Positions 1 through 64,000 of a stretch of 64,000 nt of DNA are shown piece after piece. How positions within the stretch are numbered: position 1 is the stretch's first letter; each line of letters starts with the position of its first letter. Source of the stretch: an uncultured bacterium (lineage in GTDB: Bacteria > Patescibacteriota > Minisyncoccia > Moranbacterales > UBA2206); contig CAIMIV010000042.1 of NCBI GenBank assembly GCA_903841185.1, positions 11,319-75,318 of the forward strand. The letters are read 5' to 3'. The notes beneath the pieces were generated by a model. The model saw only the letters and a program-made list of their open reading frames with translations. It searched no databases and was not told where the DNA came from. The translations under genes and the position numbers were made by a program.

Positions 1-1
1 T

Positions 2-1111
2 CGTGTGCTGGAAAATATTAAGAAAATAGTGCGGGAAGAAATGAATGCTGTCGGTGGGCAAGAAGTGATGATGACCACTTTGCAACCGAAGGATATTTGG
101 GAAAAGACAGATCGCTGGGATGATGCCAAGGTGGATAACTGGTTCAAGACAAAGCTGGTTAACGGCACCGAGCTGGGTGTGGGGCTTACTCACGAGGAGC
201 CAATAGTGGATGCGGTTAGCAACTATTTGAATTCTTATAAGGATATGCCATTTGCGGTGTATCAGATTCAAAATAAATTTCGCAACGAGCTTAGGGCTAA
301 GAGTGGATTGTTGCGCGGTCGTGAATTTGTGATGAAGGATATGTATACATTTTGTCGCAATCATGAGCAACATGATCAGGAATATGAAAAAATAGTAGCG
401 ACCTATTATAAGGTTTACGATAGATTGGGGTTGGGTGCGATTACTTATCGAACTTACGCCGATGGTGGAATTTTTACCCCACGTTTTAGCGATGAATTTC
501 AAACGCTCAGTGAAGTGGGGGAAGATACGATTTATGTTGACGAGGCCAAGCGAATTGCTATTAATGAAGAAATTTATACTGATGAAAATCTGGCGAAGCT
601 GGGACTTAATAAGAGCGAACTCGTTGCTAAAAAAGGTATTGAAGTTGGAAATACTTTTCATCTGGAATCTAAATATACGGACGCGTTAGGTTTATATTAC
701 AAAGACGAAAAGGGTGAAAAGCAGTCAATTATTATGGGATGTTATGGTATTGGCGTTAGTCGCTTAATGGGAGTAATCGCGGAACTGTTTGCGGATGATA
801 AAGGTTTGATCTGGCCGGAGGCGATTGCACCTTTTCGAGTGCATTTGCTGAGTCTCAATCAAAACGAAAAAGCCCAAGAAATCTATGATGCGCTAAATGC
901 TGCCGGCGTGGAAGTGTTGTTTGATGATCGCGAGGTGAATGCCGGGGTGAAATTTGCCGATGCGGATTTGATGGGGATGCCCTTTCAACTGGTGGTGAGT
1001 GAGAAGAATATGCGGGACAATCGTGTGGAACTTAAAAATAGAAAAACCGGAGCGGTGGAATATATCCCCTTGGATAGTTCGGAGATAGTCAAATATTTTC
1101 AGAACAAATAA
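2..1111 (+). CDS. proS: prolyl-tRNA synthetase, C-terminal portion (5' end lies outside the window)
   Basis: The frame is open from the window edge. It contains class II aaRS motif 2-like RGREFVMKDMYTF, a GCYGIGVSRLMGVIAE motif 3 region and a C-terminal anticodon-binding-like domain, typical of ProRS. Confidence 0.75.
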   Translation, partial: RVLENIKKIVREEMNAVGGQEVMMTTLQPKDIWEKTDRWDDAKVDNWFKTKLVNGTELGVGLTHEEPIVDAVSNYLNSYKDMPFAVYQIQNKFRNELRAKSGLLRGREFVMKDMYTFCRNHEQHDQEYEKIVATYYKVYDRLGLGAITYRTYADGGIFTPRFSDEFQTLSEVGEDTIYVDEAKRIAINEEIYTDENLAKLGLNKSELVAKKGIEVGNTFHLESKYTDALGLYYKDEKGEKQSIIMGCYGIGVSRLMGVIAELFADDKGLIWPEAIAPFRVHLLSLNQNEKAQEIYDALNAAGVEVLFDDREVNAGVKFADADLMGMPFQLVVSEKNMRDNRVELKNRKTGAVEYIPLDSSEIVKYFQNK

Positions 1112-1127
1112 CCCAAGAGAAGAAAGA

Positions 1128-1160
1128 TACCGCTCCGCTAAAACGGGGCGGTAATTATTT
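1128..1160 (+). terminator. rho-independent terminator after proS
   Basis: A 10-bp stem taccgctccg/cggggcggta with loop ctaaaa is followed by a T-rich attattt. Confidence 0.45.
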
Positions 1161-1177
1161 GCGAATTAGAAAAATAT

Positions 1178-2965
1178 ATGAGTAAAAAAGAGAATAAGAA
1201 AAAACAGGAGGGGATTGATTTGAGGCGCTTTTGGACGCGTCTTTGGCGGCTGTTGGAACCCAGTCATAAGCAGATTATAAGATTGCTGTTCTTGACTATT
1301 GTGATAGAGATAATCAGCTTACTGGGTCCATATATGCTGAAATTGGTGATTGATAAAATTACTCATTTTGATGTGGCTCAAATAGGTAGCATCATTGGTT
1401 TGGTTATTGTAACATTTTTGGTTAATCAGTTGGTTTCAGTGACGGATTATTTTCGTGATCGAAGAGTATTTGATGTCTTGACGGATATTATCTCCTACCT
1501 GGCTAATAATGCACACAAAAAAATGGTATTTTTGAGTTTAGGCTATCACGAAAAAGAAAGCACCGGCAGTAAAATCATTAAAATCAGTCGGGGGATTGAT
1601 AAGATTGACAATTTGTTCGGCAATTTTTTCTGGGAAGTGGCGCCCACAATTTTTCAAGTGATTTTTACCGCCATTACGCTGTTTGTCATTGATTGGCGTT
1701 TTGCTATTATTATCATTATCTTTATACCGGCTTTTGTTTTTCTGACTGTGCGGGTTAATAAGATGGTATTTCCCTTTCGCAAAAAGCGTTTCGATGAGCA
1801 AGAAGTGGCTTCCGGGATGATGGCGCAATCTATTATTAATATCAATACGGTCAAATCTTTTGTGCAAGAATGGCGAGAATATGGGCGGTTTTCTCGGGCG
1901 ACGGAAAATATCAGAACAAGTATCTTGGGTGAATATCGCAAGATTTTGAAATACAACTTGTTGCGCAATTTGATCATTGATTTAGGGCGAGGATCAGTGT
2001 TGATGCTTGGCGTGTATTTGGTGATGCGTAGTCAGATTACCTTAGGAAGTTTAGTGTTTGTTTTCACTATCTCGGAAAAAGGTTTGATTTCCCTTTTCCG
2101 TGTTTCGCGATTGTATGATCGCATCATGGAATCCAGTGAAGCGGTGGAAAGATTGTATGTGCTGTCTACGGAAGAATCGGAAATAGAAAACAATCCCCAT
2201 GGTTTCAAACCGAAAAGCATTGAAGGGCAGATTGAATTCAAAGACCTTTCCTTCTATTATAACGATAGCAAAAATAGCGCCATCAGCCATGCCAGTTTTC
2301 AAATTTCTTCCAATTGTGTCACCGCGCTGGTGGGCCCTTCCGGCGGTGGCAAGACCACAGTGGTGCGTATGCTCTATCGGCATTATGATCCCAGCAGTGG
2401 ACAGATTTTGCTGGATGGCAGGGATCTGCGCGAATATGACCTATATGCTTTTCGCAAATTCATGGCTATCGTGCCTCAGGAAGTGGATATTTTTGATACT
2501 AGTGTCAAAGAAAATATTGCTTATGCCAAACCGGGAGCCAGTCAGGAAGAAATCGTGGCGGCGGCGCGCATTGCTAATGCTGAAGAGTTCATTTTGCAAC
2601 TGAATGCCGGTTATGATACGATGGTCGGCGAGCGCGGTATCAAATTGTCCGGCGGGCAAAGGCAACGGATCGGCATCGCGCGGGCCATTCTGGCTAATCC
2701 GAAAATTTTGATTTTCGACGAAGCCACGAGCAATTTGGATTCGCAAAGCGAACGCTTGATCCAGGATGCCATGGACAAGATTTCCAAAAACCGCACGGTG
2801 ATTATGATCGCTCATCGCTTGAGCACCATTCGCAAGGCGGACAAGATTATTGTCTTGGAAAAGGGACGAGTCATCGAATCCGGCAGTCATCACGAATTGG
2901 CCAAATCCGATGGCGGACTGTACCAAAAATTGCTCCAATTGCAGCAAATGGGGGAAGTGGATTAA
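1178..2965 (+). CDS. ABC transporter, fused permease/ATP-binding subunit (exporter half-transporter)
   Basis: Six N-terminal TM helices are followed by Walker A GPSGGGKTT, signature LSGGQRQRIGIARA, Walker B ILIFDEATS and H-loop IAHRL. Confidence 0.85.
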   Translation: MSKKENKKKQEGIDLRRFWTRLWRLLEPSHKQIIRLLFLTIVIEIISLLGPYMLKLVIDKITHFDVAQIGSIIGLVIVTFLVNQLVSVTDYFRDRRVFDVLTDIISYLANNAHKKMVFLSLGYHEKESTGSKIIKISRGIDKIDNLFGNFFWEVAPTIFQVIFTAITLFVIDWRFAIIIIIFIPAFVFLTVRVNKMVFPFRKKRFDEQEVASGMMAQSIININTVKSFVQEWREYGRFSRATENIRTSILGEYRKILKYNLLRNLIIDLGRGSVLMLGVYLVMRSQITLGSLVFVFTISEKGLISLFRVSRLYDRIMESSEAVERLYVLSTEESEIENNPHGFKPKSIEGQIEFKDLSFYYNDSKNSAISHASFQISSNCVTALVGPSGGGKTTVVRMLYRHYDPSSGQILLDGRDLREYDLYAFRKFMAIVPQEVDIFDTSVKENIAYAKPGASQEEIVAAARIANAEEFILQLNAGYDTMVGERGIKLSGGQRQRIGIARAILANPKILIFDEATSNLDSQSERLIQDAMDKISKNRTVIMIAHRLSTIRKADKIIVLEKGRVIESGSHHELAKSDGGLYQKLLQLQQMGEVD

Positions 2966-2986
2966 GAAAAAGACTAAATTGAAATT

Positions 2987-4777
2987 ATGAAAAAAAATAA
3001 GAATCCTTTAATAAACTTGTTGAAATATTCTTGGAGGTATTCGCCAAAAAAGAAATTTTTTGTGCTGTTTGTAATTCTTTCCATCATCGCTAATGCTATT
3101 GGACTGCTGGATATCATTTTGATCGGACGTGTTTTTAACTCCGTGCAATTTGATTCAGCTGATCCGAATTTGTTGACATATATTATAAAAAATTTAGCTT
3201 TGCTTGTGTTGGTGACGTTGGGGTTTTGGATATTTCATGGTATTTCTCGGATTATTGAAACGAAAAACGCCTTCCTGGTCAGAAAAAACTACAAAAAAGA
3301 AATGTTTGATCGCGTGATGGATTTGCCGGTCGAATGGCAGAAGGATAATCACAGCGGGGATACGATCAATAAGATAAATAAGGCTTCTGAGGCTTTGTTT
3401 GCTTTTTCCGAAGAGATTTTTACTGTGGTGCAGAATATTGTCAAATTGACCGGGTCAGTTCTGATTCTGTTCTTTTTTGATTGGAAGATGGCGCTCGTCG
3501 CAGTTTTCGTTTCTGTTCTGGCAGTTCTGACTTCCATAAGATTCGACAGGGTTTTAGAGGAGGGATATGAAAAAGTTTATCGAGCTGAGAATTATTTGGC
3601 TGCAGGCATCCATGATTATGTCAGTAATATTATAACTGTCATTTCTTTGCGATTGAAAGAAAAGGTTTCGCGGGAGATCAATAGCCGGTCGATGACAGCA
3701 TTCGGAGTCTTTAAGAAAAATACAGTGATTAATGAAGTTAAATGGTTTTCTATTGCCATGTATCTTTCGGTTGTTATTTCTGGAGTCTTGATTTACAACG
3801 CCTATGTTTCGTATAAGGCGACGGGGGTGATAGTGATGGGGACGTTGTTTGTTCTATATAGTTATTTGAAAAATGTGGGAGATTTCTTTTTCAATTTTGC
3901 GTGGATGTATAACGTGATGGTGCAGAGGAATACCGCTGTTTCTTTGGCAGAAACCATTTGTGATGAGCATGAAAAAATTACTCTGAAAAATAAAACTTAT
4001 TATTTGCCGGAAAATTGGAAGGTCTTGCAAATTAAGAATTTGAAATTCAGTTACAAGAAGAAGAGTGATGAGGATTATGTCGGAGAGAATATCAATGATA
4101 TTTCAATTTGCTTGGAAAGAAAAACAAAAGTTGCTCTGATTGGAGAAAGTGGCTCCGGTAAGAGCACGGTTCTAGCGCTTATTCGGGGACTGCACAATGC
4201 AGAAAAGGCGAATGTTTATTGCGATGGGAAAAAACTGTCTAATGGGATGGAACATTTCTATGAACACTCGGCTTTGGTGCCGCAGGATCCCGAAATTTTT
4301 AATGCTTCTGTAGAGGAGAACATAACTATGGGCATAAAAAATGAGCTTTCTGAGGTTAAGAACGTTATTCGCTACGCCTGTTTTGATACGGTATTGGCAC
4401 GTTTGAAAAAAGGACTAAAAACTAATGTGCTAGAAAAAGGCGTTTCATTGAGTGGTGGAGAAAAACAGCGCTTAGCTCTGGCGCGCGGGTTGCTCATGGC
4501 TAAAAAATACGACTTTTTACTCTTAGATGAGCCGACCAGTAGCGTAGACAGTGAAAATGAGTTGAATATTTATAAACATATCTTTGAGAATTATAAAGAA
4601 AAGACCATTATTTCTGCCATTCATCGATTGCATCTATTGAGATATTTTGATTACATCTATTTTTTCGAAAAAGGAAAAATAATTGCGGAGGGAAATTTCA
4701 ATACATTATTGAATGATGAAAAATTTAAAATTCTTTGGAGTAACTATTCAAAAAGCCAATCCGATACTAACGCTTAA
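2987..4777 (+). CDS. ABC transporter, fused permease/ATP-binding subunit (probable heterodimer partner)
   Basis: A TM domain precedes Walker A GESGSGKST, signature LSGGEKQRLALARG, Walker B LLLDEPTSSVD and H-loop AIHRL. It lies 21 bp after the previous gene. Confidence 0.85.
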   Translation: MKKNKNPLINLLKYSWRYSPKKKFFVLFVILSIIANAIGLLDIILIGRVFNSVQFDSADPNLLTYIIKNLALLVLVTLGFWIFHGISRIIETKNAFLVRKNYKKEMFDRVMDLPVEWQKDNHSGDTINKINKASEALFAFSEEIFTVVQNIVKLTGSVLILFFFDWKMALVAVFVSVLAVLTSIRFDRVLEEGYEKVYRAENYLAAGIHDYVSNIITVISLRLKEKVSREINSRSMTAFGVFKKNTVINEVKWFSIAMYLSVVISGVLIYNAYVSYKATGVIVMGTLFVLYSYLKNVGDFFFNFAWMYNVMVQRNTAVSLAETICDEHEKITLKNKTYYLPENWKVLQIKNLKFSYKKKSDEDYVGENINDISICLERKTKVALIGESGSGKSTVLALIRGLHNAEKANVYCDGKKLSNGMEHFYEHSALVPQDPEIFNASVEENITMGIKNELSEVKNVIRYACFDTVLARLKKGLKTNVLEKGVSLSGGEKQRLALARGLLMAKKYDFLLLDEPTSSVDSENELNIYKHIFENYKEKTIISAIHRLHLLRYFDYIYFFEKGKIIAEGNFNTLLNDEKFKILWSNYSKSQSDTNA

Positions 4778-4788
4778 ATAATAATTTT

Positions 4789-5286
4789 ATGGAAGTATAT
4801 AAATTAAAGTCAGAAGAATGGCAGGTATATAAGAATTTACGGCTAGAGGCTTTGCAACAAGTTCCAGTAGCCTTCGGCGCCTCATATGAAGAGTCAATGA
4901 GGATGACTAATGATGAGTGGCGAGGAAAATTGGAAAATCCAAAGAGTCATGTTTTTGTCGCTCGAGATGGAGATGATTATGTCGGCATGGCGGCGGCTTA
5001 TCAAGAACAAGGTGAAAAAATGGCACATATTGGTTATATTTGGGGCGTGTATGTGCGGGACACCTATCGCGGACAAAAACTGGGCAAGCAATTGTTGCAA
5101 GCAGTGTTGGATGAATTGATGAGCAACAAGGAAATTGAAAAAGTAAACTTGAACGTGAATGTTGCGCAACTTGCGGCAGTGAAGTTATACGAAACATTTG
5201 GCTTCCAAATTGCTGGCACGTTGCACAAAGAAATGAAGATTGGTAATGAGTATATTGATGAATATGTGATGGAAAGGATATTTTAA
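4789..5286 (+). CDS. GNAT family N-acetyltransferase
   Basis: Size is 165 aa. The acetyl-CoA binding motif region RGQKLGKQLLQAVLDEL is typical of GNAT. Confidence 0.6.
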   Translation: MEVYKLKSEEWQVYKNLRLEALQQVPVAFGASYEESMRMTNDEWRGKLENPKSHVFVARDGDDYVGMAAAYQEQGEKMAHIGYIWGVYVRDTYRGQKLGKQLLQAVLDELMSNKEIEKVNLNVNVAQLAAVKLYETFGFQIAGTLHKEMKIGNEYIDEYVMERIF

Positions 5287-5303
5287 ATGAGTAAAATGAA
5301 TAT

Positions 5304-5882
5304 ATGCATAGAAAAATAATCTTAGCCTCCGGTTCTCCTCGACGCAAGGAGTTGTTGGAGCGATTGGGTTTGGCATTTGAAGTCGTGAGCAGCAATTATG
5401 AGGAGGATATGAGTTTGACTATGTCGCCATTGGAGCTGGCTAAATTTTTGTCGCAGGGCAAGGCGCAGGAAGTAGCTCGCAAATATACTAACCACCTTAT
5501 TATCGCGGCGGATACTTTTGTAGCGTTGGGAACTGAACTGCTGGGCAAGCCTCATACGGAAGCGGCTGCAGAGAAAATGCTGGAAAAAATCAGTGGCCAA
5601 GTGGTGTCGATTATCACCGGTTACACGGTAATGGATAGTGCTAGCAATAAAATAATTTCCGAGGCGGTGGAAGCTCGGGTACATATTAAAAAACTAACTG
5701 AGGAGGAAATTGCCAATTATATCCAAACTAAAGAACCTCTGGATAAGGCCGGTGCTTTTGCGGTGCAGGGCATCGGAGCGGTGATTATTGAAAAAACAGA
5801 AGGGGATTTTTTCGGCATCGTGGGCTTACCTCTCTATGCTTTAGCTAAAACACTCAAAAAATTTGGCGTGCAGGTGATTTAG
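5304..5882 (+). CDS. maf: Maf-like nucleoside triphosphate pyrophosphatase (septum formation protein Maf)
   Basis: The N-terminus IILASGSPRRKELLERLGL and a length of 192 aa fit the Maf family. Confidence 0.8.
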   Translation: MHRKIILASGSPRRKELLERLGLAFEVVSSNYEEDMSLTMSPLELAKFLSQGKAQEVARKYTNHLIIAADTFVALGTELLGKPHTEAAAEKMLEKISGQVVSIITGYTVMDSASNKIISEAVEARVHIKKLTEEEIANYIQTKEPLDKAGAFAVQGIGAVIIEKTEGDFFGIVGLPLYALAKTLKKFGVQVI

Positions 5883-5911
5883 CTGCATAGCGATGAAAAT
5901 CTTCCAGGGTG

Positions 5912-5940
5912 TTGTAAAATAGCGGGAAATGCTGTATATT
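5912..5940 (+). promoter_or_regulatory. candidate sigma70-type promoter upstream of response regulator gene
   Basis: TTGTAA, a 17-nt spacer, then TATATT, about 37 nt upstream of the ATG at 5977. Confidence 0.3.
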
Positions 5941-5976
5941 TAAGAGAGAAACTAAATCTTTAGGAACTATAAAAAA

Positions 5977-6789
5977 ATGACCAAAATTATTATTGTAGAG
6001 GATGACCCGATGATCTCGGAAATCTATCATCGAAAATTTTCTGAATCCGACTTTGAGGTGTTGATTGCCACTAGTGCGGAACAGGCGCTTAATTTGGCGA
6101 AAACCGAGGAGAATGTTGATTTGGTTATGACGGATCTCATTATGCCCAAGATGGATGGCTTTGAATTGATTGAAGCTTTGCGGGGTGGGGATTATGATGA
6201 AAATATCAAAATCATCGTGACCAGCAACCTGAGCGAGCAGGCAGATCGGGAACGGGCGGCGACGCTCGGCGCCAATGGTTTTGTAGCGAAATCGGATTAT
6301 AGTCCCAGTGAGCTGGTGACTGAAGTGGAGAGATTAATGGATCAATATCAGCAACAGCAGAAAAATTCATCTAAGATAGAAAATTCTCAAAAGGGCGAAG
6401 GACATTCCAACGGCAAGAAAGTGTTATTGATTGAGGATGAGGAGATTTTCATCGAGATGTTTGGGGATAAATTGCGGCAAGATGGTTTCATAGTAGAAGC
6501 GGCCAGGAACGGGGCTTGGGGGGTGAAAGAAGTCATGAAAAATCCTTATGATCTTTTGGTGGTCGACATGGTCATGCCGGCCATGACGGGAGAGGAAATG
6601 GTGGCCAGAATCAAACTTAATGAAGATACGAAAAACATCCCCATTATTGTCCTATCAGCTTCTGTTGAGGAAGATGTGGCTAAGCGAGTGAAGGAGATGG
6701 GAGTGCAAGCTTTTTTTGTGAAAACCCAAATCACCCCAAGCATGTTGAGTCGAAAAGTTGAGGAGCTGCTAGGCATATTAGCAGCATAA
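5977..6789 (+). CDS. response regulator with two tandem receiver (REC) domains and no output domain
   Basis: REC1 spans IIIVEDDPM to DLVMTDLIMPKMDG; REC2 spans VLLIEDEE to DLLVVDMVMPAMTG. A Gln-rich linker QYQQQQ lies between them. Confidence 0.75.
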   Translation: MTKIIIVEDDPMISEIYHRKFSESDFEVLIATSAEQALNLAKTEENVDLVMTDLIMPKMDGFELIEALRGGDYDENIKIIVTSNLSEQADRERAATLGANGFVAKSDYSPSELVTEVERLMDQYQQQQKNSSKIENSQKGEGHSNGKKVLLIEDEEIFIEMFGDKLRQDGFIVEAARNGAWGVKEVMKNPYDLLVVDMVMPAMTGEEMVARIKLNEDTKNIPIIVLSASVEEDVAKRVKEMGVQAFFVKTQITPSMLSRKVEELLGILAA

Positions 6790-6862
6790 AAATAATTATA
6801 TATAGACCTGTCGCGTAATAACTCACTACTGCAACTTATTAAGCAACAGATCTAAAAAAGAT

Positions 6863-8182
6863 ATGGAAAGAACATTGATTGAAAAAACCCCCGGTTTAGT
6901 GGGTCAGATAATTAAGTTGAGAGGCTGGGTCAGTATTCGTCGTGACCATGGCAAGCTGATCTTTATTGATTTACGTGATCGCACTGGCAAGATTCAAATG
7001 GTGATTATCCCGGACAAGGAAGAAGCCTACAACGCGGCCAAGGAAGTACGCAATGAATATATTATTGAAGTGGAAGGCTTGGTGAAAGCCCGTCCGGGAG
7101 GAGCCAAGAACGAAAAAACCCCCACCGGTGGCGTGGAGATTGAGGTGGAAAAATTATTGGTGATTACCAAACCAGAGGTGGAATTTCCTGTTAATATCGC
7201 GGATGAAGAAATGAATTTGCAACTGGAAACTTTGCTGGATAATCGGACGGTTACTTTGCGCAACGAAAAAATCAAAGCTATTTTCAAGATCTATGCCGAG
7301 ATGGTGGGTGCTTATGCCAGATTTATGAAAGGCGAGAGTTTTGTGGAAATCAAAACGCCTAAAATTCTTAATTCCGCCACGGAAGGAGGGGCAAATTTTT
7401 TCAAAATAAAATATTTTGACCAGGATGCCTATCTGGCGCAAAGTCCGCAGTTCTATAAGCAAGCCGGAGCGGCGGTTTTTGAACGTGTGTTTGAAATAGG
7501 TTCTGTTTTTCGCGCCGAGCCTCACTATACGACCAGGCACGTCAATGAATATATTGGACTGGATGCAGAAATGGCTTTTATCGACAGTTTCGAGGAGGTG
7601 ATGGACGAGCTGGAAAAAACTATGCAATATGTGATAGGTGAAATTGCCAAAAATTGTCCAGCAGAGCTGGCTCTATACGGAGTGGAAATCTCGCCGGTAG
7701 AAAAAATCCCCAGAATGAAATTGACAGAAGCTTTGGAAATTTTAGATAAAGAATATGGGAAAAAAATGGAAGACGTGGATATTGATGCGGAAGGGGAACG
7801 CTTGATTTGCGAATGGGTGAAGAAAAATCACAACAGTGATTTCGTGTTTTTGACGCACTATCCGACCAACATCCGGCCGTTTTATTCTATGCCCAGTCCT
7901 GATCCGCAATACACCGAAACTTTTGACTTGTTATTTATGGGCGTGGAAATCGCCAGTGGTGGCCAGCGGATTCATGACTACAACCAACTGGTGGCCAGCA
8001 TGAAAAAACATCATCTCAATCCGGAAGATTTTGCGCATTATTTGGATATTTTCAAATATGGCATTCCTCCACATGGCGGATGGGGATTGGGTTCAGAGCG
8101 CATCGTGCAAAAAATTCTTGGCTTGGGCAGCATCAAAGAGGCGGTGCTTTTCCCGCGAGACGTGAAAAGACTGACGCCCTAA
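6863..8182 (+). CDS. aspS: aspartyl-tRNA synthetase, archaeal/eukaryal type (type 2, probably non-discriminating)
   Basis: Size is 439 aa. Motifs TPKILNSATEGGANFF, FRAEPHYTTRHVNE, GGQRIHDY, YGIPPHGGWGLGSERI and C-terminal FPRDVKRLTP match archaeal-type AspRS closely. Confidence 0.85.
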   Translation: MERTLIEKTPGLVGQIIKLRGWVSIRRDHGKLIFIDLRDRTGKIQMVIIPDKEEAYNAAKEVRNEYIIEVEGLVKARPGGAKNEKTPTGGVEIEVEKLLVITKPEVEFPVNIADEEMNLQLETLLDNRTVTLRNEKIKAIFKIYAEMVGAYARFMKGESFVEIKTPKILNSATEGGANFFKIKYFDQDAYLAQSPQFYKQAGAAVFERVFEIGSVFRAEPHYTTRHVNEYIGLDAEMAFIDSFEEVMDELEKTMQYVIGEIAKNCPAELALYGVEISPVEKIPRMKLTEALEILDKEYGKKMEDVDIDAEGERLICEWVKKNHNSDFVFLTHYPTNIRPFYSMPSPDPQYTETFDLLFMGVEIASGGQRIHDYNQLVASMKKHHLNPEDFAHYLDIFKYGIPPHGGWGLGSERIVQKILGLGSIKEAVLFPRDVKRLTP

Positions 8183-8232
8183 ATAGCCAATAATCTTATT
8201 GCCCAACAGGTTTAATAAAAACAAAAAAAATT

Positions 8233-9405
8233 ATGCACACAGAACACTTGGACGAAAATAAATTGCGCCTAACCAGTTTTGTTACTTTCTTGATGGGCTT
8301 TGCCCAAGCCATGTTGGCCTACATCCTGTCTTCCTATTTTAAGTTGGCCAGCGGTACTGAGAGTATCGGCATATTCTACGGTTTTTCCTATATCGTTTTT
8401 TTGTTGATAGTGCTCAATTTGCATAAGCTGGTGCGCTGGTGGGGGAAAGCGAGTATTTTTTATTTTTCCCTGCTGGCAAAAATTGTTATTTTGACCTTGC
8501 TGATTTTCGTGGATCCCTCCAAAATGGCTGTTTTTTTGATGATGCTATACATTATTTTTGGCAGTCTGGAATGGGTGGCGTTGGATACGATTGTGGAAAG
8601 TTTTTCCGTGGACCGAATGTCCGGACGAATTCGCGGTTTGCATTTGACGATTGTCAATGCGGGATTTTTGTTTGGGCCGTTTGTTTCAACTTTCATTTTG
8701 GGGAAGATGGATTTTTACGGGGTTTTTGTCATGGCGCTAGTTTTTAACTGCTTTGTTTTTATCTTCTCTTTGATAGGCTTCCGTCATGTGAATCATAAAT
8801 TTGAGCAAAAATTGAAGATAGCCGATGTCTTGCGGAAAATTGTGGTGCGAAAAAATATTCTGCGCATCTACTATATCTCATTGGTACTTGATTTTTTCTA
8901 CGCCTTGATGACCATCTATACCCCTATTTATCTGAAGGATCTGGGTTATTCTTGGGAGCAGATTGGTGTTATTTTCACTATCATGCTATTGCCTTTTGTG
9001 GTGGTGCAATATCCGATGGGCCGGTTGGCGGACAAGCGAACCGGGGAAAAAGAATTTATCATTTTATCGCTTTTGGTGATGGCCGCCTCCACTATCGCGA
9101 TTTATTTCATCGGTACGGGAACGGTTTTTCTTTGGGCACTGGTGCTCTTTGTTACCAGAATCGGAGCGGCTCTTTTGGAAATTCTGCGGGATTCTTATTT
9201 TTTCAAAAAAATTGATGCGGCTGACGTCGACATTATCGGCTTCTTTCGTACTTCGGTTCCGGTGGCCTATATTGCCGCCACGCTGTTTTCCGCCTTGATC
9301 GTTTTTTTCTTATCCATGCGATATGCTTTTATTTTGTCCGGACTGGTGACGCTTTCTGCTTTGTATCCGGCTTTTAAGCTCCGGGATAATAAAGCGGAGA
9401 AATAA
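8233..9405 (+). CDS. MFS transporter
   Basis: About 12 predicted TM helices. An MFS motif A-like MGRLADKRTGEKE lies between TM helices. Confidence 0.6.
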   Translation: MHTEHLDENKLRLTSFVTFLMGFAQAMLAYILSSYFKLASGTESIGIFYGFSYIVFLLIVLNLHKLVRWWGKASIFYFSLLAKIVILTLLIFVDPSKMAVFLMMLYIIFGSLEWVALDTIVESFSVDRMSGRIRGLHLTIVNAGFLFGPFVSTFILGKMDFYGVFVMALVFNCFVFIFSLIGFRHVNHKFEQKLKIADVLRKIVVRKNILRIYYISLVLDFFYALMTIYTPIYLKDLGYSWEQIGVIFTIMLLPFVVVQYPMGRLADKRTGEKEFIILSLLVMAASTIAIYFIGTGTVFLWALVLFVTRIGAALLEILRDSYFFKKIDAADVDIIGFFRTSVPVAYIAATLFSALIVFFLSMRYAFILSGLVTLSALYPAFKLRDNKAEK

Positions 9406-9540
9406 ATTATAGAGTGGAAAAAATGGAGAATACCCCCATTTCAAGGTTATTTGGAGTAATTTGAAAAAAAAGAGAATTAGTGCTATGATAGATGAGTATT
9501 TAACCTCATTGGCGGGCAAGACAGATGGATATTTTGAATT

Positions 9541-10263
9541 ATGATTTATAACGTAAAAACGGACAAATTTGAAGGCCCCATGGAGTTGCTCTTGGAGCTG
9601 ATTGAAAAGGAAAAGCTCAGTATCACTGAACTGAGTTTGGCGCATGTCGCCAATCAATATCTGGAATATATCCGGCAGGAAGAGGGCATTAAGTTGGAGC
9701 ATTTGGCGGAATTTCTGGCGGTCGCTGCTAAGCTGATTTTGATAAAATCCAGAGCGCTTCTGCCTATGCTGGAGTTCACAGAAGAAGAGGAGGAGGAAAT
9801 CAAGGATCTAGCTCAACAACTGGCGGAATATAAAAAGTTCAAAGAGGCGTCGCTGGTGCTGGGCAATATGAGTGAGGCGGGAAAGATTAGTTATAACCGA
9901 CCTAATTTTGTCGGAGTGCAAACTATTTTCTATCCCCCGGAGGATATTAATATCTATGATTTCAGAAAATATTTTCAGCTGGTGTTGCAAGAAATTCCCA
10001 TTATTGAAAAGCTAGACGAAGAAACGGTGCGCGAAGTGATTACGCTGGAAGAGAAGATTAATGACCTGCAGAACACGTTGCGACAAAGAGTGGAAATGTC
10101 CTTTGCGGAACTGACACAGGGTGCTGTGGACAAAATTGACGTCATTCTCTCCTTTCTGGCGATGCTGGAAATGGTGAAGCAACGTATTATTGACGTGGAG
10201 CAGGGTGAGCTATTCCAGGAAATACGACTAAAACATAAAACTGTTAATAATAGTAGTGTATAA
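9541..10263 (+). CDS. scpA: segregation and condensation protein A
   Basis: N-terminus FEGPMELLLELIEKEKLSITELSLAHVANQYLEYI and a length of 240 aa fit ScpA. Confidence 0.8.
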   Translation: MIYNVKTDKFEGPMELLLELIEKEKLSITELSLAHVANQYLEYIRQEEGIKLEHLAEFLAVAAKLILIKSRALLPMLEFTEEEEEEIKDLAQQLAEYKKFKEASLVLGNMSEAGKISYNRPNFVGVQTIFYPPEDINIYDFRKYFQLVLQEIPIIEKLDEETVREVITLEEKINDLQNTLRQRVEMSFAELTQGAVDKIDVILSFLAMLEMVKQRIIDVEQGELFQEIRLKHKTVNNSSV

Positions 10264-10296
10264 AAGTTAAAAGATACAATAATCAAGACACAATAA

Positions 10297-10346
10297 CCCT
10301 GCCTACCGGCAGGCAGGCAAACAAATCTCATCCGCCAGCTGGCGGA
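10297..10346. repeat. two short GC-rich palindromic hairpin sequences in the scpA-scpB spacer
   Basis: ccctgcctaccggcaggcaggcaaa is identical over 25 nt to 29464-29488. tccgccagctggcgga is identical over 16 nt to 22502-22517. Confidence 0.5.
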
Positions 10347-10398
10347 CAATAATCAAAATTTGTTTATTAAATATTGTTTGTACCTTGTTTCTTGGTAA

Positions 10399-10953
10399 TT
10401 GATTATTGTTTTTATGGATCAAGAAAAAATAAAATCTATTCTCGAGAGCGTGCTGTTTGTGAGCGGCGAGGCTATTAGCGTGGCCAAGCTGGTGAAGATT
10501 ACGGGTGTAGTTGAAGAGGAAATTGAAGCGGCTATCATATCCTTGCAAGCAGATTATGGAAAAGATCGGGGCATAGTAATCATCCGCAAAGAGCAGGAGT
10601 TACAAATGGCCACTAATCCCGAAAATGCGGCTATGGTGGATCAATTGATTAAAAGTGAGATTCAAGAAAATCTCAGCCGAGCCGCTTTGGAAGTGTTGTC
10701 CATCATCGCGTATCGGGGACCAATTACGCGCGTCGAAGTGGAGGCCATTCGCGGAGTCAATTGCAGTTTCACGGTTCGATCGCTCATGATGCGAGGTCTG
10801 TTGGAGCGCATGGAAAATCCCAAGGATAATCGGGGCTATTTGTATAAAATTTCTTTTGATTTTTTGCGCAAGCTGGGCATCGATAGTATTGACAAATTGC
10901 CTGATTACGAAACGCTTTCTGTGGATGCGCGAATAGAAAGCATTATTGCCTGA
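10399..10953 (+). CDS. scpB: segregation and condensation protein B
   Basis: SILESVLFVSGEAISVAKLVKITG and the ScpB winged-helix pattern; it follows scpA. Confidence 0.8.
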   Translation: MIIVFMDQEKIKSILESVLFVSGEAISVAKLVKITGVVEEEIEAAIISLQADYGKDRGIVIIRKEQELQMATNPENAAMVDQLIKSEIQENLSRAALEVLSIIAYRGPITRVEVEAIRGVNCSFTVRSLMMRGLLERMENPKDNRGYLYKISFDFLRKLGIDSIDKLPDYETLSVDARIESIIA

Positions 10954-10991
10954 CGGCAATTTAAAATTATAAATTTAAATTTTTTTCGCAT

Positions 10992-12032
10992 ATGTTACAA
11001 GCAATCATCACTTTTCTCATCATGCCCTTAGCGCCATTTTGGTTCTATGGGGATATGGCGGCTAGTTTGCAAAATGAGCCTGTTTCCAACGGGGAGGTTT
11101 TTCAGTTGGATCAGCGGGCTTCCGCGGCTTCTCTAGAGGAGACGACCTTTGATTCTGAAGCCTTGGCGAGTCACAGTATTTTCCCGGTGGATTCTGCGCT
11201 GGCCGCCGGACTGGTTCCTATAAGAAAAGCGGATGTAGCTGATCTCAAGGTTTGGGCGGGGTCCTCCGTGGCTATTGATGTGGATACCGGCACGATCATT
11301 CACTACGATGACGGTCGAAAGCGAACGCAGATTGCCTCGCTCACAAAAATGATGACAGCTGTTTTGGCAGTAGAAAATATCAAAGACCTTAACGAAGACG
11401 TGGTGATTACCAAGGAGGCCTTGAATATGGTCGGCACAGTAGTGGGTTGTCCGACGAGTGTTTTTTGCAACGGAAATCGGATGTACGTGGGGGAAAAAGT
11501 GCGGGCTATGGATCTTTTGAAAGTGATGCTGATGAACAGTGCGAATGATTCCGCTACGGCGCTGGGCATTCATATCGCCGGTACGCCCGAAAAATTTGTG
11601 GAAATGATGAACAAAAAAGCCAAAGACTTGGGATTGAAAGACACGAATTTTTGTACTCCCTCAGGACTGGAAATCGATGGCAAAGAGGATCAATGTTATT
11701 CGTCAGCCTATGACATCGCTCGCATTGCCGCCTATTCTTTGAAATATGATGTTATTTGGGATATTATGAAAATTCCGGAAGGCAAATTCTATTCTACTGA
11801 TGGAAAATATGTGCATGAACTGAAAAATACGGATATGCTATTAAATACCCTGCCCAATTGTATTGGAGGAAAGACGGGTTTTACTCCTTTGGCGGGCAAA
11901 TCGCTTATGTTGGGCACGGAAGATCCTACTGGAAAGCACAAAGTCATAGCGGTGTTGCTCAATGATGAACAACGTTGGGATGATATGCGAACCTTGGTCG
12001 GTTGGGTATTTAATAATTATAAATGGCAATAA
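10992..12032 (+). CDS. D-alanyl-D-alanine carboxypeptidase (S11 peptidase, PBP5-like)
   Basis: SxxK motif IASLTKMMTA, SxN motif SANDSA, KTG motif KTGFT, and an N-terminal signal/TM segment. Confidence 0.75.
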   Translation: MLQAIITFLIMPLAPFWFYGDMAASLQNEPVSNGEVFQLDQRASAASLEETTFDSEALASHSIFPVDSALAAGLVPIRKADVADLKVWAGSSVAIDVDTGTIIHYDDGRKRTQIASLTKMMTAVLAVENIKDLNEDVVITKEALNMVGTVVGCPTSVFCNGNRMYVGEKVRAMDLLKVMLMNSANDSATALGIHIAGTPEKFVEMMNKKAKDLGLKDTNFCTPSGLEIDGKEDQCYSSAYDIARIAAYSLKYDVIWDIMKIPEGKFYSTDGKYVHELKNTDMLLNTLPNCIGGKTGFTPLAGKSLMLGTEDPTGKHKVIAVLLNDEQRWDDMRTLVGWVFNNYKWQ

Positions 12033-12033
12033 T

Positions 12034-13134
12034 ATGGAAATTGCACAAATACAAAACATCCCTATCGTGATGAATGTGTTGAAAGTGTTGGTAACCGGTT
12101 TTTCCGCGTTTGTACTGGCCTTTGTTTTTACTCCGCTGCTAACGAATTTCTTATACAATAATAAGATTGGCATCAAGATTAAGAAAAATTCCGTCGATGG
12201 AGAGAAGTTGACCTATGTCAGTCAAATGCATAAAAGCAAGGAAGGCACACCCACGATGGGAGGAATTTTGATCTGGCTAACAGTGACTATCCTAATCTTT
12301 GCTTCGCACTACATCTTTCCATTCCTAGCTCAATGGTTAGGTATTGATTTCATTGCTCGGCTGGATTTTTTACACCGCTCAGAAACTTGGCTGCCTCTGT
12401 TTGCGCTGGTTTCGGCAGGAATTTTGGGTCTTTTTGATGATTGGATGAGCGTCAAGGGGATTGGAAAAAATAAAGGTGGCGGGATGCGCTTTATGATGCG
12501 TTTTGGCTGGTTGATTTTGATTGCTATTTTAGGGGCGTGGTGGTTCTATTTCAAACTTAATTGGAATATTATTCACATTCCGGCTGTGGGCAACTTTGGT
12601 ATTGGGCTGTGGTATATACCCCTTTTTATTTTCGTTATTCTATTTACAGCTGTCTCATCTAACGAGACTGATGGATTGGATGGACTTAATGGGGGGATCA
12701 TGCTGATTGCTTTCAGCTCCTTCGCCTTGATTTCCTTTTTTCACAATATGATGGACATGGCGGCTTTTTGTGCGGCGATTTCCGGCGCTCTCCTGGCTTT
12801 TTTGTGGTTTAATATTTACCCCGCTCGATTTATTATGGGGGACACCGGCGCCATGGCCTTAGGTACGGCCTTAGGAGTGGTGGCTTTGATGACCAACTCA
12901 GTACTGGTACTTTTCGTGATTGTTTTTATCTATATTATTGAATCCGGATCAGTTTGTATTCAGCTGACATCTAAAAAATTATTCAAGAGAAAGGTTTTTC
13001 TAGCCGCTCCAATCCATCATCACTTTGAGGCCTTGGGATGGCCGGAAACCAAGGTGACTATGCGGGCCTGGATTTTTACCGTAGTGACGGCTACTATCGG
13101 CACTATCATCGCTATTTTAGGAATGGGAAAATGA
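12034..13134 (+). CDS. mraY: phospho-N-acetylmuramoyl-pentapeptide transferase
   Basis: KEGTPTMGGILIWL, NETDGLDGL, FIMGDTGAMALG, about 10 TM helices. The start is taken at the ATG at 12034 in place of the longer upstream ORF that overlaps the previous gene. Confidence 0.85.
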   Translation: MEIAQIQNIPIVMNVLKVLVTGFSAFVLAFVFTPLLTNFLYNNKIGIKIKKNSVDGEKLTYVSQMHKSKEGTPTMGGILIWLTVTILIFASHYIFPFLAQWLGIDFIARLDFLHRSETWLPLFALVSAGILGLFDDWMSVKGIGKNKGGGMRFMMRFGWLILIAILGAWWFYFKLNWNIIHIPAVGNFGIGLWYIPLFIFVILFTAVSSNETDGLDGLNGGIMLIAFSSFALISFFHNMMDMAAFCAAISGALLAFLWFNIYPARFIMGDTGAMALGTALGVVALMTNSVLVLFVIVFIYIIESGSVCIQLTSKKLFKRKVFLAAPIHHHFEALGWPETKVTMRAWIFTVVTATIGTIIAILGMGK

Positions 13135-13185
13135 ACGCACAGAGTGCGTAAGGATAAATTTTTAATTTTTAATTTTTAAAGTACT

Positions 13186-14223
13186 ATGGAGATTAAAAAA
13201 ATACAAGACATGGACATTGCCGGCAAGAATGTTATTTTGCGGGTGGATTTTAATGTGGCCATGGAAGACGGCAAGGTAAAAGAAATGTTTAAGATTATAG
13301 CGGCCAAAGAAACAATTGACTATTTGCTCAGTCGCGATTGTCAGATAGCGCTGATTACTCATCTGGGAAGGCCTGATGGCAAAGTGGATTCGAAATTTTC
13401 TCTGGATCAAATTGCTACGGAGGTGGAAATTATCCTGGGGAGAAAAGTGACTTTTGTTCCGGACTGCATTGGAGAAAAAGTGCAAGCCGCCCTGGAAAAT
13501 TTGGAGGAAGGCGTGCTGCTGCTGGAAAATGTCAGATTTTATGCGGGTGATGAAACCAATGACGCCGCCTTTGCCGGCCAACTGGCGGAGCATTTTGAGG
13601 TGTTTGTGCAGGATGCCTTTAGTGTTTGTCATCGCGACCAGGCTTCAGTGACGGGCATCGCCAAGGTCTTGCCGAGCTGTGCCGGCTTTCGCTTGCTGGA
13701 AGAACTCCATGGCATGACCATTATCAAAGATCATCCCGTGCATCCGGCGGTGGCCATTATCGGTGGCGCTAAGATTGAAACCAAACTTCCGGTGATTAAA
13801 TTTTTTGAAGAAAAATATGATTATATTTTGGTGGGCGGGAAAATTGCCAACGAAGCCTTGGATCAGAAAATTGAATTTTCCGAGAAAGTAATTTTGCCGG
13901 TGGATTTTGTGGATGACCGTCTAGACATCGGACCCAAGACAGTGGAAAAATTCAAAGAGATTATTGCTACGGCCAAGACCATTGCTTGGAACGGGCCGAC
14001 CGGAAAATTTGAAGAGGAAAAATATGCCGTCAGTTCCAATGCGATTTTGGAAGCGGTGATTGACAGCGGGGCTTTTGTTTTGGTGGGCGGAGGAGAAACG
14101 CTGGAAATTTTGGAGAAAAATATCGCCATGGATAAAATCTCCTTTGTTTCCACCGGTGGCGGGGCGATGCTGGACTATTTGTCCGGAGCGGCGATGCCGG
14201 GCATTGATATTTTGCAAAAATAG
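13186..14223 (+). CDS. pgk: phosphoglycerate kinase
   Basis: N-terminal GKNVILRVDFNV, ALITHLGRPDGK, and C-terminal STGGGAMLDYL. Confidence 0.85.
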   Translation: MEIKKIQDMDIAGKNVILRVDFNVAMEDGKVKEMFKIIAAKETIDYLLSRDCQIALITHLGRPDGKVDSKFSLDQIATEVEIILGRKVTFVPDCIGEKVQAALENLEEGVLLLENVRFYAGDETNDAAFAGQLAEHFEVFVQDAFSVCHRDQASVTGIAKVLPSCAGFRLLEELHGMTIIKDHPVHPAVAIIGGAKIETKLPVIKFFEEKYDYILVGGKIANEALDQKIEFSEKVILPVDFVDDRLDIGPKTVEKFKEIIATAKTIAWNGPTGKFEEEKYAVSSNAILEAVIDSGAFVLVGGGETLEILEKNIAMDKISFVSTGGGAMLDYLSGAAMPGIDILQK

Positions 14224-14240
14224 ATTATAAAGTAGTAAAA

Positions 14241-14272
14241 ACCGCCTCTAAAAAAGATAGGGCGGTTTTTAA
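14241..14272. terminator. bidirectional rho-independent terminator between convergent genes
   Basis: A perfect 8-bp stem accgccct/agggcggt is flanked by an A-run upstream and a T-run downstream. Confidence 0.6.
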
Positions 14273-14279
14273 TTTGGAA

Positions 14280-16490
14280 TTAGCTAAGGGGAATAATCTT
14301 TAATTCAGTTTCAGTGGAGAAATAGAAGAGATTATTTTTTTCATCTAGGAGGATACTGATCGCTTGTTGCAATTCTGGAAAATAATATTGCTTGATGATT
14401 TGGCCATCTTTGTCGAAATAGACGGCTCTTGCGTTGGCTTTATCAAGAATAAGCATATTGCCATTTTCACTTTCGATGGACAAGCGGAACATCTCCAAAG
14501 GCGTAGTGGTAGTTTCCAATGCAAAGGGCTCTTTTTTGCCTCGGAACAATTTGGTCAGCGCATCTTTTTTAGCGACAAAGACATTTTCATTGATGGAAAA
14601 GTCCATGACGCTGGCTAAATCAAAATCTTCTTTGAGCCAATTGGTTTTTTCGCCAAAGCCACCTTCTGCTCGGGGATAGCGATAGATCTGGTTGGCTTGG
14701 GAGTCTGCCAAATAGAGATAGGTGAGATAGGTGCCCATAGCCACTATATTAGCTGTTGCCGGAATGGTGATGGCATTCTCTTGAAAATTTCCTGAGGTGG
14801 GGCTGAAGGATAATACTTGCTTGTTTTTATTGATGAGAAAGATTAGATTAAGGTCGGCCATGCCTTGGGCGTAGGCGGGTGCGGAAAAACTGGGTGGCAA
14901 AGCAGATTTAGTATTTTTAGCCACATCAATAATTTCCTGAGCAGTGATGATATAGAGCCGGTCATTTAACTTGAGAGTGTTGATAATCGCATTGGTGGTA
15001 TAGACGCTAGTAGCATTTTCCACACGCGTCACATTCTTATCTTTTTCCAAGGGGAGGGCAATGGTTTCCACTATATCGGGAACGGCGGCGGTGTTTTTTT
15101 GCGCCGCTCGTTCATTGAGAAATTGCGCTACAAAAAAAGGCACTATAAAAATGAGGACTAAAACCAAGAGGCCATAGAGTCGTTGTTGATAGTCCATGCG
15201 CAAAACAATGCGTTTGATTTTTTGCAGGCTGGGGGTTAGTTTGGCAGAAAGTGGTTGGAGGACTTGAACTAGGTTTTTTCCCCAGGAAAGTAAGATAGCG
15301 GTATTTTTTTTCGGCCAAACTCGTTGAAAAAGGGAAGTTTTTTCTTTGGGGGGCAGGGATGTTATGACATGGGCAGCTTTTTTTGAAGATGCCGGCTGGG
15401 CATTGGCGGCACTTTGCTTGGGAGTGTATTTTTGCAGTTGACGTTTTCCGCTCCGTGCTACTGTTAGAATCATTTCTTTGGAAAGAGTGGCTTTTTTGAG
15501 GAGGAGTTGACTGGTGTTTTGCAAGAGGAGGGTCACTTTTTCTGTGTAGGGAGTGGTGGGTTCTTTTGGATAATTCTCAGTTTCATAATGATCTTCTTTG
15601 ATATAGATATGTCCGGTTTTTTGATCAATAAACTCAGCTTGAGATTTTTTAATTTCCTCTTGTAATTCTCCCTCCGCTATTGCGAGATTATGATCTTTTT
15701 TGCTGACGGGATGCTTGAAAGCATCATTACTGAAAGCATTAAGTGGCTGAGTGGAGGTTTTTTTGAGAGGAATTTTTTTGAGAGGGGTTTCTTTAGCGCT
15801 AAAATCCACCACCAACACCGCGGCTTTTTCCAACTCTGAACCCAGGGCAGTGCGCAGGAATTGCACGAACTCTTCCTTGGAAAAGCGGAGCGCACTTTTT
15901 TTGATTTCTTCTAGGGAAAAAATGTCAAAAATACTGGAGGTGGTGATAATAAGTTTATCCTCTTCCTCCATTCTGCCACTGGAGACATTGACAAATGTCT
16001 TCAGCGGGTTAGGCTCTCTATCTAGTGGAGAAAGGCCATCGCTGATATCGGTGAAAATTTTAGAGCGCAACAAAAAAGCCGAAGCATTGCCTGCTTGAGA
16101 AAAATGCAATCCATTTTTTTCTGTCACCGCAATCAGGGCATTGAGGTTGCCCAGCCAATCAATATTTTCGTGCTCAGCCAGATTGGAAAGAGCCAGATTG
16201 GCTTTGTGCAATGAGGCTTCCAGGCTTTCGATGGGTCCGCGTTTGGGCTTAGAAAAATATTCCTTTTTAATGATGGAAACCAAATAGTTGACGATATAGG
16301 AAGAATCTTCCGAAGAGTTTGTGACCTCGAAAACTCCTACTAACGTTCCCAGGTTATGACTATCGATGTTTTCCGGCTCCTGGATGAGAATCTGAATGTA
16401 GGGGCATAATTTCTTGTCATGACATACCAAAATACTTTCAAATTCTGGTTTGACTTCGACAATCCGATTGTGGGGTTTTTTTCTGGTCAT
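14280..16490 (-). CDS. membrane protein with N-terminal cytoplasmic PP2C-like (PPM-fold) domain, one TM helix and a C-terminal extracytoplasmic domain
   Basis: 736-aa ORF. The segment LNALIAVTEKNGLHFSQAGNASAFLLRSKIFTDISDG resembles the PPM GDSRAYLLR region but has Asn in place of the metal-binding Asp. The TM segment is LYGLLVLVLIFIVPFFVAQFL. Confidence 0.45.
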   Translation of the reverse strand: MTRKKPHNRIVEVKPEFESILVCHDKKLCPYIQILIQEPENIDSHNLGTLVGVFEVTNSSEDSSYIVNYLVSIIKKEYFSKPKRGPIESLEASLHKANLALSNLAEHENIDWLGNLNALIAVTEKNGLHFSQAGNASAFLLRSKIFTDISDGLSPLDREPNPLKTFVNVSSGRMEEEDKLIITTSSIFDIFSLEEIKKSALRFSKEEFVQFLRTALGSELEKAAVLVVDFSAKETPLKKIPLKKTSTQPLNAFSNDAFKHPVSKKDHNLAIAEGELQEEIKKSQAEFIDQKTGHIYIKEDHYETENYPKEPTTPYTEKVTLLLQNTSQLLLKKATLSKEMILTVARSGKRQLQKYTPKQSAANAQPASSKKAAHVITSLPPKEKTSLFQRVWPKKNTAILLSWGKNLVQVLQPLSAKLTPSLQKIKRIVLRMDYQQRLYGLLVLVLIFIVPFFVAQFLNERAAQKNTAAVPDIVETIALPLEKDKNVTRVENATSVYTTNAIINTLKLNDRLYIITAQEIIDVAKNTKSALPPSFSAPAYAQGMADLNLIFLINKNKQVLSFSPTSGNFQENAITIPATANIVAMGTYLTYLYLADSQANQIYRYPRAEGGFGEKTNWLKEDFDLASVMDFSINENVFVAKKDALTKLFRGKKEPFALETTTTPLEMFRLSIESENGNMLILDKANARAVYFDKDGQIIKQYYFPELQQAISILLDEKNNLFYFSTETELKIIPLS

Positions 16491-16494
16491 AGAT

Positions 16495-16680
16495 TCTTTA
16501 GTAACTGTCTAATATCTCACCGCCATAAAATGGCTTGCCGGCTGAAATCCCGAAATTTCGGCTGCAAAACCTGTAAGCCTCGTCAGGTTGTCACAAACAG
16601 CCATTCATCACCTTCTAGGTTTTTCGCTCGAAATTTCAGGATTTAAACTCGACATGAGATATTAGACAGTTACTTAGATT
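16495..16680. ncRNA. candidate structured ncRNA (6S-like extended hairpin) or MITE-like element with 22-bp terminal inverted repeats
   Basis: agtaactgtctaatatctca at the 5' end pairs with tgagatattagacagttact at the 3' end. A second nested 16-bp stem (gaaatcccgaaatttcg / cgaaatttcaggattt) and an apical hairpin (aacctg..caggtt) lie inside. The element sits between divergent genes. Confidence 0.35.
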
Positions 16681-16861
16681 CGTCTTTATTATAGCATAAA
16701 TTACCCAGAGAGGATATTTTTTGTGCCTGAGCGAGGGAAAGGATAGGAAATACCTCTATATTGTAGCATTTCTATGGGTTTACTTTTTGCCTGACAACCA
16801 CTATACTATATACATAGATAGCTTGTAACGTAGACCATTATAAATATTTAAGATTAACTCT

Positions 16862-17461
16862 ATGTCGTCAGAAGTTTTAGAAATCCTTTTTGGTTCCAAA
16901 GAAAAAGCGCGTCTGTTGAGATTTTTTTTGCAGAATCCCGGTCAAGACTATGCTTACGCTGAGGTAGTGCGGAGAAATATGTTTCGAGGGAATGTTAAAA
17001 AGGAAATGGAGAGCTTAAAAAAGATAAAGTTTATTTTAAGTCGTACTAAGAAAGGCAAAATTTCCTATGTTTTGAATCAGGAGTTTAGTTTTTATCCGGA
17101 GTTGAAAAATCTGATTTCCAAATCCAACGTCTATCCTCAATGCAAAAGCATCGCTACCGTGGAGAAAATCGGCAATATCAAGCTGGCAGCTATTAGTGGA
17201 GTGTTTATTAATTATCCCAAAAGCAAAGCGGATATGATTATTGTAGGGGATGATATCAAACGTACTAAGTTGAAGAGCTTGATGTCCAATTTGGAAGCGG
17301 AGATTGGCAAGGAAATTGATTTTGTATTGATGAACGGAGAAGAGTTTAAATATCGTTTGAATATGCTGGATAAATTTATTTTGGAATTTCTGGAAGGTCC
17401 GCATGAAGAGCTGATTAACAAGATTCCCGGACTGAAACATTTTATTGCTAAACGGAGATAA
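16862..17461 (+). CDS. hypothetical protein with possible N-terminal winged-helix domain
   Basis: 199-aa ORF with good coding texture. N-terminus SKEKARLLRFFLQNPGQDYAYAEVVRR is wHTH-like. Confidence 0.45.
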   Translation: MSSEVLEILFGSKEKARLLRFFLQNPGQDYAYAEVVRRNMFRGNVKKEMESLKKIKFILSRTKKGKISYVLNQEFSFYPELKNLISKSNVYPQCKSIATVEKIGNIKLAAISGVFINYPKSKADMIIVGDDIKRTKLKSLMSNLEAEIGKEIDFVLMNGEEFKYRLNMLDKFILEFLEGPHEELINKIPGLKHFIAKRR

Positions 17462-17547
17462 TTATAAGAGCTACGCCTTTTATCACTCAGTAACCGTATT
17501 TTCAAATATAGTCGCTGAATTCAAATGCGTAAGACATAAATTAAAAA

Positions 17548-18633
17548 ATGACCTATTTCTTAATAATAATTCTTACCTTGATCATTGCCGGGTTTTTACT
17601 GTGGCTGAGTTTTTTTCTGCAGAGTAGTCAGAGAAATAAAAATAGTGATATTGGGGCTATCGCGGAGCGTCTCAAGATGTTGTCCGAGCAAAACAATGAT
17701 TTGCGCAATATGATGGATCGCAAACTTTCCGAGACGCATCGTACCACGCAGGCGCAAATCAATCAGACCATTCAAACCGTGCAGGGCATCAGCGGGCAAT
17801 CTCACAAGCTCATCAGCGATGTTACGGAAAAACTGACTAAATTAGATGAAACTAATCGGCAGGTGGTGAATTTTTCGGCCCAGTTGCAAAGTTTGCAAGA
17901 TATTTTGAAGAATCCCAAGCAACGTGGTATCTTGGGAGAATATTTTTTGGAAGAAACTCTGAAAAATGTCCTGCCGCCCAATTCCTATCAGATGCAATAT
18001 GCTTTTGCGAACAACGTGATTGTGGACGCCGTGGTTTTTGTTAAAGATAAACTGGTGCCTATCGATTCCAAATTTTCCTTGGAGAATTACGAGCGCATTT
18101 TGAATGCCACCAGCACCAAAGAGAAGGAGGATCTGGAAAAGGTGTTCAAGCAAGATCTCAAAAATAGAATCGATGAAACTTCGAAATATATCAAGCCGGA
18201 AGAGGGGACAATGGATTTTGCCTTCATGTTCATTCCCTCCGAAGCCATCTATTATGATTTGCTCATCAATAAGGTGGGGGCGGTGAAAGTGAATACGCGT
18301 GATTTGATTGAATATGCCTTTCAGGACAAAAAAGTGATTATTGTTTCCCCGACTTCTTTTTTGGCCTATCTGCAAACAGTGTTGCAAGGTTTGCGCGCTT
18401 TTCAAATTGAGGAAAGTGCCAAGGAGATTCGGGTGAATGTGGAAAAATTAGGCAAGCATATTCTGGCTTTTGAGGAGTATATGCGCAAGGTGCAAGGCAG
18501 TCTGGGGACGACGGTCAATCATTTTAATGTGGCCTATAAGGAACTGGGTAAAATAGATAAGGACGTTTCTCGAATAACTAAAGCGGAAAAAACAATCGAG
18601 CCGGTAATGCTGGATAAACCGATCGTGGATTAA
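17548..18633 (+). CDS. rmuC: DNA recombination protein RmuC
   Basis: An N-terminal TM helix and a coiled-coil are followed by KQRGILGEYFLEETL and the IDSKF nuclease-like core typical of RmuC. Confidence 0.7.
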   Translation: MTYFLIIILTLIIAGFLLWLSFFLQSSQRNKNSDIGAIAERLKMLSEQNNDLRNMMDRKLSETHRTTQAQINQTIQTVQGISGQSHKLISDVTEKLTKLDETNRQVVNFSAQLQSLQDILKNPKQRGILGEYFLEETLKNVLPPNSYQMQYAFANNVIVDAVVFVKDKLVPIDSKFSLENYERILNATSTKEKEDLEKVFKQDLKNRIDETSKYIKPEEGTMDFAFMFIPSEAIYYDLLINKVGAVKVNTRDLIEYAFQDKKVIIVSPTSFLAYLQTVLQGLRAFQIEESAKEIRVNVEKLGKHILAFEEYMRKVQGSLGTTVNHFNVAYKELGKIDKDVSRITKAEKTIEPVMLDKPIVD

Positions 18634-18637
18634 TGTT

Positions 18638-19057
18638 ATGGATAAAAAGGTGTTGCGGAAAATGGGAGGAAGGAAGATAGAGAAGTTACGCTTAGTGTGG
18701 CAGTCTTTTTTCAGGCAGGAATATTTCCAAAGCCATATCGTGATTTGGCTTTTAATTTTGAGTGGCATTACCAATATTATCAATTGGCTGATTTTACGCA
18801 TCTGGGTGCAACCGGTGGATTTCTCAATTATCTTGCATTATAATGTGTATTTCGGGGTGGATTCAATTGGGGACTATCGCCAGGTGTATGTTTTGCCATT
18901 CATTGGGTTGATTCTATGGGGGATTAATTTTATGTTGTCGTTATATTTTTATCAGCAAAAAGAGCGCATCGCCAGCTATATTCTGCTCATCGCTATGCTT
19001 ATGGTCCAATTGAGTTTGATAGTGGCCGCAACCAGTGTGATTTTAATTAACTATTAA
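18638..19057 (+). CDS. small integral membrane protein
   Basis: 139 aa with four predicted TM helices; no recognisable motif. Confidence 0.4.
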   Translation: MDKKVLRKMGGRKIEKLRLVWQSFFRQEYFQSHIVIWLLILSGITNIINWLILRIWVQPVDFSIILHYNVYFGVDSIGDYRQVYVLPFIGLILWGINFMLSLYFYQQKERIASYILLIAMLMVQLSLIVAATSVILINY

Positions 19058-19125
19058 AAACTTGGCGGAGGTTGTCACTTCCTAACTCTTAGGAACAAAA
19101 ACTTTCGGCAGACGCAAAAAAAACG

Positions 19126-20142
19126 ATGGCAAAATACCTCATTTCTTTTCTCTTGGCTTTTCTGCTGACCGTTGCTTTTATCTTTTTGCTGAAATCTTTT
19201 ACCGGCAAGATTAAGTGGCGAGGGCGGGTTTCGGCGCGACACATTAATAGAGTAGATGTTTTTCGGGTGGGCGGCATAGCGATGATAATCGCTTTTAATT
19301 TAGCGCTACTGCTGAATAATGCTTTGGTGATCACACCGGCTTTGTCGGGCGTGATGTTAGCCTCGCTATTTGTTTTGGTGGTGGGAATTTGGGACGACGT
19401 GCGGGAAGTTTTTTGGAAAACCCAACTTTTCTATCAAGTAGCCATTGCCATGCTGGTGTATATTTTTGGTTTGCGGATTTATGCCATCACCAATCCGCTG
19501 GGAGGCGTCATAGGGTTCGATAGCAGTTGGGGAATCATAATTTCAGTGCTTTTAGTAATCGCTTGGATTGTGACCATTATCAATTCCATGAATTGGCTGG
19601 ATGGCATTGACGGTCTTTCCGGAGGGGTGTCTTTTATTTGCGCTATGACCATGGTTGTCCTCAGTCTCACGCCCGACGTCAACCAGCCGCCCGTGGCTAT
19701 TATAGCATTGGCTGTGGCCGGATCTATTCTGGGATTCTTGGTGTTTAATTTTTATCCTTCCATCATCATCGCCGGCACATCCGGATCGATGTTTATGGGA
19801 TTTTCCTTGGCCATTTTGGCTATTTTTGCCGGAACCAAAATTGCCACGGCCATTCTGGTGCTGGCTTTGCCTATTATTGATTTTGTCTGGGTGATTGGGG
19901 AGCGTCTAAAAAAGAAAAAATCTATTTTCAAAGCGGATAAGAATCATCTGCACTATAAATTGATGGAATTGGGCTGGTCGCAAAGAAAAATTGCTTTGTA
20001 TTATTATGCTGTCACGTTAGTCATTGCTATCGTGGCTTTAAATACGCGCGTGATTGGGAAAACCATTACCTTGTTAGCGGCTATGATTGTCATGACCAGT
20101 GCTCTTTTTTTTATCAATAAAAAATTGGCTCAAAAAAAGTAA
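19126..20142 (+). CDS. glycosyltransferase family 4, WecA/TagO/MraY-like undecaprenyl-phosphate sugar-1-phosphate transferase
   Basis: NSMNWLDGIDGLSGG, polytopic membrane protein, 338 aa. Confidence 0.7.
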   Translation: MAKYLISFLLAFLLTVAFIFLLKSFTGKIKWRGRVSARHINRVDVFRVGGIAMIIAFNLALLLNNALVITPALSGVMLASLFVLVVGIWDDVREVFWKTQLFYQVAIAMLVYIFGLRIYAITNPLGGVIGFDSSWGIIISVLLVIAWIVTIINSMNWLDGIDGLSGGVSFICAMTMVVLSLTPDVNQPPVAIIALAVAGSILGFLVFNFYPSIIIAGTSGSMFMGFSLAILAIFAGTKIATAILVLALPIIDFVWVIGERLKKKKSIFKADKNHLHYKLMELGWSQRKIALYYYAVTLVIAIVALNTRVIGKTITLLAAMIVMTSALFFINKKLAQKK

Positions 20143-20159
20143 ATATCTTTCTGTAAATG

Positions 20160-20192
20160 CAAAACCCCACAACATATAGTTGCGGGGTTTTG
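20160..20192 (+). terminator. rho-independent terminator
   Basis: Stem ccccacaac/gttgcgggg (one mismatch) followed by tttt. Confidence 0.45.
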
Positions 20193-20287
20193 CTATTAGA
20201 AAGTAGTAATATACTTAATTATGCAGTGGCCTGAAGCCACTAAGGAACAAGGTTATGTCTCATCATAGCTCTATCTTCTAGAAAAAA

Positions 20288-20881
20288 CTATGAGAGAGAG
20301 GGCACTCTAACGGCATATTTGTGTAGATTCTGGAGTTGCTTTTCGTTGAGAATTTTCGCTCTTCCGATGGCCTCTTGAATCAAATCTTTAGAAAATTCTA
20401 CTGAAGTTCCCACGTGGACAGAGCCAGAATGAGAAACTTTCTTTCGCAGATAGTCTTCGATGTAGATCTTGTGTTCAGCACTGAGCGTCGCATCTTGGTT
20501 TTTTTCCAGATAATTGGCCAGCGCTCGACGCGCCAATACAGTTTTTCCGTCTCCTCGTCCAGCGGTTTCCACAAAAGATTTTTCAGTCTCTTGGCTAGTC
20601 GCCTTAGGAGTTTCTTTTACATCGCCCTTCTTGGCAGTCGCAGTTTCCGCTACTTGATCGGTCGTAACAGCTAGATTTTCCGGGGAAGTGCTTTCTTCCA
20701 CGGCAGTTTCCTTAGTCAGCATAGACTGTTCGCTTCTCTTGGAGTAGGAATAGATGCCACCGGCGATAGCTACTACAATCAAAATGCTGATGATAACCCG
20801 GAGGTTATCTTGCAACCATTGCTTGGCTGTGGCTTGATTGATTTCTTCGTCAATATTGATATTATCTTGCATTTGTTTCAC
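20288..20881 (-). CDS. membrane-anchored hypothetical protein
   Basis: 197 aa with N-terminal TM helix VIISILIVVAIAGGIYSY, a low-complexity linker and a C-terminal globular domain. Confidence 0.45.
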   Translation of the reverse strand: MKQMQDNINIDEEINQATAKQWLQDNLRVIISILIVVAIAGGIYSYSKRSEQSMLTKETAVEESTSPENLAVTTDQVAETATAKKGDVKETPKATSQETEKSFVETAGRGDGKTVLARRALANYLEKNQDATLSAEHKIYIEDYLRKKVSHSGSVHVGTSVEFSKDLIQEAIGRAKILNEKQLQNLHKYAVRVPSLS

Positions 20882-21674
20882 CTACCTTTCTATTTTTAAT
20901 TTGTTAAGGGGCTTGCGTTGAAGCTATTTGCCCAAATAAAGGGGTTTCCTTGAGGGAAGACACCTGAATTCAAGACAATTCGACCAAAAATGTGTCTGTT
21001 TCTAAATTCTAGCAAAGCTGCCAGCGACGTCAACTAGACAAAAGGCTGTATTTTAGGTGTAATAGCGGGCGAATTTTCCCGTCTCGACTCGTGGAGGCGA
21101 CCACTCGCCGACCCGAGGCGGATAATTTTTAATTTCCAATTTTTAAAATAATGTTTAAATTTTTAATTTTCAATCCTAAATCGGGTATGATAAAAACTAA
21201 ATCTCAATCCCGAGGACTCAGGACCAAATGTCTAAATAATTAAAATTTTAAAAATTACAAAGTTATGCGGGACGTCGAATGTGAGAAAGAAAAATATGGA
21301 TAGAGGAAAATTTTTTCTAAAAAAGGGATGTGAGAAAATAAAAAGGAGGGGGTAAAAAATATTTTTTTATGTCAGAAAAAAAGAATTTATTTTTAGGGAA
21401 AAAAAATAGTCCGGCAAAATTATTTTTCACAGATTGAAAGAAAAAATAAAATGTTTATTTTAACGCAGTAAATATCGAAGAATAAAAAAAATATTTTTTG
21501 TGAAAAAATTTGGAGGCTGTGGATAACTTCTTCTATTGCAAAAAAAACTATTTGTTCTATAATTTAGATAGACAAAAATATTTTTTAAATAAAAAATAAA
21601 TTTGTTGAAATAAAAAAGGTCGAACAATGTATTATAAAGATAAAAATAAAATAGAAAGGAAGGTGAAATAAAAT

Positions 21675-21887
21675 ATGGCAGTAAAAAAAGCAGCAGCTAA
21701 AAAAGTTGCGAAAAAGGTTGTAAAAAAAGTAGCAGCTAAAAAAGTTGTGAAAAAGGTTGTAAAAAAAGTAGCAGCTAAAAAAGTTGTGAAAAAAGTAGCA
21801 GCTAAGAAAGTTGCTAAGAAGGTTGTGAAAAAAGCTGTAAAAAAAGCAGCTCCAAAGAAAAAAGTTGTAGCAAAAAAGAAGAAATAA
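21675..21887 (+). CDS. lysine/alanine-rich histone H1-like nucleoid protein
   Basis: 70 aa composed almost entirely of AAKKV/VVKKV repeats, encoded by ~45-bp tandem DNA repeats. A bidirectional terminator follows. Confidence 0.6.
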   Translation: MAVKKAAAKKVAKKVVKKVAAKKVVKKVVKKVAAKKVVKKVAAKKVAKKVVKKAVKKAAPKKKVVAKKKK

Positions 21888-21984
21888 TCTTTTTTTAGAT
21901 AAACTATCAACTTCTATCCAATCTACGCAGATATTATGCTTAACAGCAAATAACTATGATTGATTGAGGCAGAAGTCATACACT

Positions 21985-22012
21985 AAAAAACCCGCTATCA
22001 CGCGGGTTTTTT
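21985..22012. terminator. bidirectional terminator between H1-like gene and prmC
   Basis: aaaaaa cccgc tatcac gcggg tttttt. Confidence 0.6.
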
Positions 22013-22024
22013 AGTTGGCTAAAT

Positions 22025-22945
22025 TTAAACCGTGATTTGACAGAGGCGCCATTTTTGTGCCAGGTCTTTATGAAATGCGATGTGCGCTTGCGGAAGACGC
22101 TTTCGGATTAGCACCGGCAGTTGTCTTTTTTGCTCCGGACTGATCTCCATGTAACATGTTACATGTACCAAGGCATGAGTATTTTTTAGAGTTTCCATTT
22201 GCTGCAGCAGCTCCTCATAGTGTGCCAGTCCGGCAGCGGCGCTGTAGAGAGCGGATCGCGGTTCATATTTTTGCACGGTGGGGTGGGTGGCGGCATAGAT
22301 TTCGTCGGAGAGATAGGGGAGGTTGGCCAAGATTATCATCTTGGAATTTTCAATGTTCAATTTACAATTTTCAATTAGTGTTTCAAGAAGATTTCCTTGT
22401 AAGAATTTTATTTTTTTGGCCACGCCGTGGGTCTGGGCGTTTTGCTGTGCAACCGTTAGCGCTGCATTAGAAATATCCACGGCGAAGAATTTTGAATTTT
22501 GTCCGCCAGCTGGCGGATTGAATTTCGAATCAATGATTAAATTTTTTAAGATAGAAATAATAATATTGCCCGACCCAGTTCCCACGTCTACAATCATTTG
22601 ATGTTTGATGTTTGATGTTTGATGTTTGCTGGATATTTCCTGCAAGGCCATCTCGACCATCAATTCGGTCTCAGGACGGGGGATGAGCGTATCTGGGGTC
22701 ACAGCGAATGACAGGCCAAAAAACTCCCTGTAGCCCAGAATATAGGCCAAGGGCTCATCGCTCATTCTTCGCGTAATTTTTAAGTCTAAATTTTTAATTT
22801 TTAATGATGGAAGGACATATTCCGGGTAGGTCAGGACGAACTCGCGCGACTTTCCAATTTCTGCCGCAATCAGCACATCCAAGTCCAAGCGGTCAATTTT
22901 CCCGGCATATTTTTTCTGCAGGTCCGCGATGGTGGTCTTTGTCAT
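22025..22945 (-). CDS. prmC: peptide chain release factor N5-glutamine methyltransferase
   Basis: EPLAYILGYREFFGLSFAVTPDTLIPRPETE, SAM motif VDVGTGSGNI, and NLPY in place of NPPY. Confidence 0.75.
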   Translation of the reverse strand: MTKTTIADLQKKYAGKIDRLDLDVLIAAEIGKSREFVLTYPEYVLPSLKIKNLDLKITRRMSDEPLAYILGYREFFGLSFAVTPDTLIPRPETELMVEMALQEISSKHQTSNIKHQMIVDVGTGSGNIIISILKNLIIDSKFNPPAGGQNSKFFAVDISNAALTVAQQNAQTHGVAKKIKFLQGNLLETLIENCKLNIENSKMIILANLPYLSDEIYAATHPTVQKYEPRSALYSAAAGLAHYEELLQQMETLKNTHALVHVTCYMEISPEQKRQLPVLIRKRLPQAHIAFHKDLAQKWRLCQITV

Positions 22946-22954
22946 AATATTTTT

Positions 22955-23815
22955 TTAATCCAGTGGGCTTTTGATAGTCTGCAAATTAGTATTGGCCACC
23001 CTGGTGTAGATCTGTGTCGTTTCAAGGCGTGCATGACCCAGCAACTCTTGGATATAGCGAATGCTCGTGCCGGCTTCTAAAAGGTGAGTGGCGAAAGAAT
23101 GGCGCAAGCTGTGGCAAGAAACTTTTTTAGCAATGCCGGCCAGCTCAACTGCTTTTTTAACTATTTTTTCAGCACTTTCAGCAGTCAGATGTCCTTGTCC
23201 ACCAGCTCCAGTAAATAAATAGTCATTTGGCTTCTTCAGGGTTAATTGTTTTTGTAATGTTGGAATGAGTTTTTCAGATAACAGTGTGCAACGATCTTTT
23301 CCTCCCTTACCTTGGCGAACCATAATCATTTTTCTATCCAAATCAAAATCGCACATTCGGATTTTGATTGTCTCACTAACGCGCAGACCTGCCGAATACA
23401 TTAGTGATATCAAAAAATTATGTTTGGGGTTAGTTGTTTTCTCGAGCATTCGTTCAATCTCTTCTTTACTAAGGATTGTCGGCAGATAGTTGGTTTTTTT
23501 GGCACCTTTTATATCAAAGAAAAATTTGCGTTTCAATATTTGACGGTAATAGAATTTAAGGGCATTAAGTGCAACATTCAGGGTGGAATTGGCACAGTCC
23601 TTGTCTTTCAAAGAGATTAGGTATTGGCGAATGTCATCATTGGTTACTAGTTTGGGGCTTTTATCAGTAAATTGCAAAAAAAGCTTATTATAAAGTACAT
23701 AAGACTTTATAGTTTTTGGGCTAAAACCCCTGATTCTCAACTCTTGTTCTAAATTATACAGAGGGTCTCGTTCTTGAGTTGTTGTTTTTCCATCCATATG
23801 ATAGTATGTGTTCAT
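22955..23815 (-). CDS. tyrosine site-specific recombinase, XerC/XerD-like
   Basis: Catalytic residues in RVSE, KGGKDR, HSLRHSFATHLL, LLGH and QIYTRV. Size is 286 aa. Confidence 0.8.
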   Translation of the reverse strand: MNTYYHMDGKTTTQERDPLYNLEQELRIRGFSPKTIKSYVLYNKLFLQFTDKSPKLVTNDDIRQYLISLKDKDCANSTLNVALNALKFYYRQILKRKFFFDIKGAKKTNYLPTILSKEEIERMLEKTTNPKHNFLISLMYSAGLRVSETIKIRMCDFDLDRKMIMVRQGKGGKDRCTLLSEKLIPTLQKQLTLKKPNDYLFTGAGGQGHLTAESAEKIVKKAVELAGIAKKVSCHSLRHSFATHLLEAGTSIRYIQELLGHARLETTQIYTRVANTNLQTIKSPLD

Positions 23816-23894
23816 ATGATAGTTATGATTACATCAAAATCATAGCATAAACCATTGCTCAAGCCAATAACTTAGCAGGTACGAATAAAACTAG

Positions 23895-24189
23895 TTATCG
23901 GAAATAATTTATCACCTATGAATGAAAAATACAAAAAAATAGCCTTATCAGCATATATTCTTACAGCTGCCTATTTATCGACCGTATATAATTTCATTGG
24001 TCTCGTGGGGGCTGATTTTATCTTGGCGATTTTGGTTGCGATTTTACTAAATAGCTTTTTAGCATATCTGATATGGTCGAGTGATAAAACGCGAAAGTAT
24101 TCGGCTATTATTTTGACGATATTATTGTTGTTGGCCGCTCTTCATTTGTTGCCAGTATTTTAAAGGTGGTGATAAATTACATCCGATAA
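23895..24189. repeat. 295-bp unit bounded by 22-bp inverted repeats, enclosing a small ORF
   Basis: Left ttatcggaaataatttatcacc (23895-23916) against the reverse complement of right ggtgataaattacatccgataa (24168-24189) matches at 20 of 22 positions. The enclosed ORF starts 2 nt after the left IR and stops 5 nt before the right IR. Confidence 0.45.
23918..24163 (+). CDS. small membrane protein (2 TM)
   Basis: 81 aa with two hydrophobic helices. Confidence 0.45.
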   Translation: MNEKYKKIALSAYILTAAYLSTVYNFIGLVGADFILAILVAILLNSFLAYLIWSSDKTRKYSAIILTILLLLAALHLLPVF

Positions 24190-24386
24190 CAAAGAATATC
24201 TGGTTCAAAAAATTTGCCACAACTAAAACTAAAAGGAGGGCAAATTTTTCTCTCCCAAATCCCGCACTTTTCCGTTTTGTTGTAATTTAGAGTATAATGA
24301 GATGAATAAATAAATAAGAATATTAAGGTTTTGTGCCTAAAAGCCAAAGTGCAGGACTTCAGATATTCTTAAACGTTAAACGAAAT
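24187..24386 (+). repeat. copy 1 of a ~200-bp island repeat
   Basis: Begins taacaaagaatatctggttc and ends cttaaacgtta. Contains the hairpin aaaaatttgcc..ggcaaattttt with AAGGAGG in the loop and a tagagTATAATgag -10-like box. It is more than 90 percent identical to copies at 24886 and 29396. Confidence 0.7.
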
Positions 24387-24440
24387 TTTGTTCAAAAATA
24401 TTTTTTCATTTTTTATTGAGCCTTTTTGAAATTTTTTTAG

Positions 24441-24486
24441 AAAAAAGAAAGCCCCAGGTGGAATTGAATTTTCCACGAGGGGCTTA
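24441..24486 (-). terminator. rho-independent terminator for minus-strand small gene
   Basis: Hairpin agccccaggtggaa..ttccacgaggggct with a T-run on the minus strand. Confidence 0.45.
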
Positions 24487-24506
24487 GTTGTTGGCGTGTA
24501 ATGCGC

Positions 24507-24749
24507 TTATAAGTAACAAACGGGTCCGTTCTCACCTTTTTTTGTGTAAATTAGTGAAACCATTTGTGCAATAAGGCAGACCAGAAAAAATTCATACCTG
24601 CTTCCATTGATTTTTGGAATGTCAAATACCACGCTTGTGATTGCACTTAACATTCCAATGGTCCCCATAATTACGCCGATCCAGGCAAAAAACGTGTTAT
24701 TTTTATGCCAAATTTCTTTCATTATGACATCCTCCTTTTCGAGTTTCAT
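24507..24749 (-). CDS. small membrane protein
   Basis: 80 aa, two TM helices, followed by a terminator. Confidence 0.4.
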   Translation of the reverse strand: MKLEKEDVIMKEIWHKNNTFFAWIGVIMGTIGMLSAITSVVFDIPKINGSRYEFFLVCLIAQMVSLIYTKKGENGPVCYL

Positions 24750-24885
24750 GGTTTAATGTACTGTTTAACACCAAAATTAGCGTTCAAAGTAGCATAGCAG
24801 AAAACCAGTAACCCGTCAAGCCCACGGCCAAAAAATTTCAAAAAGGCTCTTTTAATAAGGAATATATTTTTGAACAAAACATCGT

Positions 24886-25088
24886 TTAACAAAGAATATC
24901 TGGTTCAAAAAATTTGCCGCAGTTAAAAACTAAAAGGAGGGCAAATTTTTCTCTCCCAAATCCAGCACTTTTCCGTTTTGCTGTAATTTAGAGTATAATG
25001 AGATTAACAAAGTAAATAGGAATATCAAGGTTTTGTGCATAAAAACCAAAGTGCAGGACTTCAGATATTCTTAAACGTTAAGTGAAAT
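24886..25088 (+). repeat. copy 2 of the ~200-bp island repeat
   Basis: Near-identical to copy 1 and lies upstream of the + strand ORF at 25216. Confidence 0.7.
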
Positions 25089-25215
25089 AAATCTTTATCT
25101 TTGTGGAAATTTCGAGCCAGGTTGCGTTGAACCAAGACGAAAATTTGATTTTTTTAAAAGTTTTTCCGCCACAGGCGGGATTATTTGGGGCTATTTTATT
25201 TTTAAATATAAAAAT

Positions 25216-26001
25216 ATGGAAAAAATTAACAAAAGCACAACACTGTTATTAAGTTCTTTTGCATTACTTCTGGTGCTAATCATTGCTGGGGTCATATCTT
25301 TCAAAAAAGAAATATCAACCTTAAAAAAAACACAGCAGTCATTATTACAAGAGAATGCGAAACTAAAGCAGGTCACAATTACTGATTCTCCTCAAAAAGC
25401 TCCCGTTGCTGAAATAACGGTTGGCAGTCCATGCGATGTGAATAATGGAAATATTTTAAATTCTAAGGGTCTGCAATGTTATTTTTATGATAGCTTAGAT
25501 TCAAGTGGAAATGAAATATTTCCTCGACACGGGGTATGGATTAAGCCTGATTTACGAAATATGCAAATTGATTCAAAGCTATATGAAATATATTTTAAGT
25601 CATGGAAAAAATATGTAAGTCCGGATAAAACTATTAGTTTTTCTTACCCACAAAACTGGAAAGTTGATGAGTCAAGTTGGAAGGATGGTAACTTATCTAT
25701 ACAATCAAGTGACTATTCACCGATATCAATTTCTAAGATTGAAAATAATGCTATTACAATAGAGCAGAGAATTAGTGATGATGAAAATGATAGACCATTT
25801 GAGAGAACTATTATCGAATTAAATGGCGTTAGTGGCACGAGACTCGACATCGCCCCAAAAGATAATTTAAGTGACCAAGAGCAAATAAAATTCTATTTTC
25901 AAAAGGATAAATATTACGTTGAATTAAGTGTTGCAAAAGCTGGATATGCTGCGTATGATTTTCCGACAGAATATTTATTGAGTACGATAAAAATAAAATA
26001 G
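25216..26001 (+). CDS. secreted or membrane-anchored hypothetical protein
   Basis: 261 aa with an N-terminal signal/anchor helix and no recognisable domain. Confidence 0.5.
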   Translation: MEKINKSTTLLLSSFALLLVLIIAGVISFKKEISTLKKTQQSLLQENAKLKQVTITDSPQKAPVAEITVGSPCDVNNGNILNSKGLQCYFYDSLDSSGNEIFPRHGVWIKPDLRNMQIDSKLYEIYFKSWKKYVSPDKTISFSYPQNWKVDESSWKDGNLSIQSSDYSPISISKIENNAITIEQRISDDENDRPFERTIIELNGVSGTRLDIAPKDNLSDQEQIKFYFQKDKYYVELSVAKAGYAAYDFPTEYLLSTIKIK

Positions 26002-26117
26002 CCCCAAATAATTGTTTTGCCATTCTGCAAAACAAAAACTTTTAAAAAAAATCAAATTTTCTATTAGCATGGATAAAGTTTGTGCTAATAAAAATGAAGA
26101 TAAAAATTTACATCACT

Positions 26118-26298
26118 TAACACGGCATATGCGGTTCAAAAATTTTGCGCTATTATATTTCAAGGAGTGCAAAATTTCCTCTCCCAAATTGCGCTGACGG
26201 AATGGCAAGTTTAGTGATATAATCAAGATAAGCGAAATTAACAAAATAATCAATCAATCCACGGCGCAACTTCGCATGTGCCGATACGTTAGACGAAA
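26118..26298 (+). repeat. diverged copy 3 of the island repeat
   Basis: Shares the start tacatcacttaac, a hairpin with compensatory changes (aattttgc/gcaaaatt), AAGGAG in the loop, ctctccc and a gtgaTATAATc box. It ends cgttagacgaaat. Confidence 0.5.
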
Positions 26299-26435
26299 TA
26301 AATTTATTTTATTTTTTAAATTCGCTTTTTATAATAAGAAAAAATAAGTTTTTTTATCTATTTATATAGGGGTAAAAAGGTGTTTTCTCCGCTGAGGCTG
26401 CGAAAACGGATTTATTAATATAATTTGTTTATATT

Positions 26436-28172
26436 ATGCAAAAAAATAACGAGATTGATTCATTAAAATTCAGCTGGGGTGATTTGGCGCGAGCGATTTT
26501 ATATTTATTTGGGGAAAAGAAAAATGAATATCTTTTTTCTTTGTTTGTCGTGGCTGTATTTAATTTATACGTAATTGTGCCGCCTTTGATAATTGGAAAA
26601 GTGATTGATTTTTTCAGCACATACAAATCAGGTGAATCGTTGAATACTTTTTATTTTTATGTGATTTTTCTGGGAATTTTCATTGGCGCCGTGCATTATT
26701 TCAATCTCTCCGCAATCCAGAAATTTCTACGTCTTAGCAACGAGTTAGTTTATAAGATTCGCGTCCAGGGCTTTGAGAAGTTATTGGAACAATCACTGTC
26801 CGAGCATGGTGAAGAAAATACAGGCGCCAAAAATCAAAAGATTCAAAATGGCGTGACGGCTTTTAATTTGTTTTCCGAAGCCTTGAATGACAGAATACTT
26901 CCCTCAATAGCGACGCTAGTCGGTGTTTTTGGCGTATTTTTGTATTTGAATTTTATCTATAATATTATTCTGATCGCTTATTTAATTGGCTTTGTCTACA
27001 TCCTTAGATTTTTCAGAAAGAAATTCGTAATGCTTCATTATGAAAAGAGTTTAGCTATGGAAAAATCAAGTGGTACTTATATTGAAGGTTTGAGCAATAT
27101 TACCACGATTAAGGCTAGTGGTGCAGAAAAAAATTTCAAAAGATCAGTCAGCAAAAACGAAGAGGCACGTAATTTTTTTGATCAAGAGATTTTGCGTGTC
27201 CGTGTAAATCAGTGGAAGTTATTTAACATTTATAACGGTATTTATACGGGAATATTTTTGTTTGTTATTGGTAGGGATGTAATCGCTGGCGTGGTTTCGA
27301 TCGGATCAATTGCAATTTTGTTGGCTTATTTAGAGAAAATAACCGACGCATCTGGCAAAGTGCTTGGTATGTATGGCTATTTAATTGACAAAAGAACATC
27401 TATCGCCCGCATGATGACTATTTTTTGGGCTGATAACAATATTTTAACTGGCGAAAAAGAATTCCCAGTCGATTGGCAGGAGATAAAATTAAGCAATGCG
27501 AGTTATGCTTATAAAAATGAAAAAAACACTAAAACTAATATTAACGGTGTCAATCTGGTGATTCAAAAAAACCAAAAAGTTGGCATCATTGGCACAACTG
27601 GCAGTGGCAAATCAACGCTTGTAAAATTATTGCTTGGCCTATACCCGCTTGATAAAGGAGAATACAAAATCGGCACAACTAATTTTTATGACATCAAGCA
27701 TGATGAAATATTCAAGCACATAGCAATTGTCTTACAAGAGTCGGAAATGTTCAATATTTCACTCAAAGAAAATATTGCGTTAAGTGAAAAAATTGATGAA
27801 GGGCGTTTATTGCACGCGATCAACATTGCTCAATTGGATGAGGTGGTGAAAAGCTTACCTAATGGCTTTGAAACTTTAATCGGGGAAAAGGGATACCATC
27901 TTTCTGGCGGCGAACGCCAACGCGTCGGCATTGCTCGAGCGATTTATAAAGATCCTGAAATTATGATTTTTGACGAAGCTACTTCATCACTTGATGTGCA
28001 AACAGAAAAGAAAATTCAAAAAGCACTTTTGGACAATCTTCAGCAAAAAACTATTATCATAGTCGCACATCGAACGAATACCCTGGAAAAAGTAGATGTT
28101 ATCTATAAAGTGGAAGGTGGAAAAATTGTTCAACAAGGAAGTTATGAGGAGTTTTTTGGTATTCACCAATGA
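26436..28172 (+). CDS. ABC transporter, fused permease/ATP-binding subunit
   Basis: TM domain plus GTTGSGKSTL, LSGGERQRVGIARA, IMIFDEATSSLD and VAHR. Confidence 0.85.
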   Translation: MQKNNEIDSLKFSWGDLARAILYLFGEKKNEYLFSLFVVAVFNLYVIVPPLIIGKVIDFFSTYKSGESLNTFYFYVIFLGIFIGAVHYFNLSAIQKFLRLSNELVYKIRVQGFEKLLEQSLSEHGEENTGAKNQKIQNGVTAFNLFSEALNDRILPSIATLVGVFGVFLYLNFIYNIILIAYLIGFVYILRFFRKKFVMLHYEKSLAMEKSSGTYIEGLSNITTIKASGAEKNFKRSVSKNEEARNFFDQEILRVRVNQWKLFNIYNGIYTGIFLFVIGRDVIAGVVSIGSIAILLAYLEKITDASGKVLGMYGYLIDKRTSIARMMTIFWADNNILTGEKEFPVDWQEIKLSNASYAYKNEKNTKTNINGVNLVIQKNQKVGIIGTTGSGKSTLVKLLLGLYPLDKGEYKIGTTNFYDIKHDEIFKHIAIVLQESEMFNISLKENIALSEKIDEGRLLHAINIAQLDEVVKSLPNGFETLIGEKGYHLSGGERQRVGIARAIYKDPEIMIFDEATSSLDVQTEKKIQKALLDNLQQKTIIIVAHRTNTLEKVDVIYKVEGGKIVQQGSYEEFFGIHQ

Positions 28173-28232
28173 CCTCAAACATGATAAAATAAAGATAAGT
28201 TTCACTGCCTATTTTAATAAAATACAAAATTC

Positions 28233-29255
28233 ATGTCCAAAAACAATCATAAAATTAGCATAAAAGACGAATTGACCGAATTTCTGCTTTACACAGCCCC
28301 AAGTGGCAAGGTAAAAGTAGAAATTTACTTTCATGACGAAAATATTTGGCTTACCCAAGACAAAATGGCCAAATTATTTGGCGTGCAACAACCAGCTATT
28401 GCCAAACACTTGAAGAATATTTTTGAAAGCGGTGAATTGCTGGAAAATTCAGTTCATTCCATTTTGGAATATACTGCCAGCGATGGCAAAAAGTATCAAA
28501 CCAAATTTTATAATCTTGACGCCATAATTTCCGTTGGATATCGGGTAAATTCAGCTCAAGCTACTCAATTTCGCATCTGGGCAACAGAAAGGCTTAAAGA
28601 GTACATCATAAAAGGTTTCACCATAGATGATGAGAGATTGAAGAATGGAAGATATTTTGACAAAGATTATTTTCTCGAACTTTTGGAAAGAGTCCGTTCA
28701 ATTCGTGCTAGTGAGCGAAAAATTTATCAGCAAATTACGGATATTTTTGCTGAATGTAGTATGGATTACAGTCCAACATCAGAAATTGCTAAAAATTTTT
28801 ATGCAATGATTCAAAATAAATTCCATTTTGCTATTACTGGCAAAACTGCAGCTGAGATTATTTATGAGACGGCTGACAAGCAAAAACCATTTATGGGACT
28901 TAAGACTTGGAAAAATTCACCAAATGGCAGAATTATCAAATCCGACACAGTTATCGCTAAAAATTATCTTAACGAGGATAAAATAAAAAAACTGGAAAGA
29001 GGCATTGTCGGCTATTTTGATTACATTGAAAGATTGATTGAGAATCACACCGCTCTCACGATGGAAAAGTTGGCGGAATCTGTAAATAACTTTTTGGAGT
29101 TTAACAAGTACGAAGTGCTTGAAGGAAAGGGCACGATTTCTCATGCCCAAGCAGAACAAAAAGCGTTTCAAGAATATGACGAATATAATAAGACGCAGGC
29201 AATAGAATCTGATTTTGACAAACTTGTAAAATCTTTACCGACTGGAGAAAAATAA
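28233..29255 (+). CDS. RhuM-family virulence/DNA-binding protein
   Basis: N-terminal VKVEIYFHDENIWLTQDKMAKLFGVQQPAIAKHL and the AIISVGYRVNS region match the RhuM family. Confidence 0.65.
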   Translation: MSKNNHKISIKDELTEFLLYTAPSGKVKVEIYFHDENIWLTQDKMAKLFGVQQPAIAKHLKNIFESGELLENSVHSILEYTASDGKKYQTKFYNLDAIISVGYRVNSAQATQFRIWATERLKEYIIKGFTIDDERLKNGRYFDKDYFLELLERVRSIRASERKIYQQITDIFAECSMDYSPTSEIAKNFYAMIQNKFHFAITGKTAAEIIYETADKQKPFMGLKTWKNSPNGRIIKSDTVIAKNYLNEDKIKKLERGIVGYFDYIERLIENHTALTMEKLAESVNNFLEFNKYEVLEGKGTISHAQAEQKAFQEYDEYNKTQAIESDFDKLVKSLPTGEK

Positions 29256-29395
29256 GGAGTTTTGAATTTTAGGCATTCCCGCCAGAGGCGGACAGGCATC
29301 CCTGACCCCTCTGCCCAAAATCCAAAACAAAAAAACTTATTTAATCTATTTAGAATAAAAAGCGAATTTAAAAAAGAAAATAAATTTACATCGTC

Positions 29396-29615
29396 TAACA
29401 AAGAATATCTGGTTCAAAAAATTTGCCGCAGTTAAAAATACAAGGAGGGCAAATTTTTTTCTCCCCTGCCTACCGGCAGGCAGGCAAATCCCGCACTTTT
29501 CCATTTTGTCGTAATTTAGGGTATAATAGGATTAATAAATAAATAGGAATATTAAGGTTTTATGCATAAAAACCAAAGTGCAGGACTTCAGATATTCTTA
29601 AACGTTAGGTGTAAT
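29396..29615 (+). repeat. copy 4 of the ~200-bp island repeat carrying a 22-bp palindromic insertion
   Basis: Same as copies 1 and 2, except that ctgcctaccggcaggcaggca is inserted after ctccc. The same 25-mer occurs at 10297. Confidence 0.7.
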
Positions 29616-29652
29616 TTATTTAAAATCCCTTAAAAAATAAATTAAGAAAAAT

Positions 29653-29955
29653 ATGACAACAATAAATGAGTTTCAAGAAATGTGTGCCAAGGTGGTGGGG
29701 GAGATTGACGCAAAATATGGCATTGCTCGTGACCCGCATTTTAGCTTCACACAATTTATGGAAGAAGTTGGTGAACTGGCGAAAGAGATAAATAAGCCGA
29801 AGTTGCGCAACAAAGAAATGGATCGGGAAAATTTGAACGGTGAATTTGCCGACGTCATCTTGCAGTTTTTCACACTTGCCAGTATGCTAGAAGTAGATGT
29901 GGAAAAGGCAGTTGAAGCTAAAATGGCGATACTGAAAGAGCGACATGATTTATAA
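29653..29955 (+). CDS. MazG-like nucleotide pyrophosphohydrolase domain protein
   Basis: 100 aa with the EEVGELAKEI...EFADVILQ pattern of the MazG/NTP-PPase all-alpha fold. Confidence 0.55.
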   Translation: MTTINEFQEMCAKVVGEIDAKYGIARDPHFSFTQFMEEVGELAKEINKPKLRNKEMDRENLNGEFADVILQFFTLASMLEVDVEKAVEAKMAILKERHDL

Positions 29956-29972
29956 TTTTAAATTACAATCCT

Positions 29973-30392
29973 ATGGGAAGGGAACAACCGCCGACATTTG
30001 ATCCGCGTGATGAGAAATATAAAAAAGTGGAGGATTTGCCGGAAGAAGAGCAGGAGAATTTTGTAAAAGTGAATGGTGGATTTATTACGCAAAAGGCCAA
30101 GCGCTTTGAGGACGCGGTTTTGAAGCAGGAGGAATTGCTTAATCCAAAGATCTTTAGGGGAAAAACTGCTGACATAATTCAAAATAGCTTGAAGGAGTCA
30201 CCGGAGGAATATATAAAGCACCATCGGCGACTAAGGCGGTGTAAAGCGTGGGCCGCTGGAGAGGAAGCCGCTGTGGCCGAAAAAAATATTATGCCGAATG
30301 AGGAGACTATTCCGGAAGACGCTAGTACGGCGGATGGACAGTCAGCTTTGACAGAAGAGGAATTGTCTGAAAAAACATGCAAAAGAATATGA
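29973..30392 (+). CDS. hypothetical acidic protein
   Basis: 139-aa ORF with no motif; its 3' end overlaps the next gene. Confidence 0.35.
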   Translation: MGREQPPTFDPRDEKYKKVEDLPEEEQENFVKVNGGFITQKAKRFEDAVLKQEELLNPKIFRGKTADIIQNSLKESPEEYIKHHRRLRRCKAWAAGEEAAVAEKNIMPNEETIPEDASTADGQSALTEEELSEKTCKRI

Positions 30393-30778
30393 AAAAAGAT
30401 AACAGAAAAAATAGCCGGCGCAGCCTGGTTTTTGTATTAGGTGCTATTTTGTGGTTGAGTGTTATTTTTTTATTTTCTGCCGAGCCGAATTTGCGCTCAC
30501 CTTTTTCCTATAACGTAGATTTCGTTTTACGCAAAATAGCGCACATTGTGGAATATCTTATTTTGACGGTGCTGGTATGGAAGGCTTTGTTGCCGCGAGC
30601 CAAAGGCAACTTGTTGCTGGCGGTTTTTTTGATAGTCTTGAGCGCGGCGGTTTTGGATGAATGTCATCAATTGTTTGTCGCAGGGCGGGAAGGCACGCTC
30701 CGCGACGTGTTGTTTGACGCGGGGGGAATTTTCATTGCTTGGTATTTTATTATTAGAAAAAAAAATGAAAAAAGATAG
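30377..30778 (+). CDS. VanZ-like membrane protein
   Basis: Hydrophobic helices and LDECHQLFVAGREGTLRDVLFDAGG typical of the VanZ family. Confidence 0.55.
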   Translation: MQKNMKKDNRKNSRRSLVFVLGAILWLSVIFLFSAEPNLRSPFSYNVDFVLRKIAHIVEYLILTVLVWKALLPRAKGNLLLAVFLIVLSAAVLDECHQLFVAGREGTLRDVLFDAGGIFIAWYFIIRKKNEKR

Positions 30779-31790
30779 CATCATTGAATTGGAGATGGGT
30801 GGCGGGGGAGAAAAATCATCGCAACTGATTGCGCAGATCCGGAAAAATTTCACGGTGAAGTCCAAATGGAAAAATAGCGCCGATGATGGAGCTGTTTTTG
30901 ATCTTGGTATAAATAATGTGGAGACGCCCCGCCAGGGCGTCTCCACAGCGTCGGATAAATTGGTGTTCACCACGGATGCTTTTATTGTGGATCCGATTTT
31001 TTTTGCCGGCGGCGACATTGGCAAGATTGCTATGTGTGGCACCATCAATGATTTATGCGTGATGGGCGCGCAGCCGATTGGCATTGGTTTGAGTGTGGTA
31101 ATTGAAGAAGGCTTTCCCGTAGATGATTTGGAAAAAATTATGCAGTCTATTGGAAAAATTTCCCAGGAAACCGGCGTGCCGATTGTGACGGGCGACACTA
31201 AGGTGACGGAAAAAGGCAAGCTCGACAAAATTGAAATTACTACATCGGGTGTCGGTTTGGCTAAAATAATAATCAATAATGGTGGAGCCAAGGTGGGCGA
31301 CGCCGTGATTGCCTCGGGCAATCTCGGCGAACACGCGGTGGCGCTTTTGGCGAGCCGCTTTAATTATAAAACAAAAATCCAGAGCGATTGTCAGCCCTTG
31401 ATTAAAGAAATTCAGAATGTTTCCCCGTATCTTACCTCGTGCAAAGACCCGACCCGCGGAGGTATGGCGGCGGTGCTTAATGAAATCGCGGAAAAATCTA
31501 AAGTAAAAATTGTTCTGGAGGAAGAGCTGTTGCCGTTTGCCAAGGAAACGGTGGCACTTTCCGGACTCTTGGGCATTGATAAATTTTCCTTTCCTTCTGA
31601 AGGGCGCTTTGTGGCCACGGTGCCGGAAAAACAGGCCAAAAAAGTGATTAAAATGCTGCAAAAATTCAATCCCGAGGCTAAAATTATCGGCCACGTGGAG
31701 CGTGGACGAGGCGTGCACCTGCAAACATCGCTAGGCAGCAGCAAAAAAATCGAAGTACCGCGAGGAAAGCTAATCCCGCGAATTTGTTAG
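30765..31790 (+). CDS. hypE: hydrogenase maturation protein HypE
   Basis: PurM-like fold, N-terminal ELEMGGGGE, and the C-terminal PRIC motif carrying the thiocyanate-carrier cysteine. The start is taken at the ATG at 30765. Confidence 0.8.
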   Translation: MKKDSIIELEMGGGGEKSSQLIAQIRKNFTVKSKWKNSADDGAVFDLGINNVETPRQGVSTASDKLVFTTDAFIVDPIFFAGGDIGKIAMCGTINDLCVMGAQPIGIGLSVVIEEGFPVDDLEKIMQSIGKISQETGVPIVTGDTKVTEKGKLDKIEITTSGVGLAKIIINNGGAKVGDAVIASGNLGEHAVALLASRFNYKTKIQSDCQPLIKEIQNVSPYLTSCKDPTRGGMAAVLNEIAEKSKVKIVLEEELLPFAKETVALSGLLGIDKFSFPSEGRFVATVPEKQAKKVIKMLQKFNPEAKIIGHVERGRGVHLQTSLGSSKKIEVPRGKLIPRIC

Positions 31791-33119
31791 AAAATATATA
31801 ATCTGCCCAAATGAAAGTCCAGCGTCGCCACGCGGAATTTGCACAACCGGTATCCTTGAGGAGGAGCCGGTTTTTTTATTTTCAAAATATTCAGAAATTA
31901 TTTTGTTGTTGGCGATTCCGCCGGCGATAAAGATTTGTGGTGAGCAACTTTTGGATTGCAGTTCAATAATCTCGCTCAAGCCTTCAGCGATGTAGCGCTG
32001 GGCAGTCGCAGCCAGCCTCCTTTTGTCTTTGTTTATATTTTTAATTAGATATTCAAACAAATAAGTTGTATTCAGTATGTAATGTTTTTTTGAAAATTTA
32101 GTCATTGAAAATTCATTGTAAATTGTAAATTGTAAATTGGAAATTGAAGGGCTTTCCATAACTTCAATCTTTGGTTTTATATCCATATAGGGCTTACCGG
32201 AGTTGCTTTCTAAGAGGTCTATCGCTTCGTGTTTGTAGGTTCTCTTATTGTCGCAAAAACCCAGTAGCAGCGAGACGGCATCTAGGATGCGACCCGTGCT
32301 GGAAGTTTCCAGACAATTAAAATTTTGTTGAAGTTGATTATACAGAACTTCAAATTCCTGCGCGGAATAATATTTTTTCGCGAAATTGTAGATAAAGTTT
32401 TTTTGAGATTTGAGATTTGAGATTTGAGATTTGTTTGTCCCTTGTTTTTTGTAGCTTGTGATTTTATCAAGTATCGCGATTAGCATTCTCGCCGGCTCCT
32501 GAATAGCCAACTCTCCTCCCAGCAATATTTGATTTTCCAAATGCCCAACGCGCTCATTGGAAATTTTAAATTTTAAATTTGTAATTTTAAATATCTCTCC
32601 TCCCCAAATTTTCTCATCTAATCCATACCCCGTTCCATCGAGAGCAATTCCGAAAAAGTTTTGAGTTTTGAGTTTTGAGTTTTGAGATTTGTTTGTATCT
32701 TGTGTCTTGTATCTTGTATCTTGCGTGAGCTCTCCCAATTGGGAGAAGATATGGGCCACGTGGTGTTGAACCTGGACATGCTCAGCTTTAAATTTTTTTG
32801 CTAATTCCTTTCCCCATAAAGTGGTGTTCATATCCGGGTGCAGGTCAGTGATGATGACATCCGGCGTAACGGATGTTTTTTTGAGAAACGCTAGGACAGT
32901 CTTTTGAAAGGCCTTGAAATTAGCGTCTTCTTGGAGATCGCCAAAATCAGGGGAGAAAAAAAGTTGACCATTTTTGAAAAAGGAAAAATTGCCAGCCGAT
33001 TCGGCTCCTAGAGAGAGGATTTGTTGAATGGTGGAATGAGGGTATTTAAAAATTTGCATGATTCGGGTAAAAAGATTATATATGTATGTAGTGTATAATA
33101 GAAATAATGAATTTGACAA
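31770..33119 (-). CDS. HypF-like carbamoyltransferase, Kae1/YgjD-like domain only
   Basis: TDLHPDMNTTLW and VQHHVAH match the HypF C-terminal domain. No acylphosphatase, Zn-finger or YrdC domain is present. Heptanucleotide tandem repeats encode low-complexity inserts. Confidence 0.55.
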   Translation of the reverse strand: MSNSLFLLYTTYIYNLFTRIMQIFKYPHSTIQQILSLGAESAGNFSFFKNGQLFFSPDFGDLQEDANFKAFQKTVLAFLKKTSVTPDVIITDLHPDMNTTLWGKELAKKFKAEHVQVQHHVAHIFSQLGELTQDTRYKTQDTNKSQNSKLKTQNFFGIALDGTGYGLDEKIWGGEIFKITNLKFKISNERVGHLENQILLGGELAIQEPARMLIAILDKITSYKKQGTNKSQISNLKSQKNFIYNFAKKYYSAQEFEVLYNQLQQNFNCLETSSTGRILDAVSLLLGFCDNKRTYKHEAIDLLESNSGKPYMDIKPKIEVMESPSISNLQFTIYNEFSMTKFSKKHYILNTTYLFEYLIKNINKDKRRLAATAQRYIAEGLSEIIELQSKSCSPQIFIAGGIANNKIISEYFENKKTGSSSRIPVVQIPRGDAGLSFGQIIYFLTNSRD

Positions 33120-33270
33120 ATCACGTCACTGTGTTATAAATAAGATTAAGAAGAAAAAAACTATGAATTATTCTTATACACAACAAAATAACTGGCGGCA
33201 TATTCAACTCTTGTAGGAAGAGCTTGGTTATGTTTTGTTATGTATAAAAACAATCACACATAAATATCCA

Positions 33271-33296
33271 ACCCCTTCCTGGAAGGGTTTTTTTGT
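33271..33296 (+). terminator. plus-strand intrinsic terminator-like hairpin
   Basis: cccttc ctg gaaggg followed by ttttttt. Confidence 0.4.
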
Positions 33297-33403
33297 ATGC
33301 AAAAAAGGTTTTTCTTGGAAGGCAGTTCTTTTAAAAGGTCTATTTCAATAGATAAATTGTTTGTCAAAAATTTAAGTGTGTCTGAGGCACAAGGAGGTGG
33401 AAA

Positions 33404-34195
33404 ATGGGTAAATATGGCGCATGGCAAGTGGGTGCAGGCATGGCGACATTGGGAGATTTGTCAATACCAATTACCCGGGACAAGCCGGGGGTATATGCTC
33501 GCGGAGAATATGGCGCGTTTTCTTCGGAAAGACGTGTAGCGATTTCAGGAGTGTGTTTGTTTGACGCTCGTTGGAGCGTGGAGTTCTCTACGGGCGGTGT
33601 GCGGTCAATCGCTTTGCCGTTGGATCGCTCGCGGGTACAAGATCGTATCCGGGAGCGGGGTTTTGAAGTCTCGCGGGTGATTTTTCCGTTGACGCTGACG
33701 GATTATCACACCAAGCTGTTGCATTTTGTTGCCAATACGGTGGAAAAATTGCAACCGGAAAAGTTGCTTTTCCATATTCCAATTGATGAATATTACGTGT
33801 ATATCCAGGAACTGGAAACGTTGATTGGGGGTGTGATTCCCGATGCCCAGGAGATTCTGGCGGGTTTTGCCGGGAAAGTGACGGACTGTTTTCGGGCAGA
33901 AATGCAGCGGGTCAAATTCGAGCGCTTTGAATTGATCCGGCCGATGCAGTGTGGCGCGGCGGATACGGAGCAATCCTATGCTATGCCCTACCAACAGCCA
34001 GAAGTTTTTGGCACAAACAAGGAGGCAATTTATGCTATTGAGGACCTGGTCGAAATGAAGATTGCTTTATTGACAGAGCAATGTCAGGGATACACCGTGC
34101 CAGTGAAATTCTGCGTGCTGGATATCCCGCATCCCTACGTAACTTTTTCAAAGAAGAATGTTATGCGGGGTGACATGGCAACGGTTTCTCTCTAG
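33404..34195 (+). CDS. hypothetical protein (higher GC than surroundings)
   Basis: 263 aa. A strong SD aggaggtg lies 7 nt upstream. No recognisable motif. Confidence 0.5.
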   Translation: MGKYGAWQVGAGMATLGDLSIPITRDKPGVYARGEYGAFSSERRVAISGVCLFDARWSVEFSTGGVRSIALPLDRSRVQDRIRERGFEVSRVIFPLTLTDYHTKLLHFVANTVEKLQPEKLLFHIPIDEYYVYIQELETLIGGVIPDAQEILAGFAGKVTDCFRAEMQRVKFERFELIRPMQCGAADTEQSYAMPYQQPEVFGTNKEAIYAIEDLVEMKIALLTEQCQGYTVPVKFCVLDIPHPYVTFSKKNVMRGDMATVSL

Positions 34196-34336
34196 GGAGT
34201 GGTCTTCATGGCGACATGTCTAACCATACCTCATCTGTTATTATTACAGATGAGGTATGGTATATTAAATGAATGCAGGAGTTTTAAAAATTAACAATAG
34301 GCCTATTGTGTAATGAGTTGCGTAACAGGTCTAATA

Positions 34337-35328
34337 TTTGTTTTATGAAAATTACAAAGTACAATGTGGATACATATATCCAGGGGAGTGTCTTTTTTGG
34401 CACCGGGGGTGGCTTGCCGGGTGATTTGCACCAAAAAATATTTCAAGATTTACTGGACAGTACGGATGAAATCAATGCGCATCCATTGGAAGCATTCCCG
34501 GATGAGGCGATATTGGTTTCGGCGTATGGCGTGGGCGACCCGTCAAAAATTCCGGAGAATTTCGTGGACAAGGTGCGAGAGGGATTTGCAAAATATAAAA
34601 AATTGACAGGCATAAAAATTGCCGGAATTGTTCCAGGGGAAATCGGTGCAGAGGGATTGGCTTTTCAAGTGGGGGCGTGTGTGGATCTGCCTATTGTGGA
34701 CGCCGATCTTGTAGGTGGGAGAGCTGCTCCGGAAATACAACTAGATGTTTTTAGTGTTTTCGGATTGCCAATAGTCCCAGTGGTTTTGTATGCCATGAAT
34801 GACAAGAGTATTTTTCTGGAAGGCAATTTTAGCGCGCAGGAAATAGAGCATATTTCACGTAATTTCTTCGCGCAAAATGGAGACAGCGGCTTCTTGATCG
34901 GTTATGGCATGTCAGCAGGAGAATATAAGAAATATGCGATGGCAGGCACTTTGTCGCAGACGATGCGAGCAGGGGAATTATTGCACGCTAAAAATAGCGC
35001 CGGCCTGGTAAGTTTGTTTGACGGGAAGATTATGAGCGAGGGGGTTATAGAGGCAGTAGAATTGAAGAGTCAGGATGGTTTTTTGGTAGGAAAAATTAAG
35101 CTCGCAGGAGGCGTGATGGAGGTCAAGAATGAGAACATTTCTTTTTTGCAAAAAAATGGTTCATTGGTGCAAGCACCGGACATCCTGATATTGCTTGCTG
35201 ATGATGGCACTCCTATACATAATACAAAAATAGCTGCCATGGTTGGACAGCACGTACGATTGATTTATCTGCCGGCGCAGGGATACTGGAATAGTGTCAT
35301 AGGGCGAGAACTATGGGAATTGCGGTAG
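34337..35328 (+). CDS. hypothetical protein, possibly DUF917-like
   Basis: A GTGGGLPGD glycine-rich N-terminus. The family assignment is tentative. Confidence 0.4.
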
Positions 35329-35428
35329 TGAATTATTACGCAGCAGGTCTGGCTTATAGATATTCAAAACATAAAAAATGTGGTAGAATATAAGTATTAA
35401 AAAGAGTGAAGAAAAAATAAAAAATATT

Positions 35429-36199
35429 ATGGAAGAAAATATTAAAAAACCCCGAGTAGCCATTGTCAGTCTGACGTCTTGTGAAGGTTGTCAATTTGCT
35501 CTCCTGGACTTGGGAGAGAAGTTTATCGAATTTGCCACGCAGGTGGAGTTGGTGGATTTTCGTTTGATCGAGGATGAGGAAGATGACGGCCGGGAATTGG
35601 ATTTGGTGTTGGTGGAAGGCAATCCGGTGACGGAAGCTAATTTGAAAACATTGCAGTCGCTGCGCAAAAGAAGCAAGCTTTTAGTGGCCTTAGGAAATTG
35701 TGCGGCCATGGGAGGAGTGCCCGAAATTAAAAATTATCACGAAGGAGTGAACACCATCAAGCACGTCTACAAATATATTCATGGCATTAACAACCCTGAA
35801 ATCAGAGAGATTGATAATTTTGTGAAAGTGGATTTCACTTTTCCGGGATGTCCGATTACGGGAGAAGAATTTTTGCAATATATCCCGTTTCTTTTACGCG
35901 GTGAGATTCCCACAATTCCCGATCAACCGGTGTGTGTGGAATGTCGCGCGGCTGGCAATCGCTGTTTGCTGCTCGATAAGAAGCCTTGTTTTGGTCCGAT
36001 GATCCAAGGAGGGTGTGGCGCGGTTTGTCCCACTTCACGTATGACCTGCCAAGGTTGTCGCGGTTTGCGCCCCACGGGAAATGTCAAGGCGATGCGAGCG
36101 GCGCTTAAGAATATGATTAGTGACCATGAGTTTGAAAATATCGCGGAGATTTTCGGTTTGCGCGATGATATTGAGGCTAGGGAAAAAGAAACGAAATAA
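35429..36199 (+). CDS. NiFe hydrogenase small subunit (group 3-like, delta-type)
   Basis: N-terminal SLTSCEGCQ and GNCAAMGG, plus C-terminal Fe-S cysteine clusters CVECRAAGNRC and CGAVCPTSRMTCQGC. Confidence 0.8.
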   Translation: MEENIKKPRVAIVSLTSCEGCQFALLDLGEKFIEFATQVELVDFRLIEDEEDDGRELDLVLVEGNPVTEANLKTLQSLRKRSKLLVALGNCAAMGGVPEIKNYHEGVNTIKHVYKYIHGINNPEIREIDNFVKVDFTFPGCPITGEEFLQYIPFLLRGEIPTIPDQPVCVECRAAGNRCLLLDKKPCFGPMIQGGCGAVCPTSRMTCQGCRGLRPTGNVKAMRAALKNMISDHEFENIAEIFGLRDDIEAREKETK

Positions 36200-36244
36200 A
36201 TTTAGTTAACTAATTAGGAGGAATAATCACTACTTATCAAAAAT

Positions 36245-37504
36245 ATGCAAATAAAAATCAATCATATTGCAAAGATGGAGGGACATACCGGCTTTATGGC
36301 CAGTGTCATTCATGGGGATGTGCGGAGTGCTAAATTGGAAGTGCAAGAAGGCATCCGCCTGATTGAAGGTGTGTTGATTGGCCGGCACTATGTGGACATG
36401 CCTATTATCGCTCAGCGCATCTGTGGCATCTGTCCGGTAGTGCACAATCTGACTTCCATCAAAGCCTTGGAGAATGCGATGGGGGTGACAGTGACGCCGG
36501 AAACAGAGAAGTTGCGTTCCGTCATGGAGTTGGGACAATTTATTCATTCTCATGCACTGCATCTTTTCTTTTTGTCGTTGGCCGATTTCTTGGATATGGA
36601 TAATGACATCCAGCTGATCAGCACTTATCCGGAAGAAACCAAAATTGCGGTGCGGTTGCGAGAGTTTGGTATGAGCATCGTCAAAGTGATTGGTGGGAGA
36701 GTGATTCATCCGATGAACAACGAGGTGGGCGGATTCAAAAAAGCGCCTGACGCAGAAGCTTTGCGCAAGATTGTGGAGAATAGTGAAGCTATTTTACAAG
36801 ACGCCTTGGCCTTGGGGGAATTTTTCAGAACCATAAAAATTCCGGATTTTCAAAGAAAAACCGAATATATCGCTTTGGGAAAGAAGGGAGAATATGCTAT
36901 TTATGCCGGGGATATTATTTCTTCGGAAGGGTTGCACATCGGTGTGGATAAGTTTGAAAATAATTTCCAGGAATTGCAAAAACAAAAAGAGGTGATTAAG
37001 CGCGTGGAGCATGAGGGCAAGAGTTATATGACCGGGGCCATCGCTCGCATCAATTTGAATCGCGATAAGCTCAATCCTCAAGCGAGTGCCTATTTGGACA
37101 GTTTGGGATTTGTTTTTCCGGATTACAATCCTTTTCATAATATCCTGGCGCAAATGGTGGAAGTGATTCATTGTGTGGAAGAAACCAGTCGCAAATTGAA
37201 AGAAATTTTGCAGAGTGATTTGGAAAAAGTGGTTACACAGCCTTATGAAGTGGCGGAAGGCGTGGGTGTCGCGGCCGTGGAAGCTCCGCGCGGAACACTC
37301 TATTATCACGTGGAAGTGGATGGTAATGGTTATATTAAAAATGCCAACATCATCACTCCCACCGCGCAGGTGCTGGCTAATCTGGAAGATGATATTGCGG
37401 ATTATATCAAGCAAATTATCGATTTGGAAGACGGGACGCGCCAAAAGAAATTACGGGCTTTCATTCGGGCGTATGATCCCTGTATTTCTTGCGCGGTACA
37501 CTAG
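36245..37504 (+). CDS. NiFe hydrogenase large subunit
   Basis: L1 motif RICGICPVVH and L2 motif DPCISCAVH at the extreme C-terminus, with no C-terminal extension. Confidence 0.9.
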   Translation: MQIKINHIAKMEGHTGFMASVIHGDVRSAKLEVQEGIRLIEGVLIGRHYVDMPIIAQRICGICPVVHNLTSIKALENAMGVTVTPETEKLRSVMELGQFIHSHALHLFFLSLADFLDMDNDIQLISTYPEETKIAVRLREFGMSIVKVIGGRVIHPMNNEVGGFKKAPDAEALRKIVENSEAILQDALALGEFFRTIKIPDFQRKTEYIALGKKGEYAIYAGDIISSEGLHIGVDKFENNFQELQKQKEVIKRVEHEGKSYMTGAIARINLNRDKLNPQASAYLDSLGFVFPDYNPFHNILAQMVEVIHCVEETSRKLKEILQSDLEKVVTQPYEVAEGVGVAAVEAPRGTLYYHVEVDGNGYIKNANIITPTAQVLANLEDDIADYIKQIIDLEDGTRQKKLRAFIRAYDPCISCAVH

Positions 37505-37632
37505 ATGCGAATGGGGTGCGAATGTTAAGAAAATAAATGCGAATAGTATATAATTTAATAATTTTTTTAATAAGTTGTTTGTGTTGAAATTAGAATAAAT
37601 TCGTTTTAGCATTAGCAATTATTTGCGAATAT

Positions 37633-38007
37633 ATGACAGAACTAAACCAGGTGTACAAATGTAATATCTGTGGCAATATGACCGAGGTCATCCATGTTGG
37701 CGGCGGGGAGTTGGTGTGTTGCGGAGCGGCGATGGAGCTGCAAGTGGAAAGAAATGATGAGGAGAGATATGAAAAACATAATCCAATAGTTGAGAGAGTG
37801 GAAGGTGGCATAATTGTGACTGTGGGAAGCATGCCTCATCCCATGGAAAGCGAGCATTATATCGAATGGATTGAAGTCATTACGGAACACCGCACTTACC
37901 GAAAAAATTTAGAGCCGGGTGGAGTGCCGGAAGCTGAATTCTTCTTTGAGGCGGAACATTTTGAAGTGCGAGCCTATTGTAATCTGCATGGAATGTGGGT
38001 GGCCTGA
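37633..38007 (+). CDS. dfx: desulfoferrodoxin (2Fe superoxide reductase)
   Basis: An N-terminal desulforedoxin-like domain KCNICGNMTEV...LVCCG is followed by a neelaredoxin domain with His/Cys ligands (HNP, HPMESEH, CNLHGMW). Confidence 0.8.
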   Translation: MTELNQVYKCNICGNMTEVIHVGGGELVCCGAAMELQVERNDEERYEKHNPIVERVEGGIIVTVGSMPHPMESEHYIEWIEVITEHRTYRKNLEPGGVPEAEFFFEAEHFEVRAYCNLHGMWVA

Positions 38008-38053
38008 AGATATTATCCCAGCACTAATTCCGATATAGTTTGTAGGTAATATG

Positions 38054-38173
38054 GGGATGCGTGTGCGAATTCGCCTCCGGCTAGGTTGAAATTTAATAAA
38101 TTAATTCAAGTGCGAATTAGTGCGGGATGCTTATTTTTATAGCTACTCGTTCCTCGCAGATAAAAATAGCATG
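38054..38173 (+). promoter_or_regulatory. partial copy of a structured leader element shared with nusG and rplK
   Basis: gtgcgaattcgcctccggcta ... tgcgaattagtgcgggatgc, then the stem tatttttat/ataaaaata enclosing the ATG at 38171. Confidence 0.4.
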
Positions 38174-38446
38174 CATGATTTTTTTCTGGCCAAACAAATA
38201 TTGGAAAAAATTAGAGAGATAGTCATGGAAAAGAAGTTGGAAAGAATTTCCAAGGTGTCGCTGGAAATTGGCAGTATTGTTTTGGCGCATGACAATCTGC
38301 CGGAACACCTGGAGGATATTAATATTGAAAATCTGGTATTCGGATTGAAAAGTTTTGCGAAAGACACCGCGCTGGCGCAAGTGGAATTTGATGTCCAAAA
38401 AGTGGCGGGAGAAAGTTGGAAAATAACCAGTATTGAGGTAGAATAA
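38171..38446 (+). CDS. HypA-like protein lacking the C-terminal zinc-finger
   Basis: The N-terminus MHDFFLAKQILEKI resembles the HypA MHE(L/M)S start. Length is 91 aa with no CxxC pairs. Confidence 0.35.
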   Translation: MHDFFLAKQILEKIREIVMEKKLERISKVSLEIGSIVLAHDNLPEHLEDINIENLVFGLKSFAKDTALAQVEFDVQKVAGESWKITSIEVE

Positions 38447-38537
38447 AATCATATAACATAAAATATATAATACAAAACATACAACATGAAACAACTTCTG
38501 AAGAAGGACTTGTTACATGCTAGATGTTGCATATCAC

Positions 38538-39554
38538 ATGACCAAGATTGCAATCAATGGCTTCGGTCGCATCGGCAGACCGGCCTTCAAAATCGCTTTT
38601 GAAAAGTCTCGCCAAGGCGGAATGGAAGTGGTGGCGATTAATGACCTGACAGATTTGAAAACCGTGGCGCATCTGCTCAAATATGATTCCAGCTATGGAC
38701 AATACAATCGCAGTGTGGAAGTGGATGAGACTAGTTCAGAGCTGATTATTGATGGACAAAGAATAAAATATCTGATGGAACCTGATCCGGAAAAGCTTCC
38801 TTGGGGAGAATTGGGAGTGGAGATTGTTTTGGAATGTACGGGAATTTTTGAAGATCGGGAAAAATCGCAAAAGCACCTGGCTGCGGGAGCCAAAAAAGTG
38901 ATTCTTTCTGCTCCGCCGAAAGGAGATATTCCGGTATATTTGATTGGTATTAATGAAGAGAAATATAATCCCGAACAGGATCATATTATTTCTAACGGCT
39001 CTTGCACGACCAATTGTTTGGCGCCGATGATAAAAATTTTGGACGAAAATTTTGGCGTAGAAAAAGGTTTTATGACTACTACGCATTCCTATACCAATGA
39101 TCAACGCTTGCAAGATTTGCCGCATCGTGATTTGCGAAGAGCCAGGGCGGCAGCGTTGAATATTATCCCAACCACTACCGGTGCTGCCAAGACGGTAGGA
39201 CTAGTAATGCCGCATCTGGAGGGAAAGTTAGATGGCATCTCTCTGCGCGTGCCGACTCCTGTGGTGTCAATTGTGGATTTCATTTGTACATTGAAAAGAG
39301 ACACTAGCGTGGAAGAATTAAATACTGCCTTTCGAGCGGCAGCTCAGGAGCAGCTAAAGGATATCTTGGCAGTGGAGGAGGGGCAACTGGTTTCTATGGA
39401 TTTCAAGGGCAACCCGCATTCAACGATTGTGGATTTGCCATTGACCATGGCCAATGGCAACCTGGTCAAGGTGGTGGGTTGGTATGATAATGAGTGGGGA
39501 TACTCAAATAGGTTGGTGGAGATGGCCGAATTAGTAGGAAGTAAATTGGCATAA
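38538..39554 (+). CDS. gapA: glyceraldehyde-3-phosphate dehydrogenase
   Basis: KIAINGFGRIGR Rossmann motif and catalytic SNGSCTTNCLAP. Confidence 0.9.
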   Translation: MTKIAINGFGRIGRPAFKIAFEKSRQGGMEVVAINDLTDLKTVAHLLKYDSSYGQYNRSVEVDETSSELIIDGQRIKYLMEPDPEKLPWGELGVEIVLECTGIFEDREKSQKHLAAGAKKVILSAPPKGDIPVYLIGINEEKYNPEQDHIISNGSCTTNCLAPMIKILDENFGVEKGFMTTTHSYTNDQRLQDLPHRDLRRARAAALNIIPTTTGAAKTVGLVMPHLEGKLDGISLRVPTPVVSIVDFICTLKRDTSVEELNTAFRAAAQEQLKDILAVEEGQLVSMDFKGNPHSTIVDLPLTMANGNLVKVVGWYDNEWGYSNRLVEMAELVGSKLA

Positions 39555-39702
39555 TGTAATTTTAATAGTAATTTTTGTAACAAAATTTTTAATTTCCAAT
39601 TTTTAATTTTATAAATAAATCTTAATTTCTAAATTTTTAAACATTAGAAATTAAAACATTATTTAAAAATTACAAAATTAAAAATTATAAAATTATATTC
39701 TC

Positions 39703-41274
39703 ATGTACGACATCATCATAAAAAACGGCACCCTAATTGATGGCAGTGGTGAGCCGATGTATCGAGCGGATATTGGTATTAAGGATGATCGGATAGTGAA
39801 AATCGGAAAATTGCAAAATGAAAAAGGCGAGATTGAAATCGACGCCTCAGATCGTTTGGTTTGTCCGGGATTTGTGGATGTGAATAATCATAGTGATGTG
39901 TATTGGCGAATTTTTTCTAATCCGGAATTGGAAAGTCTCGTTTATCAAGGAATAACCACTATTGTGGGCGGCAACTGCGGCACCTCCCTGGCTCCGCTTT
40001 TGGGCGCCAAAGCGATTGAATCTTTGCAAAAGTGGTCTAATATTGATACAACTAGCTTGAATTGGCTGACAATGGAAGAATTTTTGGATGAAGTGGAAAA
40101 AAGAAAGTTGGCAGTCAATTTTGCCACTTTAGTGGGTCATGCGACGGTGCGTCGAAGGCTGGTAGGGGATGATATGCGCAGCCTTCATTTGAATGAGATT
40201 GATTTTTTAGCCAAAAAAATAAAGGTGGCCATCAAGGATGGGGCGCTGGGCATGTCTTCCGGGCTGGTATATACGCATGCCAGGAGCACTACGGAAGAGG
40301 AATTGTTGGCTTTGGCGAAAGTAATCAAAAAATATGATGGCGTGTACGTGACGCATATGCGCAATGAGGGAGCGGGCCTGCTGGAGTCGGTGGAAGAATC
40401 ATTGGAGATTGCCAGGAAAACAAAAGTTAAATTGCATATTTCTCATCTCAAGGCGGTCGGTGAAGAGAATTGGGGATTAATGGACGCGGCCTTAAATATG
40501 ATTACCCAGGCCAGGGATAATGGTGTCGACGTCACTTTCGATGTCTACCCCTATACTAATATTGGATCAGTACTCTATACCTTGCTGCCTATTTGGGTAA
40601 CGGATGGCGGCAAGAAGATGATGCTTAATCGCTTGAAAGATCCTGCGTTGCGTGTTCGAATAATTGATGATATGAGGGCTTCCGGAGTGGATTATGCTAA
40701 GATTGAGATTGCCAGTTCTTCTTTGGACAAAACCTTGGCTCGCAGAAAAATCGCCGAAATTGCGGCGTCGCAAGAAAAGTCAGTGGAAGAGGCGGTGTTG
40801 GACACTTTGGTTGCTTCGGACGGCCGGATGATTATCTCCATGGATGTTTTAAGCGAAGAAAATATCCAAAAGGCTCTAGTGCATCCCGCTTCAATGATTT
40901 CTACTAATGGAGCAGGGTATCGTGATATCCACGGCCGAACAGGCGAAGTGGTGCATCCCAGAAGCTTTGGGTCTTTTCCTCGAATTTTCCCCGAATATGT
41001 TTTAGGGAAAAGAATTTTGCGCTGGGAAGAGGCTGTGGCTAAAATGACTTCCCTTCCGGCGGAGAAATTTGGCATTGAAAAAAGAGGTCGGTTGAAAGAA
41101 AAATATTATGCCGATATCGTTATTTTCAATCGGGATGAAATTAGAGATTTGGCCACGACAGAGAACCCCTATCAATATAGCCAAGGCATTGATTTCGTGC
41201 TGGTTAACGGACAGGTCCTTTTGCAAGAAGGCCGGTATAATGGGAACAAGGCGGGGGAGGTAATAAGAAGGTAA
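39703..41274 (+). CDS. D-aminoacylase / N-acyl-D-amino-acid deacylase (amidohydrolase family)
   Basis: N-terminal IIKNGTLIDGSG, PGFVDVNNHSD metal-binding motif, 523 aa. Confidence 0.7.
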   Translation: MYDIIIKNGTLIDGSGEPMYRADIGIKDDRIVKIGKLQNEKGEIEIDASDRLVCPGFVDVNNHSDVYWRIFSNPELESLVYQGITTIVGGNCGTSLAPLLGAKAIESLQKWSNIDTTSLNWLTMEEFLDEVEKRKLAVNFATLVGHATVRRRLVGDDMRSLHLNEIDFLAKKIKVAIKDGALGMSSGLVYTHARSTTEEELLALAKVIKKYDGVYVTHMRNEGAGLLESVEESLEIARKTKVKLHISHLKAVGEENWGLMDAALNMITQARDNGVDVTFDVYPYTNIGSVLYTLLPIWVTDGGKKMMLNRLKDPALRVRIIDDMRASGVDYAKIEIASSSLDKTLARRKIAEIAASQEKSVEEAVLDTLVASDGRMIISMDVLSEENIQKALVHPASMISTNGAGYRDIHGRTGEVVHPRSFGSFPRIFPEYVLGKRILRWEEAVAKMTSLPAEKFGIEKRGRLKEKYYADIVIFNRDEIRDLATTENPYQYSQGIDFVLVNGQVLLQEGRYNGNKAGEVIRR

Positions 41275-41277
41275 TGT

Positions 41278-43812
41278 TTGAATAGTATGAATCCTAATCC
41301 GAAAAGTTTTGAATTTACTTCGTACAAAATAAATAAAGAAAAGTCAGCAATAATTTTTTCTTATGAGATGGCTTTTTTTAATGCTGCTCCAATTCAATTC
41401 TCTGAAACAATTTCTTTTAGAGAATCTTTTTCGCTTGAAAATATTCCGGCAGAACTTTTAGAAAATTTATTGCAAAGTGTGCACATTGCACTCGGCGTAA
41501 GTTATTATAAATTATATTGTCCTAAGGAAATAAAAATTAATTCTATTCTCTCCCAAAAACAAGCTGAATTTTGGAATACGGTATATCGCAAGGGTTTGGG
41601 GGAGTTTTTTTATCGCAATCAAATTGATTCTGCGGGGCTGATAAATTTTCCTTTTGAAAAAGAAAAAAATGAAAAAGTATATCGACTAAAAAGAAAGACT
41701 AGATCTCTAGTGGGTATTGGTGGCGGAAAAGATTCTATTGTGGCAGTCGAGTTGCTACGAGAGCAGGGAGATGATGTGACAGCTTTTTTGGTGGAGACGC
41801 AACGGGAGGATAGCATTTCGCAGAATGTTGTATCCAAACTAGAAATTGGCTCAATTAAAATTGAGCGAAAATTGGACGAAAAACTTTTTGGAACATTTGA
41901 GGGAGCGTATAATGGTCATGTGCCCATTTCTTCTATCTTTGCTTTTCTAGGCTATTTAACGGCGATCTTGTACGATTATTCGCAAGTAGTGGTAGCTAAT
42001 GAATATAGTAGTAATTTTGGAAATATTATTTATGAAGGTCAGGAAATAAATCACCAATGGAGCAAATCTATGGAATTTGAAAAACTCTTTCAAGACTATA
42101 CTCGAGAAAATATTTGTCCAGACGTGCTTTATTTTTCTCTGTTGCGACAATTTTACGAAATTCGCATTATGGAGATGTTTGTTAAATATAAAAAATATTT
42201 CCCTATTTTTACCAGTTGCAACCGTAATTTCAGGGTGCATAAGGATAGGCCACAATCTTTGTGGTGCGGGGAATGTCCTAAATGTGTCTTTGCTTGGATT
42301 CTTTCGTCAGCTTTTTTAGAAAAAGAAGAATTGATTTCTATTTTCCATAAAAATCTCTACGATGACAAAAATCTTCTTCCACTATTCAAAGATATTTTAG
42401 GTTATGGCGAGATGAAACCTTTTGATTGCGTGGGAACTTTTGAGGAGTCTCGAGTGGCCTTGCACATGGCCAAGGAAAAATTTCCAGACAGTTTTATTGT
42501 GCAAAATTTGGAAGAAAAATTAGGTAACCAAGACGAGCATAAGCGCATTGTCTTCGGGACAAACGTTGCTCCAACGCTGCCAGACAAGTATAAATTATAT
42601 GGCGTAAAAAACGTGCTTATTGTTGGCTATGGAAAAGAAGGCCAGACGACTGAAAAATATTTGAAAAAATATTTCCCCCAAATAGCGATAGCGGTTGCGG
42701 ATGAAAAAGACGGCGAAAATTATTTAGATAATCAAAATGGTTATGATTTGGCAATAAAAACTCCAGGTTTACAAAAAGAAAAAATAACCATCCCATATAC
42801 CACCGCCACGAACCTGTTTTTTTCTCAGACAAAAAATAATTTGAAAATCGGAGTGACGGGTAGCAAAGGGAAAAGCACTACGGCATCGCTTATCTTTGTT
42901 ATCCTGAAGGAAGCTGGAAAAAAAGTGCGCTTAGTAGGAAACATTGGTGAGCCGATGTTGGAAACTCTACTAGAATCTCTGGATGAAGAAGAAATTTTTG
43001 TGATTGAACTTTCTAGCTATCAATTGGATGATCTGCACTATTCTCCAGAAATAGCTGTGGTGACCAATCTTTTTTCCGAGCATATGAATTATCATGGCAG
43101 TGTAGAAAATTATTATTTAGCTAAACAGAATATTATTAAATATCAGAATGTGGATAACCATTTTATTTTTAATGCTGCTAACGCTGATTTACAATCATGG
43201 ATTTCTCTGGCAAAAGCCAAAAAAGTAGCTTTTAATGAAATTGAAATTGCGCAGATAAAAAGTTCCCTCCTGGGTGATCATAACGCGGACAATATTAAAG
43301 CTGCTATGGCGGTGGCTGATGTTTTGGATATTCCTGATGATATCGTTGTAAGCGCGATAGAAAAATTTCAGCCACTTTTGCACCGTATGGAATTTGTGGG
43401 GGAATTCCGGCAGATAAAATTTTATAATGATGCCAATGCCACAATTCCGGAGGCCACCATAGGAGCCATAGGAGCTCTCCCTGAGGTGGAAACAATCTTT
43501 TTGGGAGGATTGGATAGGGGTTATGATTTTTCTAGCTTGGCGCAAATTATTGACGCGTCAGGAATAAAGAATATAGTATTTTTCCCTGATAGTGGCAGAA
43601 AAATAGAAGAGACATTGCAGATGATTAATCCTACAAAAAAATATAATGTTTTACATACGAAAGATATGGAGGAAGCGGTGCGGTTTGCCTATGCTAATAC
43701 AGGAAATGGAAAAGTTTGCTTGCTTTCAACAGCTTCTCCAAGCTATAGCATTTGGAAAAATTTTGTAGAAAAAGGAGAAAAATTCAAAGAGGCAATTGCA
43801 TGCCTAAAATAG
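41278..43812 (+). CDS. murD: fusion protein: N-terminal PP-loop ATP-pyrophosphatase-like domain plus C-terminal UDP-N-acetylmuramoylalanine-glutamate ligase (MurD)
   Basis: N-domain GIGGGKDS (SGGxDS PP-loop) and CGECPKC. C-domain VLIVGYGKEGQ, Mur ligase P-loop IGVTGSKGKSTT and a Mur C-terminal domain. Confidence 0.7.
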   Translation: MNSMNPNPKSFEFTSYKINKEKSAIIFSYEMAFFNAAPIQFSETISFRESFSLENIPAELLENLLQSVHIALGVSYYKLYCPKEIKINSILSQKQAEFWNTVYRKGLGEFFYRNQIDSAGLINFPFEKEKNEKVYRLKRKTRSLVGIGGGKDSIVAVELLREQGDDVTAFLVETQREDSISQNVVSKLEIGSIKIERKLDEKLFGTFEGAYNGHVPISSIFAFLGYLTAILYDYSQVVVANEYSSNFGNIIYEGQEINHQWSKSMEFEKLFQDYTRENICPDVLYFSLLRQFYEIRIMEMFVKYKKYFPIFTSCNRNFRVHKDRPQSLWCGECPKCVFAWILSSAFLEKEELISIFHKNLYDDKNLLPLFKDILGYGEMKPFDCVGTFEESRVALHMAKEKFPDSFIVQNLEEKLGNQDEHKRIVFGTNVAPTLPDKYKLYGVKNVLIVGYGKEGQTTEKYLKKYFPQIAIAVADEKDGENYLDNQNGYDLAIKTPGLQKEKITIPYTTATNLFFSQTKNNLKIGVTGSKGKSTTASLIFVILKEAGKKVRLVGNIGEPMLETLLESLDEEEIFVIELSSYQLDDLHYSPEIAVVTNLFSEHMNYHGSVENYYLAKQNIIKYQNVDNHFIFNAANADLQSWISLAKAKKVAFNEIEIAQIKSSLLGDHNADNIKAAMAVADVLDIPDDIVVSAIEKFQPLLHRMEFVGEFRQIKFYNDANATIPEATIGAIGALPEVETIFLGGLDRGYDFSSLAQIIDASGIKNIVFFPDSGRKIEETLQMINPTKKYNVLHTKDMEEAVRFAYANTGNGKVCLLSTASPSYSIWKNFVEKGEKFKEAIACLK

Positions 43813-44018
43813 CAGGCAAACAGAGGAAAATGGGGTTTTAGAATTTGAATCCTGTGTTTGATGTAGTGCGTTGCTTTGCCTACATGCCTATGATAGGATA
43901 AAAGTGTTGAAAATATCGGATTGTTGCTGTATGATGAAATAAATAGCGTATAATGTTGGAATAAATAACCCTCCTTGCGGCAAGCTGCGGGGAATTAACT
44001 CTAAAAGTATAAAATGAT

Positions 44019-46496
44019 ATGGAAAATTATCCGCCACACGTAAACTCCAGTTTTAAAGTTGAATCTGTAGTAGAAAAAGATGCCAGCTCTAAATTTACAG
44101 TGAAAATGATGGATGCTGTCAGTATAGTCAGCATTTTTATGCTTTTTTTCGGCTTGCCAATCTTTTTCACCGGGCTATCGCTGCAAGGTATCGTTTTTGA
44201 AAAACAAATGTATTTCTATTTCTGGACACTCCTGGCTTTGATTTGTTGGGCAGGCAAGGGAGTGCTTTTGGGCGAGATGAAAATTCGGCGAACCCCGTTG
44301 GATATTCCAATTTTGTTGTTTTGGGTGGTGTACTTATTGGCAACCGTAATCTCTGTTGACCGCTGGCACAGCTTTGTAGGCCTATCAGTTGATCCATCAC
44401 GAGGTTTCATGAATGTAACAGCTTTGGTGTTGGTATATTATGTCATTATGAGCAATTTCAGTGAAAAAATGTTTCGCTGGATTGTGGGAGCGATTACTTC
44501 TTCCAGTCTGATTGTGTTTGTTTGGTCAACTCTGGGTATTTTGGGCGTTAATTTTTTACCGGCAAAGATAGCCGCATACGCGCCGCTGAGCCTGTTGGGA
44601 ACAGTTTCCAGTTTGGGAATATTTCTGGGCATCATGTTGCCAATTGTTATTACGATCTTGTTTAAGGTACGGGGCAATGATGCAATGCGCAAATGGCTTA
44701 AGAATAGCCTAACAGTGGTGCTTTTGCTTGACTTAGCGCTGAATGTTTTTTTGCTGTTAGCCTTGTATGGATTTGTATCTTGGGTTGTCTTTATGATAGG
44801 TATTGGTTTCTTTTTGATATTTATCTTAGCTAGGATTGTGCGTCCGATCGAGAGTTGGTCATGGGTGCTGATTACAACTTTTATCCTGCTGATGGTTATT
44901 TGGATGTCGGGGGACAGTTTCAAAATAGTGCAGATTAATTTACCGACAGAGGTTAGTCCGGCATATAATCTTTCTTGGCAAGTAGCGAAAGATTCTGTGA
45001 GAAATAATTTTTTCCTGGGAACAGGCGCGGCTTCGTATGGCTATGATTTTTCTTTGTACAAACCGCAAGATTTCAATTTGAATCAGTTGTACAATCTGCG
45101 CTTCTATCAAGGCACGGGAATTGTTTTTGAAGCGCTTTCGACAATCGGTGTAATAGGAATATTGGCATTGGCTTTGATATTGCTATCTTTCATTAGTCTC
45201 AGTGTATTTTATTTGATTGTGCGGAAAGAAAAAGACAAGGTCTATTCTTTGGGATTTGTAACAGCAGCCTTGATTTTCCTTATGTCCGCTGTTTTGAACC
45301 GTGTGGAAGGATCATTGCTGATAGTCGGCAGCCTATTGGCTGTCGTGTCCTTGGCGGTTTTGATTCGGGAGAGTGACTCGGAGGAGAGATTTTTAAAATT
45401 ATCGCTTAAGGCCTCACCTAAATATGCTTTGACGCTAGCGTTTATTTTTATAGTGGTTAGTGCCGGCGTGGCCTACTCATTCGTTTTTGTGGGAAAAATG
45501 TATATCGCAGATTTGTATGCCGGAGCAGCCATGCGTCAAGCGCAAGTCACTGAAGACGGTTCTATTGCGAAAATATTGCGGGCGGCCAATCTGAATAGCA
45601 AAGAGGATAAATATTATACAAACATCGGACAACAGTATATGGTTTTGGCTAATAGTGAAATGCTTAAGCCGAGTGAACAGCGAGACGTGACGGCGGTGCA
45701 GAATTATTTAAATAATTCTATTATGGCTGTGACTCATGCTCGCGATTTGGTGCCTAATGACGTGGCTACTGTGGAAGCTTTGGCGCAAGTGTATGAAAAT
45801 GCCGGTATGTATGTGGCCGATCCTGGGTATGTGGCTGATTCGTTGAAATGGGCAGAAGATACGTATAATCAAGCGTTGAAATTAGAGCCGAACAATCCGA
45901 ATTTTAACTTGGAACTGGGGAAAATCAAGCTTAGCCAAACGGCAATTGCAAAGACTGATGATGAAAAGAAACAACTAGTGGGTCAGGCTAAGGACTTATT
46001 CCAAAAATCAATTGATGAAAAAAATAATTTCGCTCCGGGATATTATCAATTGGCCCTTGCTCAATCAGCGCTGAATGACCTTGATGCGGCCATTGAAACG
46101 ATGGGTAAAGCCAAATATTTTGATAGTGCTAATATTAACTATTTCTTTAGCCAGGCTAGATTGTATCAGCAAAGAGGCAAAGGTGATGACAATAAAACTG
46201 CTGAAGCTATTTTCAAGCAAATTCTGGGCGTGAATGACAAGGAGATCAATACACATTTCAGTTTGGCGATGTTATATGAGAAAATGAATGAAAGAGATCA
46301 GGCGATTACTGAGTACAATCGCGTGATTGAATTGTTGCCAGCGGATAACAAGGACGTGACAGACAAGGTCAAGGCAATGATTGAAAATGTGAAGAACGGA
46401 GTTTCTAATTTGCAAACCAAGGCGGCGGATGTCGCGACTGAATCAGTGCAGTCCGCTGCTCCAGCTCAACCAGCTGCGTCAAAGGTGAATCCATAG
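44019..46496 (+). CDS. O-antigen ligase/oligosaccharyltransferase-like polytopic membrane protein with C-terminal TPR repeats
   Basis: About 12 TM helices with a Wzy_C-like large loop, and a C-terminal ~350 aa with TPR-like repeats. Confidence 0.55.
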   Translation: MENYPPHVNSSFKVESVVEKDASSKFTVKMMDAVSIVSIFMLFFGLPIFFTGLSLQGIVFEKQMYFYFWTLLALICWAGKGVLLGEMKIRRTPLDIPILLFWVVYLLATVISVDRWHSFVGLSVDPSRGFMNVTALVLVYYVIMSNFSEKMFRWIVGAITSSSLIVFVWSTLGILGVNFLPAKIAAYAPLSLLGTVSSLGIFLGIMLPIVITILFKVRGNDAMRKWLKNSLTVVLLLDLALNVFLLLALYGFVSWVVFMIGIGFFLIFILARIVRPIESWSWVLITTFILLMVIWMSGDSFKIVQINLPTEVSPAYNLSWQVAKDSVRNNFFLGTGAASYGYDFSLYKPQDFNLNQLYNLRFYQGTGIVFEALSTIGVIGILALALILLSFISLSVFYLIVRKEKDKVYSLGFVTAALIFLMSAVLNRVEGSLLIVGSLLAVVSLAVLIRESDSEERFLKLSLKASPKYALTLAFIFIVVSAGVAYSFVFVGKMYIADLYAGAAMRQAQVTEDGSIAKILRAANLNSKEDKYYTNIGQQYMVLANSEMLKPSEQRDVTAVQNYLNNSIMAVTHARDLVPNDVATVEALAQVYENAGMYVADPGYVADSLKWAEDTYNQALKLEPNNPNFNLELGKIKLSQTAIAKTDDEKKQLVGQAKDLFQKSIDEKNNFAPGYYQLALAQSALNDLDAAIETMGKAKYFDSANINYFFSQARLYQQRGKGDDNKTAEAIFKQILGVNDKEINTHFSLAMLYEKMNERDQAITEYNRVIELLPADNKDVTDKVKAMIENVKNGVSNLQTKAADVATESVQSAAPAQPAASKVNP

Positions 46497-46583
46497 CTTT
46501 TTTATTGCGTGCAACTGACCTAAATGATATAATAAAACCACGGAAAAAGAATAAATTCCCTAAACTAAAAAACAAAGAAAAAC

Positions 46584-49500
46584 ATGTCGCAAGCTGAGGA
46601 ATCATGCTCGATTTTTGAAAAATATAAACTGCACAAAAATTACTTCTTGTTGTTTGTAGTTTTTTGTGTCTTTGCCTTACTCAAATATCTTTCTCGATAC
46701 GAATCTTTGAGCAATTTTGTCATGGGGGCAATAGCCGTTTCCCCCTTCATCCTAACCACTGCTTTTCTCACTTGGGTCTATCTGAAGGATCGCAAGAACC
46801 ATGTCTTGTATAAGCTGATGATGAAGCAGGATGTTTTTCTCAAACTGGCTTTCAAATTGACTCTATCAGTTCTGGTGATATTGGTGGTTTTGTTTCCGGG
46901 CGATTGGAAACCGCTGTTGAATTTTTTTGATGTCGTCCGCCGGTCATTTTCCCTGGAGATGTATTTTCTTATTGCCTCATATCTCGCCGCCTTCATTCTC
47001 GCCGGCGAACTGATTTCTTTTTTTGTACGCTTGTATCAAATCAGTGTAGGCACCTATCATCACAAGATTTATCATGTTTTTAAAAAAACCCTCTACTCGA
47101 CTTTTTTTGTTTTTTTCCTGTTATTGCTTTTTTCCGTCCTGACTTATCCGCAAGCTTTCTATCCGATTACCGACGCTGTGTCCGATGTCATGTTCACCGT
47201 TAGTCAAGGTACCGTGGCTTTGTCTAAGTTATCCGGCGGGGAATTGCAAAGCAATACTTCGCTACTTAATCTGGCTAAGAATGCTTTTTCCAAAACTTCC
47301 TCCAATCTAGTCCGCAAGATGGATACAACTCAGTCGGATCTGGCCAAGTCTGTAGCACTCAGCCGGGATGCCCTTGTGCAATCGGTAGCGGACACTTCCA
47401 AAAATCTGACCGAATCGACTAATGGCAAAGTATCTTCCGATGGCGGCAAGATCAGTGGGGCGGTGGTTCTGTCCGGCAAAGGTTCTGACTTGACAGTGGA
47501 GGGCACCACTATCACTAAAGACATTCTACCGGATGCATCGTTGTCATATAATTTGGGCAGCGCAGGCAAGACTTGGAACACGGTGTATGCTCATCGCCTC
47601 ATCGGAGCGTCCCCGGTTTTCATCGGCACCGGTTCTTCCGCTCAAGGTTTGACTAATGATGGCGACCTAGTCGTGTCAAGCGATTTGGAAGTGCGAGGGA
47701 AAATTTATGCCACGCAAATTATCGGACCGGTTTCGAACACAAATAAATTTGAAGGCGGAATAATAACCAGTAGCATCGTTCCGGATGGATCAAATATCAA
47801 CCTCGGCAGCGCCAGCAATCATTTTTCCACGGTCTATGCCAACAGTCTCGTGGGTGTGCCTTTGAATTTTCTGCCGCTGATCGGTGGCACGCTTTCCGGT
47901 AATTTGAATTTAGGCAATCATAGTTTTACCACTTTCAATTCAGTCCTAGTGGACAATCTCAATGCGGATTTGTTGGATGGCAGTCAGGCCAGTGCTTTTG
48001 CCATGCTCAACGGCAGAAGTGGCGGACAAACAATCACTGGCGACACAGCGGCCGGCGGTAATCTGACCTTGTCTTCTACGAACAATGCTGCCAAAGGCAA
48101 AATAGTTTTTGGCAATTCTGCCTATGATGAAAAATCTAATCGATTGGGAATTGGCACAAACACTCCGGGCGCTCTGCTGCACCTGAACAATGCCACTGCC
48201 GGCCAAAAATCTTTGATCATCCAAGGTGCGCAAAACCAATCCGCTAATTTGGTGGAAATCTATGGCTATGATTCCGGTGGCATTCCGAATGGCCAGACTT
48301 TTGACAACGCGCCGGTTTTTGATGACGCGCATACCTTTGACAACGCACCGTCTTTGATCAATCTAACTTTTGATAATAATCCTTCTAGTCTATCTGCCAT
48401 CGCCAATTACAACAGCAGTTCAGCCTACAGCGCTTACAACAATTCGCATTCGTTGAAAATATATGCCTACAAAATAATCAACGGAATTAAAATTTTTAAT
48501 CCGACGCCGATTGTAACTGCATTGAATGACGACAACAGCGGTCGTACCTACACTATCAGCTGGTCTTGGTCGCCAGCCACGGATGCGGATGGTTATCGCA
48601 TCTTCAAATCCATTAGTGACGGCTCAGCTAATTTTGATAAATTCACGGATGTAGTCGGCACGAGTTTCTACGACACTGGCGCCACTGATTTTTCTCAAGA
48701 CGGAACCTTTGACGGACGCACGAGCTTGGCCTATGCGGTCAATTACAATACCGGTTCAAGCTACGCGGCTAACGGCAGTCAGCATCAATTAGTAGTGTAT
48801 GCCTATGAATTGCATAATGGCGTCAAAATTTTCAATAACGCGCCGTTGCACATCATCCCACAGATTGATTCCAGTGGTCGAAATTTTTCTCTGGATTATT
48901 CGTGGACAGCGGCCAGTGGCGCCGACGGTTATCGGGTGTTTGACTATGACAGCTCCGCCGGAATCTATGTCAGTCGCTATGCAGACATCACGACTACGAA
49001 CTTCCATGATGCCGGTCAAAATGATTTCACGAGCAGCGGAACATTCAATGGATCTACGAGCTATACCGACGGCCATGTAGTCAATTATGGCTCCGGTTCG
49101 AGCTACGTTGCCAATGGCCAAGAACACGGCGTACGCGTCTATGCATATAAAGAATATGCCGGCACCAAGATTTTCAATCCGGATTATGCGCAAGCCCAGT
49201 TTACTGACAATAACAGCGGTCAGCACTATACCATCGATTGGTCATGGACGGCGGCCGCGGGTGCCACCGGTTATCGCGTGTTTGATTTCGACAGTGGCAA
49301 CAGCATCAATTTTGATAAATATAGCGATGTCACTAATTCCAATTTCCAAGACGCCAGTCCCGGCAGCTTCACTCACACTGGTACTTTTGACGGCATGACG
49401 GAATATACCGGTTCGATGATGGCTTCTATTTCCAAAGACGGCATTATCGACGCCGCTGGTTTTTCCATCAATGGCGTGGCGCTTAGCGTTTCCGGCTGGG

Positions 49501-52500
49501 GGAATATTGGTGGCAATCTAGCCGATCAAACTGATTTGGTGTCAGCCTTGGGAGCCAAATTGAGTCTCACAGGCGGCACGATGAGTGGTATCTTGAATTT
49601 ACCCAGCAATGGTTTGATAGTCGGCACTACTCAGATAGTCGCCCTTAACGGAGCGGTGGGCATTGGCACAGCGACCCCGTCAGCCAGTTATCAATTGACC
49701 GTCAATGGCGATGTCAATGTGACTAACGGCCTGTTGCGTTTTTCCGGCACGCAGATCGGACTTAATAATTTGAAAAATGTCGCAGTCGGTTCGCCCGCGG
49801 TCAATCAAGTACTGGCGTTCAATGGCACCAATTGGGTCAATACCACCTTAAGCAGTGTTTCCGCGGGCAATGTCGTGTCTTTCTATTTGCAAACTCAAGC
49901 TGGTGACATTTCACCTTTCAAGCAATTGCAAGCTACTCCGGGCGCGGGTTCTGAGGTGGATGTGCATGCCACAGTCAGCAACAACCTGAGCAGTCCAACT
50001 TTGCTGGAAGAATATATCTCTTCCGCCGCGGGACTTGGTGGCAATCAAATTGATGGCGGGGAGTGGGAATTTGACACCTTCGGTTTCGTTTCCGATGCAA
50101 GCGGCGATTCGGAAATTCAAATCGATGTTTTTACGCGAGCTACCAACGGCACCGAGACCTATCTATTCACCGCCAATACCGGATCAATCACCGGCACTAC
50201 CGCTGATGCACAAGCGATGGCAGTCAATTCGACTCAATCAGCTTTCAGCATCGCACCCAGTGACCGTTTAGTGGTCAAATATTCGGCTAAAACGGATTTG
50301 CTCAGCGGAACAACAATCCATCTTTTGCATAACGGTCAAGATCATTATTCACATTTTCATACGCCAATGCTCACGCGCCATAATGATATGGCCGGTTTGC
50401 AAGGCGGAACCAATCAGCAATATTATCATCTAACATCTTCTGAATACACCGGGACAGGGACAGGGACTTTTGTGCGGCAATCTTCACCGGCTTTCACCGG
50501 CACAACGACCGGTATCACCGCAACTATGGTGGGGTTGGGGAATGTGCCGAATTTGGCGTTCAGCGGTTCCAATACGGGCGACAATGCCGTCAATTCTCTG
50601 TATAGTGGCTTGATTACTAATGCCACGCACACAGGTGACGCGACGGGCGCAAGCGCTTTGACCGTGGTGGGCATCAACGGCACGCAATTGTCAGCATTAG
50701 CGACCGGCATTTTGAAAAACACCACCACCACTGGCGTGCCGAGTATCGCCGTGGCGGGAGATTTTCCGACTTTGAATCAAAACACCTCCGGCACCGCCGC
50801 CGGACTTTCTGCTATATTGGTATCTACCAGTGGCGGTTCTGGCATTAACAATTCCGGCACTTTGACTTGGGGCACAGGTGGCACCTTGGGAACAAATGCT
50901 TTCACGAGCACAGCCTATGCGCCATTGGCTTCACCGACATTTACGGGAGACATAAATTTCCCTGGTTCTGGGGTTTGGAATTCGAGTGGCAACGTGGGGA
51001 TTGGGACGATTTCGCCAAACGCACTACTAGATATAAATCATATTGGTGCAATTGCTATTCCCGGCTTTAATATTGCGGCAACAGATGCAAACAATGCCTA
51101 TCAATTAAAAATCTTGGGCCACACAGGAGGGGTCTCTCATACACAAATTGTAACGGACAATTCCAATAGCAGATTAACAGTAATGGCAGGAGCGCAAAAT
51201 GACTTTGCTCCACGCATGTTCTTTATTGGTGCGCAAGATGCAACAACATCCTTGCGAGGTTGGGGAACATTTGATTATGGTTCAAATTTATATGATTTAG
51301 ATACTGCAGAGTTCCAAGTAAGACAGGTCTCCACTGGTGGGTTCACTACCATGTTCAGATCAGTTGGAAAAGCTGGGTCATTATTTCCTTCTGGAACAGT
51401 TGGAATAGGAAGTTCTGTCATATCTGTCGCCAAATTTTCGGTAGAAAATACCGGAACTACGGATTCTTTTTTAGTTAACGATGAGGCGAGTGACACAACG
51501 CCGTTTGTAATTAATACAGATGGTAACGTTGGTATTGGGAGGACAAGTCCGGGCTATAAATTAGATATTTCTACGCCAGGAAATTCTGATGCACAATTAC
51601 ATATTAATTCATCAAATCCTTATAGTGATACGGGAGGGTATATTAGTAGCGGAGCGGCGGCTAATCTAGGTTTGGCAGGAGGAACCGCACTTAGTGGTGG
51701 GGCATGGAAAGTTAAAACAACTACCGGAGCTTCACTTATAAATTTGGGTTCAGGCGCAATGACTTTTTATACAAATGACACAAGTGCTGCTACTCCCGGA
51801 GATATCTTGAGCCTGTCAGCCCGTATGAAAATAACCAATACCGGCAACGTCGGCATCGGGGCGACGAGTCCTCTATACAAATTTGATGTATCAAATGACG
51901 GAGTAGCGAAATCCTTGCTCCACTTTTCTCAGAGCGGAACGGACGTTGGTGGATGGTTAACATCTGTGGGTGACGGTAATTTTTATATGTCATCTGGCAT
52001 GGAATATGATGCGGGAGCTGGTGGCTGGATTCAAAAATCATCAAACGGAGTTGGCAATATCATTGGCGGTGATTCGCCAGGACTGTCATTTTACACGACA
52101 AGCGGAACGGCAGTTGGATCTGTTGCAACCCTTGCTGTACGTATGAGAATAGATACGAGTGGTAACGTCGGGATTGGAACGACGGCTCCATCAACTAATT
52201 TTGAAGTTTATAGTCCCACAGTGACAAATGGTATTGTTATCCCTTTGAGAGTTAATGGAAGAATTGGAAATACGAGCGGTCAAGATGGAGTGGGAATGGA
52301 TTTTAATGGCATTTGGGATTCTTCCGGATCTGCTTTTACATTGGGTAGAATTGTCGGCAGAGAATATGGTGGTTATAAAGGAGGTTTATCTTTTTTGGTT
52401 AACAATAATGGAGCTACTGCTCCCAATTCTGCAGTAATGTCCGAGGCAATGAGAATGGATAATGTCGGTAACGTGGGGATTGGGACATCGAGTCCTGTGG

Positions 52501-55500
52501 CGAGGTTAGATGTTTCGCCAACAGTTATTACCACCACTGACCTGAAGGGGATGAATAGTGGATTGGTCTATAACGGTGGATCTACTATGACGAATTATTA
52601 CGGCCATTACATTGCCACCCCATCCGGAACAGGAATCATTACAAATAAATATGCCTTAGTAACTGAAGCTGGAGCTGGCAACGTTGGCATCGGCACGACG
52701 AGTCCAACAAACATCTTGTCTCTCGGCAACGGGGCAGCGCAAAAATTTTGGATTGAAAACTCAGTCAGTGGAACTGTCGGTCGAGCCTTGACTGTCGCTG
52801 CTGGCGGGACTGTCGCTGGCGGGACTGACATTGCGGGTGGCAATCTGATTTTGCAATCCGGTCTTGGCACGGGCACTGGCGCTAGTGCAATTTCTTTTCA
52901 AACCGGCACAACTCTCACAACCGGCACAACTTTGCAGACAATGTCTACAAAGATGACGATTTTGGGGAATGGGAATGTGGGGATTGGAACGACGAGCCCG
53001 GCAACTTTAGCGCATGTGAATCTTTCATCGGCTGCGGTGGGGACAGCGTTATATTCTTCTAATTCTGCGCTGACCCTTTCTAATCAGGATAATTCCGTGT
53101 CAGCAGATTACGTGGTTGCTGATGGAACTGCTACGCCAGGGTATCGAGGAGTTATAAGAGGTATCAGGGCGCGTGGAACTTTGGCATCTCCCACTGTGCC
53201 AGTATTAAATGATATTGTCTTTTCAGTTTTGGGTGGTATTTATGATGGTGCATCGGTTTTAAATACGGCTGCCGTAGACCTTAAAGTTGATGGTACTGTG
53301 TCTTCTGGTGTAGCTCCGCAGAGAATATCTTTTAGTACAAAGACCGGCGGGAGTGGTGGATTTGTTGAAAGGCTGACAATAAAAAATGACGGACTTATCG
53401 GGATTGGCACGACGAGCCCGGCGAGTTCTTTGAATATTGCATCATCCTTAGTGAGCACTGCTAATTATGGAACTTTGTCGGTGGGATCTTCTCCATGGGA
53501 CGGATCAACTAGTGGTAAGTTTGTTGGAGGCAGTAGTGGCACCCTAATTGCGGTTAATGCTCCTAATGTTGCAGGACTTGGATTGATTGATCTCCAATCA
53601 TTCGGCGTCAGTAGATTCAGAGTGGATTCAACGTCTGGTGTTACGATTGGAAATGCCAGTGCGGGTGCACAAAACGGTACTCACATAAGTGACCTGATGA
53701 TTTACCCTACTAGCGCTATCAATCTGACGGCCGAAGGCAGTCCAAACCTGATTATGAATGCTAATTCGTTTACAATTACTGGTGGGTATGCTACGCAAAG
53801 ATTTAATTTATTTAACCAATCAACTATCACAGCTGTTTCAGCTTTAAACATTTCAACCGAAGCGGATACATTGAATATAGCCGGCGCACCAATTTCCGCT
53901 GGTTCGGCCACGATCGCCAAATCAATTGGACTGCGGATTTCCGCCGGGACCTCGGTCGCCGCGGGGGTGACGAACGCGTACGGTTTGTATGTTGATGCTC
54001 CAACTGGTGCGAGTAATAATTATGCAGCGGTATTTAATACCGGCAATGTGGGGATTGGGACGACGAGTCCCGGATATAAATTATCAGTGGCGACACCAGG
54101 AGTGACGGCTTCACAGATGCAGATTAATTCAGCCAATCCGGCGGATGATACGGGGATGTATCTGACTTCAGCAGCGTCTGGCAATGGATTTGTTTCGGCA
54201 GGGGCTGCTTATAATGGCAGCGCTTGGGTCGCGAAGTCTGCGACCGCTTGGTCATTTGGTGGCGGAGCGTCTGGTATCAGTTGGTCTTATGATACTGGAT
54301 TAACTGCAGGCAATACTTTTACACAATCGACACGATTGAAAATTGGCACGACAGGACTGATTAGTATAGGGACTGGCAATTTATTAGCTGGGCTGGACGT
54401 TCAAAATAGCATTACTGCTACTTCGGCAGTGGCTTATGGAACAAGGCTTCAGCAAACATTAACCGCGGCGGCTAACAATGATGCGCTTGATGCCGTTTAT
54501 ATTAATCCAACTTTTACAGATGGGGCGAATACAGGCGTGACACATAACGGATTAATCGTAGTAAGTGGCAATGTCGGTATCGGGACAACGACGCCGGCCT
54601 ATACACTGGATGTCAAAGCCGCCGGCACTGGCGTCATTGCTCGCTTCAATAATAATAACAGCACCGGATGCACAGTTGCTGATGGCGGAACGATCACTTG
54701 CACTTCCGATGTCAGGCTAAAAAAGAACATCAATGATTTGAATTATGGATTGAACGAAATCATGTCTTTGCGTCCGGTTGACTATAATTGGAGATATCAA
54801 AATGACAATGGCCAAAAATATCTAGGTTTCATCGCTCAAGAAGTGGAACAACTGTTGCCACAGTTAATTATGACAGACGCTAACGGCTACAAAGAACTTA
54901 ACACAATCGGGCTTATTCCAATCCTGACTAAATCCGTGCAAGAGCAGCAGACTGAAATTGGTGTGCAGACGCAATCAATTGCGTCTCTACAGATCAAGAC
55001 TGATAGCAACATCACCACTCTGACGGATCTGCAAAAATCAGTTGACACGCAATTGAATGTGGTGGGCAAGAGTTTGAATGTGATTAACACGCAGATCAGC
55101 GCCCAGGCGCAATCGATTGCGTCGCTGCAAGGCAAATTGGATGATCAGGAAACGAGATTGAAAGATCAAGAAGCTTTGTCAATTACTTTGCAAGCACAAA
55201 TTGCCAAATTGCAAGAACTGGTTAATCCGGATGCACTGGCATTGCTAAGCAGCAAACTGGATGCTATCTCAGAATTTATTACGATTTCTGACGGAAAATT
55301 TGATTTACTGCAAGGCACATTGAAAGCTAGTGGTGTGGAGACGGGCAAATTGGTGATTTCTGTTTCTGCGGGATCTGAAAACAACACTATCGGTGAAGCG
55401 GTTATTTGTCCGGCCGGTAAAAAAATAGACTCGACTATCCTCGCGGGAGGGACTGATTATAACAAATGTATTCTGGATGACGCAAGTTCTGATGGCAAGA

Positions 55501-55682
55501 GCGTGAAGGTGAAAGCTAGCGCGGTGACCAAGGATTCCAAAGTTTTCGTAACAGCTAAGACTGTTTCCGATAAGCCTTTGGCTGTTTCTGTGATTGAAGA
55601 CGGCAAGGGCTTTACAGTGGAAACCAAAACAGTAGTCAGTGAAGATCTGAAATTTGACTGGTGGATCGTAGGTGCAAAATAA
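46584..55682 (+). CDS. giant membrane-anchored cell-surface fibre protein with C-terminal phage tail-fibre-type intramolecular chaperone (peptidase S74) domain
   Basis: 3032 aa. Five to six N-terminal TM helices, three FN3-like repeats (W-S-W-xxA-DGYR-F), about 20 NVGIGT(T/S)SP repeats, TSDVRLKKNI...LRPVDYNW S74 autoproteolytic motif, and a coiled-coil tail. Confidence 0.7.
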   Translation: MSQAEESCSIFEKYKLHKNYFLLFVVFCVFALLKYLSRYESLSNFVMGAIAVSPFILTTAFLTWVYLKDRKNHVLYKLMMKQDVFLKLAFKLTLSVLVILVVLFPGDWKPLLNFFDVVRRSFSLEMYFLIASYLAAFILAGELISFFVRLYQISVGTYHHKIYHVFKKTLYSTFFVFFLLLLFSVLTYPQAFYPITDAVSDVMFTVSQGTVALSKLSGGELQSNTSLLNLAKNAFSKTSSNLVRKMDTTQSDLAKSVALSRDALVQSVADTSKNLTESTNGKVSSDGGKISGAVVLSGKGSDLTVEGTTITKDILPDASLSYNLGSAGKTWNTVYAHRLIGASPVFIGTGSSAQGLTNDGDLVVSSDLEVRGKIYATQIIGPVSNTNKFEGGIITSSIVPDGSNINLGSASNHFSTVYANSLVGVPLNFLPLIGGTLSGNLNLGNHSFTTFNSVLVDNLNADLLDGSQASAFAMLNGRSGGQTITGDTAAGGNLTLSSTNNAAKGKIVFGNSAYDEKSNRLGIGTNTPGALLHLNNATAGQKSLIIQGAQNQSANLVEIYGYDSGGIPNGQTFDNAPVFDDAHTFDNAPSLINLTFDNNPSSLSAIANYNSSSAYSAYNNSHSLKIYAYKIINGIKIFNPTPIVTALNDDNSGRTYTISWSWSPATDADGYRIFKSISDGSANFDKFTDVVGTSFYDTGATDFSQDGTFDGRTSLAYAVNYNTGSSYAANGSQHQLVVYAYELHNGVKIFNNAPLHIIPQIDSSGRNFSLDYSWTAASGADGYRVFDYDSSAGIYVSRYADITTTNFHDAGQNDFTSSGTFNGSTSYTDGHVVNYGSGSSYVANGQEHGVRVYAYKEYAGTKIFNPDYAQAQFTDNNSGQHYTIDWSWTAAAGATGYRVFDFDSGNSINFDKYSDVTNSNFQDASPGSFTHTGTFDGMTEYTGSMMASISKDGIIDAAGFSINGVALSVSGWGNIGGNLADQTDLVSALGAKLSLTGGTMSGILNLPSNGLIVGTTQIVALNGAVGIGTATPSASYQLTVNGDVNVTNGLLRFSGTQIGLNNLKNVAVGSPAVNQVLAFNGTNWVNTTLSSVSAGNVVSFYLQTQAGDISPFKQLQATPGAGSEVDVHATVSNNLSSPTLLEEYISSAAGLGGNQIDGGEWEFDTFGFVSDASGDSEIQIDVFTRATNGTETYLFTANTGSITGTTADAQAMAVNSTQSAFSIAPSDRLVVKYSAKTDLLSGTTIHLLHNGQDHYSHFHTPMLTRHNDMAGLQGGTNQQYYHLTSSEYTGTGTGTFVRQSSPAFTGTTTGITATMVGLGNVPNLAFSGSNTGDNAVNSLYSGLITNATHTGDATGASALTVVGINGTQLSALATGILKNTTTTGVPSIAVAGDFPTLNQNTSGTAAGLSAILVSTSGGSGINNSGTLTWGTGGTLGTNAFTSTAYAPLASPTFTGDINFPGSGVWNSSGNVGIGTISPNALLDINHIGAIAIPGFNIAATDANNAYQLKILGHTGGVSHTQIVTDNSNSRLTVMAGAQNDFAPRMFFIGAQDATTSLRGWGTFDYGSNLYDLDTAEFQVRQVSTGGFTTMFRSVGKAGSLFPSGTVGIGSSVISVAKFSVENTGTTDSFLVNDEASDTTPFVINTDGNVGIGRTSPGYKLDISTPGNSDAQLHINSSNPYSDTGGYISSGAAANLGLAGGTALSGGAWKVKTTTGASLINLGSGAMTFYTNDTSAATPGDILSLSARMKITNTGNVGIGATSPLYKFDVSNDGVAKSLLHFSQSGTDVGGWLTSVGDGNFYMSSGMEYDAGAGGWIQKSSNGVGNIIGGDSPGLSFYTTSGTAVGSVATLAVRMRIDTSGNVGIGTTAPSTNFEVYSPTVTNGIVIPLRVNGRIGNTSGQDGVGMDFNGIWDSSGSAFTLGRIVGREYGGYKGGLSFLVNNNGATAPNSAVMSEAMRMDNVGNVGIGTSSPVARLDVSPTVITTTDLKGMNSGLVYNGGSTMTNYYGHYIATPSGTGIITNKYALVTEAGAGNVGIGTTSPTNILSLGNGAAQKFWIENSVSGTVGRALTVAAGGTVAGGTDIAGGNLILQSGLGTGTGASAISFQTGTTLTTGTTLQTMSTKMTILGNGNVGIGTTSPATLAHVNLSSAAVGTALYSSNSALTLSNQDNSVSADYVVADGTATPGYRGVIRGIRARGTLASPTVPVLNDIVFSVLGGIYDGASVLNTAAVDLKVDGTVSSGVAPQRISFSTKTGGSGGFVERLTIKNDGLIGIGTTSPASSLNIASSLVSTANYGTLSVGSSPWDGSTSGKFVGGSSGTLIAVNAPNVAGLGLIDLQSFGVSRFRVDSTSGVTIGNASAGAQNGTHISDLMIYPTSAINLTAEGSPNLIMNANSFTITGGYATQRFNLFNQSTITAVSALNISTEADTLNIAGAPISAGSATIAKSIGLRISAGTSVAAGVTNAYGLYVDAPTGASNNYAAVFNTGNVGIGTTSPGYKLSVATPGVTASQMQINSANPADDTGMYLTSAASGNGFVSAGAAYNGSAWVAKSATAWSFGGGASGISWSYDTGLTAGNTFTQSTRLKIGTTGLISIGTGNLLAGLDVQNSITATSAVAYGTRLQQTLTAAANNDALDAVYINPTFTDGANTGVTHNGLIVVSGNVGIGTTTPAYTLDVKAAGTGVIARFNNNNSTGCTVADGGTITCTSDVRLKKNINDLNYGLNEIMSLRPVDYNWRYQNDNGQKYLGFIAQEVEQLLPQLIMTDANGYKELNTIGLIPILTKSVQEQQTEIGVQTQSIASLQIKTDSNITTLTDLQKSVDTQLNVVGKSLNVINTQISAQAQSIASLQGKLDDQETRLKDQEALSITLQAQIAKLQELVNPDALALLSSKLDAISEFITISDGKFDLLQGTLKASGVETGKLVISVSAGSENNTIGEAVICPAGKKIDSTILAGGTDYNKCILDDASSDGKSVKVKASAVTKDSKVFVTAKTVSDKPLAVSVIEDGKGFTVETKTVVSEDLKFDWWIVGAK

Positions 55683-55861
55683 TAAGCATATTTTGCCTTA
55701 GAGCCGAAAAAGTTTGACCCGGTTGCGTCTTTGCCCTATACTATAAAGGCTATTCCAGAAGATCTTTTGGAGACTGAATTTGGCAGGGACTATAGACAAA
55801 TTTTTTATATCTGTTATAATAAATTACAGTTTTTAGAAAGCAGAATTAGGGTAAAAATTAT

Positions 55862-55935
55862 GGGCCCTTAGCTCAGTTGGCTAGAGCGCCTCGTTTGCAC
55901 CGAGGAGGTCGGGAGTTCGAATCCCCCAGGGTCCA
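55862..55935 (+). tRNA. tRNA-Ala (anticodon UGC)
   Basis: Cloverleaf with acceptor GGGCCCU/AGGGUCC, anticodon loop uuUGCac and T-loop GTTCGAATC. Confidence 0.9.
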
Positions 55936-56065
55936 CACTTCGACTCATCTTGATTTACATCAAGATTCGCTCAGTGTAAACACCAGCCAATGAATATTCA
56001 TTGAGCTTGAGAAACAACACTGAGTCGAAGTACCATGAGCTTGTCGAATGGCAAGCGTAGTAACT

Positions 56066-56341
56066 ATGGAAATTATTGAAAAAGAGGGTCTCTGGTATGT
56101 TTATATAGCCAGAGCAAGAACAAATAAATACTACGTAGGAATCAGCAATAATGTTGAAAAAAGAATAGACAAGCACAATAGTGGGAACGGTTCCAATATG
56201 GCAAAGCAACAAGGACCATTTTGCTTGGTTTATAAATCTGGGTCATTTATAAACAAATCAGAAGCAAGAAAGAGAGAGGCTCAAATAAAAAAATGGAGTA
56301 GAGTTAAAAAAGAGAATCTCTTGAATGGAGAGTGGAAATAA
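56066..56341 (+). CDS. GIY-YIG nuclease superfamily protein (UPF0213/YhbQ-like)
   Basis: LWYVYIARARTNKYYVGISNNVEKRIDKHN...IKKWSR. Confidence 0.75.
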   Translation: MEIIEKEGLWYVYIARARTNKYYVGISNNVEKRIDKHNSGNGSNMAKQQGPFCLVYKSGSFINKSEARKREAQIKKWSRVKKENLLNGEWK

Positions 56342-56349
56342 AATAGCAC

Positions 56350-56431
56350 GGGCGTATAGCTCAGTTTCCGCCGGTAGGCGGACCAGCCTATGGCTGGGGT
56401 CGAAAAATGACGAGGCCTCTGGTTCGAGTCC
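56350..56431 (+). pseudogene. partial duplicate of tRNA-Ile with an internal 41-nt GC-hairpin insertion
   Basis: The first 19 nt are identical to tRNA-Ile (gggcgtatagctcagtt). Then comes tccgccggtaggcgga ccagcctatggctgg, then tgacgaggcctctggttcgagtcc identical to the tRNA-Ile 3' half. No 3' acceptor strand follows. Confidence 0.4.
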
Positions 56432-56460
56432 GAGAAAAGCAGTTCACAATATAAAATGTA

Positions 56461-56534
56461 GGGCGTATAGCTCAGTTGGTTAGAGCGCGTCACTGATAAT
56501 GACGAGGCCTCTGGTTCGAGTCCAGATATGCCCA
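56461..56534 (+). tRNA. tRNA-Ile (anticodon GAU)
   Basis: Cloverleaf with anticodon stem cguca/ugacg, loop cuGAUaa, T-loop GTTCGAGTC and acceptor gggcgua/uaugccc. Confidence 0.9.
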
Positions 56535-56661
56535 CCTATGTTTTTTGTTTATGTTGACAACATTATTTTTATAGTATACACTTATATATAGAAAAGCCTT
56601 CAGGGGCTTTTTAAAAAACCGTAAAAACGCTTTTAAGTAAAAAAGGCTTAAATAAAAGAAA

Positions 56662-56847
56662 ATGTCTAATATAACAATGTTTTTGAAAGAGGCTAAATCG
56701 GAATTGCTAAAGGTTAATTGGCCCAGCAAAAACCAAATCATTAATTATACTATTTTGGTCATCGGCATCAGCATTGCCGGCGCTATCTTTTTGGGAAGTT
56801 TAGATTTTGGATTTAGTTATTTATTAAAAACATTTATCATTAAATAA
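56662..56847 (+). CDS. secE: preprotein translocase subunit SecE
   Basis: 61 aa with a single C-terminal TM helix and ELLKVNWPSK, immediately upstream of nusG. Confidence 0.8.
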   Translation: MSNITMFLKEAKSELLKVNWPSKNQIINYTILVIGISIAGAIFLGSLDFGFSYLLKTFIIK

Positions 56848-56853
56848 ATGCTG

Positions 56854-57010
56854 GCATCCCGCAACGAATTCCATAATAGTTTTGTGTTATGGAAAAATTT
56901 GTTTGCAGATTCGCCTGCGGCTACACTAAATTATAAAAATTAAAGATTAATTAGCGAATTCGTGCGGGACGCTCATATTTGTAGCTGCTCGTACCTCGCA
57001 AACAAATATG
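56854..57010 (+). promoter_or_regulatory. structured ~155-nt leader element upstream of nusG
   Basis: A long-range stem pairs gcatcccgcaacgaattc with gaattcgtgcgggacgc. The proximal stem catatttgt/acaaatATG contains the start codon. Confidence 0.45.
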
Positions 57011-57553
57011 GCGAAACAAACCCAACATCACGGAAGAGCGTGGTATGTGATTCATACCTACAGTGGCTATGAAGACAATGTGGCGCGCAACCTGAAACAA
57101 AGAATCGAATCGATGGATATGCAGGATTTGATTTTTGATGTCATGGTTCCGATTGAAAAGAAAATCAAGATCAAAGCGGGCAAGCGCACGGTGATTGAAG
57201 AGAAGATCTATCCCGGCTATGTGCTAGTGGAGATGATTGTCACCGATGCTTCCTGGTACGTGGTGCGAAACACGCCGAACGTCACTGGATTTATCGGACT
57301 CGGTACTACTCCAACCCCGGTGGATACAGCTGAAATTGAGATGTTGAAGAAACGCATGGGTGTGTCTGAACCGAAATATAAGATTGACGTGGCCGTGGGC
57401 GATTCCATCAAAGTGGTGGATGGACCCTTCAAGGATTTTGATGCCAAGGTGGATGAGGTGGATGAGGCTAAGGGCAGAGTGAAAGTTCTGGTGTCTATCT
57501 TCGGTAGAGAAACCCCGGTGGAACTAGACTTTTTACAGATACATAAATTATAA
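57008..57553 (+). CDS. nusG: transcription termination/antitermination factor NusG
   Basis: NGN domain WYVIHTYSGYE and a KOW motif. Confidence 0.9.
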   Translation: MAKQTQHHGRAWYVIHTYSGYEDNVARNLKQRIESMDMQDLIFDVMVPIEKKIKIKAGKRTVIEEKIYPGYVLVEMIVTDASWYVVRNTPNVTGFIGLGTTPTPVDTAEIEMLKKRMGVSEPKYKIDVAVGDSIKVVDGPFKDFDAKVDEVDEAKGRVKVLVSIFGRETPVELDFLQIHKL

Positions 57554-57567
57554 GAAATGTAGGTGTG

Positions 57568-57725
57568 GCGTCCCGCAAAGAATTCCAAAATAGCTTCTAT
57601 ATTGTGGATAAATTTGTTTGCGAATTCGCCTTACGGCTACGTGCAGTTTTAACTAAAAAAATTAATTAGCGAATTCGTGCGGGATGCTCATATTTGTAGC
57701 TACTCGTACCTCGCAGACAAATATG
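57568..57725 (+). promoter_or_regulatory. structured ~155-nt leader element upstream of rplK
   Basis: About 90 percent identical to the nusG leader, with the same two stems. The rplK ATG (57723) lies in the 3' strand of the proximal stem. Confidence 0.45.
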
Positions 57726-58148
57726 GCAAAAAAGATTAAAACAGTTATTAAGTTACAAATCGGAGCCGGGAAAGCAAATCCAGCGCCTCCAGTTGGTCCG
57801 GCTTTGGGTCAACATGGTTTGAATATTCAAGAATTTTGCACCAAATTTAATGAAGCTACCAAGGCTCAAATGGGAGACATTATCCCGGCAGAAATCACAG
57901 TCTATGAGGATCGCACTTTCTCATTTGTCCTAAAAACTTCTCCGGCTTCTGACTTGTTGCGCAAAGCAGCTGGCGTACCGAAAGGAGCTGGCAACCCATT
58001 GAAAGATAAGGTAGGGAAAATCAGTGAAGCGCAACTGCGAGAAATTGCCGAAAAGAAGTTGACTGATTTGAACGCCAATGATGTAGAAGCCGCCATGAAG
58101 ATCATTGCTGGCACAGCGAGATCTATGGGAATCAAAATCGAAGGATAG
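57723..58148 (+). CDS. rplK: 50S ribosomal protein L11
   Basis: [32 protein letters not shown]. Confidence 0.9.
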
Positions 58149-58149
58149 A

Positions 58150-58230
58150 CCCGATGCGAAACTACGAAACATGCATGAATCTACGAACTGTTCGTAGATT
58201 CGCATTTCATTCGTAGGTTCGAATCGGTTT
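58150..58230 (+). promoter_or_regulatory. nested stem-loop structure between rplK and rplA (candidate L1 autoregulatory site)
   Basis: Perfect 11-bp hairpin gaatctacgaa ctg ttcgtagattc, nested inside cgaaactacgaa..ttcgtaggttcg and atgcgaa..ttcgcat pairings. Confidence 0.35.
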
Positions 58231-58296
58231 AATAATTTAATTTATGTGGAAGAAGTTTATACAAGAAAATAACTTCGCTAATACCACGACAAATAT

Positions 58297-58971
58297 ATGA
58301 GACACGGAAAAAAACATCGTGCAGTAGCCGAGAAAATCGACAAGAACACCATCTATTCCTTGGAAGAAGCGGTGAAGATGATGAAGGAAAACAAGATGGC
58401 TAAATTTGATGAATCAGTGGAGGTGCACATCAAAACTAGCGTGGATCCCAAGAAAGGTGATCAACAAGTTCGTTCTACAGTAGTGTTGCCACATGGCACA
58501 GGCAAGACCAAGATTGTTGCCGTTATCACTTCCACCAGCGTGGAGGAAGCTAAATTGGCCGGAGCTGACATCGTGGGTGGAGAAGAATTAATTGAAAAAT
58601 TTGCTAAAAAAATTGATTTTGACGTCTTAGTAGCTACTCCGGAAATGATGCCCAAGCTGGCGCGCGTGGCGAAAGTGCTGGGGCCAAAGGGTTTGATGCC
58701 AAATCCCAAAACAGAAACCGTGACCACCAAAATCAAGGAAGCAGTGGAAGCTTTGAAAAAAGGACGAGCGGCTTTCAAGAATGATGATTCCGCTAATATC
58801 CATCAAGCTGTGGGAAAACTTTCCTTCGATGATGCAAAAATCATTGAAAATATCAAGGCTTTTGTAGAAGCCGTGGAAAGAGCCAAGCCAGCCGGTTCTA
58901 AAGGAAAACTGATTACCAACATCACTCTTTGCTCTACTATGGGCAATGGCATCCGAGTGAAAATGGCCTAA
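58297..58971 (+). CDS. rplA: 50S ribosomal protein L1
   Basis: MRHGKKHRAVAEKIDKNTIYSLEEAV and the L1 fold. Confidence 0.9.
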   Translation: MRHGKKHRAVAEKIDKNTIYSLEEAVKMMKENKMAKFDESVEVHIKTSVDPKKGDQQVRSTVVLPHGTGKTKIVAVITSTSVEEAKLAGADIVGGEELIEKFAKKIDFDVLVATPEMMPKLARVAKVLGPKGLMPNPKTETVTTKIKEAVEALKKGRAAFKNDDSANIHQAVGKLSFDDAKIIENIKAFVEAVERAKPAGSKGKLITNITLCSTMGNGIRVKMA

Positions 58972-58989
58972 TATTCATATAGCACAATA

Positions 58990-59024
58990 AAAAACACTGA
59001 TTACTGAAATAATCAGTGTTTTTT
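58990..59024 (+). terminator. rho-independent terminator after rplA
   Basis: cactgatta ctgaaa taatcagtg followed by tttttt. Confidence 0.7.
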
Positions 59025-59103
59025 CAATTGTTGGTTTGTTGACCTGGCTTAAATTTGTTGCTAAAATAAGATGGTGTTTAATCGGCCTAAAAAATAAATA
59101 GAA

Positions 59104-59664
59104 ATGGAAAAAAGCAATAAGATTGTCATTGGCCTCTTGGGAGAAAGTGGATCCGGCAAAGACACGGTGGCGAAATATCTGCACGAAAAATATGGCGCCA
59201 AGTTGATGCGTTTTGCGGATCCCATCAAAGAGACATTGAATATTTATTTTGAAAAAAGTTCCCGGGAGGATCAGCAATGGCTGGCCTTGGAATTCCGCAA
59301 GCGGTTTGGAGCAGACATTCTGTCACGCGCGCTGGCAAAAAAAATTGCCGATACGGACGGCATTATTGTGATTAATGGGATTCGTTTTTGGGAGGATTAT
59401 GATTTCGTAGAAAGCTTTGGGCATGGAAAAACTCTCTATATCACGGCTGATCAACAGTTGCGCTGGGAAAGAATCACTACGCGCCATGAAAAATCGGATG
59501 ACGTCATGAGCTTGGCACAATTTCAAGAGCTGGAAAGAGGGGAGACAGAAGTGCATATCCCGGAGATCGGGACGAAGGCCGATTGCATCATTTGCAATGA
59601 AAAAGATTTAGCCTTTTTGCTGCAAGAAACGGACGTGTTTATGCGCAGCGTGATGTCTCAATAA
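59104..59664 (+). CDS. P-loop nucleoside/nucleotide kinase family protein
   Basis: Walker A GLLGESGSGKDT. At 186 aa it fits a dNMP/dephospho-CoA-kinase-like fold. Confidence 0.5.
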   Translation: MEKSNKIVIGLLGESGSGKDTVAKYLHEKYGAKLMRFADPIKETLNIYFEKSSREDQQWLALEFRKRFGADILSRALAKKIADTDGIIVINGIRFWEDYDFVESFGHGKTLYITADQQLRWERITTRHEKSDDVMSLAQFQELERGETEVHIPEIGTKADCIICNEKDLAFLLQETDVFMRSVMSQ

Positions 59665-59767
59665 GACCATGAAATCCCTCGCTAAAAGAGGGATTTTTTG
59701 ACTAAAAAAGCGAAAAAGGGTACGCTTGAAAGACGCAGAAGTGCCGATAAAATTTAAGATAGTCAGA

Positions 59768-60325
59768 ATGAAAAAGCAAACTATTATTGCCGTGTTGGGG
59801 CTTCCCGGATCAGGAAAATCAGTGGTGATAGACTATTTGATAAAAAAGTATGGCTGGCCGAAGATCTATTTCGGTGAGGTGACTTTTGATGAAATGCGCA
59901 GACTGGGTTTGGAGGTTAATGAAAAAAATGAAAGGCGGGTGCGGGAAGGATTGCGCAAAAAATTTGGCGAATTGTGCTATGCCAAGCGAGTGGCAAAAAA
60001 GATTTTGCAATTGGGTTCGGCACCTATCATTTTGTTGGAAAGTATGTACTCTTGGCCGGAATATTTATTTTTGAAAAAGAAATTTGGAGAGCAATTCCAG
60101 ACTATCGCGGTCTATGCTGCGCCGGAAAAAAGATATGCTCGACTGAAGGAGAGAAAGGTGCGTCCGCTGACTCCCCAGGAAGCCCAAAGTCGAGACTATT
60201 CCCAGATTGAGAATCTGTCCCAGGCGGGACCCATCGCCATGGCGGATCAGCTGATAATCAATGAGAGTTCCAAGAGGAGTTTATATAGCCAAATTGACCA
60301 GCTGATCGTGGAAGAAAATAATTAA
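59768..60325 (+). CDS. P-loop nucleoside/nucleotide kinase family protein (paralogue)
   Basis: Walker A VLGLPGSGKS. Similar size and architecture to the preceding gene. Confidence 0.5.
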   Translation: MKKQTIIAVLGLPGSGKSVVIDYLIKKYGWPKIYFGEVTFDEMRRLGLEVNEKNERRVREGLRKKFGELCYAKRVAKKILQLGSAPIILLESMYSWPEYLFLKKKFGEQFQTIAVYAAPEKRYARLKERKVRPLTPQEAQSRDYSQIENLSQAGPIAMADQLIINESSKRSLYSQIDQLIVEENN

Positions 60326-60404
60326 ATATAAGGTTTTTGACTAAGATGGTTAAAAAATAGTATAATGGAATAACTATAAACAGTAAGACTAGAGGCATAA
60401 AAAT

Positions 60405-61382
60405 ATGATAAACAATGAAGTTAAGGGTGGAATAGAAGGAGGCATTAATTATCTCCCTTTTGGTGAGAGAATTCCTGATTTGCAATATCAAGAATTGCTT
60501 AAAAAAATTAAAACAATAGGAAAAGATAAGGTACCTATTCATGCAAGACTTGATGAAAATGCTAATTCCGGTCATCAGAATTCAAAAGAAATAACAGGAG
60601 CTATGTTGCAATTTGAAATGAATAATGGTTTTCCTGTTTTGACAGAGCGTGATTTGAGTAAATCATTTTATGGATCAATAGGCGAACTGGTGGCGTTTTT
60701 AAATGGACAAAGCACATTGAGTGGTTTGAAAGAATATGGTTGCCCGGAAGTTTTTTGGAGAGATTGGGTTACAAAGGAAAAATGTGCAATATTTGGTTTG
60801 CCAGAGGGTGATTTGGGCGATGGATCCTATGGAGCTTCTCTGGGGTGTTTTCAATCCGCAAAAGGAGAATTTGATCAAATCAGTGCTGTTCAAAGGCAAA
60901 TGGAAAAAATGCCGTTTCTAAGAACTCACGTTCTGACGACATGGAATCCACCGCTATCAATGGGGGATGAAGAACAAGGCTTCAAGCGCAAAGTTGTTGT
61001 CGCTCCTTGTCACGGCAATTTCATTCATTTCGTACTTTTTGATGAGCAAAAAGAATTAGAAATGACACATACACAGCGATCAGCTGACGTTCCGGTAGGC
61101 TTGCAGTTCAATCTTATTGAATGGTCCGCTCTCGGACTAATGGTGGCACATCTGTTGGGTTATAAATTTACTAAGTATACTCACTTCCTATCCAATCCGC
61201 ATTATTATGACGTTCAAGCCGAATCTGTGGATAAAATTTTGGCCATTGAGCCAAGTCCTTTTCCAACGGTGACACTGAAACCAAATAGGAAAGTTACAAG
61301 GCTCCAGGATTTTCGTAAAGAGGATTTTGTGCTTGAAGATTATGATCCAAATCCTTGGTTTAAAATTCCGACACCGGTATAG
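60405..61382 (+). CDS. thymidylate synthase family protein (divergent ThyA-like)
   Basis: TTWNPP, catalytic VVAPCHG, QRSADVPVGLQFNLIEWSALGLMVAHLL and YDPNPWFKIPTPV align with the ThyA core, after an extended N-terminus. Confidence 0.7.
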   Translation: MINNEVKGGIEGGINYLPFGERIPDLQYQELLKKIKTIGKDKVPIHARLDENANSGHQNSKEITGAMLQFEMNNGFPVLTERDLSKSFYGSIGELVAFLNGQSTLSGLKEYGCPEVFWRDWVTKEKCAIFGLPEGDLGDGSYGASLGCFQSAKGEFDQISAVQRQMEKMPFLRTHVLTTWNPPLSMGDEEQGFKRKVVVAPCHGNFIHFVLFDEQKELEMTHTQRSADVPVGLQFNLIEWSALGLMVAHLLGYKFTKYTHFLSNPHYYDVQAESVDKILAIEPSPFPTVTLKPNRKVTRLQDFRKEDFVLEDYDPNPWFKIPTPV

Positions 61383-61409
61383 GTCAAATAATTTACAAAT
61401 ATTATTGAT

Positions 61410-61850
61410 ATGAATAAAAGCGGATTAGACTTAAAGAATGCTCGCAAGGAGGAGCAGATTGCAGTGATGAAAAAAATTATTTCTGACGGAGTGTGTCCTT
61501 TTTGTCATGATTTTGTTGATAAAGAAAAACCAGCTTATCATTCCAATCCTGTTTTAGTAGAGACTGATTTTTGGGTGGTAACGAGAAATGCTTGGCCGTA
61601 TGAGCACACAAAAGAACATTTAATCCTTGTGATTAAACGCCATATTCTAACTCCCGAGGAGATGAAAAGTGAAGAGATTTTGGATTTATGGAATATTATT
61701 AAAAAAGTCAAGCAAGAACTTAAGATAACTCATAGTACTTTCTTGATGCGTTCGGATAGCACTGGTATGACAGGTGCAACCGTTCAGCATTTGCATGCCC
61801 AATTGGTTGTTGCTGGTGGCAAGGAACCGGTCATTACGAGGGTCGGCTAG
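61410..61850 (+). CDS. HIT family hydrolase
   Basis: Histidine triad VQHLHAQLV and an upstream CPFC zinc motif. Confidence 0.65.
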   Translation: MNKSGLDLKNARKEEQIAVMKKIISDGVCPFCHDFVDKEKPAYHSNPVLVETDFWVVTRNAWPYEHTKEHLILVIKRHILTPEEMKSEEILDLWNIIKKVKQELKITHSTFLMRSDSTGMTGATVQHLHAQLVVAGGKEPVITRVG

Positions 61851-61915
61851 GATTGCAAGTTTATGAATTTAAAAAGCCCGTCGGTAAAACCGATGGGCTT
61901 TTTTTGCATCCCGTG

Positions 61916-62770
61916 CTATTTAACCAAAATAAGTTCAATCCCGGCATTCTTGAGAATATCTTCAGCATCAGAAAGGGAATAACCACTTTCGTAATAAACT
62001 TTTTTGATGCCAGCTTCTGCTACCAGTTTGGCGCAAGTTGGGCAAGGAAACGTGGTAACATACAAATTAGTGTTATTTAGACTGATTCCGTCTCTAGCAG
62101 CTTTTCCGACTAGGGATGCTTCTGCATGAATAGAATTGGATAAATGATGATTTTCTCCGGCATCAAAGCACATTCTCAAGTCTCCATAAACAGCCATGTT
62201 TTCTTGGGTGGGCACATGGCGATTGAATGCCGAAAGTATGATGGAGCCTTTTGTGTCTGTGATGAGAGCACCAATTTGCCTCCACCAATTGGCACTTTTT
62301 TCTTTTAGCGCCTTGGCTTTGCTCATGAGCTCTGCATGTGCTTTTTCCTGTGTAATGATTCTGTCGCTGGAAACTTCCAGCTCTTGGGTGGACACCGGCT
62401 TGTTCCATCTCAAGAAGACATTTTCAAATTCAACTTTTTCATGCGGAAGGAATTCTTTTGCAAACCAATGAGACACATCCTCATCTGGCATAACAATAAC
62501 AATATTTTCCTCTTTTGCGTTCTTCAAATCACTTAAATTATCTAATGTCAATAAATCAACTTTTTTTAAGATAGCTGATTTTTTAATGAAATGATAAATA
62601 GTCTCTTGATCAATTGACCGTAAATCTCTTTTTAGGTTTTCAAATTTGTCCCATTTTTTCAGAATGGTGTCATCCAGAATATAAAGATGATCTGGATATT
62701 TTTTGAATAATTCTAGGTATTTAATGTGAATAACAGGAACCAAAGCGATTAAGATTTTTTTTTCAGACAT
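61916..62770 (-). CDS. dCMP/cytidine deaminase domain protein with ~140-aa N-terminal extension
   Basis: C-terminal zinc motifs HAEASLV and PCPTCAKLV. The N-terminal half has no recognisable motif. Confidence 0.65.
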   Translation of the reverse strand: MSEKKILIALVPVIHIKYLELFKKYPDHLYILDDTILKKWDKFENLKRDLRSIDQETIYHFIKKSAILKKVDLLTLDNLSDLKNAKEENIVIVMPDEDVSHWFAKEFLPHEKVEFENVFLRWNKPVSTQELEVSSDRIITQEKAHAELMSKAKALKEKSANWWRQIGALITDTKGSIILSAFNRHVPTQENMAVYGDLRMCFDAGENHHLSNSIHAEASLVGKAARDGISLNNTNLYVTTFPCPTCAKLVAEAGIKKVYYESGYSLSDAEDILKNAGIELILVK

Positions 62771-62787
62771 CCGTGTGATATAAGAAA

Positions 62788-63375
62788 TTATAGCTTATTG
62801 TTGTATAAGAAATTTTCTATTGATTTTTGTAATTCTTTTGCCAGATCTTCACCTCCTTTAATGGTTAGTAATCTAATTCGTGCAGTAGTGGAAGTTGTTG
62901 ATTGCGGCTTCAAGTTGATAATTTTTTTACAGAACTTGCTGTGTTCTTCTTTTACATCTTCAAAAAAACTCTTGTCCTTCTTATTGGATGCCGTGGATTC
63001 TGATATGACAAGAATATCTGGTTTGATAGTCCTAATCAATTTTCCATGATCTGTTTTTGATTCTTTCATGACAATCAAATCGACATGTTTCAAATGGGAG
63101 ATCATCTTGACCCTTTCTTTTTCCGGAACTATAGGACGATTAGGACCCTTGCGATATTTCACTACTTCATCAGTATCAACAGCCACAATTAACACGTCTC
63201 CAAGCTTTTTGGCTTTTTGAAGATATTGAGCGTGTCCTTCATGAATAAGATCCCACACGCCTTGTGTTAATACGATTTTGTAATTATTCTTCTTGAGAAT
63301 GGTTGCTATTTTGCCTATATCTTTTGTGGGAATAAGTCTTCCACTTCCCAAAATACCTGATATTGTAGTATTCAT
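62788..63375 (-). CDS. cytidylyltransferase-like nucleotidyltransferase (RfaE domain II / TagD-like)
   Basis: TQGVWDLIHEGHAQYL (HxGH) and NRPIVPEKERVKMISHLKHVDLIV. Confidence 0.6.
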   Translation of the reverse strand: MNTTISGILGSGRLIPTKDIGKIATILKKNNYKIVLTQGVWDLIHEGHAQYLQKAKKLGDVLIVAVDTDEVVKYRKGPNRPIVPEKERVKMISHLKHVDLIVMKESKTDHGKLIRTIKPDILVISESTASNKKDKSFFEDVKEEHSKFCKKIINLKPQSTTSTTARIRLLTIKGGEDLAKELQKSIENFLYNNKL

Positions 63376-63512
63376 AAGCGCTTGCAGTTATCATTTTTTT
63401 GTATAGTTATACTAGCACTTAGATATAATATTGGCAATACATTACCTTTTTGGTATAATAAATCAATAGACTTATTATACAACAGGTTTAATAACAAAGA
63501 TTAAGAAATAAT

Positions 63513-63986
63513 ATGATTTCACTTATCGTAGCGGTTGGAAAAAATAGGGCAATTGGACGTAATAACCAGTTGCTGTGGAACATTCCCGAGGACATGGCTC
63601 ATTTCAAAAAGATTACTACCGGCCACACGGTGATTATGGGGGACAGAACTTATCTTTCCATCGGCAAACCGTTGCCGAATCGAAAAAATATTGTTGTGAC
63701 ATTGAACAAAGATTTTGTGGCGGCTGGTTGTGAGGTGAGATTTGATTTGGATGAGGTTTTGCGAGAATATAAAAATAGTGCTGAAGAAGTTTTTATCATT
63801 GGCGGAGGAATAATTTATAAACTAGCTTTGCCAATGGTGGATAAATTGTACCTGACGGTGGTGGACGACGCTCCGGCAGATGCAGACACCTTCTTCCCGG
63901 ACTATGCCGAGTTTAGTCAGGTTATCAAGGAGGAGCAGGCGGATAATGGAGAGTATAAATTTTCCTTTCTAGAATTAACGAAATGA
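63513..63986 (+). CDS. folA: dihydrofolate reductase
   Basis: MISLIVAVGKNRAIGRNNQLLWNIPEDMAHFKKIT and VIMGDRTY. Confidence 0.85.
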   Translation: MISLIVAVGKNRAIGRNNQLLWNIPEDMAHFKKITTGHTVIMGDRTYLSIGKPLPNRKNIVVTLNKDFVAAGCEVRFDLDEVLREYKNSAEEVFIIGGGIIYKLALPMVDKLYLTVVDDAPADADTFFPDYAEFSQVIKEEQADNGEYKFSFLELTK

Positions 63987-64000
63987 AATAGCCTATGAAA

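What the first reader, a model, noticed from the sequence alone, without database searches (positions are those of the whole stretch)
56066..56534. Partial tRNA-Ile duplicate with GC-hairpin insertion beside a GIY-YIG gene
Nineteen 5' nt and 24 internal nt of tRNA-Ile(GAU) are duplicated 110 bp upstream of the intact gene. The D-arm to anticodon region is replaced by two GC-rich mini-hairpins (tccgcc ggta ggcgga; ccagcc tat ggctgg). This could be a remnant of site-specific integration into the tRNA, a decayed intron-bearing copy, or a target of the palindrome family.
Basis: seen in the sequence. Interest (0 to 1): 0.5.

Follow-up and report, generated by a model that had tools for sequence, protein, structure and literature searches.

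The report
Dead tRNA-Ile copy left by GIY-YIG cassettes
The partial tRNA-Ile copy is real: it is a dead, hairpin-carrying pseudo-tRNA of a kind that recurs wherever tiny GIY-YIG nuclease genes have settled in or beside tRNA genes of Patescibacteria (CPR bacteria), which points to an apparently undescribed family of tRNA-gene parasites.

Summary
Window 56350-56366 (17 nt) and 56406-56431 (26 nt) are identical to the intact tRNA-Ile(GAU) at 56461-56536. Two GC hairpins plus 8 nt (56367-56405) replace gene positions 18-37, and the 3' acceptor strand is missing. Four independent assemblies carry it. It is not a tRNA, an intron-bearing tRNA or an integrase att scar.

The genome is a Candidatus Moranbacteria. 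A relative whose GIY-YIG protein is 92% identical has one intact tRNA-Ile exactly where the pseudo-copy sits. Fourteen relatives have adjacent tRNA-Ala and tRNA-Ile with no GIY-YIG gene.

The same layout recurs elsewhere: a tRNA 5' part ending in the D-loop, GC hairpin(s), resumption at position 36-38, truncation in or after the T-arm, a short spacer, then the intact tRNA. In related genomes this module is part of two other small GIY-YIG cassettes. One (GIY3) follows tRNA-Ile and ends inside a hairpin-bearing partial tRNA-Ile. The other (GIY2) lies between a hairpin-bearing partial tRNA-Lys and the intact gene.

The neighbouring ORF (GIY1) belongs to a family found after tRNA or tmRNA 3' ends in 47 of 58 loci, behind a covarying structured leader.

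My best reading is an ORF-less relic of GIY-YIG-driven duplication at tRNA-Ile (confidence 0.55).

The parts
55793..55820 (+). Promoter-like site (TAGACA-16-TGnTATAAT). It is the only good candidate upstream of the tRNA-Ala / GIY-YIG / pseudo-tRNA / tRNA-Ile unit.
   Evidence: 11 of 12 matches. The scan found a few weaker promoter-like matches inside the leader and the ORF, but none in the interval between the GIY-YIG stop codon and tRNA-Ile.
55862..55936 (+). tRNA-Ala(UGC), intact.
55936..56051 (+). Structured leader of the GIY1 cassette. It starts right after the tRNA-Ala discriminator. P1 is 55937-47 paired with 56021-31. P2 is a hairpin at 55948-65. The conserved TTCGCTCAGTGTAAAC is at 55966-81. 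P3 is a hairpin at 56033-51.
   Evidence: (I16). It is conserved after 12 or more different tRNA identities. The three bases after the discriminator covary with two inner sites.
56066..56341 (+). GIY1: a 91-aa single-domain GIY-YIG protein (97 aa from the ATG at 56048) of the UPF0213/Slx1-like branch.
   Evidence: dN/dS is 0.18 against the 92%-identical relative.
56350..56366 (+). Pseudo-tRNA-Ile block 1: tRNA-Ile gene positions 1-17, 17/17 identical to the intact gene.
   Evidence: It keeps the same ..AATAGCAC|GGGCGT junction as the intact tRNA-Ile of relative L081.
56367..56382 (+). GC hairpin 1, TCCGCC-GGTA-GGCGGA.
   Evidence: The same stem occurs in pseudo-tRNA-Ala of L008, in pseudo-tRNA-Lys of L194, and at window 10331 and 22502.
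56383..56405 (+). GC hairpin 2, CCAGCC-TAT-GGCTGG (56383-97), plus an 8-nt linker GGTCGAAA. It fills the slot just before the anticodon-loop resumption point.
   Evidence: It is positionally equivalent to the CTCGCC..GGCGAG / CCCGCC..GGCGGG hairpin of L199, L089 and the GIY3 tails.
56406..56431 (+). Pseudo-tRNA-Ile block 2: gene positions 38-63 (anticodon-loop 3' side to T-arm), 26/26 identical to the intact gene.
56432..56460 (+). 29-nt AT-rich spacer with no ORF.
   Evidence: It shows no significant similarity to the tRNA-Ala 5' flank.
56461..56536 (+). Intact tRNA-Ile(GAU), the functional copy.
   Evidence: 72.6 bits.
10298..10346 (.). Dispersed members of the same GC-palindrome families: CCTGCCTACCGGCAGGCAGG (10298; a second copy at 29465) and TCCGCCAGCTGGCGGA (10331; a second copy at 22502).

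Best explanation
The feature is a non-functional pseudo-tRNA-Ile. It is an ORF-less relic of the activity of small GIY-YIG nuclease cassettes that live in and beside tRNA genes in Patescibacteria.

Such cassettes sit directly against an essential tRNA gene, and part of that tRNA is duplicated next to them. The redundant partial copy carries GC-rich hairpin(s) where the D-stem 3' strand, the anticodon-stem 5' strand and the anticodon should be. It resumes at position 36-38 and ends in or after the T-arm.

In the window, the original tRNA-Ile lay 10 nt after the GIY1 stop codon, as it still does in relative L081. That copy has become the hairpin-bearing pseudo-copy. An intact tRNA-Ile 111 nt downstream now does the work.

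Inferred steps:
- Breakage of the tRNA gene by a GIY-YIG nuclease, by analogy with phage SegB, which cuts inside tRNA genes and drives segmental amplification.
- Duplicative repair.
- Capture or insertion of palindromic repeats.
- Loss of the GIY3-type ORF.

The pseudo-copy is probably transcribed from the tRNA-Ala promoter as the 3' trailer of the GIY1 mRNA and cut away from tRNA-Ile by RNase P. It cannot fold as a tRNA.
For: Shown:

(a) Relatives L081 and L082 (GIY1 92% identical) have tRNA-Ala | leader | GIY1 | one intact tRNA-Ile at the same ..AATAGCAC|GGGCGT junction. Fourteen nusG-syntenic relatives have adjacent tRNA-Ala and tRNA-Ile, and none of the 80 fetched loci has a GIY-YIG gene.

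(b) The same pseudo-tRNA-Ile layout occurs in L089, where sister contig L088 lacks the 112-nt unit, and upstream of tRNA-Ile in L199 and L200. Alignment A6 puts the second hairpin of all three in the same slot as the hairpin at the 3' end of GIY3 ORFs.

(c) GIY3 was read in 8 loci. The order is: intact tRNA-Ile, ATG immediately after it, an 86-aa ORF, then last codons made of tRNA-Ile 17-27 plus the hairpin CTCGCC-GC-GGCGAG plus a TAA lying in the anticodon loop, then 39 nt identical to the intact tRNA. L200 has two tandem GIY3 + pseudo-tRNA units.

(d) GIY2 was read in 5 of 5 loci. The order is: pseudo-tRNA-Lys 1-21, then a TCCGGC/TCCGCC hairpin, then the anticodon part, then the ORF, whose stop codon is the TAG at positions 8-10 of the intact tRNA-Lys. 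In L196 the pseudo-copy differs from the local tRNA-Lys, so it travels with the cassette.

(e) GIY1 lies within 300 nt downstream of a same-strand tRNA or tmRNA in 47 of 58 loci, against about 6% of bases being tRNA-proximal. It follows 12 or more tRNA identities, and several loci carry a duplicate of the tRNA 3' end after the ORF.

(f) CCTGCC-type palindromes are precise insertions in redundant tRNA copies (L199, L157, L089).

(g) The pseudo-copy fails ARAGORN and the Rfam tRNA model.

(h) The scan predicts no promoter in the interval between the GIY1 stop codon and tRNA-Ile.

Precedent: the T4/T6 SegB GIY-YIG nuclease sits among tRNA genes, cuts at a T-loop-like motif and causes tandem amplification (PMC13096335; PMC2330249).
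Against: - No GIY2 or GIY3 ORF, or fragment of one, is detectable in the window. The link to a lost ORF therefore rests on shared layout.
- The window's two hairpins differ in sequence from the GIY3-tail hairpin. Only their position and the resumption point (38 versus 37) match.
- Pseudo-tRNA-Ala modules exist in relatives with no GIY-YIG gene within 5 kb (L001, L002, L008, L010).
- A GC hairpin within 120 nt after a GIY1 stop codon is rare: 5 of 73 loci, against 1.9% of background windows.
- No nuclease activity or target has been shown for any of these proteins.
- The order of events (duplication, hairpin gain, ORF loss) is not resolved.
Confidence: 0.55

Rival explanations
1. Generic local tandem duplication of tRNA-Ile by slippage or unequal recombination, unrelated to any GIY-YIG nuclease. 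The redundant copy was later colonised by mobile GC-rich palindromes and is decaying neutrally.
For: - The palindrome families are dispersed in intergenic DNA of this and related genomes: 38 copies of three stems in 1.1 Mb, against 0-1 for composition-matched controls.
- They are precisely inserted in redundant copies.
- Pseudo-tRNA-Ala occurs in loci without GIY-YIG genes.
- L010 shows a decayed hairpin and a diverged 5' part.
Against: - It does not explain why the same layout and the same resumption point are built into GIY2 and GIY3 cassettes.
- It does not explain why the hairpins sit in the loop/arm slots.
- The blocks are 100% identical next to fully replaced sequence, which is a mosaic rather than gradual decay.
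Confidence: 0.2
2. The pseudo-copy is a functional RNA element kept by selection. It could be, for example, a GC-hairpin 3' end that stabilises the GIY1 mRNA after RNase P releases tRNA-Ile, or a leader that modulates tRNA processing.
For: - It lies 9-26 nt after the GIY1 stop codon inside one transcription unit.
- Hairpin stems show compensatory changes between lineages: TCCGCC/GGCGGA, CCCGCC/GGCGGG and TCCGGC/GCCGGA. Loops include GAAA and TTCG.
- Pseudo-tRNA-Ala persists in four relatives.
Against: - L081/L082 and L088 lack it and appear viable.
- Most GIY1 loci have no such hairpin.
- The fold of the region is not exceptional (z = -0.96).
- The L010 copy is decaying.
- Palindromes can keep their symmetry without any RNA function.
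Confidence: 0.15
3. An attL/attR-type scar of an integrase-mediated island that entered and left tRNA-Ile.
For: Partial tRNA direct repeats are the classic signature of such islands. tRNA and tmRNA genes are classic integration sites.
Against: - The 5' part of the tRNA is duplicated, not the 3' part.
- Only 29 nt separate the repeats.
- There is no integrase ORF between or beside the repeats.
- Integrase crossover does not explain the hairpins.
Confidence: 0.04
4. Assembly artefact, or an intron-containing functional tRNA.
For: - Contigs of other assemblies break in this region.
- L086 joins the 26-nt block directly to the tRNA 3' end.
Against: - Four independent assemblies share the 5' block and both hairpins, and L084 confirms the spacer and the start of the second copy.
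- No acceptor 3' strand, no anticodon and no intron family are present.
Confidence: 0.03

Closest known systems
Phage T4/T6 SegB, a free-standing GIY-YIG homing endonuclease in the tRNA gene cluster (PMC2330249; PMC13096335)
   Same: - A GIY-YIG nuclease gene embedded among tRNA genes.
- SegB cuts inside tRNA genes at a T-loop-like motif (RAWTSGAAC) and drives tandem segmental amplification of tRNA plus nuclease gene.
- Here L200 shows tandem GIY3 + pseudo-tRNA units, and the pseudo-copies end in or near the T-loop.
   Different: - SegB is about 220 aa with DNA-binding domains and is phage-borne.
- These ORFs are 84-91 aa with a single domain. GIY1 is UPF0213/Slx1-like (PDB 1zg2, 1ywl). They sit in cellular Patescibacteria genomes.
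- They abut or overlap tRNA sequence and leave hairpin-bearing pseudo-tRNAs.
- No cleavage data exist for them.
Integrative elements at tRNA/tmRNA genes (tyrosine-integrase att sites)
   Same: An inserted element is flanked by a partial direct repeat of the tRNA, so that an intact tRNA is kept. tmRNA is also used as a site (L186-L188).
   Different: - No integrase is present.
- The elements are only 0.3-0.4 kb.
- 5' parts of the tRNA can be duplicated.
- The redundant copy carries a GC hairpin.
- In GIY3 the tRNA-derived DNA encodes the protein's C-terminus and stop codon.
Dispersed palindromic repeats in AT-rich genomes (REP/BIME, Rickettsia palindromic elements, yeast mitochondrial GC clusters, Volvox organelle palindromes PMC2670323)
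   Same: Short GC-rich palindromes in many copies, found in intergenic DNA and occasionally inside genes, with precise insertion and no obvious coding capacity.
   Different: - The sequences are unrelated.
- No RAYT-type partner has been identified.
- Here they lie preferentially in loop/arm slots of redundant tRNA copies.
- One 20-mer also occurs exactly in 12 viral contigs of 33-70% GC.
Non-intron insertion sequences with GIY-YIG ORFs in CPR rRNA genes (PMC11270868)
   Same: They occur in the same bacterial group. GIY-YIG ORFs sit in insertions that are neither group I nor group II introns. The insertions lie at the tips or bases of stem-loops of a structured RNA gene.
   Different: Those are in rRNA genes. 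Whether the proteins belong to the GIY1-3 families was not tested here.

Membership tests
Functional tRNA (cloverleaf; Rfam RF00005 / ARAGORN) | Paired acceptor stem, D, anticodon and T arms, detectable by tRNA models | tested here: not met
   ARAGORN makes no call and Rfam gives no tRNA hit at E<=10 on 56350-56440. The D-stem 3' strand, the anticodon-stem 5' strand, the anticodon and the acceptor 3' strand are absent.
tRNA pseudogene / partial paralogue | Significant identity to a functional paralogue together with loss of essential parts | tested here: met
   17/17 and 26/26 identical blocks. 20 nt are replaced by 39 nt and the 3' end is lost.
Integrase att-site scar in a tRNA gene | Duplicated segment is the tRNA 3' part, and an island with an integrase lies (or lay) between the repeats | tested here: not met
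   The 5' part is duplicated. The spacer is 29 nt and holds no ORF.
Intron-containing tRNA (group I, or archaeal-type bulge-helix-bulge) | Complete exons flanking the insert; an intron RNA signature | tested here: not met
   The exons are incomplete. No intron family matches at E<=10. The Patescibacteria tRNA introns described so far are group I introns of 184-894 nt in the anticodon loop (PMC13011429).
GIY-YIG nuclease superfamily, UPF0213/Slx1-like branch (the neighbouring ORF) | GIY-YIG domain with conserved Tyr, Tyr, Arg, His and Glu; no auxiliary domain | tested here: met
   Pfam PF01541, E 6.9e-18. A profile of the family hits PDB 1zg2 at E 9e-23 and 1ywl at E 4.5e-17. The invariant columns include Y13, Y23, G25, R33, H37 and E71. 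Length is 84-97 aa.
Free-standing homing endonuclease gene (SegB-like) | Presence/absence polymorphism at one site in relatives | tested here: met
   14 relatives have tRNA-Ala and tRNA-Ile adjacent with no GIY-YIG gene. The window, L081 and L088/L089 have GIY1 between them.
Free-standing homing endonuclease gene (SegB-like) | Appended DNA-binding domain(s) that give site specificity | tested here: not met
   Single-domain proteins of 84-91 aa.
Free-standing homing endonuclease gene (SegB-like) | Cleaves the cassette-less allele and is copied into it | not testable with these tools
   This needs biochemistry or genetic crosses.
Pseudo-tRNA + GC-hairpin module of tRNA-linked GIY-YIG cassettes (architecture defined here from GIY2/GIY3 loci) | tRNA fragment broken in the D-loop; GC hairpin in place of the anticodon-stem 5' side; resumption at position 36-38; intact tRNA of the same identity adjacent | tested here: met
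   Window: break after position 17, hairpins, resumption at gene position 38, intact tRNA-Ile 29 nt on. Compare L089, L199, the GIY3 tails and the GIY2 leaders.
Pseudo-tRNA + GC-hairpin module of tRNA-linked GIY-YIG cassettes (architecture defined here) | A GIY2- or GIY3-type ORF directly joined to the module | tested here: not met
   tblastn finds no GIY2 or GIY3 similarity in the window. Only GIY1 lies upstream. The window copy is therefore called an ORF-less relic, which is an inference.
Dispersed palindromic repeat family (REP-like in behaviour) | Many dispersed copies; precise insertion polymorphism | tested here: met
   Searches give the copy numbers against controls. One search shows three precise insertions relative to the paralogous intact tRNA. 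A transposase partner was not tested.

The most novel reading that the evidence does not exclude
Minimal GIY-YIG ORFs (84-91 aa), together with tRNA-derived and structured nucleic-acid modules, form an undescribed class of mobile elements that parasitise tRNA and tmRNA genes in Patescibacteria.

- GIY1 sits behind a leader whose two inner sites base-pair with the discriminator and the three bases after it. This could provide RNA-level targeting, or coupling to tRNA 3' processing.
- GIY2 and GIY3 are fused to hairpin-bearing pseudo-tRNAs. These would keep the host tRNA intact while blocking self-cleavage or recombinational loss of the cassette.
- The GC palindromes and solo pseudo-tRNAs, such as the one in this window, would be their footprints.
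Probability: 0.3. Interest if true: 0.8.

Novelty: new variant of a known kind. Interest (0 to 1): 0.6.

Why it matters
If this is right, the pseudo-tRNA marks a widespread but unreported way of life for selfish nuclease genes. They are tiny, single-domain GIY-YIG ORFs. They ride on the strongest and safest transcription units of reduced genomes, the tRNA operons. They borrow tRNA sequence for their own stop codons and C-termini, and they leave recognisable hairpin-bearing pseudo-tRNAs behind.

This has three consequences.
- It explains recurrent contig breaks and odd 'tRNA fragments' in CPR metagenome-assembled genomes.
- It gives a testable function to part of the large UPF0213/Slx1-like family, whose role in bacteria is unknown.
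- It extends the SegB paradigm (nuclease-driven tRNA-locus amplification) from phages to cellular genomes.

Tried and rejected
- Rfam at gathering and at E<=10 thresholds gave nothing on the pseudo-copy, the leader or the inserts in relatives.
- The similarity I suspected between the 29-nt spacer and the tRNA-Ala 5' flank is not significant: score 15 against a shuffle mean of 15.7.
- The divergent tail of contig L085 matches nothing in the window or in the loci fetched by then.
- The idea that GC hairpins are a regular right end of GIY1 cassettes is rejected: 5 of 73 loci.
- GC hairpins are only about two-fold enriched near tRNA genes overall: 24 of 184, against 6.3% of bases.
- The hairpins are not terminator-like. 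No T-run follows them, and tRNA-Ile appears to depend on read-through.
- A viral-contig scan for the D-loop + hairpin pattern gave only two chance hits in high-GC coding DNA.
- The secE-nusG spacer across relatives was too variable to test palindrome gain and loss.
- Two of my regex parses of the leader failed or were mis-framed. In one search my choice of the P3 3' strand favoured complementarity, so the P3 figure is biased. P1 and the alternative helix are not affected.
- NCBIfam and PHROGs gave no name for the protein.
- Six literature searches found no description of these cassettes, pseudo-tRNAs or palindromes.
Full report
**1. The observation**

The window holds two tRNA genes, tRNA-Ala(UGC) at 55862-55936 and tRNA-Ile(GAU) at 56461-56536. 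Upstream of tRNA-Ile, 56350-56366 repeats gene positions 1-17 exactly and 56406-56431 repeats positions 38-63 exactly.

Between the two blocks, 39 nt replace 20 nt of tRNA. These are the hairpins TCCGCC-GGTA-GGCGGA and CCAGCC-TAT-GGCTGG followed by GGTCGAAA. After the second block the T-stem 3' strand and the acceptor 3' strand are gone. Twenty-nine nt then lead to the intact gene.

The repeats are far beyond chance (E 7e-9 for the 26-mer within the window). tRNA models reject the copy. Contigs from other samples contain the 5' block and both hairpins: L084, L085 and L086, plus a fourth assembly for which no DNA was returned. L084 agrees with the window through 56497. The feature is real.

**2. 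The locus**

The flanking genes are secE, nusG, rplK and rplA, and the closest relatives are Candidatus Moranbacteria. One promoter-like site (55793-55820) precedes tRNA-Ala. The scan predicts none in the interval between the GIY-YIG ORF's stop codon and tRNA-Ile. The unit is therefore probably transcribed in the order tRNA-Ala, leader, GIY-YIG ORF, pseudo-tRNA, tRNA-Ile.

The ORF (56066-56341) is a single-domain GIY-YIG protein of the UPF0213/Slx1-like branch. It is under purifying selection (dN/dS 0.18 against a 92%-identical relative).

**3. Homologous loci**

Of 80 nusG-syntenic loci, 14 have tRNA-Ala and tRNA-Ile 4-243 nt apart, in either orientation, and none carries a GIY-YIG gene. Contigs L081 and L082 carry the 92%-identical GIY-YIG protein. 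Their order is tRNA-Ala, the same leader, the ORF, and then one intact tRNA-Ile at the same ..AATAGCAC|GGGCGT junction where the window has the pseudo-copy.

The pseudo-copy therefore occupies the original tRNA-Ile position. Its two blocks match the window's own tRNA-Ile allele, not L081's. It is thus a local product that is either young or homogenised: zero differences in 43 nt, while dS between the two lineages is 0.18.

**4. The layout recurs**

- L089 (GIY-YIG protein about 75% identical) has GGGCTTATAGCTCAGCTGGTTA[CCTGCCTGCCGGTAGGCAGG]GAGCGCG[CCCGCCGCGGCGGG]TAATGACGAGGT.., then a repeat of the 28-nt flank, then the intact tRNA-Ile. Sister contig L088 is the same over the region read but lacks this 112-nt unit.
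- Pseudo-tRNA-Ala modules with a TCCGCC or CCCGCC hairpin in the D-loop precede tRNA-Ala in L001, L002, L008 (two tandem units) and L010.
- Further cases involve tRNA-Met, Val, Ala, Thr, Arg and Leu.

**5. The module belongs to other small GIY-YIG cassettes**

*GIY3* (a mostly Moranbacteria family) was read in L003, L199, L200, L204 and L206-L209. The ATG follows the intact tRNA-Ile directly. The 86-aa ORF ends W-L-K/G-R-A/T-R-R-G-E-stop. These last codons are tRNA-Ile positions 17-27, a hairpin CTCGCC-GC/GTG-GGCGAG, and a TAA lying in the anticodon loop. They are followed by 39 nt identical to the intact tRNA.

L199 and L200 add an upstream pseudo-tRNA-Ile with two hairpins, TAATGACGAGGT, a 29-nt spacer and the intact gene. 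This is the window's layout. Alignment A6 places the second hairpin of the window, L089 and L199 in the slot of the GIY3 tail hairpin. L200 has two tandem GIY3 + pseudo-tRNA units.

*GIY2* was read in 5 of 5 loci. Pseudo-tRNA-Lys 1-21 is followed by a hairpin, then the anticodon part, then the ORF. The hairpin is TCCGGC-N4-GCCGGA in four loci and TCCGCC-AGCC-GGCGGA in L194. The ORF's stop codon is the TAG at positions 8-10 of the intact tRNA-Lys. In L196 the pseudo-copy does not match the local tRNA-Lys, so it travels with the cassette.

The window itself has no GIY2 or GIY3 remnant.

**6. The neighbouring ORF's own family (GIY1)**

In 47 of 58 non-redundant loci a same-strand tRNA or tmRNA lies within 300 nt upstream. 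Twelve or more tRNA identities are represented.

The interval is a conserved leader that begins right after the discriminator: C-N-N-TTCGA(C/T)TCG, an optional hairpin, CTCGCTCA-NNN-TAAAC, then ..CGAGTCGAA-NN-A, then a P3 hairpin NNNNGAGC..GTCGANNNN. The three bases after the discriminator (CAC, CCA, CTC or CCC) covary perfectly with both inner sites. P1 is 91% paired and the alternative helix 100% paired, each far above the shuffled and slid controls. The P3 figure is biased by my parsing. Rfam has no matching family.

Several loci carry a short copy of the upstream tRNA's 3' end after the ORF.

**7. The palindromes**

TCCGCC..GGCGGA, CCTGCC..GGCAGG and CCCGCC..GGCGGG occur 18, 13 and 7 times in 1.1 Mb, against 0-1 for composition-matched stems. 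The window has CCTGCCTACCGGCAGGCAGG at 10298 and 29465 and TCCGCCAGCTGGCGGA at 10331 and 22502.

That same 20-mer is inserted precisely, without loss or duplication of flanking bases, in the downstream pseudo-tRNA-Ile of L199. Its reverse complement is inserted the same way in the D-loop of L089's pseudo-copy. A close variant is in the T-loop of a tRNA-Met 3' duplicate in L157. In the window the hairpins replace sequence instead.

**8. Interpretation**

Shown:
- The pseudo-copy is real, dead and local.
- It sits at the original tRNA-Ile site.
- It has the layout of modules that are physically part of GIY2 and GIY3 cassettes.

Inferred:
- It is an ORF-less relic of such cassette activity.
- It was generated by nuclease-induced breakage and duplicative repair of the tRNA gene, with palindromes captured or inserted.

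Phage SegB offers a precedent. It is a GIY-YIG nuclease in the T4/T6 tRNA cluster that cuts within tRNA genes at a T-loop-like motif and drives tandem amplification (PMC13096335).

Points against:
- No ORF remnant is present in the window.
- The hairpin sequences differ from the GIY3 tail.
- Pseudo-tRNA-Ala modules occur without nearby GIY-YIG genes.
- There is no biochemistry.

Rivals are nuclease-independent duplication followed by palindrome colonisation, and a selected RNA role, for example a 3' stabiliser of the GIY1 mRNA. An integrase scar, an intron-bearing tRNA and an artefact are unlikely.

**9. Novelty**

Six literature searches found no description of these cassettes, the pseudo-tRNA modules or the palindromes. 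Related reports cover group I introns in Patescibacteria tRNA genes (PMC13011429) and non-intron GIY-YIG insertions in CPR rRNA genes (PMC11270868).

The pseudo-tRNA alone is a modest finding. Its context is a new variant of free-standing homing-endonuclease biology.

Noticed in passing
window 55936-56051, and the same element in L081, L087-L167: A conserved structured leader lies between tRNA/tmRNA 3' ends and GIY1 ORFs. The three bases after the discriminator (CAC, CCA, CTC or CCC) covary with two inner sites. No Rfam family matches. Tandem and solo copies exist, for example after tRNA-Ile in L081 and doubled in L090, L099 and L137.
   Followed up: partly
window 10298-10317, 29465-29484, 10331-10346, 22502-22517: Dispersed GC-rich palindromes in AT-rich intergenic DNA. 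The 20-mer CCTGCCTGCCGGTAGGCAGG also occurs exactly in 12 IMG/VR viral contigs of 33-70% GC, sometimes in several copies per contig with conserved flanks. Its nature is unknown.
   Followed up: partly
L085 3990-4049 (corresponds to window 56397 onward): One independent assembly diverges right after hairpin 2 into AAATAAAGAGGGGGAGAGTGTTGCATGAACACACTTCCCCCCTCCTAT, itself an imperfect palindrome, and then the contig ends. It could be a population variant with a longer hairpin cluster, or a chimeric contig end. L086 instead joins the 26-nt block to the tRNA 3' end, which is probably a repeat collapse.
   Followed up: partly
L011 about 4324-4510, L015 about 4264-4392, L019 about 3369-3584 (minus strand): An insert of about 125 nt after tRNA-Ala (..GAACGGGAAAGGGTCGGAAAACGGGAGTTTTCCGTT..) is flanked by a direct repeat of the tRNA-Ala 3' end GTCCTGTCCGGTCCA. 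No Rfam family matches. It appears to be another small element at a tRNA 3' end.
   Followed up: partly
L001-L024, and L005 4250-4450: The tRNA-Ala/tRNA-Ile pair lies in either orientation relative to secE-nusG among close relatives. In L005 tRNA-Ile is flanked by 20-nt inverted repeats (TCCCGCACTAAAAATTCAAG / CTTGAATTTTAGTGCGGGA), and an anticodon-loop fragment is displayed in a GC hairpin.
   Followed up: no
L189 600-780 and L190 (after tRNA-Lys): Arrays of several hairpin-bearing pseudo-tRNAs occur. Two pseudo-copies of different tRNAs in L189 share the same TCCGGC/GCCGGA stem at the same position. L190 has a third, 5'-truncated tRNA-Lys copy with the hairpin downstream of the intact gene.
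   Followed up: partly
window 56864-56963: A long imperfect inverted repeat (TCCCGCAACGAATTC ... GAATTCGTGCGGGA, 72 nt apart) lies in the secE-nusG spacer. A similar one is in L007. A conserved nusG leader (GGGACGCTCATATTTGTAGCTGCTCG..) follows it.
   Followed up: no
window 46584-55682: A 3032-aa ORF ends just upstream of the tRNA operon promoter. On an identical contig it carries a Peptidase_S74 (intramolecular chaperone / tail-spike-like) hit.
   Followed up: no
L186-L188 (Omnitrophota-labelled contigs): The gene order is SmpB, tmRNA, GIY1. The cassette therefore also follows tmRNA genes and occurs outside Patescibacteria.
   Followed up: partly

Follow-up and report, generated by a model that had tools for sequence, protein, structure and literature searches.

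A folded repeat carrying a start codon in the intercistronic spacers of Moranbacteria

A folded cassette of ~160 nt recurs between genes of Moranbacteria, uncultured bacteria that belong to the Parcubacteria within the Candidate Phyla Radiation. It fills the spacer in which it lies, always stands in sense orientation, is gained and lost as a unit and multiplies within genomes. Nearly every copy ends in ...ACAAAAATGGC, and the ATG of this sequence either is the start of the following gene or lies directly before that start. The reading that we favour, tentatively and at somewhat less than an even chance, is that of a lineage-specific, proliferating, co-transcribed intercistronic cassette that brings the start region of the next gene, masks the start in a terminal hairpin (H) and sets translation.

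Three copies in the window

The window (the whole stretch of DNA that was analysed, 64,000 nt) contains ~160-nt homologous stretches in the secE/nusG spacer, in the nusG/rplK spacer and, at 38 kb, in the spacer between a desulfoferrodoxin-like and a hypA-like gene. The gene order around the first two is tRNA-Ala, a small GIY-YIG-like ORF, tRNA-Ile, secE, nusG, rplK, rplA. By its NusG homologues the window is assigned to Candidatus Moranbacteria. Searched with a covariance model (filters off), the 64 kb give exactly three strong matches, all on the + strand and each spanning model positions 1-172: 57559-57730 (140 bits), 56845-57015 (135 bits) and 38004-38173 (127.7 bits). The core motifs are observed three times against a chance expectation of 0.01. 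The three homologous elements that a preliminary description had placed upstream of nusG, rplK and the hypA-like gene are thus confirmed, with two corrections: the first two copies, put there at ~90 percent identity, are 83.5% identical over 158 nt, and the hypA copy, there called partial (38054-38173), is full length (38016-38171). The features are as follows.

56848..57006, + strand: copy 1 as an insertion unit of 159 nt, from the secE stop codon (56845-56847) to the TATGGC of nusG; missing in UBA2282
56857..56871, + strand: copy 1, P1 5′ strand, TCCCGCAACGAATTC; folds with its partner at 56956-56969; family covariation in P1
56872..56892, + strand: copy 1, P2, a variable hairpin, from the fold; distal P2 pairs compensatory in 8/8
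56913..56921, + strand: copy 1, P3, GCC-TGC-GGC inside the conserved CGCCTGCGGCT motif; paired in 98% (118 copies)
56922..56955, + strand: copy 1, A/U-rich linker; family consensus at its 3′ end AAARTTTAAWTAGC (position-specific composition); no sigma-70 match
56956..56969, + strand: copy 1, P1 3′ strand, GAATTCGTGCGGGA, from the fold
56970..57013, + strand: copy 1, hairpin H, 5′ C-GC-T-CATATTTGT and 3′ ACAAATATG-GC-G; −14.3 kcal/mol, z-score −3.5
57008-57010, + strand: nusG ATG, inside the H stem of copy 1
57551-57553, + strand: nusG stop codon, 5′ of copy 2
57571..57728, + strand: copy 2, 140 bits, with fold; H −12.7 kcal/mol
57571-57585, 57628-57637, 57671-57684 and 57685-57728, + strand: P1 5′ strand, P3, P1 3′ strand and H of copy 2
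57723-57725, + strand: true rplK ATG, inside the copy 2 stem; the L11 protein aligns from MAKKIKT
38005-38007, + strand: stop codon of the desulfoferrodoxin-like ORF, upstream of copy 3
38016..38171, + strand: copy 3 (hypA-like gene), 127.7 bits over the full model, with fold
38016-38030, 38073-38081, 38114-38127 and 38128-38171, + strand: P1 5′ strand, P3, P1 3′ strand and H of copy 3
38171-38173, + strand: hypA-like ATG, 3′ of the copy 3 stem; the internal ATG is mutated to ATA
29460..29597, − strand: possible degenerate relative; weak model match, 16.3 bits, E=0.017, not significant alone

The bounds of the copy 1 unit come from a pairwise alignment with locus L081, in which the unit is a single clean gap between conserved flanks. 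The three window copies lie about 9, 17 and 8 nt from the preceding stop, and the free energies of their H hairpins are −14.3, −12.7 and −6.3 kcal/mol. The possible degenerate relative has a P1-like stem (TCCTGCACTTT...AAAGTGCGGGA) around an AT-rich interior and no ORF start behind it.

An interspersed family and its fold

Scanning species-representative genomes for the conserved core GAATTNGTGCGGGNNGCTNATNTTTNT returned at least 118 stretches; among the matches listed nearly all are in Moranbacteria or Parcubacteria MAGs, and the one pattern match in a Melainabacteria MAG, which has no P1 partner, is a chance match. A covariance model (R1) was built from 82 copies and applied to the 8-kb pieces around the pattern matches, a scope that makes all per-genome counts lower bounds. 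R1 gives at least 118 matches at 96 bits or more in 42 genomes, with at least 13 in one genome, and recovers copies missed by the exact pattern, for example four within 5 kb of a ribosomal-protein operon (L057). The preliminary description had proposed a search of relatives for further copies together with a check of their folding and covariation. Such a search puts the number of strong copies at no fewer than 118, spread over 42 genomes of Moranbacteria, so that what had been taken for a leader particular to three genes is instead an interspersed family in front of ~100 different housekeeping genes.

Neither a phage origin nor membership in a known RNA family found support. Viral contigs hold no exact-pattern match. 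Across the whole window only two tRNAs pass the gathering score of Rfam 15, and with E up to 10 the sole overlap in 56500-58400 is a 41-nt chance miRNA match (E=9.9). No tRNA-like, hammerhead, twister or K-turn motif was seen by eye or in Rfam.

The element is closed by P1, a GC-rich stem whose 5′ strand has the consensus UCCC(A)GCACCAA(A)UUC. The hairpin P2, whose sequence varies, runs straight on from P1 and is stacked on it. P3 consists of 3 bp within an almost invariant CGCCUNCGGCU motif (in its wider form (A)AUCGCCUNCGGCU(U)AG), with an additional hairpin in its loop in some copies, and an A/U-rich linker of 30-35 nt then leads to the P1 3′ strand (consensus GAAUUGGUGCGGGA). H abuts P1 with no spacer: (U/C)GC-U-CAUNUUUGU, an AG bulge, a 4-bp upper stem, a loop of 9-11 nt, and ACAAANAUG-GC(A/G). 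The 3′ strand of H, ACAAAAAUG-GCN, forms an A-rich start region that lacks a Shine-Dalgarno sequence. Both stems reported at the outset are recovered here. The long-range stem pairs TCCCGCAACGAATTC with GAATTCGTGCGGGA in copy 1 and TCCCAGCACTAATTC with GAATTAGTGCGGGA in the hypA copy, where a single change, from G-C to U-A, is compensatory; the proximal hairpin (CATATTTGT/ACAAATATG vs TATTTTTAT/ATAAAAATA) shows three compensatory changes and is part of the MFE fold in 3/3 copies. The latter stem is real and longer than had been claimed, the GC and the third base of codon 2 being paired as well.

The fold is kept by compensatory change. Over 118 copies 84% of the cells at paired positions are paired and 29 of the 44 pairs show double-sided changes, values reached by 0/500 shuffles; when partners are moved by 1-3 columns, pairing falls to 29-49%. 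These figures uphold the view of a conserved folded structure rather than a simple promoter duplication, and the covariation first seen in the window is present in the further copies (118 homologues, for P1 with divergent members). In H, 96% of cells are paired and 13/16 pairs carry compensatory changes (118 copies); the base before GCU covaries with the wobble base of codon 2 (U-A 94, C-G 19). P1 is compensatory in 9/11 pairs once divergent members are included, among them the variants CCCCACACUUUUCC/GAAAAGUGAGGGG and CCCCGCCCCAGUUU/AAACUGAGGUGGGG, and in some divergent copies the polarity of P3 is reversed (GCC/GGC to GGC/GCC).

The sequences of P1 and of the P3 motif are nearly invariant, which suggests that a specific protein partner may recognize them. 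The tip of H varies freely and accepts inserts of 80-100 nt, among them P1-like palindromes nested in the loop; P1 is also found alone as a short palindromic hairpin. A mutual-information scan (118 copies, APC correction) returned the pairs of P1, P2 and H and, apart from signals of subfamilies, nothing else. It lent no support to the pseudoknot or alternative pairings GGCUA/UAGCU and UGCGGG/CUCGCA that had been picked out by eye, and the H 5′ strand has no conserved alternative partner in the 118 copies. Cells with G-U pairs do not outnumber those with A-C mismatches (150 vs 261); the wobble signature of a sense strand is therefore missing, and this asymmetry was given up as proof of a sense-strand RNA. 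The constraint might act at the level of DNA or single-stranded DNA.

Start-codon register, neighbouring genes and turnover

Copies differ in how they meet the downstream gene. In a 'fused' class the protein begins at the ATG of the element (MA... proteins), as in NusG (MAKQ...), L11 (MAKKIK...), S14 (MAKTST...), L20 (MARVKRG...) and DnaJ (MADYY...). In an 'after' class the gene's own ATG follows immediately (ATGGC|ATG), out of frame with the inner ATG, and the latter is often replaced by ATT, ATC, ATA or ACG with a matching change in the 5′ strand. Out-of-frame inner AUGs are thus removed jointly with compensation on the opposite strand, which argues that ribosomes can see the inner ATG and that the pairing is under selection. 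The hypA copy of the window belongs to the 'after' class (ATAGC|ATG). Placement of the start codon within the stem, as first described, therefore holds for nusG and rplK but not for the hypA copy, where the ATG stands just 3′ of the hairpin. Nor is sequestration universal across the family: beside the ATGGC|ATG class there are divergent variants in which UUG replaces AUG with a compensating change, a separate GGAGG-N7-ATG follows H, a TTGACA-N17-TAAATT promoter takes the place of H, or there is no ORF at all. As these divergent members show, H is common but not obligatory.

All strong copies run in the same direction as the downstream gene; seven of these sense-oriented copies lie on the locally C-rich strand, GC skew being confounded with the coding strand. 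Gene prediction sets the starts of NusG and L11 too far upstream, within the element (L11 154 vs 141 aa; NusG homologues 191-197 aa), and the covariance model is able to annotate the family and to fix such start calls.

In 61/116 copies a co-directional ORF stops 0-23 nt before the element, and the cassette consequently fills the entire space from stop to start; other copies follow tRNA genes or divergent genes. A scan for sigma-70-like promoters found none inside the window copies. Such sites are predicted upstream of the tRNAs and of secE, the nearest at 56554-56582 upstream of secE, so the elements should sit in a secE-nusG-rplK transcript. The position-specific profile of the linker likewise shows no −35/−10 pair, only the semi-conserved AAARTTTAAWTAGC, and a sigma-70 promoter within the element was rejected on the strength of both searches; a non-canonical promoter may yet be present. 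We infer that the element is part of the mRNA because there is neither room nor signal for a promoter. An ATG occurs within 14 nt 5′ of P1 in 48/116 copies. An upstream small ORF or leader peptide was discarded, since the stops of the frame are scattered as in control frames. In the window an SD-like 4-mer precedes only 6 of 46 genes and upstream regions are A-rich; in relatives that have no element the same genes have short spacers such as AAAAAACAATGGC.

The 107 distinct downstream proteins cover 109 Pfam families. Most frequent are L11 (6) and S14 (4), followed by L7/L12, NusB, NusG and MnmA (3 each) and by L10, L20, L27, L36, GroEL, DnaJ, HypC and UvrA (2 each). HypA has three members in the set, L24 and ~100 further families are also found, and pilins, membrane proteins and sugar enzymes occur as well.

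Presence of the element changes between close relatives. Genomes with 86-89% NusG identity have no element at nusG or rplK, and two contigs with identical NusG differ as to whether an element precedes hypA and a kinase gene. In the close relative UBA2282 the rplK copy is retained but the nusG copy is missing, the difference being one clean gap of 159 nt: the empty side reads ...AAAATAA|TATGGCC and the occupied side ...AAATAA|ATGCTGGC-element-CAAACAAA|TATGGCG. A 'guide' model, in which the H 3′ strand is the native target sequence, was rejected at this site. The sequence before the ATG is AAAATAAT when empty and AAACAAAT when occupied, and this difference implies that the whole hairpin arrives with the element. 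An (A)TGGC just 5′ of P1, degenerate and not universal, is found in 17/57 'fused' vs 1/22 'after' copies among those that can be classified, and has the look of an earlier start codon that was duplicated or retained.

The nearest match to a given copy stands, in 31 cases, before another gene of the same genome (hypA vs hypC, 98.7% identity; L14 vs S8, 93%) and, in 15 cases, before the corresponding gene of a different genome; copies are thus both multiplied and vertically retained. Presence/absence indels, together with near-identical copies before unrelated genes, mark the element as a proliferating repeat rather than a fixed leader. Elsewhere among the relatives, these intercistronic slots are occupied by unrelated families of long-hairpin repeats, including long perfect hairpins. 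A search of the 8-kb loci around the matches revealed no unit of 1-5 kb flanked by P1 arms, and hence no autonomous parent element with P1-like ends, this search being noisy because P1 is palindromic.

Possible functions and comparison with known systems

According to the favoured reading, the cassette would be transcribed within the mRNA of the gene that it precedes, and H would mask the start region in such a way that translation of the downstream cistron requires the hairpin to open. The likeliest agents of opening would be ribosomes loading onto the neighbouring A/U-rich single strand, used as a 'standby' platform, or ribosomes that terminate on the upstream cistron 0-23 nt from P1 and unzip the P1-P2 stack. 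That H is opened by standby or coupling is a doubtful proposition, albeit one with an appreciable chance of being right. The cassette would thereby set the translation level of the downstream gene; a regulatory role is plausible. With its own start codon on board, the element could insert before essential, highly expressed genes without destroying them. Against the favoured reading, a hairpin that covers the AUG with −13 to −14 kcal/mol should, by the modelled energies, lower the expression of high-demand genes. In addition, the same essential genes manage without the element in close relatives, so that any host function is dispensable. The missing wobble signature, the near-invariance of P1 and the P3 motif, the lack of a conserved pairing that would open H, and the divergent copies whose H covers no start codon or is followed by no ORF count against it as well.

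It is possible, though rather unlikely, that the family is a purely selfish DNA repeat of the REP, REPIN or MITE type with no RNA function, its palindromes serving a transposase or recombinase, perhaps as single-stranded DNA, and its link with start codons arising because only ATGGC-restoring insertions survive. Much of the turnover fits: clean presence/absence polymorphism, near-identical copies before unrelated genes of one genome, unrelated hairpin families in the same slots of relatives, and the direct-repeat-like (A)TGGC 5′ of P1 with its 17/57 vs 1/22 distribution. The roughly equal frequencies of G-U pairs and A-C mismatches, and an almost invariant P1 palindrome that also occurs alone or nested in H loops, point the same way. 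A DNA-level explanation, however, does not account for the sense orientation of all strong copies, including the seven on the C-rich strand, or for the loss of inner out-of-frame AUGs with compensation, a mark of selection through translation. The right P1 arm is internal, leaving the element without classical terminal inverted repeats, the 8-kb loci contain no cognate transposase or longer autonomous element, and copies before the same gene in different genomes (S14 and L33, for example) keep site-specific loop variants. If instead the repeat served for mRNA punctuation, which we judge unlikely, an RNase III-type enzyme would cut the P1-P2 stack or H, separate the cistrons, protect the upstream mRNA and free a short, unstructured, A-rich leader downstream. 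RNase III cleavage of a repeat has its precedent in the Correia elements (PMC2649163). Consistent with such a site are the intercistronic position and the filled spacer, the ~26-bp helix into which P1 and P2 can stack, the conserved asymmetric AG bulge of H between a 12-bp lower and a 4-bp upper stem, the tolerance of the H tip for inserts of 80-100 nt, and the long perfect hairpins in the same slots of relatives. These genomes also have an ORF next to nusB (L086 and L124) with a ERLEFLGDAVLE motif, which we take to be the RNase III gene. Cleavage nevertheless leaves the invariant sequence of P1 and P3 unexplained; H, with 16-17 bp, is at the short end of the substrate range, and copies that follow tRNA or divergent genes have no cistrons to separate.

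A distinctly unlikely extension of the favoured reading combines a start-codon cassette spread by transposition with a dedicated trans-acting factor that reads the invariant P1/P3 core, so that the family would form a shared translational operator of the ribosome and chaperone machinery. If this were true, a start-codon cassette would have entered at or beside the start codons of highly expressed genes and replaced their initiation region with a masked, SD-less one, and reduced-genome bacteria would possess an operator functionally analogous to the eukaryotic 5′TOP system and spread by transposition. Taken on its own, a shared translational operator that would regulate the translation apparatus jointly in answer to a global signal, with the P1-P2-P3 junction as aptamer or protein site and H as expression platform, is improbable. 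The highly conserved nucleotides of the junction beside freely covarying stems, the direct abutment of H on P1 and a gene set dominated by translation and chaperone machinery are what such an operator would predict; patchy presence at the same essential genes in close relatives, the pilins, membrane proteins and sugar enzymes of the gene set, and the lack of a covarying alternative pairing or an Rfam family match all weigh against it. Very improbable indeed is a mobile promoter cassette whose A/T-rich linker would start transcripts near the P1 3′ strand. The semi-conserved AAARTTTAAWTAGC at the 3′ end of the linker, a TANNNT hexamer 13-15 nt before GAATTGG in 59/111 copies, and two 5′-truncated copies that retain GGCTTA, the linker, the P1 3′ strand and H might be so interpreted, and homologous upstream regions before non-homologous genes are the very definition of putative mobile promoters (PMC3488235). 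Yet the window copies have no sigma-70-like site, no −35-like hexamer lies at the right distance, and covariation in the P1 5′ strand, P2 and H is left unexplained; the divergent copy with TTGACA-N17-TAAATT in place of H suggests that standard copies are without a promoter.

The gene expression signals of Candidate Phyla Radiation bacteria are almost uncharted because these organisms are uncultured, and the family offers one folded module in at least 100 natural replicates, placed exactly at core-gene start codons of mostly SD-less organisms. Should the cassette be active in mRNA, it would show by what means an internal cistron can be started or tuned when no Shine-Dalgarno sequence is there, and that a repeat can spread before essential genes by bringing its own start codon.

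Among known systems the Correia elements (CREE) of Neisseria are likewise interspersed repeats of ~100-160 nt, bounded by inverted repeats and located near gene starts; they are co-transcribed (as the cassette probably is), fold as RNA, affect the expression of neighbouring genes and vary in presence between strains (PMC2649163). CREE differ in having true terminal inverted repeats and a TA target duplication, in occurring in both orientations and in being able to create promoters, whereas the cassette has an internal right inverted repeat, is always sense, has no detected promoter and ends in a start codon. The REP/BIME and ERIC sequences of enterobacteria and the BOX/RUP/SPRITE repeats of pneumococcus are also multi-copy palindromic units in transcribed intergenic or intercistronic space, and their RNA structures can affect mRNA stability or translation (PMC3049150). 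They neither keep a start-codon register nor supply a start region, and with its three-way junction and separate start hairpin the cassette exceeds a palindrome in complexity. Putative mobile promoters share with it the homologous upstream sequence before non-homologous genes, within and between genomes (PMC3488235). In the cassette, however, no sigma-70-like promoter or promoter consensus was detected, and the shared part is a folded, RNA-like module plus start codon.

The cassette was further compared with systems that have more specific hallmarks. The intercistronic RNase III signals of phage T7 are homologous hairpins with an internal loop, situated between cistrons and upstream of the next start. 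They resemble the cassette as repeated internal-loop hairpins between cistrons, a likeness of structure alone, and differ in belonging to a phage, in being single hairpins and in having a downstream Shine-Dalgarno sequence. In translational riboswitches, RNA thermometers and standby sites a local hairpin masks the initiation region beside a structured domain or single-stranded landing pad, as H would in the cassette. In contrast to these, the cassette has no ligand-coherent regulon, since the genes behind it belong to 109 Pfam families as diverse as those of ribosomal proteins, pilins and sugar enzymes; it has no conserved alternative pairing, H being without a mutually exclusive partner, and its presence is patchy. 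It is not an autoregulatory leader of ribosomal proteins, as one and the same element stands before nusG, rplK, hypA and ~100 other genes. The terminal inverted repeats of a MITE are not found either: the P1 arms measure 14-15 nt, the right arm is followed by the 44-nt H within the inserted unit, and the flanks of the nusG site, compared for a target duplication, read ATGCTGGC...TATGGC. As in an interspersed repeat, copies are many and polymorphic in presence between relatives.

A full-text literature search returned no earlier description of this ~160-nt folded repeat. In behaviour it comes closest to the Correia, REP/BIME, ERIC and BOX repeats and to 'mobile promoters' (PMC2649163, PMC3049150, PMC3488235, PMC10969869); unlike all of them it combines strict sense orientation with a three-way-junction core, an exact start-codon register and a start codon of its own.

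Gene starts placed within the element

In ORF finding and public gene calls alike, genes were wrongly extended into the element, the ~160-nt folded repeat found at start codons. The affected calls are as follows.

Window 57684-58148, L11 gene (rplK)
L001
Proteins P0003, P0012, P0014, P0036 and P0058

The L11 product of the window was listed with 154 aa from an ATG within the element at 57684, whereas the true start lies at 57723 (141 aa). Several NusG homologues are likewise annotated with 191-215 aa as against 181 aa, and a 31-aa 'gene' was called in the interior of copy 1, which precedes nusG.

Other hairpins between ribosomal-protein genes

In the ribosomal-protein operons of relatives the same intercistronic slots are occupied by other, unrelated families of long-hairpin repeats, 80-150 nt in length (for example GATACGAATTA...TAATTCGGATATAATTAGGATATG and ACACAGAA...TTCTGTGT). 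As with the element, their 3′ end lies at the start codon or a few nucleotides 5′ of it. They are found at these positions.

L011, 2946-6394
L031, 4256-5788
L123
L036
L006/L007, 10546-10695
L003, 10546-10641

The rplK-rplA spacer of the window (58149-58296) carries a 12-bp hairpin at 58176-58202, followed by a leader. In relatives (the equivalents in L002-L006) rplA is preceded by a leader with a conserved AAGTGGGAGA...CACCAC...ATATG motif; the spacer leader may be an autoregulatory one that binds L1.

Upstream of the secE cluster

Immediately 5′ of the tRNA/secE cluster a single ORF of 3032 aa (46584-55682) defines a giant surface-protein-like gene, whose product is predicted to have a membrane region at its N-terminus and contains extended repetitive segments rich in Gly/Thr/Ser. 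Between tRNA-Ala and the true tRNA-Ile (56461-56536) there is a 97-aa ORF (MASVVTMEIIEKEGLWYVYIARARTNKYYVGISNNVEKRIDKHNSG...; 56048-56341), which we take to be GIY-YIG-like, and directly 3′ of it a degenerate second copy of tRNA-Ile (56349-56440). This copy agrees with the true gene in its first 17 nt and in the T-arm region (atgacgaggcctctggttcgagtcc), but its acceptor end is broken and an insertion follows the D-stem; neither ARAGORN nor Rfam calls it.

Divergent copy and solitary P1 palindromes

A divergent copy of the element in L054 (839-968) lacks H, the 3′ hairpin that pairs the start region: in its place, a canonical promoter (TTGACA-N17-TAAATT) and a Shine-Dalgarno site (AAGGAG) come after the 3′ strand of the closing stem, P1. 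The P1 palindrome is also found alone, forming a short hairpin of its own (TCCCGCACCAAATTTTGGTGCGGGA), and in other element copies it is nested in the H loop.

P1 palindrome alone or nested:
L044, about 965-1000
L035, 3809-3900
L107, 2440-2500

Because it occurs both alone and nested within H, the P1 palindrome may be an independent REP-like unit.

What the first reader, a model, noticed from the sequence alone, without database searches (positions are those of the whole stretch)
59104..63986. Clustered nucleotide-metabolism genes with divergent ThyA-like enzyme and a dCMP-deaminase fusion
Two paralogous P-loop kinases, a ThyA-family protein with an extended N-terminus and substitutions in the conserved LYQRSCD block, a HIT hydrolase, a dCMP deaminase with an unknown 140-aa N-domain, an RfaE-II-like nucleotidyltransferase and folA sit together. 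This is either a compact dTMP-synthesis module or a pyrimidine hypermodification pathway, such as the hydroxymethyl-pyrimidine type with kinase steps seen in phages.
Basis: inference. Interest (0 to 1): 0.5.

Follow-up and report, generated by a model that had tools for sequence, protein, structure and literature searches.

The report
Patescibacterial thymidylate-synthesis gene cluster with extras
This is the ordinary gene set a tiny (CPR/Patescibacteria) bacterium uses to make the DNA building block dTMP, not a DNA-modification pathway, but it always travels with two unexplained helper genes and an unusual fused deaminase.

Summary
The window is a Patescibacteria (Moraniibacteriota-like) chromosome, with secE-nusG-rplK-rplA just upstream.

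The ThyA-like protein belongs to a large Patescibacteria-specific ThyA subfamily. It keeps every catalytic and dUMP-specifying residue: Cys146, His147, Arg166, Ser167, Asp169, Asn177, Tyr94, Glu58, Trp80/83 and the C-terminal Ile/Val. It sits with DHFR here, and with dUTPase, SHMT, Tmk or FolD in relatives. That makes it a housekeeping thymidylate cycle. The hydroxymethyl/hypermodification reading is not supported.

Three things are not ordinary:
- In 48 of 48 species-level genomes with enough flank, NTase→deaminase fusion | HIT←ThyA is an invariant block. DHFR moves around it.
- The whole ThyA clade has lost two of the four phosphate-binding arginines (R21, R127').

The two kinases are a lineage-specific addition (13/48).

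Verdict: a new variant of a known module, of moderate interest.

The parts
59104..59664 (+). K1: P-loop nucleotide-monophosphate-kinase-like protein (186 aa). A lineage-specific addition to the cluster.
   Evidence: PF21448 DNMK 6e-11. phrog_139 dNMP kinase 7e-25. Best solved relatives are UPF0200/AdkA-like 3lw7 and 3h0k. Present beside the cluster in 13 of 48 genomes.
59726..60325 (+). K2: a paralogous P-loop kinase-like protein (199 aa, TTG start).
   Evidence: AAA_18/AAA_17. 25% identical to K1, E 1e-11. Best solved relative 3lw7. Weak match to the kinase-like region of the anti-phage dCTP deaminase models.
60405..61382 (+). ThyA: a divergent, Patescibacteria-specific thymidylate synthase subfamily (325 aa).
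   Evidence: PF00303 6e-47. 33% identical to E. coli ThyA, 26% to SPO1 gp29, 18% to T4 gp42. Catalytic and specificity residues are invariant in 115 clade members; R21 and R127 are lost. Best solved relatives are canonical ThyA.
61410..61850 (+). HIT-superfamily nucleotide hydrolase/transferase (146 aa), always immediately downstream of thyA.
   Evidence: PF01230 above its cut-off. The family is invariant at CxxC, H44, H70, H78, R114 and TGATVxHLH(A)Q/H. Only 98 homologues, from CPR-type sources. Linked to ThyA in 48 of 48 genomes.
61916..62350 (-). dCMP-deaminase domain (residues 141-284) of the fusion protein.
   Evidence: PF00383 3e-17. HAE and PCxxC are invariant. Best solved relatives are dCMP deaminases 4p9c, 2hvv, 1vq2 and 2w4l.
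62351..62770 (-). N-terminal domain (residues 1-140) of the fusion: a cytidylyltransferase-fold, probably nucleotide-binding, domain with HxGY in place of HxGH.
62788..63375 (-). Cytidylyltransferase-like nucleotidyltransferase (195 aa), co-directional with the deaminase fusion and 18 bp upstream of it.
   Evidence: PF01467 1.8e-19; TIGR02199 at 109 bits, below its cut-off of 181.5. Best solved relative is human ethanolamine-phosphate cytidylyltransferase 3elb, 3e-20, with HxGH and the STT motif aligned. Fused to the deaminase protein in P0420. Linked in 48 of 48 genomes.
63513..63986 (+). Dihydrofolate reductase (157 aa). A dUTPase gene follows 9 bp later, just beyond the window.
   Evidence: PF00186 2.7e-52. 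dUTPase follows in L003 and L004. DHFR is linked in 46 of 48 genomes.

Best explanation
This is the housekeeping thymidylate-synthesis locus of a Patescibacteria (CPR) bacterium.

Inferred from homology and conserved residues:
1. The deaminase domain converts dCMP to dUMP. The dUTPase just past the window's end does the same from dUTP.
2. ThyA reductively methylates dUMP with 5,10-methylene-THF, giving dTMP and dihydrofolate.
3. DHFR regenerates THF. SHMT, which is adjacent in relatives, recharges it.
4. K1 and K2 are dNMP-kinase-like enzymes added in this lineage. They probably phosphorylate dTMP or other salvaged dNMPs. A canonical Tmk sits beside the cluster in some relatives.

Shown by comparative data: HIT, the free-standing NTase and the NTase-fold N-domain of the deaminase are obligate companions of ThyA and the deaminase across the phylum.

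Inferred, low confidence:
- The N-domain is a nucleotide-binding module that pairs with the NTase, as the tandem cytidylyltransferase domains of ECT pair.
- NTase plus HIT act upstream of the deaminase on cytosine nucleotides. HIT chemistry always releases an NMP, so together they could supply or gate dCMP.
For: - Domain calls for all seven proteins.
- ThyA residues: E58, W80, Y94, R126, C146, H147, R166, S167, D169, G173, N177 and Y209 are invariant in 115 of 115 clade members; W83 in 113 of 115; the C-terminus is Ile/Val. T4 gp42 has Asp at position 177.
- The PHROG family ranking mirrors E. coli ThyA, not gp29 or gp42.
- Position 177 and His147 determine dUMP versus dCMP specificity (PMC8670742).
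- Context: secE-nusG-rplK-rplA upstream; dUTPase and gatB downstream.
- Relatives carry SHMT, dUTPase, Tmk, MazG, NDK and FolD around the same core.
- In 48 species genomes: ThyA 48, HIT 48, NTase 48, DHFR 46, SHMT 23, dUTPase 21, K1/K2 13. The order NTase+ deaminase+ HIT- ThyA- is fixed while DHFR changes sides.
- The deaminase domain has HAE/PCxxC, and its best solved relatives are dCMP deaminases.
- The N-domain has a cytidylyltransferase fold, occurs only as a fusion, and is once fused to the NTase as well.
- A natural ThyA lacking R127' is an active thymidylate synthase (PMC6005164).
Against: - Nothing was assayed.
- ThyA scores below every NCBIfam equivalog cut-off (105.6 against 108.35 for TIGR03284).
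- ThyA lacks two of the four canonical phosphate-binding arginines throughout the clade, which goes beyond any natural precedent found (PMC6005164). An altered substrate is therefore not excluded.
- Whether the genome has a second thyA or a thyX was not tested.
- The roles proposed for HIT, the NTase and the N-domain rest on linkage and fold only.
- The N-domain shows no significant sequence similarity to the neighbouring NTase.
- The HIT protein cannot be assigned to a branch.
Confidence: 0.8

Rival explanations
1. Pyrimidine hypermodification pathway. The ThyA homologue is a dUMP or dCMP hydroxymethylase, and the kinases phosphorylate the modified nucleotide or the hydroxymethyl base, as in SPO1, T4 or M6/ViI-type phages.
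For: The gene types match the phage pre-replicative pathway: a ThyA homologue, a dCMP deaminase and dNMP-kinase-like proteins (PMC8989533). The ThyA is divergent and lacks two phosphate-binding arginines. SPO1 gp29 also has a non-Arg residue (Gln) at position 127.
Against: - Asn177 and His147 are invariant, so the substrate is not dCMP (PMC8670742).
- W80, W83, Y94 and the C-terminal residue are retained. By established ThyA enzymology these favour hydride transfer over hydration.
- DHFR and SHMT linkage implies that DHF is produced.
- phrog_5131, the gp29 type, gives only 43 bits against 456 for gp29.
- No 5-HMUDK, aGPT-Pplase or glycosyltransferase is present.
- The context is a cellular chromosome, and no viral contigs match.
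- The kinases are missing from 35 of 48 related clusters.
Confidence: 0.03
2. An anti-phage dNTP-depletion system of the dCTP-deaminase type, here split into kinase-like and deaminase genes.
For: K1, K2 and the deaminase each hit the anti-phage dCTP deaminase models: NF041025 and PADLOC PDLC02373 at 35, 30 and 82 bits.
Against: - Scores are far below the curated cut-off (77.9 against 400).
- The domains lie on separate genes, on opposite strands, with ThyA and HIT between them.
- The deaminase's own N-domain has an NTase fold, not a kinase fold.
- The locus is conserved next to ribosomal genes and is linked to ThyA and DHFR in 48 of 48 genomes. That is unlike a mobile defence island.
Confidence: 0.02
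3. HIT and the NTase are unrelated neighbours. For example, the NTase could make a CDP- or ADP-activated envelope precursor and HIT could be a general nucleotide housekeeping hydrolase. They would be kept beside thyA and the deaminase only by inherited gene order, and the N-domain would be merely an oligomerisation or allosteric appendage.
For: - Gene order is generally conservative in these small genomes; rplK and nusG are also nearby in 34 of 48.
- The NTase's closest characterised relatives act on phospho-alcohols and sugar phosphates.
- No direct evidence of shared chemistry was obtained.
Against: - The tetrad is intact in 48 of 48 genomes, down to 35% ThyA identity, while DHFR, SHMT, dUTPase and the ribosomal genes rearrange around it.
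- One lineage fuses the NTase, the N-domain and the deaminase into a single polypeptide.
- The N-domain has the same fold as the NTase and is never found without the deaminase.
Confidence: 0.15

Closest known systems
Canonical thymidylate cycle loci (thyA-folA, with glyA, dut, tmk and dCMP deaminase), as in many bacteria and in phage T4 (td-frd)
   Same: ThyA, DHFR, a dCMP deaminase and dUTPase are clustered. All catalytic ThyA residues are conserved, and DHFR is clearly canonical.
   Different: A HIT protein and a cytidylyltransferase-like NTase are obligate members. The deaminase carries an extra NTase-fold domain. ThyA is a separate subfamily with three insertions and an N-terminal extension.
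VAAP-clade ThyA of Vibrio parahaemolyticus (PMC6005164)
   Same: Natural replacement of R127' and the K48-to-R change, in an enzyme shown to be an active thymidylate synthase with a raised Km.
   Different: Here R21 is lost as well, so two of four arginines are gone in all 115 members. Four clade-invariant basic residues (R22, H46, K126, R195) sit in clade-specific insertions. No biochemistry exists.
Phage pre-replicative hydroxymethyl-pyrimidine pathways (SPO1 gp29 dUMP hydroxymethylase, T4 gp42 dCMP hydroxymethylase, with a dCMP deaminase and the gp1 dNMP kinase; PMC8989533)
   Same: The same protein families occur together: a ThyA homologue, a dCMP deaminase and a dNMP-kinase-like protein.
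   Different: Asn177 and His147 are retained. Identity is 26% to gp29 and 18% to gp42, against 33% to E. coli ThyA. DHFR and SHMT are linked. No downstream modification enzymes are present. The context is cellular and housekeeping.
Human ethanolamine-phosphate cytidylyltransferase (ECT/Pcyt2; 3elb, 4xsv), with tandem cytidylyltransferase domains
   Different: The second domain here has HxGY, shows no detectable sequence similarity, and is followed by a dCMP deaminase. The substrate is unknown.
Stand-alone and bifunctional dCMP deaminases (T4 Cd 1vq2, cyanophage S-TIM5 4p9c, S. mutans 2hvv, PBCV-1 bi-DCD 7fh4, human DCTD 2w4l)
   Same: The catalytic domain fold and the zinc motifs HAE and PCxxC.
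   Different: None has an N-terminal NTase-fold domain. Foldseek hits cover only half of the model, with TMq about 0.4.
Anti-phage dCTP deaminase (NF041025 / PADLOC dCTPase)
   Same: It shares a UPF0200-like kinase domain type and a deaminase core with K1/K2 and the deaminase.
   Different: That system is a single polypeptide in a defence context. Here the genes are separate, the scores are far below the cut-offs, and the locus is housekeeping.

Membership tests
Thymidylate synthase ThyA (EC 2.1.1.45, PF00303) | Matches the family profile above the curated threshold | tested here: met
   PF00303 scores 160.4 bits against a cut-off of 24.3. However, the protein is below all NCBIfam equivalog cut-offs, the best being TIGR03284 at 105.6 against 108.35.
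Thymidylate synthase ThyA (EC 2.1.1.45, PF00303) | Catalytic Cys146 with His147, Arg166, Ser167, Asp169, Tyr94 and Glu58 | tested here: met
   All are invariant in 115 of 115 clade members, including the window protein.
Thymidylate synthase ThyA (EC 2.1.1.45, PF00303) | Asn177, giving dUMP rather than dCMP specificity | tested here: met
   Asn in 115 of 115. T4 gp42 has Asp at this position. Its role is stated in PMC8670742.
Thymidylate synthase ThyA (EC 2.1.1.45, PF00303) | Folate-positioning Trp80 and Trp83, and a C-terminal hydrophobic residue that closes the site | tested here: met
   W80 in 115 of 115 and W83 in 113 of 115. The C-terminus is Ile, Val or Asn.
Thymidylate synthase ThyA (EC 2.1.1.45, PF00303) | Four phosphate-binding arginines (R21, R126', R127', R166) | tested here: not met
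   R126 and R166 are invariant. R127 is Thr in 114 of 115. At the R21 position the six commonest residues (G, N, D, K, A, S; 104 of 115) include no Arg. Loss of R127' alone is compatible with activity (PMC6005164).
Thymidylate synthase ThyA (EC 2.1.1.45, PF00303) | Converts dUMP and CH2-THF into dTMP and DHF | not testable with these tools
   Needs an enzyme assay or complementation of a thyA mutant.
dCMP / dUMP hydroxymethylases of phages (T4 gp42, SPO1 gp29) | Asp at position 177 (dCMP type), or membership of the gp29-type family | tested here: not met
   Position 177 is Asn. phrog_5131 gives 43 bits against 456 for gp29. Identity is 18% to gp42 and 26% to gp29.
Thymidine hypermodification cluster (PMC8989533) | 5-HMUDK, aGPT-Pplase/AADT, dTTPase/dTMPase or glycosyltransferases beside the ThyA homologue, in a viral genome | tested here: not met
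   None of the seven proteins hits such a family. The flanks are ribosomal genes and gatB. No viral contig encodes the fusion.
dCMP deaminase (PF00383, CDA fold) | Zinc motifs HAE and PCxxC, with dCMP deaminases as the closest relatives | tested here: met
   H214, E216, C242 and C245 are invariant. The top solved relatives are all dCMP deaminases.
Anti-phage dCTP deaminase (NF041025) | A single protein with a kinase-like N-domain and a deaminase, scoring above the curated cut-off | tested here: not met
   77.9 bits against a cut-off of 400. The N-domain has an NTase fold, not a kinase fold. The kinases are separate genes.
Cytidylyltransferase-like nucleotidyltransferases (PF01467), applied to the free-standing NTase | HxGH motif, a C-terminal (S/T)TT phosphate-binding motif, and a profile match | tested here: met
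   PF01467 scores 70.7 bits against a cut-off of 21. HEGH and STTSTTARI align with the ECT motifs. It is not an RfaE-II equivalog: 109 against 181.5.
Cytidylyltransferase-like nucleotidyltransferases (PF01467), applied to the N-domain of the deaminase | The same fold with an intact HxGH catalytic motif | tested here: inconclusive
HIT superfamily (PF01230) | Histidine triad HxHxH/Q with a nucleophilic middle His | tested here: met
   23.2 bits against a cut-off of 21.5. HLH(A)Q/H is invariant. The branch (Hint, Fhit or GalT) cannot be assigned.
Dihydrofolate reductase (PF00186) | Full-length profile match | tested here: met
   177.1 bits, covering residues 1-156 of 157.
T4 gp1-type dNMP kinase (PF21448 / phrog_139) | Full-length similarity to characterised dNMP kinases | tested here: inconclusive
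   For K1, PF21448 covers only residues 9-71, but phrog_139 covers residues 2-170 at 7e-25. K2 is weaker, at 7.7e-8. The best solved relatives are uncharacterised UPF0200 proteins.

The most novel reading that the evidence does not exclude
The invariant tetrad (NTase, NTase-fold-deaminase, ThyA lacking two phosphate-binding arginines, HIT) could be a previously unknown route to thymidylate that uses nucleotidyl-transfer chemistry. It has two versions.

(a) NTase plus HIT form a two-step dCTP-to-dCMP supply line that is physically docked to the deaminase.

(b) More radically, the pyrimidine stays attached to a carrier: dCDP-X to dUDP-X to dTDP-X. The deaminase's N-domain and the opened ThyA phosphate pocket would accommodate the diester, and HIT would release the product.
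Probability: 0.12. Interest if true: 0.7.

Novelty: new variant of a known kind. Interest (0 to 1): 0.4.

Why it matters
Thymidylate synthesis is among the best-understood and most drug-targeted pathways. A phylum-wide variant would therefore matter in three ways.

First, ThyA here has lost half of its phosphate-binding arginines. Second, the dCMP deaminase carries a nucleotidyltransferase-fold domain. Third, a HIT protein and a cytidylyltransferase-like enzyme are inseparable companions. Together these point to unrecognised steps or regulation in how dUMP or dCMP is supplied.

How dCMP is generated for the dCMP-deaminase route is poorly defined in many organisms. Patescibacteria lack de novo nucleotide synthesis and depend on salvage. 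This locus offers concrete, clonable candidates to test.

It also corrects a tempting over-interpretation: the locus is not a DNA hypermodification system.

Tried and rejected
- **Sequence searches for the N-domain.** A Pfam scan of all 22 members and a PDB profile search found nothing significant. Only structure gave a lead.
- **N-domain against the neighbouring NTase.** hhalign was insignificant, with 13 aligned columns. A recent duplication cannot be claimed.
- **Long contigs of the window organism.** The look-up of encoding contigs on the exact ThyA returned only short contigs. The DHFR look-up supplied the downstream genes instead.
- **afdb50 fold library.** Unavailable.
- **Viral contigs.** No relative of the fusion.
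- **Phage records.** The best ThyA match is about 31% identical, and all are annotated as thymidylate synthase.
- **Defence-system reading.** Considered because of the NF041025 and PADLOC hits, and rejected on scores and architecture.
- **HIT branch assignment through Pfam.** Inconclusive.
- **Literature.** Searches for a described Patescibacteria thymidylate module, for a HIT-ThyA link, or for the deaminase fusion found nothing relevant.
- **A second thyA or thyX, or tmk, elsewhere in the genome.** Could not be checked. Only the 64-kb window and flanks of 10 kb or less were accessible. The window itself has no second ThyA, SHMT, Tmk or NDK.


Full report
**Observation.** The region 59104-63986 holds seven ORFs exactly as described.

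| Gene | Coordinates | Strand | Main evidence |
|---|---|---|---|
| K1 | 59104-59664 | + | DNMK/AAA_18; phage dNMP-kinase family phrog_139, 7e-25 |
| K2 | 59726-60325 | + | AAA_17/18 |
| ThyA homologue | 60405-61382 | + | PF00303, 6e-47 |
| HIT | 61410-61850 | + | PF01230 |
| Deaminase fusion | 61916-62770 | - | dCMP_cyt_deam_1 only in residues 144-261 |
| NTase | 62788-63375 | - | CTP_transf_like, RfaE-II-like |
| DHFR | 63513-63986 | + | PF00186 |

K1 and K2 are distant paralogues, 25% identical at E 1e-11.

**Organism and setting.** Immediately upstream lie secE, nusG, rplK and rplA, two tRNAs and a 3032-aa ORF. Homologues of ThyA, the deaminase and HIT come almost only from Patescibacteria/CPR metagenome bins: Moraniibacteriota, Paceibacterota and Parcubacteria. 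Beyond the window's end, the same contig continues with dUTPase 9 bp after DHFR, then gatB. This is a cellular chromosome, not a phage or an island.

**The ThyA homologue.** It is 33% identical to E. coli ThyA, 26% to SPO1 gp29 (dUMP hydroxymethylase) and 18% to T4 gp42 (dCMP hydroxymethylase). Its best solved relatives are canonical ThyA enzymes.

Across 115 full-length clade members:
- E58, W80, Y94, R126, C146, H147, R166, S167, D169, G173, N177 and Y209 are invariant.
- W83 is present in 113 of 115.
- The C-terminal residue is Ile or Val in 103 of 115, and Asn in the rest.

Position 177 and His147 set dUMP versus dCMP specificity (PMC8670742), and T4 gp42 has Asp there. The window protein ranks the PHROG families 160 > 5682 > 5131 > 3676, as E. 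coli ThyA does. The gp29-type family phrog_5131 gives only 43 bits, against 456 for gp29 itself. No phage protein is more than about 31% identical.

**What is unusual about this ThyA.**
- It falls below every NCBIfam equivalog cut-off.
- It has an N-terminal extension and three insertions.
- Two of the four phosphate-binding arginines are lost clade-wide. R127 is Thr in 114 of 115. At the R21 position the six commonest residues (104 of 115) include no Arg. K48 is Arg in all 115.

The Vibrio VAAP-clade ThyA lacks R127' and has K48R, yet it is an active enzyme with a raised Km. [quoted passage not shown] The clade here goes one step further. Four clade-invariant basic residues (R22, H46, K126, R195) lie in the clade-specific segments and might compensate. 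That is untested.

**Gene linkage.** In five relatives with 50-69% identical ThyA, the core SHMT | ThyA-HIT | deaminase fusion-NTase | DHFR recurs. The neighbours vary among dUTPase, Tmk, MazG, NDK, FolD and an extra small deaminase.

A scan of species-representative genomes found 404 genomes that encode the fusion. Counts among the 48 fetched loci with at least 4.5 kb on both sides:

| Gene | Loci with it (of 48) |
|---|---|
| ThyA | 48 |
| HIT | 48 |
| NTase | 48 |
| DHFR | 46 |
| rplK / nusG | 34 |
| SHMT | 23 |
| dUTPase | 21 |
| K1 / K2 | 13 |
| Tmk | 2 |

The order and orientation NTase+ deaminase+ HIT- ThyA- is fixed in all 48, down to 35% ThyA identity, while DHFR switches sides. A complete thymidylate cycle (ThyA, DHFR, SHMT) with dUMP suppliers is what a canonical reductive ThyA needs. 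A hydroxymethylase yields THF and has no need for DHFR; this last point rests on established enzymology.

**The deaminase fusion.** The C-terminal domain has invariant HAE and PCxxC. Its best sequence and structure matches are dCMP deaminases: S-TIM5, S. mutans, T4 Cd, PBCV-1 and human DCTD.

An exhaustive profile search found 549 representative clusters, nearly all 275-300 aa fusions. The two shortest hits inspected are fragments that run into the start of the deaminase domain. One protein, P0420, joins a CTP_transf_like NTase, the N-domain and the deaminase in a single chain. No solved structure has this architecture.

**NTase, HIT and the kinases.**
- The NTase has intact HxGH and (S/T)TT motifs. 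It is closest to human ethanolamine-phosphate cytidylyltransferase (3e-20), HldC and TagD, but it is not an RfaE-II equivalog.
- The HIT family is small, with 98 homologues. It is invariant at CxxC, three further histidines, R114 and TGATVxHLH(A)Q/H. It cannot be assigned to the Hint, Fhit or GalT branch.
- K1 and K2 resemble archaeal UPF0200/AdkA-like proteins and phage dNMP kinases. They are absent from most related clusters.

**Mechanism.** The following steps are inferred from homology and conserved residues:
1. dCMP is converted to dUMP by the deaminase, and dUTP to dUMP by dUTPase.
2. dUMP is converted to dTMP by ThyA.
3. DHF is converted to THF by DHFR.
4. THF is converted to CH2-THF by SHMT.
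5. dNMP phosphorylation is by K1/K2 in this lineage.

Comparative data show that HIT and the NTase belong to the same functional unit as ThyA and the deaminase.

With low confidence, I infer that the N-domain binds a nucleotide and pairs with the NTase, as the tandem domains of ECT pair. I also infer that NTase plus HIT process cytosine nucleotides upstream of the deaminase, because HIT enzymes release NMPs.

**Rivals.**
- Hypermodification is rejected on residues, context and the missing partner genes (PMC8989533).
- The anti-phage dCTP-deaminase resemblance is only shared domains at low scores.
- Mere inherited synteny for HIT and the NTase is possible. It is weakened by the invariant tetrad amid rearrangements and by the triple fusion.

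**Novelty.** The module is a known kind. The Patescibacteria-wide variant was not found described in the literature searched. The variant consists of the obligate HIT and NTase partners, the NTase-fold domain on the deaminase, and a ThyA lacking two phosphate-binding arginines.

**Limits.** There is no biochemistry. No whole-genome check for thyX or a second thyA was possible. No structural model of this ThyA was made.

Noticed in passing
window 46584-55682 (+): A giant 3032-aa ORF with many 'GNVGIGT(T/S)SP'-type repeats. By eye, its C-terminal stretch resembles the intramolecular-chaperone (Peptidase_S74-like) domain of tail-spike or endosialidase proteins. It is probably a huge surface protein. 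A neighbour in L011 carries Peptidase_S74.
   Followed up: no
window 55862-56536: tRNA-Ala(TGC) and tRNA-Ile(GAT) are the pair usually found in rRNA operon spacers. Here they stand alone, with no rRNA detected in the window. A small ORF at 56048-56341 separates them; by eye it looks like a GIY-YIG/UPF0213 nuclease.
   Followed up: no
L005 2304-5855, L007 2152-5568, L011 1-1803, L012 1-773: The isoleucyl-tRNA synthetase of several relatives (1138-1183 aa) has a histidine-phosphatase domain (PF00300, His_Phos_1) listed between its two tRNA-synt_1 hits. This is an unusual insertion or fusion.
   Followed up: no
L007 13305-14060: A CofE-like F420_ligase (PF01996) gene lies directly next to DHFR in one relative. 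It could be a folate-polyglutamylation analogue.
   Followed up: no
L005 12926-13543; L011 6493-6957: A second, divergent HIT paralogue sits inside the thymidylate cluster of two relatives: 31% and 26% identity to the window HIT by tblastn.
   Followed up: partly
L013 6425-6919 and 12820-13635: One relative has an additional stand-alone 164-aa deaminase beside thyA and a FolD (THF_DHG_CYH) gene nearby. This reinforces the folate and one-carbon theme.
   Followed up: no
P0420 (469 aa; not in the window): A natural triple fusion: cytidylyltransferase-like NTase, the N-domain, then the dCMP deaminase. Only one representative was seen. Its genomic context was not examined.
   Followed up: partly
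L024, L026, L028, L042, L047, L061, L079 and many 'Saccharibacteria' titles: Several species-representative MAGs that carry this Patescibacteria-specific fusion are titled Bdellovibrionales, Gammaproteobacteria, Pseudomonadales or Saccharibacteria. These are probably automated taxonomic mislabels.
   Followed up: no
window 60337-60366, 63431-63459, 63437-63409, 59039-59067: Strong sigma-70-like consensus matches (10-11 of 12) lie just upstream of thyA, folA, the NTase gene and K1. They are consistent with separate transcription units, including a divergent NTase/folA promoter region. These are consensus matches only.
   Followed up: no
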